From assembly GCF_964204865.1 (NCBI RefSeq), contig NC_135262.1, positions 3,596,001 to 3,660,000 on the forward strand: a DNA stretch of 64,000 bases. The letters run 5' to 3'. Of this stretch, positions 1 to 64,000 are shown one piece after another. The DNA is from Styela clava. Taxonomy: Eukaryota. Numbering within the stretch: the first letter of the stretch is position 1; every line of letters begins with the position of its first letter. The notes beneath the pieces are model-generated. The model saw only the letters and a list, made by a program, of their open reading frames with translations, was not told the DNA's origin and made no database searches. A program made the position numbers and the translations under genes.

Positions 1-669
1 TATTTTTTGTATTTAAAGTTTGGCTTGGGTTTAGATTTGTAATTCTGCCATCTCCGACGTATTCAAATCATATAGTCACATGAAAACTAATCTGAATGAA
101 AGTTTTTCGTCTAACTGAGCCCATCACAAGCGCGTTTAACACACAAATTAAGACGCACTTCTTAGTAATGTGCCTGTAGGTTCAATGAGTTATAGCATAT
201 TTACATTGCGTTATCGTAGATTTGTTTAGACCCCCGCGGCCAGTTAGTCCGTTCATATTGAGTGTTTACAGACAAACACGAATTCTTGCGTTTTTTTTCT
301 TGAAAAAAATATCTTAGTTGTTTCAAGCATGGACTGGCAAAACACTTTTCTTGCTATACAATAACCAATCTTATTAATTCATATTTACTTTTCAGGAAAA
401 TAAAATTTCCATACTTCGCAGAACCTTATCTTAATCCGACATAAGTGTTAAACTGACATATTGCAGACAGGGCGTGTAAAAAACACGTTCCGAATCGTGA
501 TTAGTATATAATTATAAACAACACTTTGTGATAAATTACGGTGATTTTGTCCAAAAAATTGAGGGCGGATTTTCATATGACCCTTATTATATAAAACGTT
601 TTACTTGTTCGCACTGAAGCAGGCGCTGGACGAGCGTTTCATTGGAAAATAGGAGATACTGAGCTTGAT

Positions 670-866
670 ATGATCGGATAGGATATAATTTACATATTTA
701 TCCCGGGGGAGGAAGCCGTAACCGACCAACAATTACGTGAACCACCCTACAGCGAGGAGTCCAGCAATCCTCTTGTACTTAATCATCTACGCATGGGATT
801 CGAACCTGCCCAGGCAGGGTAATCAGAGGTGCGGTGGCAAGCGTATTCCTAACGCTCAGCACGACG
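670..866 (-). mobile_element. tRNA-derived SINE
   Basis: Minus-strand B box GGTTCGAATCCC (795-806), A-box-like GTGCTGAGCGTTAGG (848-862), about 120 bp of unique body and a TATCC-type tail (TATCCTATCCGATC). No cloverleaf can be folded. Confidence 0.7.
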
Positions 867-2641
867 TTGGAAAATCAGGTATTGAACCCAAAATTTTAAA
901 CATTGTACGTCCAGGTACTTCAGCATAACCAAACCCTAAATATTTAATCTGCGTATACAAATACATATATTTTAAGAATATTGGAATTGAAGACTATTTT
1001 TTGTTATTTAAAGTGTTAATAGCACACTTTGTATTATATCTACTTTACCAAATCACAACAAGCAGAGACATTTTTTACAGTGAAATTCGGTTTGGTTTTA
1101 TCTACCGAGTTTTTTAACAGTAAACTAACCTAAATCGGAGATTTTATCTGTCTTGATTCAACATAAAGGAAACCATTATGTCTGAACTTGTTGAAGTTTC
1201 AAGAACAATTTCGGTTCTAAACGAATAAATTAGAACTTAATCAGTTTAATAGTTCAAAGATAACGAGTCGAAATAAAACGGTCGAATTTATCATTCAATT
1301 CTGTTTTGCTATGAATACAGATTTGACAAAATTTTTGTCTTTTTTCTATGCCGTTGAGTTGTTGTATCCGTATTTGTAAACTTTAGTGCTGCGTTAGGAA
1401 GCAACAGTATGTGAGATGAATATTTCGGTAGAGATTTATTCTAGTTCTTCCTAACAAATACGCACTAATAGAGGTTATGAGTGTTGGGGAGAATTAACGT
1501 CGGTGAGAGCAGCTAGCTTTGAGTCTCTGAAAGAATCATCTCCTGATTTCAATTTTTCAGTGATGTAGTGGACGATGCAAGATATGAAGAAGACAAATTA
1601 GATTATTAACTAGATTTAACAGGATTGAGTTGACAATATATTTAATAATTGGTCTTTCTTATCTACAGGGACTCTAATACTTGACTTTACCAACTTTCAT
1701 TTAACAAATTCACTCAACGCTTCATCGTAGCTTATCCAATATTCAACTCCTTCATCTCGTTCTAAGCAGGGCTTTTTGTCTTTCAACATTTCTCAAAATG
1801 CATCAATTGATGAGTTATATAATATAACAGTTATTAGAATGTTAATCTCTGATTTTAGATCATCGTTTCTGTTTGTATATTACTTTAAAGTATTATCCTT
1901 TCGAAAAAAAAAAAACTGAATTGTTACATATGTAATTTTGCATGTGTAGGAACCCCGTGACTATACTTCAGGGTAGCCCTTCACGAACTTTCATTTATCA
2001 ATATTACTAAAGTTTTCATTGAAACTCATTTTATCTCATTCCAGTGCTTTTAATTTTCCAAGTTTTTGCGAAATGCATCAATTGACGGACTGCACCATGT
2101 AACAGTATATGCTGTCGGGGCTAAACAATTTTTCCTGCCTGTGCCGTATACCTTATCCACTTTTGGATAAATATAATGTAACCTATTATATAGGACTGAT
2201 ATTATTGATATTTCAATCTCTGAACATCTCACATCCTTATCGAATTTAAAACTGACTAGGAGTAAAGTGCAAAGTCTAAAACAGTCAAATCGACGCGCGG
2301 CACATATTTAATTACTGACTATTGAAACTTTGCGCGTTCGCTATCTCACGTATTTTAGAACGACTGCAAATGTTTACAATCAACACCTAATAAACTGCAT
2401 GTAGCAATTAACTTCATATGACCATTTAACAGTTTATCAGCAGTAAAGGCTGCAGCAGTTTAATGACCTCTCGCTTCCAAGAGCATTGTCTTAGTTCGTG
2501 AATGGTCCAACCTTATACAATTTTTCCTAATTCGCAGAAATTGTCGATGGCTCAATAAAAACGGTGAAATTCAAGTTAACCCCACTGATAGCCATGTTTT
2601 TTTAAAAGCATTGACAAACAATTCATACTCTATAATTGATT

Positions 2642-4099
2642 GATGAATGCTTATTTGACATTAAGTATACACTATGAAATATATTTAAACATTTTCGGTA
2701 TTATTACTTATTTTGCCAAGTAAAACATTTTAATGAGTGTGGAAAAATCGTTAGCCTACATGGATTTCCTTAAATAATGAACACGCTATGTTTTTCCTGA
2801 CGTTAACTAGGGGTAAAACGCTGGTAATTGACCTGGCTGTTTCTCTGACCGTACAGACTTGAATGACAAATGGTATGAGCGATGCAGAATGTGGGAAAAG
2901 ATAAAACTATATTTTAAACCTAAACCTAGAATAGTTTGCGATTGCTCAATAGTTTGTTTTTTCTTTGCAAAAAATTGATAATTCACCTTAATCCCTATAC
3001 CGACCGCATTGACAGCGAAGTCCTGAGAGGTGATGAGAATAAAATCGATGTCGCATTTTAAGCCGAAACGTATTATTAATGTAAAATGTAGTGATTTAAA
3101 TTTTAAACCATTGCAAACAGAAAGTGATCGTGTTTAATTGCTTCATAGTTTTTATACAGTTCAATATATATTCATAATCCTAAATACAGAGCAAAAACTG
3201 TACATCGTTGGATGACGCCACTTTATGGTTATGGGCGGTTTAACTATATTAAATTACTTCGCAAGATTAATTGATGTTGAACCTCTAGTCCTCGTAAACG
3301 ATTGACAATGAAGTCATAGTCTAAATCTGCCTTATTGTATTGGCAAACACTTCACACTCCATAATTTATCGATGAATTCTTTTTGACATATAAACTATGA
3401 AAATACTTTTAAAAATTTACGATATTATTACTGATTTTACCAAGTCAATCATTTTTGATGAGTGAGCCTACATGGTTTTTCTTGAATAATAGGCACACAC
3501 GTTTGTTCATAAAGCTGACTCGAGAAAAAATTGCTGATAATTAACCTGGCTGGTTTCTTGACTGCACAGACTTGAACGACGAATGGTCTATGCGATGCAG
3601 AATATGCTAAAAGATAAAACTATATCCTAAACAATATTGCGTTAATTTTAAGTGGGATTATTCTAAACCTAAATAGACTGGATGAGTTTTGGATGGTTCA
3701 ATAGTTTGTTTTTTCTTATGTTGACTATAGGCAAAACATTGATAGTTCACCTTCCTATTCTTTATACAGTAATAACAGCAAAATCGTGAGAGGTGATAAG
3801 GATAAAATCGAGGTCGCGTTTTAAGCCGAAACGTATTAATGTACAATGTAGTATTTTAAAACCATTGCAAACTGGAAGTGATCGTGTATAATTGCTTCAT
3901 AATTTTTCTTCAGTTTCATATTTATCCATAATCCTAAATACAGAAAAAAAACTGTACATCATTGGCCAACGTCATTTTATGGTTATGAGCGGTTTAACGA
4001 TATTAAATCACTTCGTCGCAAGAGATTAATTAATGTTCAACTTCTCGTCCTCGTAAACAATTAACAATGAAGTCATACTCTAAATCTGCATCATTGCAC
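2642..4099 (+). repeat. Diverged tandem duplication, 2 x about 700-730 bp
   Basis: 2642-3340 and 3371-4099 are colinear, e.g. TTTTAAGCCGAAACGTATTA, ACCATTGCAAAC, CATAATCCTAAATACAGA and ACAATGAAGTCATA occur in both units. Confidence 0.9.
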
Positions 4100-4517
4100 A
4101 GACAGAGGGAATTTTATAGGGAAATGAGAGACAGGTAACGAACTTTGCGGTATATATCGCGAACCGTTGACTTGGGAATAGAAAGATCACACATTAAAGT
4201 TAACACTACCACCACAAAAACATACTGAAAATGAAGTAAAAGTTCCAATACTGTGGTATGTGACCCAACGGATCATGAGCGTACAAAACTATGTAATTAG
4301 GTAAAAATATACAAAAGTACTTCACTATAACATATAAACTATCTATTTATTCTACCTTATACATAATGTTCGGACTTGCGTATGTTCGTTGAATTACGCA
4401 TATTCGTTGAATCTCGCTAATGATTTGGTTTCTGCGAGACTAACTATTTATATTTTTTGTGCCGGTGGATCCGTATACATATAATGCAAGAATGCTGTAG
4501 CGAGAGTGAAGATACCT

Positions 4518-4599
4518 ATCTTAAGTGATTCAAGAGTCTTGCTGCACACTAACACATATATATTTTTGTGTGTAGCAAGACTATTGACTCACTTAAGAT
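4518..4599. mobile_element. Penelope-like pseudo-LTR 3' end, arranged as a palindrome
   Basis: Arms ATCTTAAGTGATTCAAGAGTCTTGCTGCACAC and GTGTGTAGCAAGACTATTGACTCACTTAAGAT are inverted repeats. The same sequence abuts the hammerhead motif at 26461-26550. Confidence 0.6.
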
Positions 4600-5336
4600 T
4601 CGTTGAATTCGTTATGAGTTACACGCATTGTCATCTAATTTTAATCTTATATAAAACGCCCAAATTCAACTTGAGTTCAACTTTAAATAGATTAGCAATG
4701 TAAACCATTTCATATCAAATAATTTGCTACGGTCTGTCATGCATCACGGAACAAGAATGTACTGGAACAGATTATTCTGTCTCAAATATTTCATTTTAGT
4801 TTGCGTTATGGATTAATGTATATTTGAAAATATCAAATACATTTTGAAGATGTAGGATTTGTAACTGATACTACAATCAAAAAACTCAAATATTTTACAA
4901 AAATTGGAAAAATGTTTTCAAAATTTGAACTTCTGTTCGTGTATGACTGTAACTAACATTTTTAGTAATCTAGGACGTTTTACAGAAAAGTTATCTTTCT
5001 CTAGAATATGTTCTAAATGATTTGTGTTCTGCTTTTAGGAGGCAACCCTGGAGCTTGGTCGGTTTATTTCAGCCACACAAGCAGCAAGTCCAACTTTTAT
5101 CAATATTTTTAGAACGCGTTTACCATACGTATACAGTCACGTTCTGTTCTATTATAAGATTATCCCGCATAGGCGTTAAAAGAATTTCTAGGAAAACGAA
5201 CTCGCTTAAGCGAAAGTATACACTGTGTGTTTCAACTTAGAGTAAGATTAGACGTTACGTAGTTTTTAAATTGCGCGTAATTGAACATTTTGGTTAAAAA
5301 TGGTTTCATTACTGAGATGAACTGTCATGTAGTAAC

Positions 5337-5718
5337 GTACATTTATGTTAAGTGATAGTCTGGAACTAACTTATAATACCTGTGAGACATTTTCGCTAAA
5401 TTTTATGGATGGTCGTTTTTATGGATGGCCGTTTGCACAGGGGCCCAAAATCGGCGAAAAGTCCCAATCGTAAAATACTTCAATAAAATAATTTCAAAAT
5501 AGGAATAAATTAAAAGTTGTTTTGTTTACACAAACAATACCGTACAATTATCTAATTTGAACAACACTCGTTAAAAATTGTTAGTCAGCGACCAAAGGGC
5601 GCATTTTAAAACTTTGTCATGAACGCAATTTTACATAGATACGCCACTGTGTGGTATATTTACGTTAAGTGATAGTCTGAAACAACTTATAATATCTGAG
5701 ACATTCTCCCTAAATTTT
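5337..5718 (+). repeat. About 65-bp direct repeats flanking a truncated TIR element
   Basis: 5337-5404 and 5654-5718 share GTTAAGTGATAGTCTG..AACTTATAATA..TGAGACATT..CTAAATTTT. The spacer ends in TACGCCACTG (5640-5649), the reverse complement of a CAGTGGCGTA-type TIR. Confidence 0.7.
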
Positions 5719-7355
5719 TTGAAAAAGTAACTCTCGTGGTTCACCAATTATTGTAGCAATTTCGCTTACTATGCTTACTCAACTATTTCACTAAAGTTAT
5801 ATTTATCTAGAACATGCCAATCCTTTAGGATCCGTATGCGCTAATCATTTCTAATATTATATCAATATTTTACGTTGTACACTAAATTTTGTCAAAGTTG
5901 TACTTCTGTAATATTGTTTTCATCTATCCAAGCACCTAGATAACTTTTATACAATTAAATAATAATAAAAAAACACTCATAAATTCAATTCTGAAAAACT
6001 TCATTAATTCTCCTAACTGTCCGCTATGGTTTTGTACATATAAACAACCCGTCCAGTCTACTTTTAAAGTAACTACCATAAAATACTTAAACATCTAAGT
6101 AAAAATCTACATATATAACATATACATTCTATAAATTCTACGCATTGAAAACAGTTCGGCGATAGCACAACCGTGCGCCAACCTGGACAAGCGAAACTGG
6201 CGGCGGATTCTCCGTCGGTTCTCGTTCTCATTTTTTTTTTTTCAAGTTCTCTCGTTTTGAATTAGGCGTTCTCTCGTTAACGCCTAAGCACATTGAAATA
6301 AGTACATTTAGTTGGACAAACATATTCGGGGGCCAATCTGGATCATACAACCCGAGCCGACGAGGATTGTTTGCATTGGCTGTCTGACCAGCTATTTTCA
6401 CCGACGTACTTTAATAAAACAGGAAGACCGGCATCAGACCAGAAAAAATTGAAAGTCTTGGTGACTTTGTACAGCAAAATCATGTTTATATACACTTATT
6501 AGAGGAAACATAAATATATTCCCGAAAAAAATTGACATTTTTTGAGTTGTACTAAATATCGAACCGAATATACTGTTAATCTGGGACATGATATAACATT
6601 CATGTATAGGAGACTTTTCTACTTTGTTTTCTCTAAAGCAGACTCTGGATAAGCATTGAACGAATTTGACATAGCTCTTTCCGTTAGTTTAAGCAAACCG
6701 AAACTAGAAACGCATATATGTAACTTAACACAGCGTGAATATTATTTAGGTTGACTGTTGTTCACGGAGACTCAGAACAAATTTATAAAAATAAAAACAA
6801 GATAACAAATTGTTACTAACTGATTATTGTTTCCTGAGTAAACTATAGCATTACGCTATTTAATACCTCAGATATATTTTCTGTTTTTTTATTCAAAGAG
6901 TATTCAGTATTTTAATAAGTAAACGAATAGCTCGCGTACCCCCTATGACTAGGTCGATTTAGCATTTCTGAATAATAAAATCCGATCACCTGAACAACTT
7001 CGTACAACATAACCAGCAACTTAGAATAACTTCAACATTTCACAAAACCAATAAATATCTTTAAGAGTTCTTAATCTAATTCAGCATAGCGCCCCACCCA
7101 GCCGGTCTTGTAAACAGCACATAAGCCCATCTCTTTTCATACTCGCATATACATAACAACTCGACCGTGATGCCTAATACCTATTCAATAGTACTTAATG
7201 CGCGGGTCTTATCACATAGAGAGGCGTAATAATATGTCTTCGCTTCGAGATGATGATGCAATAAAACTGTTTCAATATTGAGATGATGCTTATATTGTGT
7301 CTTAGTTTGAAAGGGTTTTAATCTAAAAATTGGGATAAAATGAATGACTTTGAAT

Positions 7356-7800
7356 CAGTGGTTTTCAACCTTTGTTAGTGGAGCAGATTCCCCAATGAAA
7401 CAGGCTCGAGGAATCCTGTACAGTGGCCTATTTGTAGGATCTATTACTATATATATGAAGCAAACTCAATACTGCCAAAACAAAATGATCTTTTAAATGT
7501 CGAAACTAGCAAGTTTAATAATAGTTCCAAATCTAATAAGTATTTGATTATATTTAAACAATATACATATATTAATATAGTGAGAAAAGTGAATGTATGA
7601 CGGTGGTTTTCATCCTTTTTAGTGGAGCGAAACATTCCAGAGGTTCGAGAAATCCCTGTGCAATAAGTTTAATTGCCTTTTATGAGTTGCATTGTATAAA
7701 TATAAAAATGCAAATCTAATACTGGCAAAACAAAATGATCTTTAAAACGTGGAAAGTTTAAAAATAGTGCCAAATTATATCTAAACAATATACATGAATA
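7356..7800 (+). repeat. Tandem pair of truncated hAT-MITE left ends, unit about 245 bp
   Basis: Units start CAGTGGTTTTCAACC (7356) and CGGTGGTTTTCATCC (7601) and share AATACTG.CAAAACAAAATGATCTTT and AAGTTTAA.AATAGT. Confidence 0.7.
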
Positions 7801-8539
7801 TACCCTCTCGGATTTGAATGGAATTCTTGCGGAACTCTCACTGTGCTCACTGAGTAAAAACAATTGATAGGAAATCAGAATTTATGATTTATATGGATAC
7901 CTGTCATTTGTGAAATATAAAGATGGTCTTTTTTTGCCTGTATTATCTGGCCACATTCAACATAAATACTACTGTGAAGGCTTTTAACCCGCAAGAGTTT
8001 TGTATTGTTTGACTCGCGCTAAAGATGCTAGCGATCAAAAAAAATAAAAAATACTTTTTTGATTCACTTGAAACAGTTGAAACAGGGTAGCAGCTTTTGT
8101 CTAATACAGCATGCAAAATAAAAACTTTGTGACCTATTCAAAAGCAGAAAACTGTCATGTTGATAGGTTTTTATATGCCAAAATAGGCTTAAATTCAACG
8201 AATCTGTTTAAATGCGCTATTTTCACGTCCACACCTACAGGTTAAACCTTTAATCTCTCATAGGGAGTGGTTGTTTTTATTATGGCTACGATAAACGATC
8301 CTCCACCACGGCTACTGAAACTTCTGTACTAAATTATACAAACTCAATGTAAGCATTGAGTATTCACCTTTTGTGACTGTTGAAATGACAAAATTTACGT
8401 GCAAGACCAGTGACTTTGAATCTTTTTTTTGTGGCCCATTTTTGTTGCACGAAAATATGTGGCCCATCGATTTCTACGTGAAATCGAAAATAAATTGTTT
8501 TCGTAAAGATAGACACTTCCACTTTGATAATCAAAATTT

Positions 8540-8818
8540 AAACGAGAATATCGGTCGGAGACCGAAGACTTATCGATCTTAGATCGGTAATCAGTTAATA
8601 ACTTGCTAATTATACGACATAATTAACCCAAAATTTATAGGCTTCGAGGTAATCTATTGGTCCGAGGTAAGATGCATGCACATGCAAAATTTGGAGCAGA
8701 TTCAACCACGCGTTCGTGAGATATCGCGTTCATCTATCAGACAGACAGACAGACAGACAGACATACATACAGACAAATACCTATCAATATACTTACCGAT
8801 CTTAAGATCGATAAGTAA
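8540..8818 (-). mobile_element. Helentron-associated interspersed element (HINE/DINE-1-like), family 1
   Basis: Subterminal inverted repeats ACTTATCGATC (8568-8578) and GATCGATAAGT (8806-8816), terminal hairpin TCGGTC-GGA-GACCGA (8551-8565), a (CAGA)n/(CATA)n microsatellite at 8738-8775, and AA/TT termini without a TSD. This matches the established HINE architecture. Confidence 0.85.
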
Positions 8819-8898
8819 TTACCACTCAGTAGCAAAACAGCATCATCATTCATTGCTGCTACAATAAAAGTTCAATTAAGTAACTTACCATTTTTTAT

Positions 8899-9109
8899 TA
8901 CTCCCGTAGTGTGTGTACCAGGTTAGGGTTAGGGCATAATTCCATTCCGATTTTCCTTATTTTAGTTCTATCACAAGTTCGGGTACTGTCTGAGTTAGTC
9001 AAGTAAATATCCCCTGCCCATAGGTTTCAGTATCGTTACACAACTTGATGTAAAGTAGGTGAACAAAAATTAGTTATCTCCATATTGGTACACACACTTC
9101 TTGAGCGCC
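8899..9109 (+). mobile_element. Merlin-like MITE, subfamily B
   Basis: TACTCCCGTAGTGTGTGTACCAGGTTAGGGTTAGG ... TGGTACACACACTTCTTGAGCGCC; colinear with copies at 43907, 51970 and 57231. Confidence 0.85.
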
Positions 9110-10004
9110 ACGCCGTCAGCGCTTAAGCAACATAGATGTTATGTATGGGTAAATGATGCCAAACTTATTTGTTTATTTTGATTTTTTGATCGCTATACCA
9201 TCTCTGGAACAACTGGAATGGCTGAATCCCATCGAAGGAGTGATATTCCCGATCTAGACTCTATTTTTAGACATTGTTAACTCTCACGCTTCGTGATATA
9301 ACTCCAAATTTAAATTTTTTATTGGTCACTGATGACGCCGATTACCCAACTTAAAGTAAGTTAACAGGCCACCAAATGCCCACCATCTCGAGAATGTCGT
9401 CAGTATCAAACTAAAGGGGTGATATATATGCTCGATCTGGCATTCTAGAAAAAATGTAAAAGAATAATGCATAAAATCTGTTTGAAATATCATGAAATTT
9501 TTGTTTTGAGTAACAGTGTCATGTTGACACACGCGACATGGTAAAGTAGGAACATTGTTTGCAGAGCCCTCTTGCGTTTTTACTGTAATAGCCCTTAACC
9601 TGCAAGAATTTTGTTTTGTTTGCCTTGCTTGTAGGTACTTGTAAGTTTGATTCACTTAAAGTGATTGAAACATAATGAGGAGCGTCGGTCTTAGACAGCG
9701 TGCAAAATCAAAACATTGTGACCCTTTCAAAAGCAACAAACGAGCTGTTCATGATATAAAGAGTCGTTGTTAAGTTCCTCTATTTTTATGTGAGATTCAT
9801 ACCCCCGGTTCGAATAAATCTGTAACATGACATGGGTCATAACAATACTGTTTTTATAACAACCACATTATTCTACACCTATAGAACACTTTTAGTTGAG
9901 AGCGCGGAGCTTTGCTTTGAACCTTATAGACAAAAAACTTCCGCTTCTAAACCATGCTCTACTCGAGAAGACAACATCATATTGGGAGTCCTATGCTTGG
10001 AGCG

Positions 10005-10922
10005 ACAAAGTACCAATCAAGTACAGAGTTATGTATAGATTGAACTCTCTAGTACATGTAGCCTGACAGCATCGCGATCAAAATGACTAAAAATAGGTCT
10101 AATGGAGAAACTCACAGTGGAATTTCGATTCGCGAGTCAAATGTATGTCTGTAAAATGTATTCCTGTTTTTGTACAGTTTAAGTAGTTTATAAAGTGTTT
10201 ATAAAGTGAGTAAGTATTATAGTGGCATAAAAAAATTGAAGAATATTACTACTACTACATCGAATAAATAGCAAAACGGTGTGTTAGCGGCTGGTATTTA
10301 GACATTTTTAGTTCAAGACGGAAACAATCTACTGTTCAAATAAACGAACAGGTCTTAGTAGATACGTCCGAATAATGCATGTAGAACATTTTCGAAACAA
10401 ATATGTTTCCCCGTCGTTGCTGTCTATGAATATGACGTTACAATGCCCATGCGAAGTGCCAACGCATGACGTGGTATCAATAACCAACTACTAGAATGCC
10501 TCTGTTAAATTGAGGTGCGGCCCGTGGTTTCACCCAGTTTTTTGTATCTGACCTTCCTCAATTAAGTGTTGTACACCCCGTCTTAGTAGATTTGAGTGGT
10601 AGCGTGTCTAGAGTTTTTTTCACGCCGAAAATATATAAGACCCACTTATTCCGATGACATGGAACACATTTTCATCGTTTTTATTTTATATAAATAGGGC
10701 CCCAATATTAAAAGGACCATCAGGGTCTCTAAATGGCATGGTTGCTGCTATATATACAGTAAATTTTATAACAGGTACACAAAGTACCGATCAAGTACAG
10801 AGTTATATATAGATTGGACTCTCCAGTACACGTAGCCTGACATCATCGAGATCAAAATGACTAAAATTAGGTATAGTGGAGAAACTCACAGTGGAATTTC
10901 AATTCACGAGTCAAATGTGTAT
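10005..10922 (+). repeat. About 140-bp direct repeats separated by about 630 bp
   Basis: 10005-10146 and 10779-10922 share ACAAAGTACC.ATCAAGTACAGAGTTAT, GTAGCCTGACA and GGAGAAACTCACAGTGGAATTTC. Confidence 0.85.
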
Positions 10923-10991
10923 TGGCTATTGTCGTAGGTGGATGACGTTTGTCCTGGCACTACTTCGGATCACATCAACAAGTTCTAGAAA

Positions 10992-11190
10992 AGTGGTGAT
11001 TCCCAACGTTTTATGGCTCGTGGCTCCATTCCGAAGGCTTTTAGCACTCATGGCCCCTTGTTTATCATTCTGGTGGTTATGATAGTGTTATTTTGATTTG
11101 TAAAATACGAATCCCATTAGGTTCAAACATTTCATGCTCAACAAAGTGAAAACATCCTGTGAAATATCCTTATCAAGCAATGAAACTAAA
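10992..11190 (-). mobile_element. hAT MITE fragment, same family as 28165-28468
   Basis: Reverse complement contains CATGAGTGCTAAAAGC.TTCGGAA..AGCCACGA.CCATAAAA, matching about 28410-28455. Confidence 0.7.
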
Positions 11191-12241
11191 AAGAACGAAA
11201 AGTTCTCTTGTACAGTGAAAAGTAAAATTAGTACTTTGTCATATCATCTATAAGCAAAAAACCCAGAGATGGTCACTGACATTAGTACATGCTGCTGATT
11301 GATAACCTCGTGAATTTTATTCTGGTCAGCTTTTTATGATACGTTTTCACAACTTTGCTCGGATCGAGACTTCAGACAGCTTGGCGCTTATAGCTCGATT
11401 CGTGAATAAATTTCAGCAACGCGAGAAGAAAAACATAGAAAAACAAACGATAGAAAAATACTTTGTGGCATTTTCGTGGTGGATTAGATTTTCCTGGTAA
11501 AAACATGTTTATTTTACGCTGCAATCACGATTATGATAACACAATTCATTTCTAATAAATATACCGGAAGGAGAAATAAACACCTTTGCCCTTTAATGAG
11601 ATAAGTTGAATGTTTTACAAATGGCGTTCTATTTAATTCGTTTAATTCTAAGATTATCTTTGAGGGCGTGTCAGGTTATACATGTCATCTTTACAAAAAC
11701 AAACACGTTTTGATGGCGACAAACACACTGGCGTAGCTTCAGGTCTCGGGTTCGAGTCTTTTCTGCTCCGTTTATGAAATATTTAATATGTAATACCTCA
11801 TGTATTCGCTGAGTTCACTGATAACTATAAAAGCTATCGGGATCGGCATTGTCTATTCAGTTTTGGGTGCCGCTTCGGTATGCGATCTCAACACCATAAA
11901 GCTACTTCAGCGTGATCTCACTTGCTTAACGTGATATCAATCGCACTACAATTGGTCCCTTTTTGGAATGCGTTTAAATTGATAGAGACATCCTCAGATA
12001 ATTCGGGTCCTAACCCCAACCGTGTCATTGTTAGGACACTAAAACCAGGTAGATACTGAAATCACTGAGACTACTCAACCGTTCAACTTTTCGCGTTAGT
12101 GGCGGGGGCTTTCTACAAAAGATCCATCGTCTGTGTGTACCACGGTTATAATGTAATCGCATACAAAAACTATATATCATTGTCTAAAGGGGGTAAGCTA
12201 TGCTATGCATGCTACAGCGCCTCCCGATAAATACGTATAAC

Positions 12242-12393
12242 CAGTAGTGGGATTCAAATTTTTTGTCAGCCGGTTCCATCGTCAGGCGGTTCTGTTACAA
12301 AAAGTCATGTAATGCTAACCGGTTCACTGATCTCATAAATTTCCGTTAGACGATTCTATAGAACCGGTGCGAACCGGCTAAATCCCACTACTG
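12242..12393. mobile_element. hAT MITE, 152 bp, intact
   Basis: TIR CAGTAGTGGGATT / AATCCCACTACTG, perfect 8-bp TSD CGTATAAC (12234-12241 and 12394-12401), repeated subterminal (AA)CCGGT motifs. Confidence 0.92.
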
Positions 12394-13270
12394 CGTATAA
12401 CGTAGAAGTGACTGAGCTACATATAAAAAATAATGTCGCAAAAAATTGTTCATGCCGTAAAAACACATTTACTTCCGAGAGCCATTTTCATCGGGCTGTT
12501 GGGCGGTTTCCGTCACCAATTCCGTGCTGTGATGAAGACGAAAATGCTGTTTCGCTCATCAGGTTTGTTGTACTCTATTCTACTTCAGTTATTTTTTCGT
12601 TTCGGGCTTGTTCTGTTGGGTTCAAGGCTTGGGTTTTTATTGAGTCGAATCAACGAGATTCATCCCGTTCATATCTATACGGGTGCCAAGGTAATATAGC
12701 AAATCAAAAATAGATTTATAGAATTGGGAAAATATGAATATTCGTAGCTATATTTCATGTTCGCTTACAGCAATGGTGTGCGCTCGTAAACAAAATCTGA
12801 ATACATTAAGCTAATCTTAATAAAACCTAATTATGGTATTAACTGTACTTACATACATCGATCAGTGATCGCGAACATGGACTCAAGAGGATTTAGATTA
12901 AGTGCGACAAACAAACAGTTCTTGAAATCCATACTATTTACCACCACATGGATTTAATATTAATTTATGTACTACTTGCAGCTGTACATCTAAGCAATTC
13001 AGTATTAAGCGCAAGTTTCATTTTCGGCTTTCTATATTTATTGTAGTTGGAGTCGTATTATTGGACTACCCGAACTCGGCAATCGGTGGTTTTTTATATT
13101 TTCATCAAGATTCACAACCAAAGTAGAAATTGAGTTTGGCAATAGGTCGGGCCAATTAGGAATAACAACTTAAAAATAATATATTCATGACATGCATAAT
13201 TATCTCCACAATTTCATTAATGTGTGCATATATGAAGGGTTGGAAGATCTAAAATTTATAAAACATTATA

Positions 13271-13477
13271 TAAGGTGTTCATAAAGTCCCTTTACGGTTT
13301 CAATTTTGTTATGAAGTCAGTTCCCAATATATCTTAACCAGGTTTGTTGTTTTTTATTCAGTTATTATTTAAGTACTTTTACTTCATTTAATGCATCTGT
13401 GAGGGCCAAACCAAAATATGGTGTCGATAAATTCCCTTTGCAATTTAAAATAGACTTAAAAATTCATGGACACCCTA
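13271..13477 (+). mobile_element. Tc1/mariner MITE
   Basis: TIR-like AGGTGTTCATAAAGTC / ATGGACACCCT flanked by TA; colinear with 30623, 35896, 49297 and 61110. Confidence 0.85.
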
Positions 13478-14534
13478 TATAATATATTCCAATTGAGGAT
13501 GTAAAATATATTAGTAATACTACAGAAACTATAAACTAAATTTCTTTCCGAGAACGACAAATTCTTCACCGGTTGGGGGACTATCGCTACATCTGATATT
13601 CACAATATTACCAAACTTTCTAGAAAATGCATCAATAAAAGAAAATTACCGTGAATTAAGAGTTAGTCATCACTCGTCGTTTTATGGCATCATTCGATTA
13701 TTTTTTCCATACGTTTTTCTCATAATTTGTTATTTTGACTTACCACGAATATTAGATTATTCATACTGAACAATCGACACCTCCGCCTGAAACTTTTATT
13801 ACAAATATTTGGTATGAATCATGTAATTTTTATCTTTATCTAGATCTGGAAACCTACAGGCCTGTCCACGGGATGGAAATCCCGCGGGAGGCGTCCCGTG
13901 GCATCGGCCGCGACAGGCTTAAATTGCTATAGGATTGGGAAAGAAACCTCGTGGACAAGTCTGGCAATCTAGCATTGTAGGTATCATGATACAGGTTGGA
14001 TAACCTATTTTTTATTCATCGTAGTGTACCGTATCCAAAACTTCAGTCTGTGGACCCTTGTGGGTACAAGACTTCAAGATAGGTGTGCACGAATAGGCGA
14101 CGAAAACTACACATTGTCATGTTTTTGTGTTGCCAAAAAACTATTCTTTGCATGTTGCCGTGAATGTCGAATAAAATGATTTCACGAGCTGTAAGCAACC
14201 TAAAGCCCCGTTGTTTTTTCATTATTATAATTAAAAGTTTCAATATAATTTTACGTATTGTGGACAAACGAAGATTTTTTTCGATACAAGTTGAATAGCC
14301 CAGGTCGTAGGGTAGCGTATCGCAAACTTTAGTTTGCGGACCAAGGTCGTAGGCAGGAATGTTCAAGAGGGTCGGCTACGCCCCTTCTGCGGACCTTGTA
14401 CCAGACTTACACACAGCGTAGCCCACGTCCGAAAATACGTGATAAAAAGTGCACTCGCTGTCCTCCTTGGTGCAAACGAAAATAATGGCGCCTCTGCATC
14501 TTGATTGAAGTGATCCAACAAAGGCTGTTTTTTC

Positions 14535-14746
14535 GGTGCTCCCGAAGTATGTGCACAACCTGAACTTAATATGTGTACCAAGTTAGGGTCCAAGTTGTAC
14601 GGCATCTTGGTGCACATGCTTCCGGAGCGCCGTTTTTTCAGTGTTCTCGAAGTAGTTGTACCAAGATGGCGCACAACCTGATCATAGTACGTGATCAGTG
14701 TTGTTCAGGTTGTGCGTCATCTTGGTACGAATACTCCCGGAGCGCC
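14535..14746 (+). mobile_element. Two tandem short Merlin-like MITEs (subfamily C) sharing one TSD
   Basis: GTTTTTTC [14535-14631] GTTTTTTC [14640-14746] GTTTTTTA. Both copies end GGAGCGCC and begin GGTGCTCCCGAAGTA or a variant. Confidence 0.85.
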
Positions 14747-15705
14747 GTTTTTTAATATTAAAATTGAAAGTTTAAATATCAATTTACGTATTTTGAACAA
14801 AGAACCATTTTCCTCCATAAAGCTGTTTTCCTGGCCTGGAACACGATGTGATTTGTTTCGCAAACTAGTTAATTCTAAATAATTCAATTATAATTAATTC
14901 AAAATAATTAAAGTCTGATAGGCCAAAGCTCTCGCCTTAAAATTTTATAGCATAAATCTCAAAATCGATTGTTGAGCGGATTTTCTACAACATTCATGCA
15001 TGCCTCTCGTTGACCCTGGTTTCTTGTGTAGAAAAGATTTAAATTTATAATGAATTTGGGATCATATTTGTTCTAGGAAATGCGAGGTTTTGAAAGTAAA
15101 ATTTTCGTTATTTGCGATATTTTCACGCGTATATGGACGAAATCCCGCGGATTCACAACAAGCCAATGTGAGGAATACGATTGCACTGGATTTGGAATTA
15201 TTTTTTGAGAGGCTGACTTGAGCTCAACCAGCTATGGACACCAAAGACCGTGCAAACAACCGCGAGGCAGATAACGATAATCGTTTAATTACTTCATTAA
15301 AAGTATTATGCGGAAATAATTACTATTATTGGATCACAATAGCGATTGAATTGTCAATTTCCTACGATTTAATTCTTCAGCAATTAGGAAACAATTGTTG
15401 GAAGTTATTTAATTTTGACGTAACACGTGTAATATTATTTGAATTATTTTGAACTATTGTCTTTTGTCAACTGATTTCTGATTTTAGGCCGATGAGTTTT
15501 CCAAGTATCCTTATACAACGAGCAATGAATAATTGATCGAAATTGAACTAAGGGTAATGATTCGTCAAAACTTAAATACGGATAATAGTATTCCACGTTT
15601 GCTTTATGCCTGTGTATTTGAGGGTCTTTGTGTGTAAAATATATTGATCTTGCATTTCATACTAACAGTATTATTATTAAAGAACAAATTAGGTAATTTA
15701 TCAAA

Positions 15706-15778
15706 AGCCTCCAGTGAGGATCGAACTCACGACCCCTGGTTTACAAGACCAGTGCTCTAACCACTGAGCTATGGAGGC
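15706..15778 (-). tRNA. tRNA-Thr(UGU), intact, intronless
   Basis: Minus strand reads GCCTCCATAGCTCAGTGGTTAGAGCACTGGTCTTGTAAACCAGGGGTCGTGAGTTCGATCCTCACTGGAGGCT. Acceptor stem GCCTCCA/TGGAGGC, D arm with A box, anticodon stem CTGGT/ACCAG around loop CT-TGT-AA, T arm GTGAG-TTCGATC-CTCAC. A T4 run at the 3' end is a likely Pol III terminator. Confidence 0.97.
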
Positions 15779-16479
15779 AGACGACGCAGAAGGTGTCAGT
15801 TGGGGTATAAGTTCCACGCATTGATAAATAACGAGAGAAATACTGTATTTTGTAGATTGCGGAGTCGATACACAAGCCACTTTTGCTTTGTTTTGAATTG
15901 TCGTTATGTTGCCCCGAATTACACTGGATTACTAGAAGTCGCAAATATAAATCCTACTAGTTTAATTAAAGATTCGATTCTTATAAAAGACCGTTTATTT
16001 GATACACCAAAAAAAAATTTGGGGATCTTTTGTACAATGCCGCCGCCAAAAACACCCTCGCCACCGCTCAAAATAAAATAATTCAGTAATTATCCAATGA
16101 GGGTTAGAAATGCCGATTGCTGAAAATTCAGATTTTCAAATCATTCCGAACACTAACCCCAACTGGATAGTTACTACTTTAGTATTTTAAAACTTTTTTT
16201 CTCAAATCTCACATTTTTGCATTAGTGGCGAGGACTTTTAACAAAATATCCGAGTTATGTACATATATTATTTCAATGCACGGCCAGAGACTATATATTC
16301 GAATAGATTTTTGATCGCCCCTGTCTCGTATGATGTCACACTTCAAAATTAGACGGGATGTTTGAAATTTCAAGGGGGGGGGGGGGGAACTACAGGAAAA
16401 ATATTATATTCGAGAACAGTTTTCATAAAGTAGTAATTAAGTGGACTTATTCACACGCTACGAAAATGATAAACTAAAT

Positions 16480-17770
16480 ATATTTAAAAATTATTCTCAC
16501 TTTCGGATGTTTTTTGAGCGCAAATATTGGAACAATGTACGGTATGCATTTTTCAATTCATATTGCCAATAATTACCGAAACCAAAGGTTGAATTTCAGA
16601 AATATTTGCTAATTGTACCAGAAATGGCATCCGACCATCGTCACGGCCAGTAAAGTTTCGGTATAATGATAAATGTAATGAATACATTTTCTATATATAA
16701 TAGTACGAAAAATGAAAGCACATACTACAAAAACAAAAAATATTTTTTTCTACTTTTCACTTTTGAATATATTTAAAGTACAGTACAAATATTGCTGCTA
16801 ATTAGAGACTGGACTTTTGACCCTATATTGCGAATAATTACCGAAACTTGAAGCTGAATGTTTCGCTAATTGTACCAAAAATGAGAGCATATATATAAAG
16901 AGAGACAGAGAGTAAATATGCGGTTACTGCAACCGCCAGTGAATATTCGGTATGACGATATAAGTAATGATTAAATCTTCTATAATAATTGTATAAAAAA
17001 TGGGAGCACATACTACGAAAACGAAAAATACTTCTCATTCCTTTCCATTTTCGGATATATTCAAGGCACAAATATTGCAGCAATTTATAGATTGGATATT
17101 TGAAACTATATTGCGAATAATTACCGAAACTTGAAGCTGAATTTTCCACTAATTGTACCAAAAATGGCAGCCTATATATATAGTAAACCGCCAAGGTAAA
17201 CATTCTACCACCGCCAAGTTCTAAAAGTAATGATTAAATTCCCTATAATAGTACGAAAAATTGGAACATATACCACGACAATTAGACTTGTACCGTACTA
17301 CGAAAAATATTTCACACTTTTCGCTTTCGCATATATATATTTAAAGTACAAATATTGCATTTATAGACTCCATTTTTGAATATATATTGCGAGTAATTAT
17401 CTAAACTTGAAGCTGAAGCTTTCGCTATTTGTAACAAAAAAGAGAGTCTATATATATATATTATAAATATGGGGTAAATATGCGACCAACGCCAGTGAAG
17501 GTTTGGTATAATGATAAAAGTAATGATTAAATTTCCTATAATTGAACGAAAAATGGGAGCACATACTGAAAAAACGGAAAATATTTCCTACTACTTACCA
17601 CTTTCGGTTATTTTTGAAGCATAAAAGCACAAGAAATACATTTTTGAATCTATATAGCGAATAATTAGCCGAAACTGGAAGTTAATTTTTTAATAATTGC
17701 GCGAAAAGGATGCCATTATTGATAAACAGCCGGGGTAAACGTGTGACTTTGCCACCGATGAAGCTTAGTT
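16480..17770 (+). repeat. Diverged tandem array, about 5 x 270-290 bp
   Basis: TATTGCGAATAATTACCGAAACTTGAAGCTGAA-like motif recurs near 16561, 16826, 17109, 17385 and 17655; GCACATACTAC also recurs. Confidence 0.9.
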
Positions 17771-18545
17771 ATGTTAATTGATAAAAAATAGGCCCAAATG
17801 ATCGTCGGTGTAATTTGAATACTGATAAAGGTGTCACTAATTAAAGATAAAAATTGAACAAAAACAATTCAATATTAACTGGCACGAATTTTTTTTATGG
17901 AAACCTCAATGTTCAGAGAGAATAAGCAGGGTGGTCATAGCCCAAAACAAGAATAAAAATGTACAAAAAGGCGTAATTGGTATCTCGGTGCCACAGATTA
18001 AAGATAAATTAAACAAAAATAAGTTAATAAAAATTGACCTTGAAATACCGTTTCACTGCATCAGGGGTTGCGATACATTTTACAGTTTTCGGAGTTTGGT
18101 CTCATCAAGTGATTTAAAACCAACAAATAGCAAGAACAATATGGATACATATGAATTCGCCCTTTCACACAATGATTGTTGGTTCATGCGCATCGCTTCA
18201 ACATCAGCATAAGATGGTATTTTCACCCCGGAGGAGAGGAAAGGTGATGAAACCACTTAAGTATTTGGCGGCCACGGCCTGTCGCCCGGTTACCAGTACG
18301 TGTCGAGTATGGGATGTGTTTGAGATACATGGACTTTTTCCACATGTTGTAATTTTATTTCGATTACAACAAAATGCGCCAAATAAATTCCAAACTTTAT
18401 TTTACAAACCGATGTATATTTGGTCGATTTGAATTTTTCATAAACTTTTTTTGACCAAGTTAATTGTGAAGAAAAGATATTTTCCCCAACAACTACCCAT
18501 ATCAAGAACAACAGCAATTTAGCATGGGGATACATATGTACATAT

Positions 18546-18738
18546 GTAGTATAAGTACCAGGTTAAGGTTAGGCCTTAATTTTATTCTAATCCACCTTAT
18601 TTCAGTTCTATTACAAGTTCGGGGGCTAGCCAAGTGACCACCGTAGTATTTGTAGTTAAAATTATGGCCTAACCCTAACAGGGTACACTTACTACGTTCC
18701 GGTGTCCGCCATCTTGATTCGCATACTTCAGGAGCGCC
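18546..18738. mobile_element. Merlin-like MITE, subfamily A, left end truncated
   Basis: GTACCAGGTTAAGGTTAGGCC ... CCTAACCCTAAC ... CCGCCATCTTG ... GGAGCGCC. Confidence 0.8.
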
Positions 18739-18852
18739 TACATTCCGTGTCTAAAAATAGGAAGATCAGGTATCCTGTTTAAGTTGTAATTACAATTATG
18801 TTCCAATCGTCAAATAACGTTGATATTTATTTTATTTTGTCATTGATATTTT

Positions 18853-19640
18853 CATTACTATATATTTAGAAACCAAAGAACGTTTTGAAAATTGTTATTA
18901 AAAGTTTTGTGGTCAATGTGACCCAAATAACGCGGGCTTGAATGATCAATGAATCACGTAAATGTTATTGGTCATTGACAACGGTCATAGTAAAGTAGGT
19001 TTTAAAATTCATTTATTCTCATGATGTTAGAGTCAGAAACCTTTGTTTTGCTTGATTTCTGTTATTTCTATAAATCTTCATTGCTATAAATCTAAAACCG
19101 AAGAACGTTTTGAAAATTGTTATTAAAAGTTTTGTGGTCAATGTGACCATAATAACGAGGGCTTGAATGCTCAATGAATCACGTAGATGTTATTGATCAT
19201 TGACAACTTAGAGTAGTTTTTAAAATTCATTCACTTTCATAATGTCAAAGTCAGGACCCTTTGTCTTGATTGTATTCTACAAATCTTCATTGCTATATAT
19301 TTAGAAACCGAAGAAGTTTTGAAAATTGTTATTAAAAGTTTTGTGGTCAATGTGACCCAAATAACGCTGACTTAAATGCTCGATAAAGCACGTAGATGTT
19401 ATTGGTCATTTTCAAATCAAAGTAGTTTTTAAAATAAATTTGTTTTCATGATAGTCAAAGTCAGAAACCTTTGTTTTGCTTAATTTCTTTTATTTCTATA
19501 AATCTTTATTGCTATATATTTAGAAACCGAAGATCATTTTGAAAACTGTTATTAAAAGTTTTGTGGTCGATGCGACCACAATAACGAGGGCTTGAATGCT
19601 CAATGAATCACGTAAATATTATTGGTCATCGGGAATTTGA
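18853..19640 (+). repeat. Tandem array, 4 x about 210-225 bp
   Basis: TTTTGAAAA(T/C)TGTTATTAAAAGTTTTGTGGTC.ATG.GACC recurs in units starting near 18853, 19079, 19288 and 19508. Confidence 0.93.
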
Positions 19641-19959
19641 AGACGTTGTTAAATTTTGAATTTCTTTCACAATGAATAAGTTATAACGATAATTTATATG
19701 ACCATTTGTCGTGCCTGATTTTTGGAATTTATGAAACTCTCTGTGGTTGCATATATGCTACAAAATTAAAATAAATAACGTTTGTCATTATTAATAACAA
19801 TTTGGATCATCTGTCCCAAAGTTGGTGATTCAAACTGATACAATATTTTTTTTTTTCCGGATTTCAAACTTAGCTTAAAACATAAACTTTTTTCTGTATT
19901 CGCAAAACTCGCTAAGTGAAATTATCTAATAGAAAATAACCGAAAATGTTCTATTGTTC

Positions 19960-20630
19960 GTGTTATAATACTGAGGGGTTCAAATGTCTTGTGTGACAAA
20001 TTCTGGGTTGTAACTTGGTTGACTTTCTCAGAGAAGCAGTTTACAACGATAATGAAAAAGAACATACATAGCCTACATATAGTTTAAATATAGAGAGAAG
20101 CAATAGAATTAAAAATTATATATAAATTGGATTTTCATATCAATTGAGTGGGGAAACCATGACTGGCAAAATAAATCTTAAAATATATAATCCAGTCTTT
20201 TATTTTTTATATTTTCTTTACCTTTGCCTGATTCCAATAATTTGTCAAAACAAGGCGTGGCTTTTCACTAACCTCTTTCGCATTGTTCTTAACCAAAGCC
20301 TGATGTTTTGTTGTGCGTGTTATAGTATTTAGTGGTTCAAATGTCTTTATGACGAATTGTAACGTTTCAGTCACGCTTACTCAGACAATCAATTAATAAC
20401 AATATCAGGTAAGCTAATACATATGGTTTGAATATAGAGAAGCACCACAATGTAAAGTTGCATAAATTGAATTGCTCTTATGATTTAAGCGGGGAAAACC
20501 GTGACTGAAAAAATGAAACTTATATTATGTAATCCAGCATTTCATATTTTCGTTATATGCCCGATTTCAATAACATGTCAAAAAATAGGGCGTGGCTTTT
20601 CACCAACCTCTTTCCCATTGTTCTTAAGCA
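19960..20630 (+). repeat. Diverged tandem duplication, 2 x about 340 bp
   Basis: GGTTCAAATGTCTT, AGAGAAGCA and GGCGTGGCTTTTCAC.AACCTCTTTC.CATTGTTCTTAA are present in both units. Confidence 0.85.
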
Positions 20631-21261
20631 AACGCCTACCCACCACACACAATACTAAACCAAGCAATGTCAACTTGACACAGGTGCGATAGTAAAACGT
20701 TGTCATATTAAACACACGAATGTATATTACTATATTCTGTCACAGTTAAATTGAATCAACATTTTAAAATGTTGTTTTTGTCATTGCGCACTAACACGCC
20801 GTGACCCTTTATGAGTTGATGTCTATTATTGTGTGGAATACATTTTAATGTAGAGCAGGGTGTTGAAGTCAATATAAAGTCGTCGTACTTTAGGTCTGTA
20901 ACTTTGTACCGATGAAAGTACCGCTTTGAAATACAATTATCCATTTGAAATTTAAATGCTTGTGAACAGGAAATCCAGTTTTTCCATGTAGCATGTATTT
21001 CTGGTCAAAACGGCAAAAGATTCAACGCAGCGACAAGAGCATAAAAACATTATGTAATTTCACCCATGTGAGCTTTTTTAAACATAAACTGTCGGATTAA
21101 GATTTTATGCTTGAGGGGAGAAGAGTCTGAGTGTTGACAAGAACCACACTAAATGACTTGGCGGGCCGGGTTGCCTCGGGCCGCCTGTCACACACCCCCG
21201 ATATAACTTATAGGGCGCCCTTCGGTGTACTTAAAAATGTTTTACTGGATTTATATAGATT

Positions 21262-21388
21262 CTGAGTGGTCAAGAGTTGCTGCAAACTAACACAAATTTA
21301 TTTCAGGAAAAAGTCTGAACTTGGTCAAGCAAAACGTTACAGTAATGTATTTGTGTTAGTGTGCGGCAAGACTTTTGAATCATTCCAA
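21262..21388. mobile_element. Penelope-like inverted pseudo-LTR pair with degenerate hammerhead
   Basis: Inverted arms (..CTGCAAACTAACACAAAT / ATTTGTGTTAGTGTGCGG..) enclose AAAAGTCTGAACTTGGTCAAGCAAAACGTTACAG, a decayed version of the motif at 26500-26537. Confidence 0.6.
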
Positions 21389-22149
21389 ATAGTAAGTTAT
21401 CTTTACTCTTGCTTCATATCGTTGCTTAGTAAGGCATAAGGATCCATCAGCACAAAGATTGGAAGGAGGATAAGTAGTTGTTGCACAATGTTTATTCGAT
21501 TATGTACAACCCATGATTAGTGAGTAAATCGTTGCTCAATTGTTGTAGTGCGAGGGGGTTTTGTGCAACACGCGGCCCGCGGATCGCAACCCGACCCGTC
21601 AAGACAGTTAGTGTGGCCCTTGTCAACACTTAGTAGTTGCATGGCCTAACAGCAAAAAGTGCCAGAAGTTATATGGCCAAACTGGTAAGTCAGCCGTCAT
21701 CGAAAATACTTTTCCCTGTGAAAACACATTTCTTCATCTTGATGAACTAGCATATCAGTCACCATAGAAAGGAGCGATTATATACTTTCTTGTCAATTGA
21801 GTTAGGTCCATTTTTGTCACGCCATGAAAAACAAGGAGTGATTAATGTAACGTGGAATGTCACGGAAGGTCCAATATACCTGTATTTGTATAGCTATAGC
21901 ACGCACCCGTTATATATTACCGGCATTGGTTCAAGGACACATGAGTCGTTTTTATTGCCGCAACGTTTGTAAACTGCCATGACAACCCCCGGTGGTGGAC
22001 GGAGTCCCATAAATAAAAATGACAAATTTAAACTGTGTACGCAATGAGTAATGTGATGTAATACGTACAGTCACAAAATCGATGTATTTGAAAGGGGAGA
22101 AAGGGATGTATATTCGAAATCAGGTTCAAACGCATCTCAACCTTTAGGT

Positions 22150-22984
22150 CAGTTGTTTTTAAACGAGACTCCTTAGGTTTCCGGGGTTCCCTTCTCGGTA
22201 CTGTCCGGAGGTTTCACAAGTTTCAGCCATAAGTCTATTTTAGCCAAGTTTCAATTTTAATTAAATCCGAGAGTCTATATCAGGGGTTCCCAAACCAGGG
22301 GTCGCGACCCCAAATTGGGTCGGAGTGATTAGTAGGTGGGGTCGCAAACAGGTCATGGGGTCGGCGGGGTCGCTGAGGTATGGTAGAGAATAGATGTACA
22401 AATCATCTAAGATTTGTCAAACCCTGTTAAACTTAGCAGTTTGTACCGTGGATTACTGTAAAACAGACCCATAAGCATCGCTTTATGACATCACTGTTTG
22501 GTTTTAGCTTATTTTACTTAATACCACCACATGACCAAACTCAGAAGTCTAGTGAAAAAAGCTCTAAAGTTTTTATGAAAAGTATATATATACCTGGGGT
22601 CGCACTAGACACTTAAAAGTTGTCTTTGGGGTCGTCCTGAAAAAAGCTTGGGAACCCCTGGTCTATATTAATACTTACTAATATGTATATTGTTCAAATG
22701 TATCGCAACCAAATACTTAATAGGTTTGCGACTTTAATAAACTTGCTACAGTTAAGAGATTTTTGTTTTGACTGTATGAGGTTTGCTTATATATACATAT
22801 CGTGTGGGCCAAATGTGGATTAACAGCCAATAAATGAATTGAATAGGAATGATTGTCACCCTACTTTTGGCTTACTCTGTATATATAGTATGTACAATCC
22901 ATACAGTTTAACTGCACAGGGGTTCCCCGAGCTTCTGGAATGTTTCATTGAGAATCCGCTCAACAAAAAGGTCGCAAGTCACTG
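22150..22984. mobile_element. Older hAT MITE interrupted by a younger one
   Basis: Left end CAGTTGTTTTTAAAC, right end AAGGTCGCAAGTCACTG, degenerate TSD CTTTAGGT/CATTAAGT (6 of 8 match), GGGGTTCC subterminal motifs. The left part matches 27294-27388. Confidence 0.6.
22281..22660. mobile_element. hAT (Charlie-like) MITE, 380 bp, intact
   Basis: TIR CAGGGGTTCCCAA / TTGGGAACCCCTG, perfect 8-bp TSD GTCTATAT (22273-22280 and 22661-22668), GGGGTCG subterminal repeats. Confidence 0.93.
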
Positions 22985-23058
22985 CATTAAGTGAACTATA
23001 TTAAATAATTTACATAAATTGAACATTTCGTATTGGTGCAAAATGCTTGCTCTACGTT

Positions 23059-23066
23059 ATTCCCTC

Positions 23067-23119
<53 letters not shown>

Positions 23120-23990
23120 TTCTCATCCCTTATTGTCTCTCTCTTTCTCATTCCTCCTCCTCTCTCTCTCGCTCTGTCAGTAGGGGTGTGTCCCCTGGTG
23201 ATACTGCAACGTGCCAAAAACTACTCACACAATCCCACGAGGTAGCATCTACGGATTGAATTCGGCCACATAGCACGTACAAGTGTAATGAGAATGACAC
23301 GTTTGAGATTCGGCGTCGTAAAAATTATCTTAAGTGATTGTATTGCAATTATTAGGGACCCCCAGTAGAGTAAATTGGACATTTACGTGTGTTATATTTA
23401 TATATATATCAAATCGAACACGCTGCTATTCACGTCCTACCACACATCTGTTTATTTTAAAAAAAATAAACGCTATAACATTTGAATTTGACAGGATTAC
23501 ATATCAAAGTGATGGTTCCATTTCACTAAATAGGTTAAAAACAACTGCACTTGGTGAACCATAGTCATAAACCTACACAAATTGTATTGGTGTAAAAAGC
23601 TTGATACACTTTTTTTATCTCTCTCTCTATATATGTATATATATTTCCTTTTCTCTCCCCCCTCTCTCTCTCTATTAATGTCTCTCTTTCTCTCTCTCTC
23701 TCTGTCAAAAGGGGGTGTGTCCCGGGTGATACAGCAACGTGCCAAAAACTACTCACACAATCCCACGAGTTAGTATCTAAGGTTGAATTTGGCCACATAG
23801 CACGTACTAAGATAATGAGAATGACACGTTTGAGATTCGGCGTCCTAATCATCTTAATTAAGTGATTGTTTTGCAATTATTAAGGCCCCCAGTGGAGTAA
23901 ATTGGACATTTACGTCCAACGCATCTGTTTGTTTTTACAAAGAATAAACGCCGTCACATTTGAGTTTGACAGATTTACATTTTAAAGTTA
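23059..23990 (+). repeat. Tandem duplication, each unit led by a (CT)n microsatellite
   Basis: (CT)n at 23070-23117 and 23618-23703, each followed by near-identical GCAACGTGCCAAAAACTACTCACACAATCCCACGAG ... GAGAATGACACGTTTGAGATTCGGCGTC. Confidence 0.92.
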
Positions 23991-24360
23991 TAGCTTCAAA
24001 AATAGAGATTCCTGTGATGCCTATCTTGATCGCTAGATGTCGATGATAAGCTATCTAATTCTGAATGAATCATAATGGCTGTTCTTGTAGTCTAGTAATT
24101 AGTTTATTTCATTATTTCTAATCTATTGTTTTATTCCCATTATTTGTGTATTTTGAAGATAATTTTTTATCTTATTGCTTCATTGCTATATTTGCTGCTG
24201 TTATACAGCAACAGGACGTCGATGACTGGATGACTCATTGAGTCTTTCGCGACCTCGCATCAATTGCTGTGAATCAATGTTTCCGTTTTTAGTTCACTAT
24301 GTTTTTCTTTTGCTTTCTATTGAGAGAGAGAAAGATTTATTTTTTCCATCAACCAAAATA

Positions 24361-24606
24361 AAACAAGAAAACAATGCTCAAATATATGGACACGTAGCGC
24401 CACCCAATGGCAATAATTTTGATGACGTCATAGCGGAAAAAAAAATAATAGCCTTCTGGAGAAAAATTTTATCTTTAACCACTGAAAATTTCAAAGCAAT
24501 TGGTCCAGTATTCGAAGAGAAAAGCGATTTTTTAAAAATGAAGACGGAGACAAATAACAATACCAAAATTTTGAAACGATCGTTATGTCCACTTCGTGTC
24601 CAATAA
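24361..24606. mobile_element. HINE-like element, family 2
   Basis: Starts AACAAGAAAACAATGCTCAAATATATGGACACG and ends CGTGTCCAATAA (subterminal IR TGGACACG/CGTGTCCA); core AAAATTTCAAAGCAATTGGTCCAGTA; AA termini. Opposite-orientation copies lie at about 58590-59000 and 60730-61072. Confidence 0.75.
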
Positions 24607-25739
24607 CAGTCATCGTAATATTAAAAATAATAATAAGTAATAAATTAGTTTAGTATAGACAGGAGGGAGTGATACGACCAGACGGTCATCAAAGTCAACT
24701 CCCTCCCTTCATTCTTGCATGACAAAATGAATATCTGAATCTGAATCTGTGAGCATTACTCAAATATATCGACACGAAGATTACTTAGTGGTAAACCCTG
24801 AGAGAAGTAGTTTTTCTGATAAAATCGGCAAACAAACAAGTAGGAAGCGGTCGAGCAATTCAGATAAAAGGTTTTAACATCGGGTGTATTAGGACTCTGA
24901 TATATTTGAAAACAGTAACATTTATTTCATCTTCAAGCAGTTAATTGAATACTAAATTGGAAATTGATTGTACTATTTAATATGTACAGAAAATTTATTT
25001 TATTCCAACGATTCCAATCGCTCTAACAACAGCAACAACACCGAAAGCAGCAGTAATTTAGAAAAACGGTCCACAGATCTATTTAGTGTCCAAATTCTTC
25101 TGGAGAGGGATTTCCTCTACGGCTAGAAAACGTTGAGCTAAACAATTTATTGTTTCTTGTACATGAACTTGCATGGCGAAAACAGAACGTGGTTCTTTCT
25201 ATACTTTAACATTGCAATATTTTTAGTGTTTATTTTAAAAGTTTTTGCCTATAAAAACACTGGTTTATGACTAAACACATCATTTTCCTCACACCCAATC
25301 CACCAGATTTAGAACTTGTGTAATTTTTGGCCGCTAGGTTATGATACCGATCCATATTTTATCGAATTGTCAGAAATTATCTGTCACGCAAGAAATGGTT
25401 TCCAATATTTTTTTAATTTGTGGCTTATTTTTTTTTTGCAAAAATTTCGTGGTCCATAAAGTTGGGTATATCAGAGAAAAAACTACAAAAATAGAAGGAA
25501 ATTTTTTTTTTGCAAAAACTGAAAATTTTACATTAATAATTCGAGTGAAAATCGGCATCATCATTTCTACTTCCATCTAATTTAACTAAATTAAATACCA
25601 ACATTAGTAATTTGAATAGGTTTGTGGTCCATCTGAAAATGTTTCTGTGCTTCAGGTTGAGAAATGGTGCGCTAGACCGAAATAAGAAGAGCGTTTTCAT
25701 GAAGTATACTGAAACATCAAAACTTTGGACAAAACATTG

Positions 25740-25845
25740 GGTTTGTTACACCCTGGGTGATGTGGGGGAATGGGATTTGAACTCGAAATATGTAATCTGC
25801 GAAGCCAATACAGTTAAGCCAAACGCTTTATCCGCTAGGTCGTAG
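25740..25845 (-). mobile_element. tRNA-derived SINE fragment, second family
   Basis: B-box-like GAGTTCAAATCCC on the minus strand; TAATCTGCGAAGC.AATACA is shared with 56635-56745. Confidence 0.55.
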
Positions 25846-26460
25846 TCAAATTTTTTTTTATTTTGACAAAGGTCACACATAAAGTCATGTCATGTAACAA
25901 GATTGTTATCTGTCGCGAGATTTATTTACGGTTAAGTTTATCAGACACGATCTAATCTGATAAACGCACAAAAGAAATTAATCGTAATTTAGCACGATTT
26001 TCTCGGTAGTACTTACACTATTGTGGTTTACCTTCTTTACTTTGGTGTGATTTAGTTTGGTCAATAATATTTTGCACAAATCAATGACCCGCTCATATAC
26101 CAACCAATACTACACGGCTATTTTACCTTAGAGACAGTGCTCGATAAACCATTAAGCAAAATAAGCACGTGCTTAGGGCACCAAGGGAAGGGCGTACCAC
26201 AGAATTACCTTAAAGTATTTTTCAGTGATGACCTAGTGTCCAATGAAACAAATCGAGTCAGATGACACAGACCTCAATATTGACCCGGTTGAAATAAAGT
26301 TTCAAGTATCATTTTAAATATCTCCATCGATGTTTGCAAGCATAAGAACTTTTTCTCAAAATTTTTTGCAAATTAATCTTAACTTGGCCATCAATTAATT
26401 ATTAATGAATCCTGAAACTGCTTATTTAATTTCAGATAACATGAACACTAGTTTCAATCC

Positions 26461-26550
26461 AGTTAAAGAGTCCAGCTGCACACTAACACAAATGTATTTC
26501 TGTAACGTTTCGTCCGACCAGAGTCAGACTTCTTCAGACGAGCAGTTTAC
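26461..26550 (-). ncRNA. Minimal type I hammerhead-ribozyme-like motif in a Penelope-like pseudo-LTR
   Basis: Minus strand reads CTGAAGA-A-GTCTGAC-TCTG-GTCGGAC-GAAA-CGT-TA-CAG (26537 to 26500): conserved CUGANGA and GAAA boxes, 7-bp stem II with one GU pair, palindromic AACGUU at stem III. Stem I is weak. Confidence 0.65.
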
Positions 26551-26712
26551 AACAATCCCAACATTGTTGTTTACACAACATTTCAAGTCATCAACACAAT
26601 TCGTGCCATGAAAGTGTAGGGAAACAAATCTAGAAATAAAAGGTGATAGGTTAATAATTTGGAGTCCTGCTTCAGCTCCAGCGCAAGTTTTTAATCTACA
26701 CACTTTTTTGTA

Positions 26713-26915
26713 CGAGTGGCCGGAGTGGGCATAAATTATCTCTAATGAATATCAAATTTTACCATAAGCTCATTCGCACATTTACTGAGCACTTCTGGTA
26801 GTAGTAACAATGTTTTGCTCTAGCATGAGAGCTATGTTTGAGTTCGATCCTGCCGTTATTGATAGTAAATTAAACCCATTTAGGCACGAACCAACAGTCC
26901 CTATCCGATTCTTTA
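26713..26915 (+). mobile_element. Possible SINE
   Basis: A box TGGCCGGAGTGG (26717-26728), B box GAGTTCGATCC (26840-26850), tail CCTATCCGAT resembling that of the 670-866 SINE. The A-to-B spacing is unusually long. Confidence 0.4.
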
Positions 26916-27388
26916 CCATGTAATTTTCACAAACATCAAAACAAATGATATCAGCACGATAGACGTGAAAGATTAACGATTCTGGAAATAGTTTTCAGCC
27001 TACAATAATTATTCCATCGCCAATTTAATTAGATTAATTCTTGGTTTAAAGCTGTTATTCTGACACTAGAAGTCAAATAAATCTCCAAAAACATGATTTT
27101 GTGACACCATAGCGAACAAGGTGTTTTGAAAACATGACGAATAGCGGAATAGTATTGTTGTGTTGACTGTTGGCATCTCAGATATTTTGTTATCTTTTAA
27201 TGAAATACTGCAAAAACCTCGATCGTGTCTAGTTAGTCACTCAGGAGAAAAGTAGATTCACTTTTAAGAAAAGGTCACGGTCATCATTGAAATGAGTGTT
27301 TAAAACAGGGTTCCGCGGCACCCTAGGGTTCTTCAAGCACAGTCCAGAGGTTCCGCAAGTTTCCATTCAAATACGAGAGTTTATATTA

Positions 27389-27916
27389 TATGGTGTCCAT
27401 AAAGTCTCTTGACAATTTAAAAAAAATTACAACAAAAAATGGAATGATGATATATTGCAATGGGAATTATTTTATGTTAATCGATATTTCATAAATATTA
27501 TTATTGACAGTAAAATTTATTGTTTCAAATAATAAATTATAATTTATTATGTTTAACGATTGAAATATATGAACCGAACCCCAATAAAATGATTACTCCT
27601 AAGGAAAAAACGCGATGTGTATCCCTGTTCATTGAGACAAAATCATGTGTTCAGACCCAGCGAAACTACAGAAGTAAGTATGGAAGAGACCCGCTACAAC
27701 TTCCTTCCATTCGTTCATGGCACAAAAAATTATGGAGACAGGGACAGTGTTCGATACAAGGAGTAATGAACAACAAAGAACATCTGCAAAATCAACGAGC
27801 GTGTAAGGGAAGCCTTCAAACATTCTCCAATTAATTCCATCCGTAACGCTGCCGGACTACTGGGACTACCACGTTCAACAGTGCACAAAGTCCTACAACA
27901 AATTTACGATTGTATG
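27389..27916 (+). mobile_element. 3'-truncated Tc1/mariner transposon, probable parent of the local MITEs
   Basis: Begins with the TIR GGTGTCCATAAAGTCTCTT shared with the about 205-bp MITEs, followed by a transposase 5' region. Confidence 0.85.
27589..27916 (+). pseudogene. Frameshifted Tc1/mariner transposase N-terminus (DUF4817-type HTH DNA-binding region)
   Basis: MITPKEKTRCVSLFIETKSCVQTQRNYRSKYGRDPLQLPSIRSWHKK / METGTVFDTRS..RTS / ERVREAFKHSPINSIRNAAGLLGLPRSTVHKVL / NLRLY, read across several frameshifts. Recognisable bipartite HTH of Tc1/mariner transposases; the catalytic domain is absent. Confidence 0.85.
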
Positions 27917-28164
27917 TTCGTTGATTGTTCAGTGATAGTTCCACCCAATTGCCCTATGATAGGCGTTTAGAGTCGTAGTCGGCTTTTTAAACTGCCGAGA
28001 GTCTTTGTCAAAATTCAGGCTTTCAATTCGTGATTAAAAAAGCCAAATAATTCCCAAAAACTAAAAAATCATTTATTTATCAAGCGTTATTAACAGTCTA
28101 TTAAGAAGGCTACAAAATTTAATTTTTTTGGAGTTGCGGAAACCCCATAGGGCATAGGCTATAT

Positions 28165-28468
28165 CAGTAGTTCCCAAACGGGAGCACTTGGCCCAGCAAG
28201 GGCAGTTGGAGGTGGCCACAATGCTAGGCGCTAATTTCACTTTTCCCCTTACAGACAAACTCTCCGTTTTTCCTAGTTTCCTCGTTTGATAAGGTTATTT
28301 CCTATGGTGTTTTACCTTAGTTGGGCAATAAATGTTTGCACCTAATGGAATTCGGAATCTACCAATCATAATAACACAATAAATACTACTGGAATGATAA
28401 ACAGTGCGTCATGAGTGCTAAAAGCTTTCGGAAAGCAGCCACGAACCATAAAAGGTTTGGAACCACTG
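28165..28468. mobile_element. hAT MITE
   Basis: TIR CAGTAGTTCCCAAAC / GTTTGGAACCACTG; TSD degenerate; second copy at 10992-11190. Confidence 0.75.
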
Positions 28469-28998
28469 CTATATATAATGATCAATGCCTGTTTACATCA
28501 CAAGTAAAAGGCGTGAAAAAAACCTTACCGTATTCTACAGCGCTTCAGACGCATGGAAGTGAAGAATCCATAACAGGCGATTTTATAAACCAAAGGCGAC
28601 AGTACAAAGTTCAATAATTCTGTCTACACGTATAAAAACCTTCTGGGAAATGAGCCTATGGAGACCAAAACGGAATGCGGATTATTTGAGAGCGCCAAAC
28701 GGTGTTTAATTTCTAATTTTCTATAAATAAATCATTTTTTTGCGATCATTGCATATGCTGGTTTCTTATCTGTCAACATTGATACTAATTAAAGCTGAAA
28801 TACATAGGTCGCAAGTTCAAGTCACAGCCTATCCACAGGGGAGATGTATTTATATGTATATTAACAACTTGTTAATACTTGTTTAACTTGTTTTGCAGAC
28901 ACTGACATGGCGACATTGCAAATCCGGAAAAACCGCAATAATCAGAAATAACTAGAATCAATAGGTCATGTGGCGTTAAGGGCTACAGCGAGAAAGTA

Positions 28999-29040
28999 TA
29001 GGGTGTCCGTAAAGTCTCTTTACAAATAAAAAAAATTATC
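28999..29040 (+). mobile_element. Tc1/mariner TIR fragment
   Basis: TAGGGTGTCCGTAAAGTCTCTTTACAA matches the family TIR. Confidence 0.65.
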
Positions 29041-30210
29041 AGTTTTAAAATTTTATATCACAGCTCAATACAAGACTCTTCACATATTGCCACTTGTATA
29101 TAAGAAATTACCCTTATGGCCAAAAAAGTCATTTTTGTTTAGAAATATACTATTTATTACACCTGTTTAAAAGAGTGAAACAGATGATGGCGTGTATAAG
29201 CGCTGTTCTAGATTAGCGTTACTTCGAATGTCTTGTGGCGCCAACGTTAGAACGCTAATCACTCACTCAATTTACCCGATGTAATAGTTTTTTTCTAAAA
29301 TCCCAAAACAAAGTTGAAAACAACCAGTAATTAAAGATACCAACTTAACCATATTAACAAATTAGTGGTAACTGTAAATAAACGGCCAGGCGGATTCGTT
29401 ATTTTTGCAAGCTCGATTAGAGATCAATTCACTGTTAAAGATTGGTATTGATATTTGAGAGCAAACCGAACCTAAATTTTGGCATACGTTTGTCATCAAT
29501 GACAATTCATGTTTACTTGGCCTATCCAGCATACACTGCCTATCTTCCCCTCAGTCTTATTTCAGATCAGAAGAAAGAACTTATGTTACTCACTATAATA
29601 ATAAAAGAACAAGAAACAAAGTGTGACCTTACTTACGAACTCTGCTGCTGTCAAACCATCTTCCAGTACAAACGCTCTGATATAATTCGATTGATTTGGA
29701 ATGAAAGAAATAACAAAGTACAAAGTAATTAGACTTCAGTTGTTTGCTTAATGTTTAATCAAAGCCTGCATGTCATATTTTGCTTTGTAGTTGCAGTGCA
29801 TATCATAGTTCATTTGTATTGTTTTGATTCGTCGTCTGTGAGTTATCATACGTTTCCTTTCAATGAACCCTTCTGGGTTAACGCTTTGTTATGCCTGGAG
29901 TTACCCATTTTGGCAATTAACACTTTTAATAAAATAGGTAATAAAATGGGTCTCTAATGATCATCATCATGAAAAAGTGTTGCAAGCTCTTTGAAAGAGG
30001 TTATAGGATTAAAGTAATAAAACGTTTGAGGAAAGCTGACTGGAAATATCAACTTTTGAGTCGATTGTAGATATAGAGTTTTACTCAATTTCGTAACTAT
30101 TTTAATTTATCTAATTTTTCCTTGTTGTCCAATTGCTGTCCGATAATAAGTTATATCGATTTTCAAAATTTGGAGCGCATAATTTGAACGATTAATATAA
30201 CGTTTAATAG

Positions 30211-30443
30211 GGTACTCCCGAAGTATGTGAACCGAGATGGCGGACACCATGACGTAGTTTGTGTACCAGGTTAGGGTTAGGCAATAATTTTAGATACAAA
30301 TACTACGGGAGTCACTTGACTAGTCCCCGAACTCGTAATAGAATTAAAATAAGGAAAATTGGAATAAAATTATGGCCTAATTCTATCCTGGTACACATAC
30401 TACTTTCCGGTGCCCGCCATCTTGGTTCACATACTTCGGAATA
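30211..30443. mobile_element. Merlin-like MITE, subfamily A
   Basis: Long TIR GGTACTCCCGAAGTATGTGAACCGAGATGGCGGACACC...GTACCAGGTTAGGGTTAGGC; right TIR more decayed. Confidence 0.9.
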
Positions 30444-30622
30444 ATTTAATGTGAATGCGACCTTTGACCCGGCAAAACACCGTCGAAATTAATAAATACC
30501 GAGGTACTGTACTTTGAACTTATAATAAATTTAATATAATAATATAATATTGAAAATATGATCTGTGGGAGATTATATCAGCCACTCAAAATTTAATTAA
30601 CTCTTTCCTCTTCTCTATTTTA

Positions 30623-30815
30623 CAGGATGTCCATAAAGTCTCTTTACAATTTCAATTTTTTTATTAAGTCAGTTCTCACTATTTTTTAAACAGGTTTGTT
30701 GTTTTTTAATCAGTAATTGTTTAAGTATTTTTACTTCATTTAATACATCTGTGAGGGTCAAAACAATATATGGTATAAATAAATTCCCTTTGCAATTTTA
30801 AAAAATTTTAAGACT
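30623..30815 (+). mobile_element. Tc1/mariner MITE
   Basis: TA-CAGGATGTCCATAAAGTC...; colinear with 13271-13477; right end eroded. Confidence 0.8.
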
Positions 30816-31367
30816 TGAATCGAAATCCAAATCGAAACAAAAATTTTTTTTTAAATATGAGCCATATATATAACTTTTGCGGTGGTGAGCAAAGTTTTCA
30901 TCTATTGACACAAATTTTTAATCAAATAATGATTAAATTGGACCTGGAGATGGGAAACTCATCGAGTACAGAATATTAAAAAGCTTGGATAACATTAATA
31001 ATAGGAAATTGAAATATTCCAAAAAAGCTATCTGTCAAATCAACTATACGTATTCTTCTACTATGCTTATGCTTTAATATTTGCCTGAGAAAGTCTGAAT
31101 TTGATGCGGGAAACCGTGACAGACTAAAATTTGTGAATTTTGCCATCTTACCATTTGGCAATTTCATAACCGGTGTTCGCGTTCGCGCTGCTTACTTGTA
31201 TATTAATTCTATAGTAAACATCCAATTAACGGATGCGGTTTTTGAAGACACAAAGGCGACAAACTTTGACTTTGTAATATTAACTAAGAACCGCAAATAA
31301 ATCACTAGGGAGATGAGAACTCATTCATCGCTTTCTCATTAACAGCAATCGGATAAGTAAATTATTC

Positions 31368-31719
31368 GTTACTCCTGAAGTATGTGAACCAAGATGGCGG
31401 ACACCGGAACGTAGAATGTGTACCAGGCTAGGGTTAGGACTTAATTTTATTCCAATTTTCTTTAATTTAGTTCTATTACGAGTTCGGGGACTAGCCAAGT
31501 GACTGCAGTATTTGTACCTGAAATTATGGCCTAACCCTAACCTGGTACACAAACTACGTCATGGTGTCCGCCATCTCGGTTCACATACTTCGGGAGTACC
31601 CTATTAAACGTTATATTAATCGTTCAAATTATGCGCTCCAAATTTTGAAAATCGATATAACTTATTATCGGACTACGTTTCGGTGTCCGCCATCTTGGTT
31701 CACATACTTCGGGAGTACC
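31368..31719. mobile_element. Merlin-like MITE, subfamily A, with a templated insertion in its right TIR
   Basis: TSD AATTATTC/AATTATTT brackets 31368-31719; 31529-31673 is the exact reverse complement of 30138-30282. Confidence 0.9.
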
Positions 31720-33926
31720 AATTATTTTATAGAACATAAAGTGTACCATTGTGTCGTGCCCCTCGGCACTTCATTATTAGGTTTCTGACAGCATAAAAAC
31801 AGCTTGAAAAATTTGTCTCTTGTCCCATTCAAAAGGCCAATTTAAAAATGCAAACTTTTATAAAAGAAAAAGATCAGCACGGCCGTACATTTAATCATTT
31901 TATTCGTTTTGAAAAGCCGTGAATGTTTAAATTTTTTCTCGATTATACAGTTGATCATTGCTGTATGTACATGAGTCCTTTGTCAATTTCACAACTACAA
32001 ACATCTTTGACAACCTTGCTTTTATTGCAAAATGTCGTTAAATTACTTTGTAGTTTGCACTATATCTTTTATTTCGATTTAATCAAATCATATCAAATCG
32101 TTCGTAATAGGTAAGTACAGTATTAAGTATATAGTTCGCAAGCTAGGCCACACTCAATTTCATGTACTCATCGTTCGTATGGGTTTCTCATTCTACAGTA
32201 AAATAGGAGCGACGGGGAGTTTACTTTAAAAATAGTCAGTACCAGAAAGTTTAAAATACTATTTTTTTAAAATCTCCAATTTGGTAAAAACAGCAAAATT
32301 TGCCGAAATTTTGTGTTAGCTTGTACCTGATTGTTATATTATTCTTTTAGTATCAATTGCTGAACAAAAAATGAACTACAAAACGCACACCGTGAAATAT
32401 TTGGGCTTATCTGATGTTCTATTCTTGTGAAATAAATAAGTACTAAACATAATAAGGACGAAAAGAGTTCACGATTCAACGGACTCAATTCACCTGTCAC
32501 ATCCCTTGATTTTCATAAGCAGATGAAAATTTATGAAAATTAAAGCTCAACAAGTTCACAACATGCAATCAAGCAATTAATAGAAATAGGCATCATGTAA
32601 TAACACAGTAGTAGTTTGTTTTACAAACTCAGAACAGTTCAATAAGGAAATTTTCTGACAAAAAAGATGATAAACAATTTGAATTTTGTAGCAAATTATT
32701 CTGTACTATTGTTGCAGTAAACTGTTAATAATATGACAAAAAACAGTAAGGATTAAAAAACACCTCTCGAGTCTTCATCTTATTCAGAAAAATATTAAAT
32801 TTACATTTTTGTTGCTTCACAGTAATAAAACAGCGAAAGAAAATTAATTTAGCAGTAAAACTGTCATTAATAATAATAAAACCGCGGGTATTAGTATAAT
32901 AGTTATAATAGAACAGTTAGCTTTAGAAAGTAGAAGAATCTCCAAATATATTCCAATTTTTCTTCTAGAAAGTCAAAGGATTTACTTGAAAATGAAACAA
33001 AATTTACTATTTTTTGTTTCTTCACAATAAGCCAACACCCACAACAAACAATGCAAAATCCTACTAAATAATGCTGTCACTTGGGAATGCTAATCATTCA
33101 AAATCCTCTAACATTAACAATTGACGTCAATAATTAGTGCAATCTTATTTAAAGAGCAAGTTTCTTTTTTTTTATCGCGTCGGTTGAAAATTCAGGTAGC
33201 TGTATGACTCTTTATGTAAAACTCTTGTTGAATGAAGCTTCTGATTGTTTCATGATTGCATGATTGGACGTGTAGAATCTTGTTCAACAGCATTTGTTTG
33301 AGTGGAGTGCATATTTGCTGGTTTTTGTTCAAACCGGATGATTTATATAAATGGAAAAAAAGAATTTGTTACCTGAAAATGAAATTTTCCTTTCATTTAT
33401 ATTTTATTTGGTTTTGAACGATGTCAGGGATGAGTTCTTGGAATTGAATTTGAATTTACAGTTATTTTTTTGCAATATTATCAATATTTATTCAACCTGT
33501 TTTTTCTTCTTCAGAATTTGCGTATTATTTTTACGTGTTCTTGGGCGCCACTAGAAGAACAATTACTAAGATGCGGTAAAATTACAAACTTCTGTCTAAC
33601 ATTCTTATTCGTTCTCAAATTTACATCTAAATCTCGTTGAATTTTTGTTTGTTTTCAGTAATCAACTTGCTTTCAAACATTGCAGTTATTATGCAGACAT
33701 TTAATTAAGTGATAAATAATAAACAGAGTTGTCTCGCGGTGTATGTCTCGCCTCAATGAAAAATTTGTATCTTGCTACAATACTTCTTACGTGCTAATAC
33801 TACCACACACATGTGTGTTGTTTCGTAAGCTAGTGAAATATGTGATAGTTTTCGTAACACAAATAGGTAAAAAAATATTTAACTATTGGTTTTTAGAAGT
33901 TTTAGATAAAACTGACATATATTGTG

Positions 33927-34814
33927 CAGGGGTTCTCAAACTTTTGGTGTTGCGGAGCCCCTGGAAAGGTTGACTATTATTCGCGGAGCCCCAAAAGAAA
34001 TGTTAAAATTGTAGCTTTCCGATAAATATTCCTGAGTAAGTTAAAAGTACTTAACTTAATTTAAAGGCTAAACCTTTTTTTAATGGGGTTAATGCAAGTC
34101 ATAAATAAATCAAAATTTCAAAGATAAATTATATATACTCTTACTAAAGCTGTAAATTTGACACTTGACAAACATATTAATAAACTAGGGGTCGAATCTT
34201 TTCCCTTTTGACAATTTCGGAAGACTTAAAACTAAAAGGCTGCTAATAACGTGCGCGATTGCATTTTGTTACAATCACCGATAGTTTTCGTCAGCATGGC
34301 ATGTTAAACATCTTTACGCCAGTGTTTATTCTCCCTAAATCAAAAATTTTCTTCGGCTTATACACGTATTGTTCCACAATGACGACGATGATTGCTTTTT
34401 TGTTCTCGTGGGGAATTATGAGTTCAATGTGAAAAACATGTTACCATATATAGTCATCGGCGACGAAATGCTAAAATAATAATTAATAATAAAGAGGTAA
34501 ATCCGCAACTCAAATTTCTTGATTGAAAAACGGCATTCCAAAATATTAAATTTCAAAATAAAAGATCACACTATAAGTTTGGTTTTAGCAGACTCACGTC
34601 AGATTAAAAACGCTTTTATAGGCATTGTAAATCACAAAATTTGGTGTAATGTTCGAGGCTATAATGTTGTCAAATTTTATCAAAGCTGTTATTGTTTCTT
34701 TGAACAGTTACAAAACTAGTCATTATTTTGAAAAGTAATCGGATAGCTCACGGAGCCCCTAGGTTTCTCTCGCGGAGCCCTGGGGCTCCGTACGGAGCAC
34801 TTTGAGAACCTATG
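33927..34814. mobile_element. Non-autonomous hAT element, about 890 bp
   Basis: TIR CAGGGGTTCTCAAA / TTTGAGAACCTATG; CGGAGCCC subterminal repeats at both ends; no clear TSD. Confidence 0.8.
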
Positions 34815-34829
34815 GTAGGGTATCATGCT

Positions 34830-35180
34830 TTCTATTACTTATTAGCAATATTATGTATACGTGTATAAAAACTTATACACACACAAACATAATAATTGAT
34901 TTTTTGCCAGTTTTGCATCAAAACAATAGTGCGAAGGAGAATCTGACAAATCATGAATTCTATTACCTATTAGCAATAGGTTTTCACACACACACACATA
35001 TTATTGACTTTTTTTGCCAATCTTGCACCAAAACAATAGTGCGGAGGTGGATGTGACATATCATGAATTATATTACATATTAGCAATGAGTTAGCATACA
35101 CACACACACATATATAATACATGATAAGGACTTTTTGCCAATTTTGTATCAAACCAATAGCGCGAAAGTGAATCTGACAA
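34830..35180 (+). repeat. Tandem array, 3 x about 110-125 bp, with short (CA)n
   Basis: ATTAGCAAT..CACACACA..TTTTTGCCA..CAATAG.GCG..TGACA repeated three times. Confidence 0.88.
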
Positions 35181-35895
35181 ATTGGAGTCAATTTATTTGC
35201 CACTGTCTTGTTCAAAAGGGAAATGCAATTTTAGGTTTTGGACTTTAAGATTCGCTGAAGAAATTATGAAATATGCTATGACTTTATTATTAGCGCTATC
35301 TTGCATTATCATACTACAGAACATTTGATGCCAAATAACAAAAAGTAAAGCCACAGATATCAGAGGGTTTGTACCATTTGTTGCCATGCACGGTTCAAAA
35401 GTCAAAGGTCGATATTAATATATTTATCAAACGATGTCTCAAATAAATTGTTTAATTAAATTTATTCATCGCTCTTAACTATAAACCATTATCGATCAAA
35501 CGGCGTCTTAATACACAGTGAAATTGCGATTTGCAACATTGTGGCCACTTTCAAGTCTGCTCGCCGATTGAGTCATAAGTTCACTAACACCACTTCAAGG
35601 TTACTCAATAATAAGAATTCATTTGTGAACTAACACTTGATTGAGACTTAAATTGACTAAAACACAACAGTACTTGTTGCTATATGCTATAGCAAATTAA
35701 TAATCTAGCGTTATGACCTTATAGTATTAATGCTTTTTTAAGTCTTAATATGTATCCGCGGTAGTGTTCATTGAATAGTATTGCTATCGCTTGAAGTAAA
35801 TTAGAGAATGTTCATCATACCTTTTGAAATGGAATTATTTCAATATGATTGAACGTATGGTAATATATATAATAACATACGGGACACATGCTATA

Positions 35896-36101
35896 TAAGG
35901 TGTCCAGAAAGTCTTAAAAAATGTTAAAATTGCCAAGGGGAATTCATCGATATACCACATATTGTTTTGGCTCACAAAAGTATTAAATGAAGTAAAAATA
36001 CTTAACAATTACTGATTAAAAATAACAAACCTGATTAGGATATATTGAGAACTGACTTCATGACAAAATTGAAATTGTGAAGGAACTTTATGAACACCCT
36101 G
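35896..36101 (-). mobile_element. Tc1/mariner MITE
   Basis: Ends ACTTTATGAACACCCTG-TA; reverse complement of 13271-13477. Confidence 0.85.
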
Positions 36102-36929
36102 TATATTGTTGGATAACTGATTTAAGTTAATATTCCACCTTTTTCATTTCAATTATCCAACATATTGCCACCGTAAGGAAACTGTGTTTTTCTTTGTACT
36201 GAATAGGAATATATGATGAGCTTCTTATAGAAACGATTTGAAATTATTTCCCATGTGAATATGCTGCTGTTTAATATAAAAAGCATTCACGCGTAATCTT
36301 CAGTTTTCGCATTTGTTGACGGACGAGAATCTTTCATGTTGATCATCATCGAATTCGAAATTATAATTATAATTCGAAATACACCATATAGCTATTTATT
36401 CAAGGTAATAGTTTATTCATTAGTTTCTTAATATACATATAGAATTACGATGACTCACTAGCGTTCCAATAAAATTGCTTCAACAGAATATACATAGATG
36501 ATAAGATAATATACAATCTATAGTCTGGAAAACATAAATTAAAACTTACATAGTTTGTGATTAGTGAATTGTTGGTTGTCTTTTACATTCACATTTAGGT
36601 AATCTTTCATTCTTCCAAAAATTTCGAAATTCGTGTCGGAACTTGGTAAGATTTTTAAAATTGACAAAATAATAATAACACTGATAAAGATAGTCCAAAT
36701 TGAAATTTGATTTGGAATTGCGTACGGAATTCTTTTATTTCTGATGATGCGGTAAGAGCGCGGTAACAAGAAACTGATATTCAGGTGTAATTGGAAATTT
36801 TGTTCGCTATTTCATAAATTAATATCATGCTTCGTTCGAAGAAGTTGGCCTATGATCAAACAAAACTCACAAATGTATTCGCTATTTTGTCAAAAATGCC
36901 TATGCTAATCTCATTTATCATCCTGCGGC

Positions 36930-37162
36930 GGCGCTCCAGAAGTATGTGTACCAAGATGGCGAACACCGCAACGTCGTATGTGCACCAGGTTAAAGTTAGG
37001 CCATAACTTTATCTCAATTTTCCCTATTTTAGTTCTATTACGAGTTCGTTGACTAGCCAAGTGACTCCCGTAATATTTGTACCTGAAATTATGTCCTAAC
37101 CCTAAACTGGTACACATACTACGTTCCGGTGTCCGCCATCTTGGTGCACATACTTCTGTACC
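36930..37162. mobile_element. Merlin-like MITE, subfamily A
   Basis: GGCGCTCC...GTACC with TSD CCTGCGGC/CGTGCGGC (7 of 8 match). Confidence 0.9.
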
Positions 37163-37459
37163 CGTGCGGCAATTGCCACATATGGTTGAGACGAAGTAGG
37201 AAGAAGGCGAGGAGAAAAAGACTTGCAGTTCAATATCGAACGGCTTAATATTCACTGCATTATATATCTTACAGAAATAAGGGACATTTGTTATGTTTTA
37301 CTCGTTTAAATCTCATTACATTTCGATCAGGGATATCTGTTATCAGGTGATTTCGGTTCAAATCGAATAATTCTAAATTAATATGCAAATAGGCTTACAT
37401 TTCACGTTGCCAGATAACATCTCAACAGAAAATAAATTTTATTTTTTTAACGTTTTCCA

Positions 37460-39800
37460 CCTGTTGACTCCTATACAGATACGAATGAAAAACGTGTTGA
37501 GGTTATATTTGTTATTCGTCCGATTTCACGTAATAAGATCGATAACTTATGAAAGCCAACAATATCGAATGATAATTTTGTAGTGTTTGTCCAAGGCTAC
37601 CCAATCACAAAATTGTTTATGTTCAAATTTGTGACTTATAATTCCGCCTACAGTTCTTAAAAAAATGGTTCCAGTCATATTGCACAAGCATTATCGACCA
37701 CACGGTGTCCTAATACACAGCACTGTTCCATTTTGCAAAATTGTGTCTTCTTAAGTCTTCTCATCGATTGAGTCGGAAGTTTACTAATACCACTTCAAGG
37801 TCCTGAATAATGAGAATTTATTTCTAAAATTGACTCATATACAGGAGTAATTGTTGCTATATGCTATTGCAAATTGAATGGTTAAACTAACATTTGTGAT
37901 GAAACACTTACTTAAGATAAAATAAAACCCGTCAGTAATTGTTTCTTTATGTCTTTGAAAATTAATATGTATAGTGACCTCAAGAATCAATGTTTTTTTA
38001 AGAATTTTAACATACTTTGGGCAGTTTACAATACTATTGATCGTTATTGTTAAAAATATCCCATTTTCGATTTTATCATATCTAGATTTATTTTTCATTT
38101 TTTATCATTTTCCATGATGAAGTCATTTAAAGCTGAATACAAATCTCATCAGTATGAATTTATAAGCAATTAGGTTGACACGCGATGATACTAGATGAAA
38201 TCTCTCAAAAGAATCTTGATTACTACGGTTTCTTCTTGTTTACCTTGACTCATAAACAGACACGAAAAACATGTGTAGTGGTTTTGCTTGTGATAATCCT
38301 GATTTCACGCAAAAAAGTTCAATAGATTTTTCAGAGTAGCGGAAAGTTGTGGCGTTCTTTGTTCAATACTTTCACATCAAAAAATTGGTTATACTGTATA
38401 TAAATTTATGACTTGAAATTCCGCCCATAGATTCCTTAAGTATGTGGGAAGAAAGTCATATGTTCTCGGAGTAGAGCCACAGGGTTCCGAGACAAAAAAC
38501 CTAGAGACTCCACGAGCTATTTATACTGAAATACTGAATATTTTTTTTAATACGAACCATCAAATACATCCAAGTCATTAAATGAGATAATTTTAATTCA
38601 CTCTGGAACATTAATCGGTAAAAAATAATGTTTTTATTTTTATTTTTGGTATTTTTTAAATTTATTGTGGGGCTTCGTATATAATAGTCAACCTTCTCAT
38701 GGGCTCCATAACACCAAAAATTTGAGAACCGCTGTTAACTGATATTACAAGTGCATTTATAATCTGAAAACTGAAACATTTCAACTATTGCATTACTTTT
38801 GATATTTTGATCGAATAATCATCTGTATAATCAGACCATTACGGTGCAACCACCTACAAATTTTAAATCTGGATTCATTATCAAATATTCCCATATTCCA
38901 TGCCTCGCCAGAATAATAATTAGTTGAATTTCTACGGTTTTGACTCATGGCCAGATTACACGTGTTGTGTGGTATTCTTTGTTACTTTTCTGATTTCACG
39001 TTAACAAATTAAAATGGGGAAAACCAATAATATCGAGTTGCTCTCGTTGTGGCGATGTTTGTTCAAGTCTTTCTTATCAGAAAATTACTCATTTGAATTT
39101 GGGACTCGAAATCTTGCATAGAAAATTTTGCAAAATATACACAGTTTACTCAGTTATATAGTAACGTAAAAACTGAAACATCCCGAATATTACTTTTCAT
39201 TACATCATATATTGATCGAATTTACGGTACAAGCACATGCAAATTTTCTATTGCTATTCTTCTGATTTCACGTAAAAAAAATGGTGAAAACCAATAATAT
39301 CAAGTTGCTATTGTTATGGCGATGTTTGTTCAAAGCTTTACTATCAGAAAATTACTCATATTTAAATTTGTGACTCAAAATCTTGAAGAATGAATCTTGA
39401 GAATTGGACTCAGTTCATTGAGTTATATTACAATAGCATGAAATTTCTTTAGTGAAAACTTGAACATTTTAAATATTGCTTTTGATTGCATAGCATTTAA
39501 TTTCGATTGAATTGAGGTTCCCTGTAACGAGGTCTCGCGTCTACATGCAAATCGAATAATTGTGAATTCGTGTGCAAAAAGGCTGTTATCTCATATTATC
39601 AGATGGCATCCCTACGCTTTCCACATGTTTCCATGACTCATATGCAGACACGAAAAACATATAATGGTTTCGCTATTTTTTTGATTTCTGATGGCGGAAA
39701 CCAACAAAATGAACTTGTTATTTTATGGAGTTGTTTGTTTAAGCTTTTCCATCAGGAAATTTCTTACATTCAAATTTGTGGCATGTTCAACTTTTGCACA
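37460..39800 (+). repeat. Highly degenerate repeat cluster, about 5 units
   Basis: Modules TGACTC..CAGA.ACG, C(T/C)GATTTCACG, A(A/G)CCAA.AATATC, TGTTTGTTCAA, ATCAGAAAATT and AATTTG.GACT recur near 37500, 38280, 38980, 39260 and 39680. Confidence 0.7.
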
Positions 39801-40004
39801 AAAAATTTACTGATTATAATCTTGTAATCGATTTAATGTTTCCGTGTCTCATGGTGAAAATGGGTTTCAATGTTCAACAAGAGAAAAAGGCATTGTAACA
39901 AATAAAAAATTGCTGCTGTTGTTGTTAAAAAATGTCATAAAATAAGGTATTATGAAACGGTCAATTTTTTTTCATAAAGTTTCTATTTGGCCAATAGAAT
40001 ATGG

Positions 40005-40830
40005 GTATTGGTTGTCAATTCAGGGGCAATACAATGTTCAAATTGTTCTCCAACAAGAGATATTGAGATTTATTCTATCAAAATACTGGTCTAAGTATAA
40101 GGTGACAAAATGTTTATTTGTGTTACCATTATTGTTCCAATTTATGCTGATCGTGACAATACACCCTTTCATTGTAACTCTCTTCTTCAATGCGTAAGGA
40201 AGGGAGGAATCGTGACGTTACACTATTATCCATAAATTTTATTTTCCTATGCGAAATATAGAGGATGAAGGTCAGAATAGGGTACAGTGGGAATATATGA
40301 AGATGAGATCTTTATATAAAAAGAGAGACAAGATGATATTTCAAAAATATAAAATTTAAAAACATTCTATAAAAATTATGGTTATATGCAAAGTACGATT
40401 ACAAAGTTTTCCAACTGAAAATGTTGTTTACAACTGAGTTTTAGGTTGCCAATTCAGGCAATACAACGTTCATTTTTCTTGTGTTTGAAGTACTCTCCTA
40501 TAAGGAAATTATGAAGATTTATTCTATCAAAATACTGATCTGAAGTACAAGGTGACAAATTGTTAACTTGTGTTACCTTTATTGTTCGGATTTGCGCAGA
40601 TCATGACGTTACACTGTTAATATAATATCCATGAATCCTATTTTTATTCCAATGCAAAATATAGAAAATGAAATTCATAATAAGAAACAACGGGAATAAA
40701 TGAAGGAGAAGTTTTAATTTATAAAAAGATACAATATGTTTTTTTTAAATAAAATCAAAAAATATTTCATAAAAAACACGTTTTTATGCAAAGTTTGATT
40801 ACAAAATTTTCCAACTTGAAATGTTGTTTA
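40005..40830 (+). repeat. Diverged tandem duplication, 2 x about 430 bp
   Basis: AGATTTATTCTATCAAAATACTG, AAGGTGACAAA, TGACGTTACACT and TTTTCCAACT..AAATGTTGTTTA occur in both units. Confidence 0.88.
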
Positions 40831-41824
40831 TAAAACGTACAACTGGAGGAACAAATAGTGATTTCACGTTTTGTGTTTCTAAGTATTAACATCGTTCTTA
40901 GGACGAAAGTTTTCTATCTATTTTTATATTCTTTATTCGAAACACCTCCTGGTAATTTCAGTATTGCATCAACGCATTCAAGTAACGGTAATCGTACACG
41001 TTTATTTACAAATTTTATCTCAGTGAAATTCGTGAATTTTGGACCAATGGAATCGTGTTCACTTAATTTAATACGTAATCAATAAAAGAAAAATTTCCAT
41101 GACTAAAACGTTTGAATATTTTGAACCTAATAACCTCAATTTATATAGACTCTCCTTGTGTTTTCTAATCTTTTGTCAAGTAAAAGCTATGTATCGAAAC
41201 ATTCACATTCCAAATACAGCCGGGGAATACCAATATCCAACGTAGTCAGAATGAATAAATAAAACAGATGTCGGTGACATGAATGAATATTGCTACTGTT
41301 TTGAAGAATTTCTTATCGGTCGCCAAATCTAAATAAAGTGTCAAAATCTGGTCGACGTGACACCAAACGGTTTAAATGAAAGAGAAGTGCTGATATATGC
41401 GAAAATTCCAATGACGTGGTTTTGCTTACTTCAAGCACAGCGAAAATCTTTTAGGTAAACAATTTGTGATTAGTGACGTCATTCCCATGCGAACGATAAT
41501 TCATAAAATAGTTCATTATTTTATAGTGAACAGATTGAAAATTTCATATTGAATTTTATACATTATATTATATTCAAATGACAGCTAATTTATTTCACAC
41601 GAGGTATACATACAGCTTTGCTAAATTCTCGTGGTTGTTGTTGTTTTTCTTGTTGTTGTGTTGAGAAAATCGTTTTTGCTTTAACCCAGCCAATTTCAAA
41701 TCTTCAACATTTAAAGATGATTAAATCCGTTAAAAACGTTACGTTTAGTTTTCATTTGAGATTTCTGAGGAAATCTCTGAGACTCGATATTTCACCCAAA
41801 AGTCTGCTTTCCCCACGAATAATG

Positions 41825-42060
41825 GGCGCTCCCGTAGTATGTGGAACAAGATGGCGGACACCTGAACACAGTATGTGTACCAGGTTAGGGTTAGGCCATA
41901 GTTTTATTCCAATTTTTCTTAATTTAGTACTATTACGAGTTCGGGGTCTAACCAAGTGACTCCCATAGTATTTGTACCTGAAATTATGGCCTAACCCTAA
42001 CCTGAAACACATACTACGTTCCGGTGTCCGCCATCTTGTTGCACATTCTACGGGAGTACC
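41825..42060. mobile_element. Merlin-like MITE, subfamily A, intact
   Basis: GGCGCTCCCG...CGGGAGTACC with perfect 8-bp TSD GAATAATG (41817-41824 and 42061-42068). TIRs of about 75 bp each carry AAGATGGCGG and GGTTAGGGTTAGG. Confidence 0.93.
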
Positions 42061-43906
42061 GAATAATGTATTATTTATTACGTCGAACCAGTCGCCATTT
42101 TTCTGGGAAGCCGTTCCTCGCTGCTCAGCTGTTGATTGGCCGGCTTAGAGTAAGTTTAGAGTAAGCTGAAATCGCGTATTTCACTCTAATATGACATGAT
42201 GGAAGATACAAATAAAAAAATGAATAAAATAAATTTTTTCCTGCTGATTACAAATTGATATGTTTCCTGCTGAACTAATCACAATTTTGTTGACAAACTG
42301 ACAAATTTGACGATAAATAGACGACAAAAAAGTTTATCTATATTCTTATGAAAATCAGTATGTTGTCATGGTAGTTAATGCTAAATTGATTGATTTGTTG
42401 TTGAAAATTTCAAGTATATAAAGAAACACTCAAAAAAAAAAAAGTTCAATTATATTTCTAATGTATAAATACTGCGGAATATACATTAGTATGTGCAAAT
42501 AAAATCAGTATATAATATATAAAAAAAATATATAAAAGTATATAAAAAGTATATTAAGAAACATTCGAAAAAAGTTAATATTCTTAATGTATAAATGCTG
42601 CAGATTATATATTAATATGTGCCAATAAAATCAGTACGTTTTTGTAAAATCTTGTGCTGAATTGATAGAAATTTTATTGAATTAATGATGAATTGAAGTA
42701 TATGAAAAGCACTCGAAAATTTATTTTAATTCCTAATACAAAAATATATCACGTTAGCTTTGAACTTCTTGATGATTTGATCAAAATTTTGACGATTTGA
42801 CTAGGTAAAAAAAAATCAAAAAAGTTTATATATATTTTCGATACACAAATCCTGTTAGATTAAGATTTTCACACACAGTGGAAATTTCCGTTACGTCAAA
42901 TGTTATGGTTAAAGTTTCCCACGTTAATATTTCCACGAAAAAAACACAATCTGATTTCGCACCGTACGTGTTTAGGATTCGGAGCCACAGATAAGCATTG
43001 AGCTGACAAGGAAATCAACTATTGGATTCAGAAGGGCGTTGATGTTTTTAAACTCGAATAAGGTTTATTAAAAATCTTTACGTAATATGCTTTTTTCTCT
43101 TTTAATTAGATAGTTTGAACTGAATTGCATTTTGATAAATGACTACTTTTTTGTTAGGGCGTTTTAGATTGTTTTATTTGTGTTAATTGCATGTTTTTAC
43201 ATCGTCGTTATAAGCAGGGTCGAATAAAAGCAGTCTACCTACATAGATAGTTTCCGTAAAAAAAACTACAGAATCTTCATAAAATCAATCAATATATATA
43301 CGAATTTAATTTCATGTTAACTAATGATCATTATAGTGAGAGTGAATCACCAAATAAATTCTCGCACAGTAGTTTTAGGATGATTTAATTTGCTATTTAT
43401 TGAGTTCAAATAATATGTCCAAAAATCACAGGTTTAAAGATTTTAAATGTGAAGAAAATTATATACCCGTATATATATATATTGTAAATTTGAAATTATA
43501 AACAAGAAAACACATATTTTCTTATGTTAAAATTGTTATCATTATCAGAGAATGCACTCTATAATACATTCATTGAATATCAATCAGATTAACCTCAAAG
43601 AAAAAAATACAATTACAAAGTTACGAAGCACCTGCTTATAATGGAGATCTAATGTTGCGGCTTCAATATAGATGGTAAAGATGTTCAGTGAATGCCGCAT
43701 CACCACTTAATGATGACATGTAAGCCGGTGCAGATGATGATTCTCTCAACAGCATTGACCACATACAGATTGAAATTGCATAGTTAAGATTATATTGTGC
43801 TTCGGAGCCGAATGTGAACTTACAAACAGCTTTTCCTATACTACATGCCGTGAATATACGATGTTCTTTGCTTATCACATAAACTAAAAGCAGTAATATA
43901 AATTAA

Positions 43907-44113
43907 GGTACTCCCGTAGTGTGTGTACGAGGTTAGGGTTAGGACGTAATTTTATCCCCATTTTCTTATTTAGTTCTATTACGAGTTTGGCCACTGTCTG
44001 TTTTAGTCAGGTGAATAAACCCCCTGCCCATAACACAGTCCCATAACACATCTTGATGTAAAATAGGGGAACAAAATTGGCCTCCATATTGGCACACACA
44101 CTTCTGGAACGGC
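43907..44113 (+). mobile_element. Merlin-like MITE, subfamily B
   Basis: GGTACTCCCGTAGTGTGTGTAC.AGGTTAGGGTTAGG...; colinear with 8899-9109. Confidence 0.85.
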
Positions 44114-47100
44114 AAAATTATATAGTACTTTAAGTAATACAAAGAGTCGCATAACGAACTGCCTATCTTACATTTCACGTTTTGGTATTGGTTGATTCGT
44201 ATTTGGCTTGTGTTAACAATGCTTGAATAAAACGATTTCAAGAGTTGTAAAAAGCATAGCAAAAAAGCAGAACCTTACTCCAATTATTGCAAATGTTACC
44301 CAGTTAAATTACTTGAAATTACAAATAACAGATTTTTTTTTTGACTATTTGTCACTTAGTTACATTTTCATTAGTGTTAAAAAAATTCTATATTTTTGCG
44401 TTTACACAAAAAAACTCAATATATATACTTTTGCTAGAAAAACAGAAAATTTGAAGGCCGGATGAAATTTTAAACAAAATAGTGCTTACTAATTTTTCAT
44501 TTCTCTCGATACTTACTACTATTTATTTATTTTCAGGGTCTTGTCTAGGTTGTTTTAGGTTGGAACCTTTACGGTTCAATTTTATTTTTACATATGATAT
44601 ATTTATTATATTTCTACATAACATATGCCTTGAAAAAACGTTGTAAACGTTATTCTTTGTAAAAATATACAGCTGTTTGACAAATTTTCTAGCGACCACC
44701 CTGTGCATATAATTTTAGAAACGGAAACCAAGTTTTACTTTCAGAACCGTCGGATGGGACCCGTACGTGAAATATCATGACATCAGCGAACCTGTACTTC
44801 TATTTTAGACCTATAAGTTTTTGAAATGAGGGAACCTGTTGTTAGTATGTTCAATGCAAGAGAACTTGTTATAAAAAATTTTGAAACCATCACTGTTTAC
44901 AGTTTCTTTGGCGTGCACAATTTTGCAAAATTCAATTGCTGCACTATTATGTCGGCATTCTGTTCATATTACTAAATCAGATCTTGGTAAATTTTGCATG
45001 TTATTCTTTATTTGATAGCAATCTTATTATATGGTACAGCTTGTTTTTTTTTTATCATGTAGTGAAACCAGCTATGACATTTATCGTGAATACAGATTGT
45101 AAAATAAATAAATACACGAACTCAAAAATCCAAATTACATAACGTTGAAATGATTATCACAACTATCATCTTGTATAATTTGCTGCGTTACATTGTATAA
45201 CTGATATCAATCGATTTCTTGTTTATTTCCGTAACAAGGGCTAATCAGCAACAGTCGACTGGTTGCACTATGATCTTTTCCACTCAACCGGGTTGATATG
45301 TATAGTCGATACGACAGTAAACAGTCGTTAGTCAAAAATATTGATTAGCTTTGTTTAATTTATCACTTTTTAGGGTTATGTTTCCAATAGTTGAGTGGAA
45401 GATAAATTTCTAACTAAACAGTTACTTTTCCCTATACAGGAGTTATTGTTTTTTTCATTGAACGAAAAACCTCTCAAGCTCAGGCTAAGACAAAATTAGT
45501 TGTGTGTACCTTCTAGTATCAAATACATTAATATTCGAAACAAAATGGAGATTTTGAACATATAAGAATTTTTATATAAGCGCGAACGTTTAAAATAAGC
45601 ATTAGAAATTTCGTTAAAGTGATTTTTCTGGAGATCAAGGTCCGTACAAAATTTTTTTTACAAACAAGCTGAAATTTAACTTAACATTCTAATAGTCAAA
45701 TTGAAAATTAAATTAATCAACGATAATTTTTTCTTCAGAGATGTTATTGTTCATTTCCAATAACCTTCAAACTCTATAGTCAAAATTAATCACTCATAGT
45801 TTTCAATGGGAGCTGAAAGAATATTTCGAAACAAAATGGTGATTTTGATCATTAAACCTTTTTACACACGCGCGGACTTTCAAAAAAAAAACGCATAAAA
45901 ATTTCGCTTAGGTAATGTATAGGAATAAATTTTTGGGAGGAGAGAGTACGACAAGGGCCGGTAAAACGATCATTACACACACATTCCAAATTCCGCCTTT
46001 ATAGTATTACATAGATTAATAGTTGGAAGTGTGAAACAGTTATGGTACTGACTATACCAAGGTAATAACAAAATGGTAATTTTAATTATAAAACTATTTG
46101 ACACTCGCGCGGACTTTCACAAAAATATAGGAAAAATTATTTTTTGTGGAGCAAGAGCCAGACAAACAATCATTATGAAATGCTGAAGTTAAACCGTTAT
46201 ATATATTAACTGAAACTGAAAAAAATGGAGACGTCCAGGACCCGAAAAACAATCATTACACACACACACTTCAAATTTTATCAAATTGAAAAAGTATGTT
46301 ATTGAATATACCGAGGTAACAACACTTGCATCGTAAATTTCCATGACGCTTTTAAATCAACATAGGCCTATATTTAAACAGAAAGGCGGGATGGATCCGA
46401 TTATAAACCATTCTTGTTTATGGATTGCAAATAGATTTGACTTAAATTTCGAAGCTGTTTATGAATTAACCAGCAAGAAAAAAACAATTCTTCGAAAATG
46501 CAATATAAAGTTTTTATATATATATCAATATTAAAATATATTAAATACAACAGTTTTTTTTAATTTTGGATCCATTCATGTATAATTAGATAATATATTT
46601 TCTCAAAAAATTAAAACAATATGAATAGAACAATAAAATATAGTATTTATTAGTTGGGATTGAGCGAGACGAACTACCCCTTTCCGTTTTCTTTGCTATT
46701 GTGCAAGTGAATCTGTATAACGCATGCTGTAGCAAGAATTTTAAATCACTGTACTCTGGAATTAACACATTTTTCAATAAAATACATTGCATCAGCCAAA
46801 AATAAATTGATGAGAATTTGTTTGCTATATAATTCACTCTTCTATAATGTTTAATCATTAATATGAAATAAAATTAGCACATATATTGTTTGATTTTATG
46901 AAAATCCTTCAGTTTTATTAACAAAACTTGTAAACATATTTATCATTATTTATAAGGATGGAATTCAAATAAAAGACTATTAATTCACAAACCACGAAGC
47001 GCTATGTTCAGTTCATTTAAAATCTCTGGAGGTGTGTTATGGAAATCTCCATTACTTAGTTTTCAGCAAATCATACCACGTCACAACTTTCCCAAAAAGC

Positions 47101-47443
47101 TTTGAACTCCCAATGTACATCGTCAAGTATGGAGACTTAATAACACAACCACCATAAGCTTGTGATTATGGTATTTTGTGAAATGTGGATTATAGCAAGG
47201 CGTAATAAATACATAATAAACATACTGCAATTTTCTACTTTCTCTCCTCCGCGCGGTAAAGCTGTCAAAACAAGACTAAATTTCAAGAAATTTATGTTAC
47301 AAATAGTGTAGCGAAAAATATATGTATATGCAGGATAATTGTGATTGAACTTGATCATCGCGCTTGCAATATACAAAGTTCATATGAACTCTCGCATCAT
47401 CTCGCCTCTAAACCCGGTGTACAGTTAAACTAGATATTTTTTC

Positions 47444-47631
47444 GGCACTCCCGTAGTATGTGAACCAAGATGGCGGACACCTGAACATAGTATGTGTACC
47501 TGGTTAGGGTTAGGCCTTAATTTTATTCCAATTCTCTTTATTTTAGTTCTATTAAGACTTCCGTAGTATTTGTACCTGAAATTATGGCCTAACCTGGTCC
47601 GCCATCTTGGTTCACATACTACGGGATTACC
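47444..47631. mobile_element. Merlin-like MITE, subfamily A, internally deleted
   Basis: GGCACTCCCGTAGTATGTGAACCAAGATGGCGG ... CCGCCATCTTGGTTCACATACTACGGGATTACC; TATTTTTC-like TSD. Confidence 0.88.
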
Positions 47632-47755
47632 TATTTTTCTTCTTCTTTCTCATGTATATCAAAGCAATATGTAGAACAGCGGTTTACAATTGGGATTCTG
47701 CCAGTTCAGTACATTGATAATGTGAGTTTACATTCAGATCCGAGAATATATATTG

Positions 47756-47866
47756 AGTGCTCCCGAAGTATTCGTACCAAGATGGCATACAACCTGAAGA
47801 TAGTACGTGTACCAGTTTGGGGTGGTCCAGGTTGTGCGTCATCTTGGTACGAATACTTTCGGCTCC
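47756..47866 (+). mobile_element. Merlin-like MITE, subfamily C
   Basis: Matches 14640-14746; flanked by ATATATTG / CTATATTG. Confidence 0.8.
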
Positions 47867-47920
47867 CTATATTGTTATATGTACATCGTCTAAATATAAT
47901 CAAATACATATTAAGTTTAC

Positions 47921-47982
47921 TAAGTGATTCAAGAGTTTTTCTGCAGACTAACACAAATATATTTCTCATTTCTGTAATGTTT
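47921..47982 (-). mobile_element. Penelope-like pseudo-LTR 3' fragment
   Basis: TAAGTGATTCAAGAGT..CTGCAGACTAACACAAAT..TTTCTGTAATGTTT matches 4521-4560 and 26466-26510. Confidence 0.6.
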
Positions 47983-49296
47983 AATAGTTGTTAATAGTTA
48001 AACTATAACAAGAAAAGCAGTTACATGCATATTTAAACAATCAGTTATCAGTGTCCAACTAAAATTTCGTTTTGCATACGCCAAGAATTTTCAAACACGA
48101 AAAACCTGAAATAAATTATTAGTTACGGAAAATTACTTGTAGATTAAATATTATTCAGAAAAGTTTAGAAGAGTCCCGGTGTCAATGAGTTTAATTGCAT
48201 TTAAGTTTTTATAAATTTCCCGGTGAGTGAGAAGCGCATTTTAAAAAATAAAATCTCGACGCGTTTTTCATTAATTATTACTTGAACGGTATAATTCATG
48301 TTAAATTCACTCATAAACTCATTAATTTGGTAGTGTTCTTATTTTGCTGCAATTCCATGCACTTTTCCATGATAAAAATTGATTTTCTTTGAAGTTACGC
48401 TAAGAAATATGGTATGAAAACAAATGATAGAAGTTATTAAAATGGAATTATTTCTGAAAGTTTTCAGTTGAAGAAGAAGAAAACATGTAATAATATGTAT
48501 TACTGAATTTGAATGATGAGAATAGCTGAGGACCTTTGATTTGCCTTTGTGTAATTGGAGCTACCGGAGCTCTAACGGGGGAATTGAAATCATCTGATGA
48601 TGTTGAAGTTTAGATCACGTTACAATCAACAGTCTACAATTAGTCTTTTGTTTTTGTAATGAGAAACAAATCGTTCTATAAAAAGAAAATATACTCTTGA
48701 GAACAGAATTGAAATGACTCGCAAAAAATATTTTCATTTAATCAAAACATAACAATACCCGTTTAAATTTCGCAGAATGTTTTCTAAATGAAAAAGTAAA
48801 AGACTTCATTTTTAAGGCGCATTCCTACATCCATAAATATCAATTTATTAAATCTTGGCAAAACTGTGAAAAAGTGATAACAATCGCAAAATTTTAAGTA
48901 TCCAGGGCTTTGTGCCTAAATCCTATAAAATAACAACTTATAGTATTGCTGAACTCAATAATACACATATTTCCCTGCAAACAACAAGCAAAACTGTTTA
49001 TCATTTCCTAACCTTAATACGGAGATGTTCCGCTAATTTCTTTATTTTCCTATTTTTGATCCAATTCTCCGTATTATATCGAGATAATAAAACCATTTAT
49101 TTACCTATAAACTACAGACTAAATATGAATAACAAATATGGAATGCTTCCTGACACCTTTCCAATTCCATTCAGTTTGGAAAACAGAATTAATTTTGCTT
49201 GATAATAATCTATTTGAATATAAATAGAGAACAGAGAAAAACTTAACATTTAAAAAGCTCGCCATGTCATAATCTTCAGGTTATTTGTGAGATAAG

Positions 49297-49505
49297 TAGG
49301 GTGATCATGAAGTCTTTTAAAATAAATTAAAATTACGCAGGGGAATTTATCGATACCATATATTGTTTTGGCCCTCACATATGTATTAAATGAAGTAAAA
49401 ATACTCAAACATATACTGATTAAAAAACAACAAACCTGGTTAAAATTTATTGAGAACTGACTGACTATACAAAATTAAAATTGTAAAGGGACTTTATGAA
49501 CATCG
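49297..49505 (-). mobile_element. Tc1/mariner MITE
   Basis: Reverse-complement copy of 13271-13477, ending AAAGGGACTTTATGAACATC. Confidence 0.83.
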
Positions 49506-49692
49506 AATAATTTTTATTAATATTGTTTGTGATATATTATAAATTCATAACACAATATCATCTGATCCTGGAACATACAAGCATATTGAATCAGAGTGAA
49601 CAGACAGACAAAGTTGTAAATGTAAAAAAAAAATGTTACTTTTTTTTGAATATAGCATGAAATCATGTCTACAAAAATAATGCTGGATTTTT

Positions 49693-49921
49693 GGCGCTCT
49701 AGAAGTTTGTGAAAATATGGAGGTAACTAATTTTGTTCGCCTACTTTACATCAAGCTGTGTAAAAGGACTGAAAATCTATGGGTATGTGGTATATTCAAT
49801 TGGCTAACACAGATATTCCTCGAACTCGTTATATAACTAAAATAAGGAAAATCGGAATAAAATTCTGAAAAAAAATTCTAAAATTCTAACTCTAACCTCG
49901 TACACACACTACAGAAGTACC
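49693..49921 (-). mobile_element. Merlin-like MITE, subfamily B
   Basis: GGCGCTC...AGTACC with perfect TSD GGATTTTT on both sides. Confidence 0.88.
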
Positions 49922-50743
49922 GGATTTTTAACGTTGATATTGCTCAGGTAATCATAATTCAATTTTAATACGAAATTGAAAATTGATTTTATTATGTTGC
50001 ATGTAATTTTCCTTACTACGGAATACAGAATAATTTCCTTAAAAATAGACTGAAACGCGGACTAAATCAAAATTTTGAAATATAAGGATATTCCAGGTTT
50101 TTAAATTATCGTTTTATTCAACAAAAATATATGAATTTGCCACAAAAGTAGTGAAAAGTCCAGGTTTCAATCGTGTTTGGGACACCCATTAATTTGTTAA
50201 ATGTCAAATAATTTATTACTTCATTATATAGAAAAAAGATAAACAGAAATGACTGCAAAATGATATTTCTCTCAAATGTACCAGTTGCGAATTGCAACAA
50301 CACCTCGACACTGCATGGAAATTTCCATTACGCTAATTCACATGCTTTATACCGCATCGTTCCACGTAAATGAAGATGAAAATCTTTTTATTTATATTAC
50401 CTTGGCCGACTACCAACCGCAAGGAAACTTGGTCGAACCAGATATATTATCTATGATCTTGTTTAGTTGATCAAAAAAAGTATAGGCCGAAAATGGGTGT
50501 ATTGCATACAAAATAAACACCTCACACCAACCATGTTTCAGCTCTGTGGGAAATGTGACAATATTGAACATGATTATAAGACAGATTACTGTCAGATTAA
50601 TTCGTCTGCGTGGTAACATGCGTCAGTTGCCGCGGCTATTGCTTGCTTAATCCATTGCACCATTTTGATAGTTGCAACTTTATATAATTCATGTACCTAC
50701 TCGTGCCTTACGCTCCAAACAATTCTCCGTTCAAAGATCCACA

Positions 50744-51246
50744 ATGGACCTTTCCCCGACCTTTGACCCCCGAAAAATTCTTTCTATACTTTACCATTGG
50801 AAAATTTTCGGGGGTATTTTAAGAGTGCCTTTGCGAGTTGGCGCCTGTAAAATGGGGTATGTGTTTCAAACCATCATTAGGATCCATCGCATACAACAAT
50901 CCGTTTTTTAAAAGTATCGGTAAAGAATCTTAGCCTAGTCTATCCCAGCTATTTCTACACTAACATTTTATTACTGCAATTAAATTAAAACTCCTAGGAG
51001 GAAAGAGTGATCATTGAATTATCTGATTTATATTTAAGTTTCCGAAACACAACTGAAAACTAACGAATAGAGTCCAAAAACGCGAAAACGATGTAATGTT
51101 TACGACCACGCTTGAAAATCTGTCTGAGTGAGAAAAGTGTCTGAGCGGATGCAAAAAGGGAGCATTGTTACGTCACTTTTTGCATCTTGCTGATTGGTCA
51201 ATGTCACGAAGTAAACAAGGAAGTCGATACTCGGGGAAAGGTCCAT
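50744..51246. mobile_element. Unclassified 503-bp TIR element
   Basis: Perfect 16-bp inverted repeat ATGGACCTTTCCCCGA / TCGGGGAAAGGTCCAT; internal hairpin CCCCGAAAA...TTTTCGGGG; no clear TSD. Confidence 0.7.
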
Positions 51247-51969
51247 ATCTAACGATTTGTAAGGGTTTCTATTTACTTTAAAAAAACTGGAATCTTCAAC
51301 TTATTTAAAGTTCAACGGAAATGAAAAATGTAGTACTTGGCACATTGTATATTGCCAATTTGCCAATAGTGGAAGAACGTTGATAGACCGGTTAAAAACA
51401 GACTAGATGTGTTTTTCTTAGAAATGCCTGCACAACGTATAAATATACAAAACTGTAATCAATATACAGATAAAAATGATTGAATAATATAATTTTATAT
51501 ATTATATAAATTATATTATTTATTTATTTAACTGTACATTTCGTTCAATAACGTCGAAAGGTGAAAATAAAAATTTTAGTATATATTTTTTATTCTAACT
51601 AGGTATATAAATACATTCAATATCAATATAAAAGAAATGAACATGTATAAAAAGAAAAGAAAACATTTTATCCTAAGGCTAGAACATTTGCAAGTTTATT
51701 CAAGTTTGCAAAAAAATGTTCTTCTTAGAAGACATGATAGTTTATTTGAAGAAACTGTATGCAAATTTACCATAATGACTTTAAATATAATATTCAACTT
51801 TACTCAAAATAAATAAACACCAGTAGAGCTGGATAAGGTATAGCTTTGATACTCTTACATCCACCACAAAGTAGAAACCATACTCTTAAGAAGATTGCAG
51901 ACCAAAAACAAAATCTAGTTAACAACTTCTACGAGGTTGCAGGGCCAAACAATATTAAGCGAATTATTT

Positions 51970-52178
51970 GGTACTTCCGTAGTATGTGTACCAAGTTAGG
52001 GTTAGGCCATAATTTTATTTGGACTTTCCTTATTTTAGTTTTATTACGAGTTCGGGACTGTCTGTGTTAGCTAAGTGATTATACCCCCCGTAGGTTTCAG
52101 TCCCTTTATACAACTCGATGTAAAGTGGGAGAACAAAATTAGTTACCTCCATATTGGTACACACATTTCTGGAGCGCC
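51970..52178 (+). mobile_element. Merlin-like MITE, subfamily B
   Basis: GGTACTTCCG...GGAGCGCC with perfect TSD AATTATTT. Confidence 0.9.
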
Positions 52179-52608
52179 AATTATTTTATATAAAATGTGA
52201 TTTCAGCCTTCGGAATAATTTTAGTGGTTCTCTTCATGCCGCAACAATCATCTCTTGTAAACAACTTCACTGCAAATGAGTTTGTTTAGGTTCGAGCATA
52301 TTTCTTTTCCAAGTATTCATATGACAACAATCAGCAAATTCATAACATGTTTTTGTTGATGTGACAGTTTTGTATCTGTTACTAACGTTGTGAAAATAAA
52401 TCATGTCTATAAATGTATTTTCACATACAAGAAAATGATAACAATACGTGATTGTTTGCAATGTTAAAACGCATGTATATTTATAGTTTCCGTCTATATC
52501 AAAAATATTAATAGATCATTATAAAAATAATATTTTCAGGTGTTGTAGACGCACGATAAATCATTTTAAACTTCCTAATATCAATCCACGACAATGAACA
52601 ATGATATA

Positions 52609-53005
52609 CAGCATGCATGGCCAACCTGCTTTCGACCGCGATTCTGATATCTTCAAAATAGCACGCGATCGACTGATCGGTAATAAGGTCCTACACAAAA
52701 AGGAATGGTTACTGAACATGCAGATAACTACACACATGCATACATGCATGCCGTAAGTGTAGAAAATTCTTCAACCTTGACAAGTCTTCATGTGTTATCT
52801 AAACAGCGAAAAATCAATATTCCCAAACCATGAATGTTACATGACAGCTCGAACTTCAGTATCTAATTTACAATTTCTTCCAAGTACGATACTCCGCTCT
52901 TTTGGGGTGTTTTATTAAATTCACCCAACATCAGACGCGATCGAATGCTCGAGACATGACAACCGACCGACCGGTCGATCGCAATCGACGTGTTGGCCAC
53001 TTCTG
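52609..53005. mobile_element. Decayed hAT-like MITE
   Basis: TGGCCAAC near the left end and GTTGGCCACTTCTG at the right end; CGCGATCGA-type subterminal repeats at both ends. Confidence 0.55.
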
Positions 53006-53721
53006 ATATATATCTATAGATCGTTTTACAAAAATTGTGAAGTGAAAATCGCTTTTCTCAGCAACTAACGGAACAATCACTTTCAGACAATCACAATTTT
53101 CAGACTTTAAAATAGAATCCAAATATTTTTCTTTTATTTCATTTTCTTACTGAACTCGATGTTTCATCCCGAATATATCTGTTTTTATTTTCCTAATTAA
53201 CGAGATATTAAGGCTTCATTAACAACGCCAAAATATGATTATTTTTTTTATATTCCCGTCTACAAGAAAAAATTGAATTTGGTGAAAACAACGTTATCAG
53301 TGGCCTCATCTATCACATAAATGTCTGTGATAAACTTTATTTTATCATTCCTAATGTCAGCAAGAATTTTCGATATCAAACGTTAGATATATTACCAAAA
53401 TGTCAGGATACCGTGTCCGTAAAATTGACTTTATATACTAGTGATTTGAGTCATGGCATTCGGAGATAAATCATGTTTTGAAAAATATTAAAATCTTTAT
53501 CTTTTCACAAAATATACTTTACGATCACCACGCTTCACTTTTTTTTTACAAGATTCATGATAATATTTCAATCATATAAACGCCACAAACCAGCCTCCGG
53601 TCCGACTCGCCAGCTGTTACAGACTAACTTGTAAAATCATAACCGCTTTGAATATTCCTGAATACGCCCCTGCTACGGAACCACTCCTTATTTAGGCTTG
53701 GGAATAAGAAGAAGCACTCAC

Positions 53722-53898
53722 TTCCTTTCAACATGGCGAGCATCTTGTGCAGTCTGAAATCAAATTAGTTAAATGTATCTATCTTGATATCTTTTTTTTT
53801 TGGAAGACGAGTTAAAATATGGGAACTTTTGATAAACTTACCATCCCCGTATCATATTTGCGCACATTTTGGCATAAGGGGAATGCACCGGTATCAAA
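53722..53898 (-). CDS. Candidate pair of small exons (53898-53842 and 53753-53722) of an unidentified spliced transcript
   Basis: AAAG|57 bp|GTAAGT, then an 88-bp intron with branch-like TAACTAAT and TTTCAG|32 bp|GTGAGT. The spliced frame is open: FDTGAFPLCQNVRKYDTGM-TAQDARHVER. No homology recognised. Confidence 0.35.
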
Positions 53899-54225
53899 CT
53901 TTTAAAATAATAAAGTACAATTAAATGGGGCAATAATATATAATTTTTTCTAATAATTCTAATTTTATTGCAATCTAATTTTTGCAAATATTCTTTACAA
54001 ATAATCAACTATATTTATTTATCCAGGAACGTATATGTCATGTATAACAAAAAAGTTAGCTGGCTAAAAAAATATTCAACAGTGGAATACACTGACATTG
54101 CATTTTATAACATGCTTCCCTAATACAGGTTCATTTATCCATTTAAAACTTGAGCTTGTCACATCTACATAGTCTACATAGAAAAATAAATAATAAATAA
54201 CAGAGAAGCTCAATATGCAATATTT

Positions 54226-54436
54226 GGCGCTCCAAAAGTGTGTTTACCAATATGGCGGTAACTAGTTTTGTTCGCCTATTTCACATCAATTTGTGTAGAG
54301 GGACTGAATCCTATAACAAGAGGACATTCACATACCTAACACAGGCAGTCCCCGAACTCGTAATAGAACTAAAATAAGGAAATCGGAATCAAATTATGGC
54401 CTAACCCTAATCTGCTACTCATACTTCGAGAGTACC
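54226..54436 (-). mobile_element. Merlin-like MITE, subfamily B
   Basis: GGCGCTCC...GAGTACC with perfect TSD CAATATTT. Confidence 0.9.
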
Positions 54437-56634
54437 CAATATTTTAATTAGCTGTCAATATAATGTCAACCTTGTTAAATTTGACATTTCATGAAGTTTC
54501 ATTATCTTAAAATAAGTTTGAGTAATATTGAGATCTATTGACGTCAAATTAAAAGAGATTTGATATTTAATATTATAATAATCTCTCATTGTCTTATATT
54601 CTTTATGGTTAATCAACTTTTCATGCCCATAAAAAATTACCTTTGTAAGATAAAATTTATCATAGGACTCTCTTGAATTAGATTTATTATGAACTTGGCA
54701 CTTTTTTAAAGGTAAAATTAATCATAAAATCAGATGAATCAGATCAACAAAACGATTTCACCCATTTTGCCTTATATAAAAAAAAAGCATTTCTCAAAAG
54801 TAATTATTTGAAAGTATAAGTAAAGTCGTAATAAAGTGGCAATGTGATACAGTTGTTCTGCGTAATAGTTGTTTTGAGCTATAAATTTCAGCCGATGAAA
54901 AAAAATAATTGCAAAGCAAATAAGTGTGATAATTGTCGGAAATTTGACTATATATCCTCAAAAATCTATGTTTTGTTGATACACCTAATTTGATATAAAC
55001 CGTTTTTAATCTACATTAAAATTCTCTAATTGAATTTTACACTCGGATTCTCATTTTTCATGACATTGCTCATGTTGTGGGAAACTGTATTTTGCGCTGT
55101 TTTCTTGATAATGACTGTTTTTCTATGCTTTTAAGGGGATTACAAGCTACTTTGTTTATTAAATAGAGATTTTCACATTCGCATTAAAGAGATAACAAAC
55201 GAATTATGGTTTAATCTAATAATACTTGGCTTCCTACAAAAATAGAAGATTTAAAACTGTATTAAGAAAATCACACTAGTTATACTATGATATATATACG
55301 GCATACATTTGATCAGTTTTCATACATTGCACCAAAATAGCATATTTATTTATGCTTCTGTGAATTACATGACCATCCACCCTTCGATCAGACAGTTTGG
55401 AGCCATACCCTGACCTCAATATTGTCCTGATCACGTTTTGAAACCTGTAGACTTTAGACACGCTGAGTTATTGACGTTTTCGATATTCTTTGAAATTTGC
55501 AACCTCATTTTTGACTCACAAATTAAAATAAAAAATCATCTTTTTGATTATTTCGTGTAATATTAAATTTTGTTTTTGTAGTTTATTTCATGAGATTAAA
55601 ATTAGTTCAATTCTCCCAAAGTTTTTCAATCAACAATATTGTCTGATCATGTACATGCAATGTAATACGATTAAGCATGAGAAATATGAGAAAGTACTTT
55701 TTCTTTGTTACAATTTGCCTTTCTCAAAAAGACCTGAAGTTACGTCAGAGTAAAATGACATGATTTATCATCTTATATGGTTTTGCGTTGGTGAGAAGGA
55801 TTTACAATCGGATTGCCCATGTTTTGAATGCAAATTTCCGACCAACCCAAGTCCCACACGTCATCTAACATGAGTGGGATGCTGAGAACATAAAACTTTT
55901 GCCCTTACTAAGCAGTATTTACCTTATTTTTTTACTATTGTAGAATTTGTATAAAAAACTTTCAACCTCTCAATTTTATGCCAAAACAAAAAATACTATT
56001 CTAAATTGCTTAAAACATTATATTGACAAAATATGTTGAGCCATGCATAGTGTTTTAGGCAGCTGACTCATCTTTAATTTACAAATTTTAGAAATTCTGG
56101 AAAAAAAAATATTTCCTTGTCATGTTTAGATAGTGTGCCCTCTAACAATATTACTTTTATAGGAGACAATACATAATTTGAAATAAAATATATATGATGC
56201 GCCTACAAACTTGTATATCACAGACTACTACTTGTTGATTGTATACGGACGTTCTATGCAAAATGACTGAAGGGAAGAAGCGCGAAAAAGATTAGATCGC
56301 ATAAAATAATATGATTGGATGGTTTTTGAAGTTATATAGCCAAATAGTACTCTAGCATACGCTTGTAAAAAGCCATGAATGAATTTTCGGGGCCTAACAT
56401 TTAATAAAAAAAATGTAAAGTGACTTATACAATATAACAGAGGGGAAAAGGCGCAAAAACGGTTCAGGGAACGTTACGAATGCACTAGTTTACATAAAAA
56501 ATTAATTTGAATCATTTTTTATACGACTCGTATTCACGTCTTTCACTCTAAACAAGAAACCCATTTTTAGAAGGCCACCGATATTTCGGAGGCTACTTTC
56601 GTGTCTACTTTATGACAGGCATTACCTACTCACA

Positions 56635-56745
56635 TCATTACACCTTGGATGAGATGGGGGCATGAACTTTGAAGCAGAGATGTCTAATCTGCGAAGCTAA
56701 TACATTTGGGCCTAGCCCTTTTACCGCAAGGCCATCGAGCGCCCG
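56635..56745 (-). mobile_element. SINE fragment, same family as 25740-25845
   Basis: Shares TTACACC.TGG.TGA..TGGGGG and TAATCTGCGAAGC.AATACA with 25740-25845. Confidence 0.5.
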
Positions 56746-57230
56746 ACAGTTATGTGTTTCGCAATGTGTATTCTATCAGTATTTACGCTGATATAAATGA
56801 ACTCAGATGTCAAATTCGAAAAAAACAAGCATCGAAAAATCGATTTCATGTTTCATTTTCTTAAAATATAAATAGCCAAATTGGTGAAATCAACGACTAA
56901 ATTAAGCTCAACAAAACCAAATGTACTACTTATATTTAATCCGTCAAGGAAAGTCTTTATTCAACAAATAAAAATTAATTCAATAAGCAATTTTCAGATG
57001 CGACCTAAATTAAATAGATTTTCTGTATAAATGTGAAAGAATTTGTGATTGTATCATTGTATGAAGAAGATATAATAAGCTGCATTAACACATATATATT
57101 TAGATAACTTTCAGTTTCATTCCTAGGTGTGTAACTAACAAGTTTTGCTATTTTCTATATGAATAAACACGTTTTAATGTGTTTTGCAAATGAAGAAAAA
57201 TACCATTTATGTAACACATACTCAATAAAC

Positions 57231-57445
57231 GATACTCCCGTATTGTGTGTTCAAGGTTAGGGTTATGTCGTAATTTCATTCCAATTTTCATTATTTTAGT
57301 TCTATTACGTGTTCGGGGACTGTCTGTGGGTTAGCAAGTGAATATACCCCCTGCCCATAGGTTTCAGTCCTTTTACACAACTTGATGTAAAGTAGACGAA
57401 CAAAATTAGTTACCTCCATATTGGTACACACACTTCTGGAGCTCC
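57231..57445 (+). mobile_element. Merlin-like MITE, subfamily B
   Basis: GATACTCCCG...GGAGCTCC with perfect TSD CAATAAAC. Confidence 0.9.
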
Positions 57446-57825
57446 CAATAAACAGCTGCACATTTCAACTGGACAATACTGAGTAGCATCTTGAGAATTT
57501 CAATAATTGCGTTATAAGTTATTTTATCCTGTGTTACATTACAAATATATCCGCATGGTTTCATGGGTTTCATAAGGCAAAAAACGATTCAAATGATTAG
57601 TGTTTACTTTACGTATTTGTAATCTGGTTGTCACTAAGTGGCGGAGACCTTTTGCTCAGATAAAGAATTCTCTTAATAATAATGCATGCACACAATATAA
57701 CTCGCTAATCGGAAGATGGATATCAATGTATTGCGCTTCGTAAGCATGGGAAAGTGTCATAGGCAATTTCTCATTTTTACTGTATTTTTGTTGACGTCAG
57801 TGTTGATACAAACGTCGACTACCGT

Positions 57826-58543
57826 TAGGGTTGCCAACTTTGCGGTAAACCGTTCCGGGACACTTGATGATCGCACAGCGTTTTTCACAAACTTCAAACC
57901 TGTAATTTTATCATGATTCACAAAGAAACTCGTAAAATGTTGACACTTTGCAAAAAAAACTAAAAACAGTGACAAGATACAATTTGTGCAAAATAAATTT
58001 AATTAATACTAAAAAATCACAGTCTTTCTGGTGTTTAAATTTATATTTTTCTTGTGATTTTGCCGTTTTAGGAAGATCTCTGTTATTATCTTTGTTAGTT
58101 TCCACAAATGAATTTTTATTTTAATTTCCTGCCAAAAGTTTATGCTAAAGTTTGTAATTCTCGCGAAAGTGTAATAATCGATGAACTCCCGCTAAGACAA
58201 AAAGCTGTCAGCATGGCGTCCTAAGATAGAAGGCTATGCAAGCCTGAAAACTGACTGAATAGGATGCACTAGCAAAGCATTATGAACTAAAAACACAAAA
58301 CGTTGTTACAAACCGCTACTTTATTGAATAAATTTTTCAATAAAAATTTTCAAATCTCACTATTTTTTTTTTTTTCAAAGTTTTTCCGTTTCCAGTTTCG
58401 AACGAAGCCCACACGTTTACATTATTTGAGAACGCCTTGGTTCTTAGTAAACTCCGAAACAACCGTAGCTCAGCCCGGGACACGCAACGCGAGATGTAAA
58501 TTCCGAGACTGTCCCGGCCATTCCGGGACGGTTGGTAGCCCTA
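57826..58543. mobile_element. Non-autonomous hAT element (Blackjack-like ends), 718 bp
   Basis: TIR TAGGGTTGCCAAC / GTTGGTAGCCCTA, perfect 8-bp TSD ACTACCGT (57818-57825 and 58544-58551), CCGGGAC subterminal repeats. Confidence 0.9.
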
Positions 58544-58589
58544 ACTACCGTATATGGTGACTGCTATATACATATGAGCCATCTTTCAT

Positions 58590-59000
58590 TTAACATGTGT
58601 TTTTAACAAAAAATATCAAAGATACGGTATTGATTGTTATTCTTTTTATTCTTGTTCTTGTTATGATAAATTCTCTTTTTTTTTACTTATATACTTGGAC
58701 CAATTGCTTTGAAATTTGCGATGGTTAAAGATTGTCGTTGTCGCTATAGAAGGCTATCACTTTTTTATTTTGAAAATTTCTATAGCTCTTTCGAAGTTCG
58801 TTTTTTCGTGTGCGTTGACGTCATTTAAATTAAAAATGGCGCACTTTGTGGCAGTTCCGCTTTGACTTAAATTGATATCTGGTGGCCATGCAAAATCGTG
58901 AAGACTACACTGCGGTACCGGTAGTACTGTGACAAATCGCATACCCGTGCTATTTTGTTTTGGTCTTCATGTCTATATATTTGAGCCATGATTTCTTGTT
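58590..59000. mobile_element. HINE-like element, family 2, opposite orientation
   Basis: TGGACCAATTGCTTTGAAATTT core and terminal TATATTTGAGC..TTTCTTGTT are reverse complements of parts of 24361-24606; left boundary approximate. Confidence 0.6.
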
Positions 59001-59202
59001 ATTGGATGTGAGATTGACTAAACTTAACGAGGCTATTTGGGATTGGAAACATCTGTGATCAATGAAACTTGTCGAAATGGAATTGACATAGAATGTCTTT
59101 AATTAAATCAGTCGCAATTTAAATAGTTCTCTTTCCGATGAAAGATCGCTTGCAAAGAATGTAAGTTCAACAGCCGTCATTTTGTAGGTAGAAGTCAATT
59201 TG

Positions 59203-59407
59203 TAGAAGTATGTGCACTAATATGGAGATAACTAATTTTGTTCGCCTACCCTACATCAAGTTGTGTAAAGGGACTTAAGCCTATGGACAGTGGGTATATT
59301 CACTTGGCTAACACAGACAGTCCCCAGACTCGTAATATAACTAAAATAAGGAAAATCGGAATAAAATAATCGCATATCCCTAATCTGGTACACATACTAC
59401 GGGAGTA
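59203..59407 (-). mobile_element. Merlin-like MITE, subfamily B
   Basis: Reverse complement of 57231-57445; ends TGGTACACATACTACGGGAGTA. Confidence 0.83.
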
Positions 59408-59573
59408 AAAATGCAGATACGATCATAAAATCCGAAAACTCGTTGAATGAAATTGTCTTGTGAGGGTGGGGAATTCCTCATTTTTGCCAGTGGGATTTTT
59501 TTTAAACTTCCTTATGAGTTCTATAATTGTTTGTGAAAGATATTTTGTCGAGGATATAATATAGTCTCTAGTT

Positions 59574-59855
59574 CAGTGGTTCTCAAACTTTTTAAGCTGC
59601 GCCTCTTTTTTAGAAGTTCCGTGCCCACCTCAAAAATAACAAGCTAACATTGAGTTACAAACAACAGATAGTAAGGCGAAAGTATGTTTCATTCAAAAAT
59701 ATAAGTTGAAAATACGTGTACATAATAAAGAAATGTAAATTTCAAAAAACAAAAGATTAAATCTAACATATATATATTTTTATTAGCTTCACACACCCTA
59801 AAACAATTATCTACGTCCCGGGTATGGGGCGCGCTCTACCGTTTGAAAACCACTA
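59574..59855. mobile_element. hAT MITE
   Basis: TIR CAGTGGTTCTCAAAC / GTTTGAAAACCACTA. Confidence 0.75.
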
Positions 59856-60729
59856 CTTAGCTGGAACCAACTTGAAAGCTGGTGAGATCCCACATTGCAA
59901 ATACTCGTTGATTGAAAAAATATTCATACTAATGACTTCACACCATGTTACCTTCATTGGTTGATTAATCAATCATTCATTAATGTCTCACTTATCACTA
60001 TTGATCTTGGCAACACGTTGAATTCACACGGTAGGGGATTAATTAGATCAAAAATTAGAAACAAATAAACTCAACGTGCTGACAGAAAATTTAAATATAA
60101 ACGCGTTGCCACAATTTCCAGGCTATTTGCGTATCAATAAATTTAGATGAAAGATTTATTTGAGATCGAACTCACCATTTGAGCACATGGGAACCGAGTT
60201 CAGTTGTTGCATCCAATAAATAAAAATATTTTTTATTGAAATATGATTTTATTGCGATGTCAGCTCTAAATACCGCTTGTATACAGGGTATTTTTCGGAA
60301 GGAAAAGTGAGAATAGTCGTCAGTCGTCATATATGAAAAAAACTTCTGTATATGTATTTATACATTGGAAAATAACTCTGTATATGGTGCGTTCCCAAGG
60401 GCGTGTTCGAGACAAGAAAACGAGAATGTTCGTCATATATATATCAACTTTATGATACATATTACCACATTAAAAAAACATTTTCATGAATACAAGTACG
60501 CATCTAACCCGTGCCAGCAATCTAAGCATTATCGAAATAAAATGGTCAGTTACATTTTTGCGCTAACACCTATGTTCACCAATAATATATTTAATCAGGA
60601 TATGGAATGTACGGTGGGTTTTAAAAATTTTAATAGCGAAGGCTTATCGAAGCAAATGGATACAATCTTAAAACCGAGGTATTGTAACAGCCGACTTCAC
60701 ATATCTAACAGATGACTAGTAAGACTAGT

Positions 60730-61072
60730 TGATTCAAACGCAAATTGAACACAATTTCAATATTATAGCGCAGGAGTGAATCGTTTTGTTTTTGTTGATA
60801 TACTTCCTAGTACTCTTCTCGTTATTGTTGTTGTGAAATAAAATTCTCTTGACTTACTGGACCAATTGCTTTCAAATTTTCAGTGGTTACGAACTGTTCT
60901 GTTGGCTCATTGGAATTTGTTTTTCACTTAAAGTTTTATTTGACGACGTTAGCAAAATTAAAATTGCGATCTTGTATCAGTCGGAGTCAGGAAGACTACC
61001 GGTACTGCAAAATATTTGATACTATTTTGTTTTGGCTTTCGTATCCATATATGTGAGTATTGCTCTCTTGCT
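60730..61072. mobile_element. HINE-like element, family 2, opposite orientation
   Basis: TACTGGACCAATTGCTTTCAAATTTTCAGTGGTTA core and terminal CGTATCCATATATGTGAGTATTGCTCTCTTG match 24361-24606 in reverse. Confidence 0.65.
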
Positions 61073-61109
61073 AATATAAATAATATAAGTGTTTGTACCA
61101 TAAAATATA

Positions 61110-61252
61110 TAAGGTGTCCATAAAGTCTTGAAATTTTCTAAAAATACAAGGGGAAATTCATCAATACCATGTATTGTGTAGGCCCTCACATGTGTATTAA
61201 ATGAAGTGAAAATACCTAAACAATTACTGATTAACACGAGGGACATTATGAA
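61110..61252 (-). mobile_element. Tc1/mariner MITE, internally deleted
   Basis: AAGGTGTCCATAAAGTC...GGCCCTCACATGTGTATTAAATGAAGT...GGGACATTATGAA matches the family. Confidence 0.75.
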
Positions 61253-62424
61253 GAAACAAGTTCTTGATAAGGTATTGCATTCCTAAACTAACCAAATCAC
61301 AATGTCAAAGTGTGAATTAAACAACAACGCAACTCGCTTGGAATTTGCGGTTCAACTTCACGACTAGACTGAGGTTTAACCCTTGACCCCTGCATTTCAT
61401 CTTTAATTAGCGGCGTGCTGACAGATGAACGATGTATTTAATGTTCAATGAAAGTTATGATGATATTAATAAATGCTAAACATGAACAAAGTTTCTTGTT
61501 GTGTGAATATTTTATTCGAAGAGATTTTTTTTTTGTGACTTTGCTGAAAAAGGAGGTCATGCTTAAGTAATGGCAAATCATTTTTAAACAATATCACTAC
61601 GACCACTGAAATGTCGAGACGAACAGGGCACATAGTTATGGTAGTAATTAACGAGTCAATGAATATATTGGTTAAAAACAGTATATAGTTAAAAGATTTG
61701 CGTTCAATGGGCAAGATTAATTGCTGTTGAACGTAAAAATAAGATTTTTTCAATACCATCGTTCAATGAATGCGTTTTCTGAGCTTTCTTCTGATTTGCA
61801 TTTAATGACATTTTTATATACAATACAAATATTTATTATATGTCCCTTATCCGACACAGAGAATTCAATTATTTCAGCATTTTCATAAGTGGGAAACTTT
61901 AAGTCAAATAATAACATAAATTAAATAGAACTACGTTATACATTGTTTCTCATTTACACTCGACAATTATTACTACAATTCGATGCAATTACTATTAATG
62001 ATTCATACTTAATTGGAGAATAACATATAATTTTAAGATTAACCATCACACCGTGACTAAGATCTCGTTAAAAAACGGGTCCTGTGAGAAAAGTAGTTCA
62101 AATAGTAATTTAATAAAAACCACTGAAGATTTAAAAAAATACTCATATTTATATTGTAAAGTAATATCGATGTTTGAGATTTCACAAAAATTTCATTTTG
62201 AATCTTGAAGCCTTTACAGAACTTTGAAATAATGTAGACAATTTATAACAGAAACGAAATATGCGATTGTTAAAAAAAGATTGATTTTTGTTTTTACATA
62301 ATGATGTAATCTAGTTTTCAACTCACTAATACTATGATCAAATTCTGACCAGCAGAAATATTTCTTGGGCTATTTTTTTAGCTAAAACCTCAAAATTTGG
62401 TTTCAGTTCTCTTGTGGCAGCATC

Positions 62425-62491
62425 AGGCGGGCCAGATGGAGTTACCCAACGGGTCGTATGTGGCCCGCTGGCCGTAGTTTGCCCATGGCTG
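62425..62491. mobile_element. hAT MITE right-end fragment
   Basis: GGCCCGCTGGCCGTAGTTTGCCCATGGCTG followed by GTCTAGAG, resembling a hAT-Charlie terminus and NNCTAGNN target. Confidence 0.55.
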
Positions 62492-63739
62492 GTCTAGAGT
62501 CTACTAAATATTTAGCATGTAATTAGAAAAACACCTCAATTTTTCAAAGTCTGTTTTTGTTACAGTTTATTTATATTTACACGTTTTGAGAAAGTGCTTT
62601 CTCGCGAAAGTGCAATTATATTGTGTTAATTAACGGGTCATTTAATGGGAGAATTATCTAGCTCATGACTCGGTTTATTTATAAGTTTCTTATAATTAAT
62701 GCTGATTCATGTTTAATTGTCGATGCAGAATTTGAAAGATGAATGATTATATTCTGAATTGCTTTATCGAATTATTTTAACTTAAAGTCAGATTTTTGCG
62801 TTAATGTCTTTCGGTGAACGTATTGTGTTAATTTCGGTTGAACTGATGGGAGAATTAGCTGTCGCGTGTTTATTTTATGTCTGATATAATTAATACTGAT
62901 TCATGTTTAATGGTTACAGATTTGTTTAATTATTTTCCAAATTTAAAAATGAGCATCAATGTGTTAGACATATTTTCTTTGAGTTTATTTAAACCATACC
63001 CTGCGTGGGTTTCATAATATTCTTGAAATCTATAAATATCTATATCTATACATATATAGCATTATATCATTTACAGTGGTTGAAACAATATTGAACTCTG
63101 AGCACATAAACATAATATTTATTTATAAAAAAGGACCTTTAGTTCATGACTTTATAAATGTTGCAACGATTCATGTAACTATTATTGATGATTCACACTT
63201 TATTACTAGGTGCAACATATTATATCACTTACATTTATACTAAGGTGAAAAGTTTATACAAAAAGTATTACAATAAAAAAAATATTGAAATAATATAATA
63301 TTAAATAAAAGCACTAAAATAGAGATGAAACTTATACACAACGTTTCAAAAGCTAAATTTTGTCTATTAAAGGTTACTGGCCCAATGAACCTAATATTTT
63401 AAAATTTAATTTTTATAGCGTGAAACTGTTCGATATATTTGTAGAAACGTTATTTTATAATTAACGAGAAACACTTCGTGTATTATAAACATTTCTGAAT
63501 GATTCATATTTAATTGCAAAATACAAATATTTTTTTCAAATTAAATCCAAATTCAGAGTGACACAAGTTATGTTTCCTTTGCTATTATCTGCTGTGTGAC
63601 ATTACTAATTTTATTGCAGTTTATTTAATTTATGTTTGTGATTCATGTGTAACTGCCAAGGACAAAAAGATCTTCCTTATTTCAAATCGACGCAAATTCA
63701 GAGTGAGACTATTCATGTTTTCTTTTTAAAAGTGGTAAT

Positions 63740-63830
63740 TTAGGGCTTGGCATTTCGTATAGAGTACTCGAATCGAAGAGTAAATTATTTGAATCGGTTC
63801 GGACGAAAATTTCGGATTGCCGCCGAGGGT
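63740..63830. mobile_element. hAT-like left-end fragment
   Basis: TAGGGCTTGGCA followed by clustered TCGAAT/TTCG motifs typical of hAT-Ac-like subtermini. Confidence 0.4.
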
Positions 63831-64000
63831 TTGATTAAATCCTTCAATTTTTTATATTTTAAAATGCAATAGTCTTGACATATTAATTTTTTCTTTCTAA
63901 TTAGTTATTGATTTGTTACTTATTATTCTTCTAAGCAAACTGACTTGCGTGATTCTATCTTTTTGGTAATTTATGTGTCTTGAGGATTTATAATCACATA

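What the first reader, a model, noticed from the sequence alone, without database searches (positions are those of the whole stretch)
30138..31719. Perfect 145-bp inverted templated insertion: one MITE copied its neighbour's end plus 73 bp of unique flank
Seen: 31529-31673 is the exact reverse complement of 30138-30282. That tract comprises 72 bp of the left TIR of the MITE at 30211, including its private variants (ACCGAGATGG, CACCATGACG, TAGTTTGTG), and 73 bp of non-repeat flank (30138-30210). The sequence then returns through a 2-bp AC microhomology to the recipient's own TIR (31674-31719). The recipient's 8-bp TSD (AATTATTC/AATTATTT) still brackets the whole, so the recipient has two right ends. 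The two MITE bodies differ at many other positions, so the tract is much younger than the insertions. Inference: a homology-primed template switch (FoSTeS/MMBIR or aborted synthesis-dependent strand annealing) between inverted repeats about 1.3 kb apart. It yields a TIR-bounded composite that could mobilise captured host DNA, a snapshot of how MITEs may acquire new internal sequence.
Basis: partly seen in the sequence, partly recalled or inferred. Interest (0 to 1): 0.75.

Follow-up and report, generated by a model that had tools for sequence, protein, structure and literature searches.

The report
Templated inverted insertion inside a MITE
A small transposon copy carries an exact inverted copy of its neighbour's end plus 73 bases of the neighbour's flank, the scar of a polymerase that switched templates, and other copies of the same family carry similar scars.

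Summary
Window 31529-31673 is the exact reverse complement of 30138-30282, 145 of 145 bases.

- **Copied stretch.** It is 72 bp of MITE A's left inverted repeat plus 73 bp of flank. That flank occurs only twice in the 377-Mb assembly, both times here.
- **Age.** A's three variants occur together in 0 of 328 other repeat arms. Outside the tract A and B are 87% alike.
- **Junction and polarity.** The tract rejoins B's own right end through a 2-bp AC overlap. B's 8-bp target duplication brackets the whole, so B is the recipient.
- **Reading.** A 3' end inside B paired with the inverted neighbour A, was extended out of A into its flank, and rejoined B. I cannot tell break repair from fork switching.
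- **Recurrence.** Four other loci carry an inverted copy of one flank against the opposite end (21, 22, 56 and about 148 nt; 89-100% alike). Three of them are among 64 ordinarily sampled copies.
- **Not shown.** No listed read or contig crosses the junctions. Contigs of another sample suggest the insertion is absent there. No captured flank has moved.

This is a clean new example of a known kind of event.

The parts
30138..30210 (+). Donor flank: 73 bp of non-repeat DNA left of MITE A
   Evidence: Exactly 2 matches in the 376.8-Mb assembly, here and at 31601-31673. In another sample it is continuous with upstream unique DNA (contigs 30019-30238 and 29800-30238).
30211..30282 (+). Donor: outer 72 bp of MITE A's left TIR, with three variants that no other copy combines
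   Evidence: 0 of 328 arms carry all three.
30211..30444 (+). MITE A. Its left end is intact. At its right end the last 7 bases (GAGTACC) are replaced by AATAA. Candidate TSD: TTTAATAG (30203-30210) / TTTAATGT (30445-30452), 6/8.
   Evidence: 90% to a family copy.
31360..31367 (+). Left target-site duplication of MITE B (AATTATTC)
   Evidence: 8-bp TSDs at 6/8 or better in 42 of 64 family copies.
31368..31528 (+). B's own left TIR and body, inverted relative to A and 87% like A
31529..31600 (+). Copied tract, part 1: reverse complement of A's left TIR, which gives B an inner second right end
   Evidence: exact.
31601..31673 (+). Copied tract, part 2: reverse complement of A's 73-bp flank. The last two bases (AC, 31672-31673) are the return microhomology.
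31674..31719 (+). B's own outer right TIR, with family-type bases where A has its variants
   Evidence: I5, I6; 96-98% to a family copy.
31720..31727 (+). Right target-site duplication of B (AATTATTT)

Best explanation
This is a real and very recent templated insertion. MITE B (originally about 233 bp) and MITE A lie inverted to each other, 1.2 kb apart. A single strand that contains both can therefore pair them along their whole length. A DNA 3' end lying in B between 31528 and 31551 (present coordinates) paired with A. A polymerase extended it leftwards along A, through A's left TIR and 73 bp into A's unique flank. The new strand then left A at 30138-30139 and rejoined B's own right TIR at ACTACGT through a 2-bp AC overlap. 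That point lies 1-24 bases beyond the departure point. The net gain is 119 bp, and B now has two right ends. Shown: the exact copy, the unique donor, the junction, the polarity and the age contrast. Inferred: the polymerase step and the source of the 3' end. The source could be a double-strand break repaired by strand invasion, over-synthesis and end joining. It could also be a stalled fork that switched template. I rate these about equal.
For: 145/145 inverted identity. Flank present only twice in the genome. A-specific variants inside the tract: 0 of 328 other arms carry all three. 87.3% A/B identity outside the tract. B's TSD brackets the composite, and B's outer TIR keeps family-type bases. 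A's flank is colinear with upstream DNA in an independent sample. A strand 30138-31516, -31528 or -31552 folds with 137-171 B bases paired to A and none within B. Its 3' end is paired or one base from it, which leaves exactly the copied stretch as template. The same kind of scar exists elsewhere, with arms 89-100% alike, so some are old enough to have mutated: L051, L016, L019, L110.
Against: No listed read or contig crosses 31600/31601 or 31673/31674. The one raw-read run had almost no depth on unique DNA. In sample S2 the contigs run unbroken across 30138. By de Bruijn graph logic this suggests that the second context of the flank is absent there. That fits a young polymorphism, but it also fits an error of this assembly. 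The folds are thermodynamic only. The one ending at 31552 includes 24 already-copied bases.
Confidence: 0.75

Rival explanations
1. Assembly or library artefact: the 119 extra bases are not in the animal's DNA.
For: No spanning read was seen. Contigs of sample S2 pass 30138 without a branch (X2 record 11, X3 record 17). The assembly holds no second haplotig of the locus to compare.
Against: The structure returns precisely to B's own TIR with a microhomology and stays inside the TSD, which chimeric reads do not produce. A consensus assembly needs many agreeing reads. Similar scars at other loci have diverged arms (89%, 95%, 99%), so the process is biological. S2 carries a different haplotype here (3 SNPs in 220 bp).
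Confidence: 0.1
2. Transposase-driven event: alternative transposition using ends of the two neighbouring elements, giving a composite insertion.
For: Two inverted elements lie 1.2 kb apart. A's right end is damaged. Earlier notes of the scan report hAT excision footprints in this genome (unchecked).
Against: The copy carries A's end still joined to A's flank, so that junction was copied and not cut. The break in B lies 46-48 bp inside the TIR, not at its terminus. There is no new TSD.
Confidence: 0.04
3. Reverse polarity: B's inner segment is the original, and A's end plus flank was copied from it.
For: A lacks a clean TSD (TTTAATAG / TTTAATGT at 6/8, and only if 5 odd bases are skipped).
Against: The 73 bp continue without a break into unique DNA left of 30138, also in another sample. 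In B they sit between two right ends, inside B's TSD.
Confidence: 0.03
4. The 73 bp is a normal part of a longer family variant, or B is two adjacent insertions.
For: Doubled ends exist elsewhere through nesting or tandem duplication (L034, L061).
Against: The 73 bp has only 2 copies in the genome. The inner unit 31368-31600 has no TSD of its own (AATTATTC against CTATTAAA).
Confidence: 0.01

Closest known systems
Repair-mediated duplication by capture of nearby chromosomal DNA (Pace et al. 2009, PMC2671141; passages read)
   Same: A transposon copy is interrupted by a sequence that has one other copy in the genome, close by (they found 824 of 1,136 donors within 5 kb). The breakpoints show microhomology of 2-9 nt. 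They attribute it to synthesis-dependent strand annealing.
   Different: Here the invasion is primed by about 230 bp of homology between two inverted transposon copies, so the copy begins inside the repeat and runs out into the flank. The animal is not a vertebrate.
TIR-to-TIR template switching during gap repair, proposed for the mosquito MITE Goblin (Yang et al. 2013, PMC3814204; passages read)
   Same: A newly made TIR strand pairs with the complementary TIR and is extended. The ends are then joined at microhomology. The authors link this to MITEs with long TIRs.
   Different: Their case is an inferred ancient birth of a family from an autonomous element. Here donor and recipient are both still present, the copy is exact, and it extends into host flank.
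Short template-switch mutations at inverted repeats (Loytynoja and Goldman 2017, PMC5453318; Monttinen and Loytynoja 2022, PMC8794818; search listing and abstract starts only)
   Same: A brief switch to a nearby inverted template and back, which creates or perfects hairpin stems.
   Different: I did not read their size range. This event copies 145 nt from 1.3 kb away.
Abortive gap repair and filler DNA at Ac/Ds and P elements (Rubin and Levy 1997, as cited in PMC3814204; otherwise recalled)
   Same: Interrupted repair synthesis with template switching captures foreign stretches inside an element.
   Different: Those events follow excision of the element. Here the break point lies inside a TIR of an element that stayed in place.
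Fold-back priming at short inverted repeats next to a break, leading to palindromic duplication in yeast (recalled, not looked up)
   Same: A resected 3' end snaps back on a complementary repeat and copies its own flank in reverse.
   Different: There synthesis goes on to make large palindromes. Here it stops after 20-150 nt and rejoins.

Membership tests
Repair-mediated duplication / templated insertion | The inserted sequence has a single donor elsewhere, usually within a few kb | tested here: met
   2 matches in the genome, 1.3 kb apart
Repair-mediated duplication / templated insertion | Microhomology, filler or deletion at the breakpoints | tested here: met
   2-bp AC at 31672-31673 = 30138-30139. 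The other breakpoint lies within homology.
Repair-mediated duplication / templated insertion | An empty (pre-insertion) allele exists in another individual or species | tested here: inconclusive
   S2 contigs pass 30138 unbranched, which suggests absence there. No contig of an ancestral B could be told from other family copies.
Miniature inverted-repeat transposable element with 8-bp target duplication (hAT-like) | Short, non-coding, high copy number, terminal inverted repeats | tested here: met
   Unit about 236 bp. At least 3041 and 2200 first-look candidates. TIR arms 75-78 nt in A and B. Only short ORFs.
Miniature inverted-repeat transposable element with 8-bp target duplication (hAT-like) | 8-bp target-site duplication | tested here: met
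   6/8 or better in 42 of 64 copies, 8/8 in 14
Miniature inverted-repeat transposable element with 8-bp target duplication (hAT-like) | An autonomous partner with a hAT transposase and the same ends | not tested
   The superfamily label rests on TSD length and on unchecked earlier notes.
Transduplication / Pack-type capture (host DNA mobilised between TIRs) | Host fragment lies between transposon ends | tested here: met
   The 73 bp lies between two right ends and inside B's TSD.
Transduplication / Pack-type capture (host DNA mobilised between TIRs) | The composite has transposed: further copies with their own TSDs | tested here: not met
   No third copy of the 73 bp. Likewise for the captured flanks of L051, L016 and L110.
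Assembly artefact | No reads of the source individual span the junctions | tested here: inconclusive

The most novel reading that the evidence does not exclude
The long TIRs of this MITE family act as built-in fold-back primers. The two arms look near-perfectly complementary over about 79 nt in the majority bases of the alignment. Roughly one copy in twenty has had one flank copied in reverse against its other end. That lengthens the palindrome and would add up to more than a hundred such scars genome-wide. This would be a family-intrinsic route to longer TIRs, to new hairpin loci, and occasionally to elements that carry host DNA.
Probability: 0.3. Interest if true: 0.6.

Novelty: new member of a known kind. 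Interest (0 to 1): 0.4.

Why it matters
Donor, recipient, both junctions and the target duplication are all still readable, and the copy is unmutated. That makes this an unusually clean natural example of how a polymerase can run out of one transposon copy into host DNA and carry that DNA into another copy. The wider point is that the scar recurs: 3 of 64 sampled copies have one, plus two found through doubled ends, one of them this finding. Long-TIR MITEs may therefore be steady local sources of small inverted duplications. This can be tested with a genome-wide census and with population data. It does not show that captured DNA moves.

Tried and rejected
1. Flank as a standard family part: rejected.

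2. Chance: rejected.

3. Hairpin opening of the adjacent flank (P-nucleotide type palindrome): rejected. In L016 the inserted 21 nt match the opposite flank beyond the TSD, not the adjacent one.

4. Insertion into the centre of a pre-existing palindrome: rejected for L016 and L019. The 8-mers next to the two ends are reverse complements of each other, not direct repeats.

5. L019's flank as a fold-back element: its relatives are single-orientation hits at 84% or less, while the two arms here are 99% alike.

6. L138 looked like a sixth case (144-nt arms, 99%). Its 20-mer occurs 5 times locally and 7 times elsewhere with one mismatch, so I dropped it as a complex array. L085 (13 nt with one mismatch) is doubtful and not counted.

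7. Doubled-end scan.
- 4 exact matches and 99 matches at 3 mismatches or fewer.
- I looked at 68 of the 99: L033-L062, L063-L082 and L123-L140. The other 31 were not fetched.
- Most hits are satellite arrays, an internal look-alike motif, nesting or tandem duplication.
- Only the window locus and L051 are clean inverted-flank cases.
- L055 and L059 are direct tandem duplications of end plus flank.

8. Reads did not settle reality.

9. Rfam found nothing in 28000-34000. There are no sizeable ORFs there.

10. No alternative haplotig of the locus exists in the assembly.

11. Paper supplements were not opened. Pace et al. list their events in supplementary tables that I did not see.

Full report
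**Observation.** The stretch 31529-31673 is the exact reverse complement of 30138-30282, 145 of 145 bases. The repeat finder reports the pair as 167 nt at 98% (30138-30304 / 31507-31673). The extra 22 nt carry 3 mismatches and are ordinary similarity between two copies of one repeat family. By coordinates, 31529-31600 copies the outer 72 bp of the left TIR of the element at 30211. The stretch 31601-31673 copies the 73 bp to its left.

**The family.**
- The element is a MITE of about 236 bp with ends GGTACTCCCGAAG...CTTCGGGAGTACC.
- The assembly (376.8 Mb, 380 contigs) gave at least 3,041 and 2,200 first-look candidates with two different queries. The 40 scored each time were 89-93% alike.
- Eight-base target duplications match at 6/8 or better in 42 of 64 copies analysed. 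I fetched 69 copies, and in 5 the ends were not found by my motif.
- In the majority bases of the alignment, read by eye, the two TIR arms look complementary over about 79 nt.
- The superfamily was not tested. The 8-bp duplication, and unchecked earlier notes of the scan, point to hAT.

**Copies A and B.**
- A (30211-30444) and B (31368-31719) are inverted relative to each other.
- B is bracketed by AATTATTC / AATTATTT.
- B has two right ends. The inner one ends at 31600 and the outer one at 31719.
- The outer piece (31674-31719) has the family's usual bases where A has its own variants.
- A's right terminus is damaged: GAGTACC is replaced by AATAA.

**Not a family part, not chance, and young.**
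- The 73-bp flank has exactly two matches in the whole assembly, both here. That search skips very common words, which does not matter for a sequence found to be rare.
- A's three variants (ACCGAG, CACCATGACG, TAGTTTGTG) occur singly in 2, 0 and 3 of 328 other TIR arms. All three together occur in none.
- Outside the tract A and B agree at 137 of 157 aligned columns, 87.3%. At that rate 72 identical in-element bases have a probability of about 5e-5.
- The tract is therefore much younger than either insertion.

**Polarity.** B is the recipient.
- Its target duplication encloses the composite.
- The inner unit 31368-31600 has no duplication of its own.
- The 73 bp run on into unique DNA left of 30138.
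- In an independent sample the A context is continuous: contigs 30019-30238 (run X2) and 29800-30238 (run X3), both carrying SNPs at 30066, 30081 and 30091.

- The raw Hi-C reads (X6) had depth 0 to 1.7 on unique DNA, and 99% of the laid reads ran on into other sequence. They come from other family copies and say nothing about this locus.
- X2 and X3 are contigs of one sample. None of the listed pieces crosses 31600/31601 or 31673/31674, and over 28,000 pieces were not listed.
- Their contigs cross 30138 without a break. In a de Bruijn graph a second context for the flank should force a break there. I infer that the insertion may be absent from that sample.
- This inference depends on how those contigs were simplified.
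- It fits a young polymorphic allele, but it leaves an assembly error open.
- The assembly holds no second haplotig of the locus.

**Mechanism.**
- The last base that is B's own is 31528. The first base that is clearly A's is 31552.
- The return is at ACTACGT (31672-31678). In an unaltered element that motif follows directly after the departure zone.
- The event is therefore a nearly clean templated insertion with a net gain of 119 bp.
- A strand running from 30138 to 31516, 31528 or 31552 folds, with DNA parameters, so that 137, 147 or 171 bases of B pair with A and none pair within B. The 3' end is paired or one base from it. That leaves exactly 30138-30258/30283 as template ahead of it.
- The fold ending at 31552 includes 24 bases that were already copied, so the other two are the fair tests.
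- The 3' end may have come from a break in B's TIR, repaired by strand invasion, over-synthesis past the homology and end joining at AC. It may also have come from a stalled fork. The sequence cannot tell these apart.
- A transposase cut is unlikely. The copy keeps A's end joined to its flank, and the break lies 46-48 bp inside B's TIR.

**Recurrence.** Four other loci carry an inverted copy of one flank against the opposite end.

| Locus | Place | Inverted flank | Arm identity | Flank elsewhere in genome |
|---|---|---|---|---|
| L051 | C5, about 7.7248 Mb | 22 nt of its own left flank | 103-nt arms, 95% | 22-mer occurs twice, both here |
| L016 | C4, about 8.977 Mb | 21 nt of the right flank | 21/21 | 21-mer occurs twice, both here |
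| L019 | C6, about 22.758 Mb | about 148 nt | 127 nt at 99% | a dispersed repeat; other copies 84% or less |
| L110 | C14, about 6.2695 Mb | 56 nt | 89% | found nowhere else |

- L051 has the same architecture as B. Its inner right end is followed by the inverted flank, the return uses a 4-bp CACA overlap into the true right TIR, and TAATAAAG / CAATAAAG bracket the whole.
- In L016 the inverted flank sits between the left target duplication and the left end.
- L016, L019 and L110 come from 64 copies chosen only by similarity score, so 3 of 64 carry such a scar.
- L051 and the window locus came from the scan for doubled ends: 99 matches, of which I inspected 68.
- Arm identities of 89, 95, 99 and 100% show that the process is biological and has run over time.
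- Direct tandem duplications of end plus flank also occur (L055 with an AC overlap, and L059).

**Comparison with what is known.**
- The event matches repair-mediated duplication as described for vertebrates: a unique donor within a few kb, insertion into a transposon, and microhomology of 2-9 nt (PMC2671141, passages).
- It matches the TIR-to-TIR template switch proposed for a mosquito MITE (PMC3814204, passages).
- It resembles short template-switch mutations at inverted repeats (PMC5453318 and PMC8794818, listing only).
- It is a new, very legible member of that kind, not a new kind.
- My four literature searches did not turn up a report of inverted flank copies as a recurrent feature of a MITE family. 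Four keyword searches cannot show that none exists.

**What is not supported.** The composite shows no sign of having moved. The captured 73 bp has no third copy. The same holds for three other captured flanks. B's left terminus has two substitutions.

**Verdict.** Mobilisation is unsupported. Reality in the sequenced individual is still to be shown by spanning reads. Interest is moderate. It rests mainly on the recurrence, which can be checked by a census.

Noticed in passing
window 30434-30452 and 31350-31367: After A's truncated right end come the bases AATAATTTA. The reverse complement of B's left flank reads GAATAATTTA, about 10 nt shared. This may reflect a target preference (ATAATT-like duplications recur) or a second small repair event. 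It is unexplained.
   Followed up: partly
L004:1460-1520 (G000:C19, about 16.470 Mb): A family copy whose right end is doubled, with a 15-nt filler (AATCGAC twice) between a truncated end and a full terminal 25 nt. No matching target duplication.
   Followed up: partly
L055:1464-1600 (G000:C10, about 20.655 Mb): A shorter related MITE with a direct tandem duplication of 37 nt of flank plus 33 nt of left TIR. The junction has a 2-bp AC overlap.
   Followed up: partly
L034:1285-1640 (G000:C6, about 18.137 Mb): A copy inserted at GAAAATTG inside a related element. Its right 93 nt are then tandemly duplicated through that shared 8-mer.
   Followed up: partly
G000:C1:26684485-26684912; C14:2788821-2806724; C8:3114755-3144209; C2 (several): Tandem or dispersed arrays whose unit contains the MITE end motif, for example a 137-bp period on C1. 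These look like MITE-derived satellites.
   Followed up: no
window 30614-30835: Contig depth rises to the thousands (up to about 97,000) here in runs X2 and X3, so another high-copy repeat lies between A and B.
   Followed up: no
window 31717: In sample S2 the contig from B's right flank stops 3 nt inside the element. The left-side contig runs 30 nt in. This may mark a variant at 31716 in that sample.
   Followed up: no
window 30296-30439, 31381-31438: Run X1, labelled as a different organism, holds short contigs 95% or more like the MITE but none of the unique flanks. The family seems to be shared with another species.
   Followed up: no
L138 (G000:C10:20295645-20297174): A local array in which MITE halves and a 20-mer 'flank' alternate in orientation, with 5 exact copies in 1.5 kb and 144-nt arms at 99%. 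It is a complex rearrangement hotspot.
   Followed up: partly
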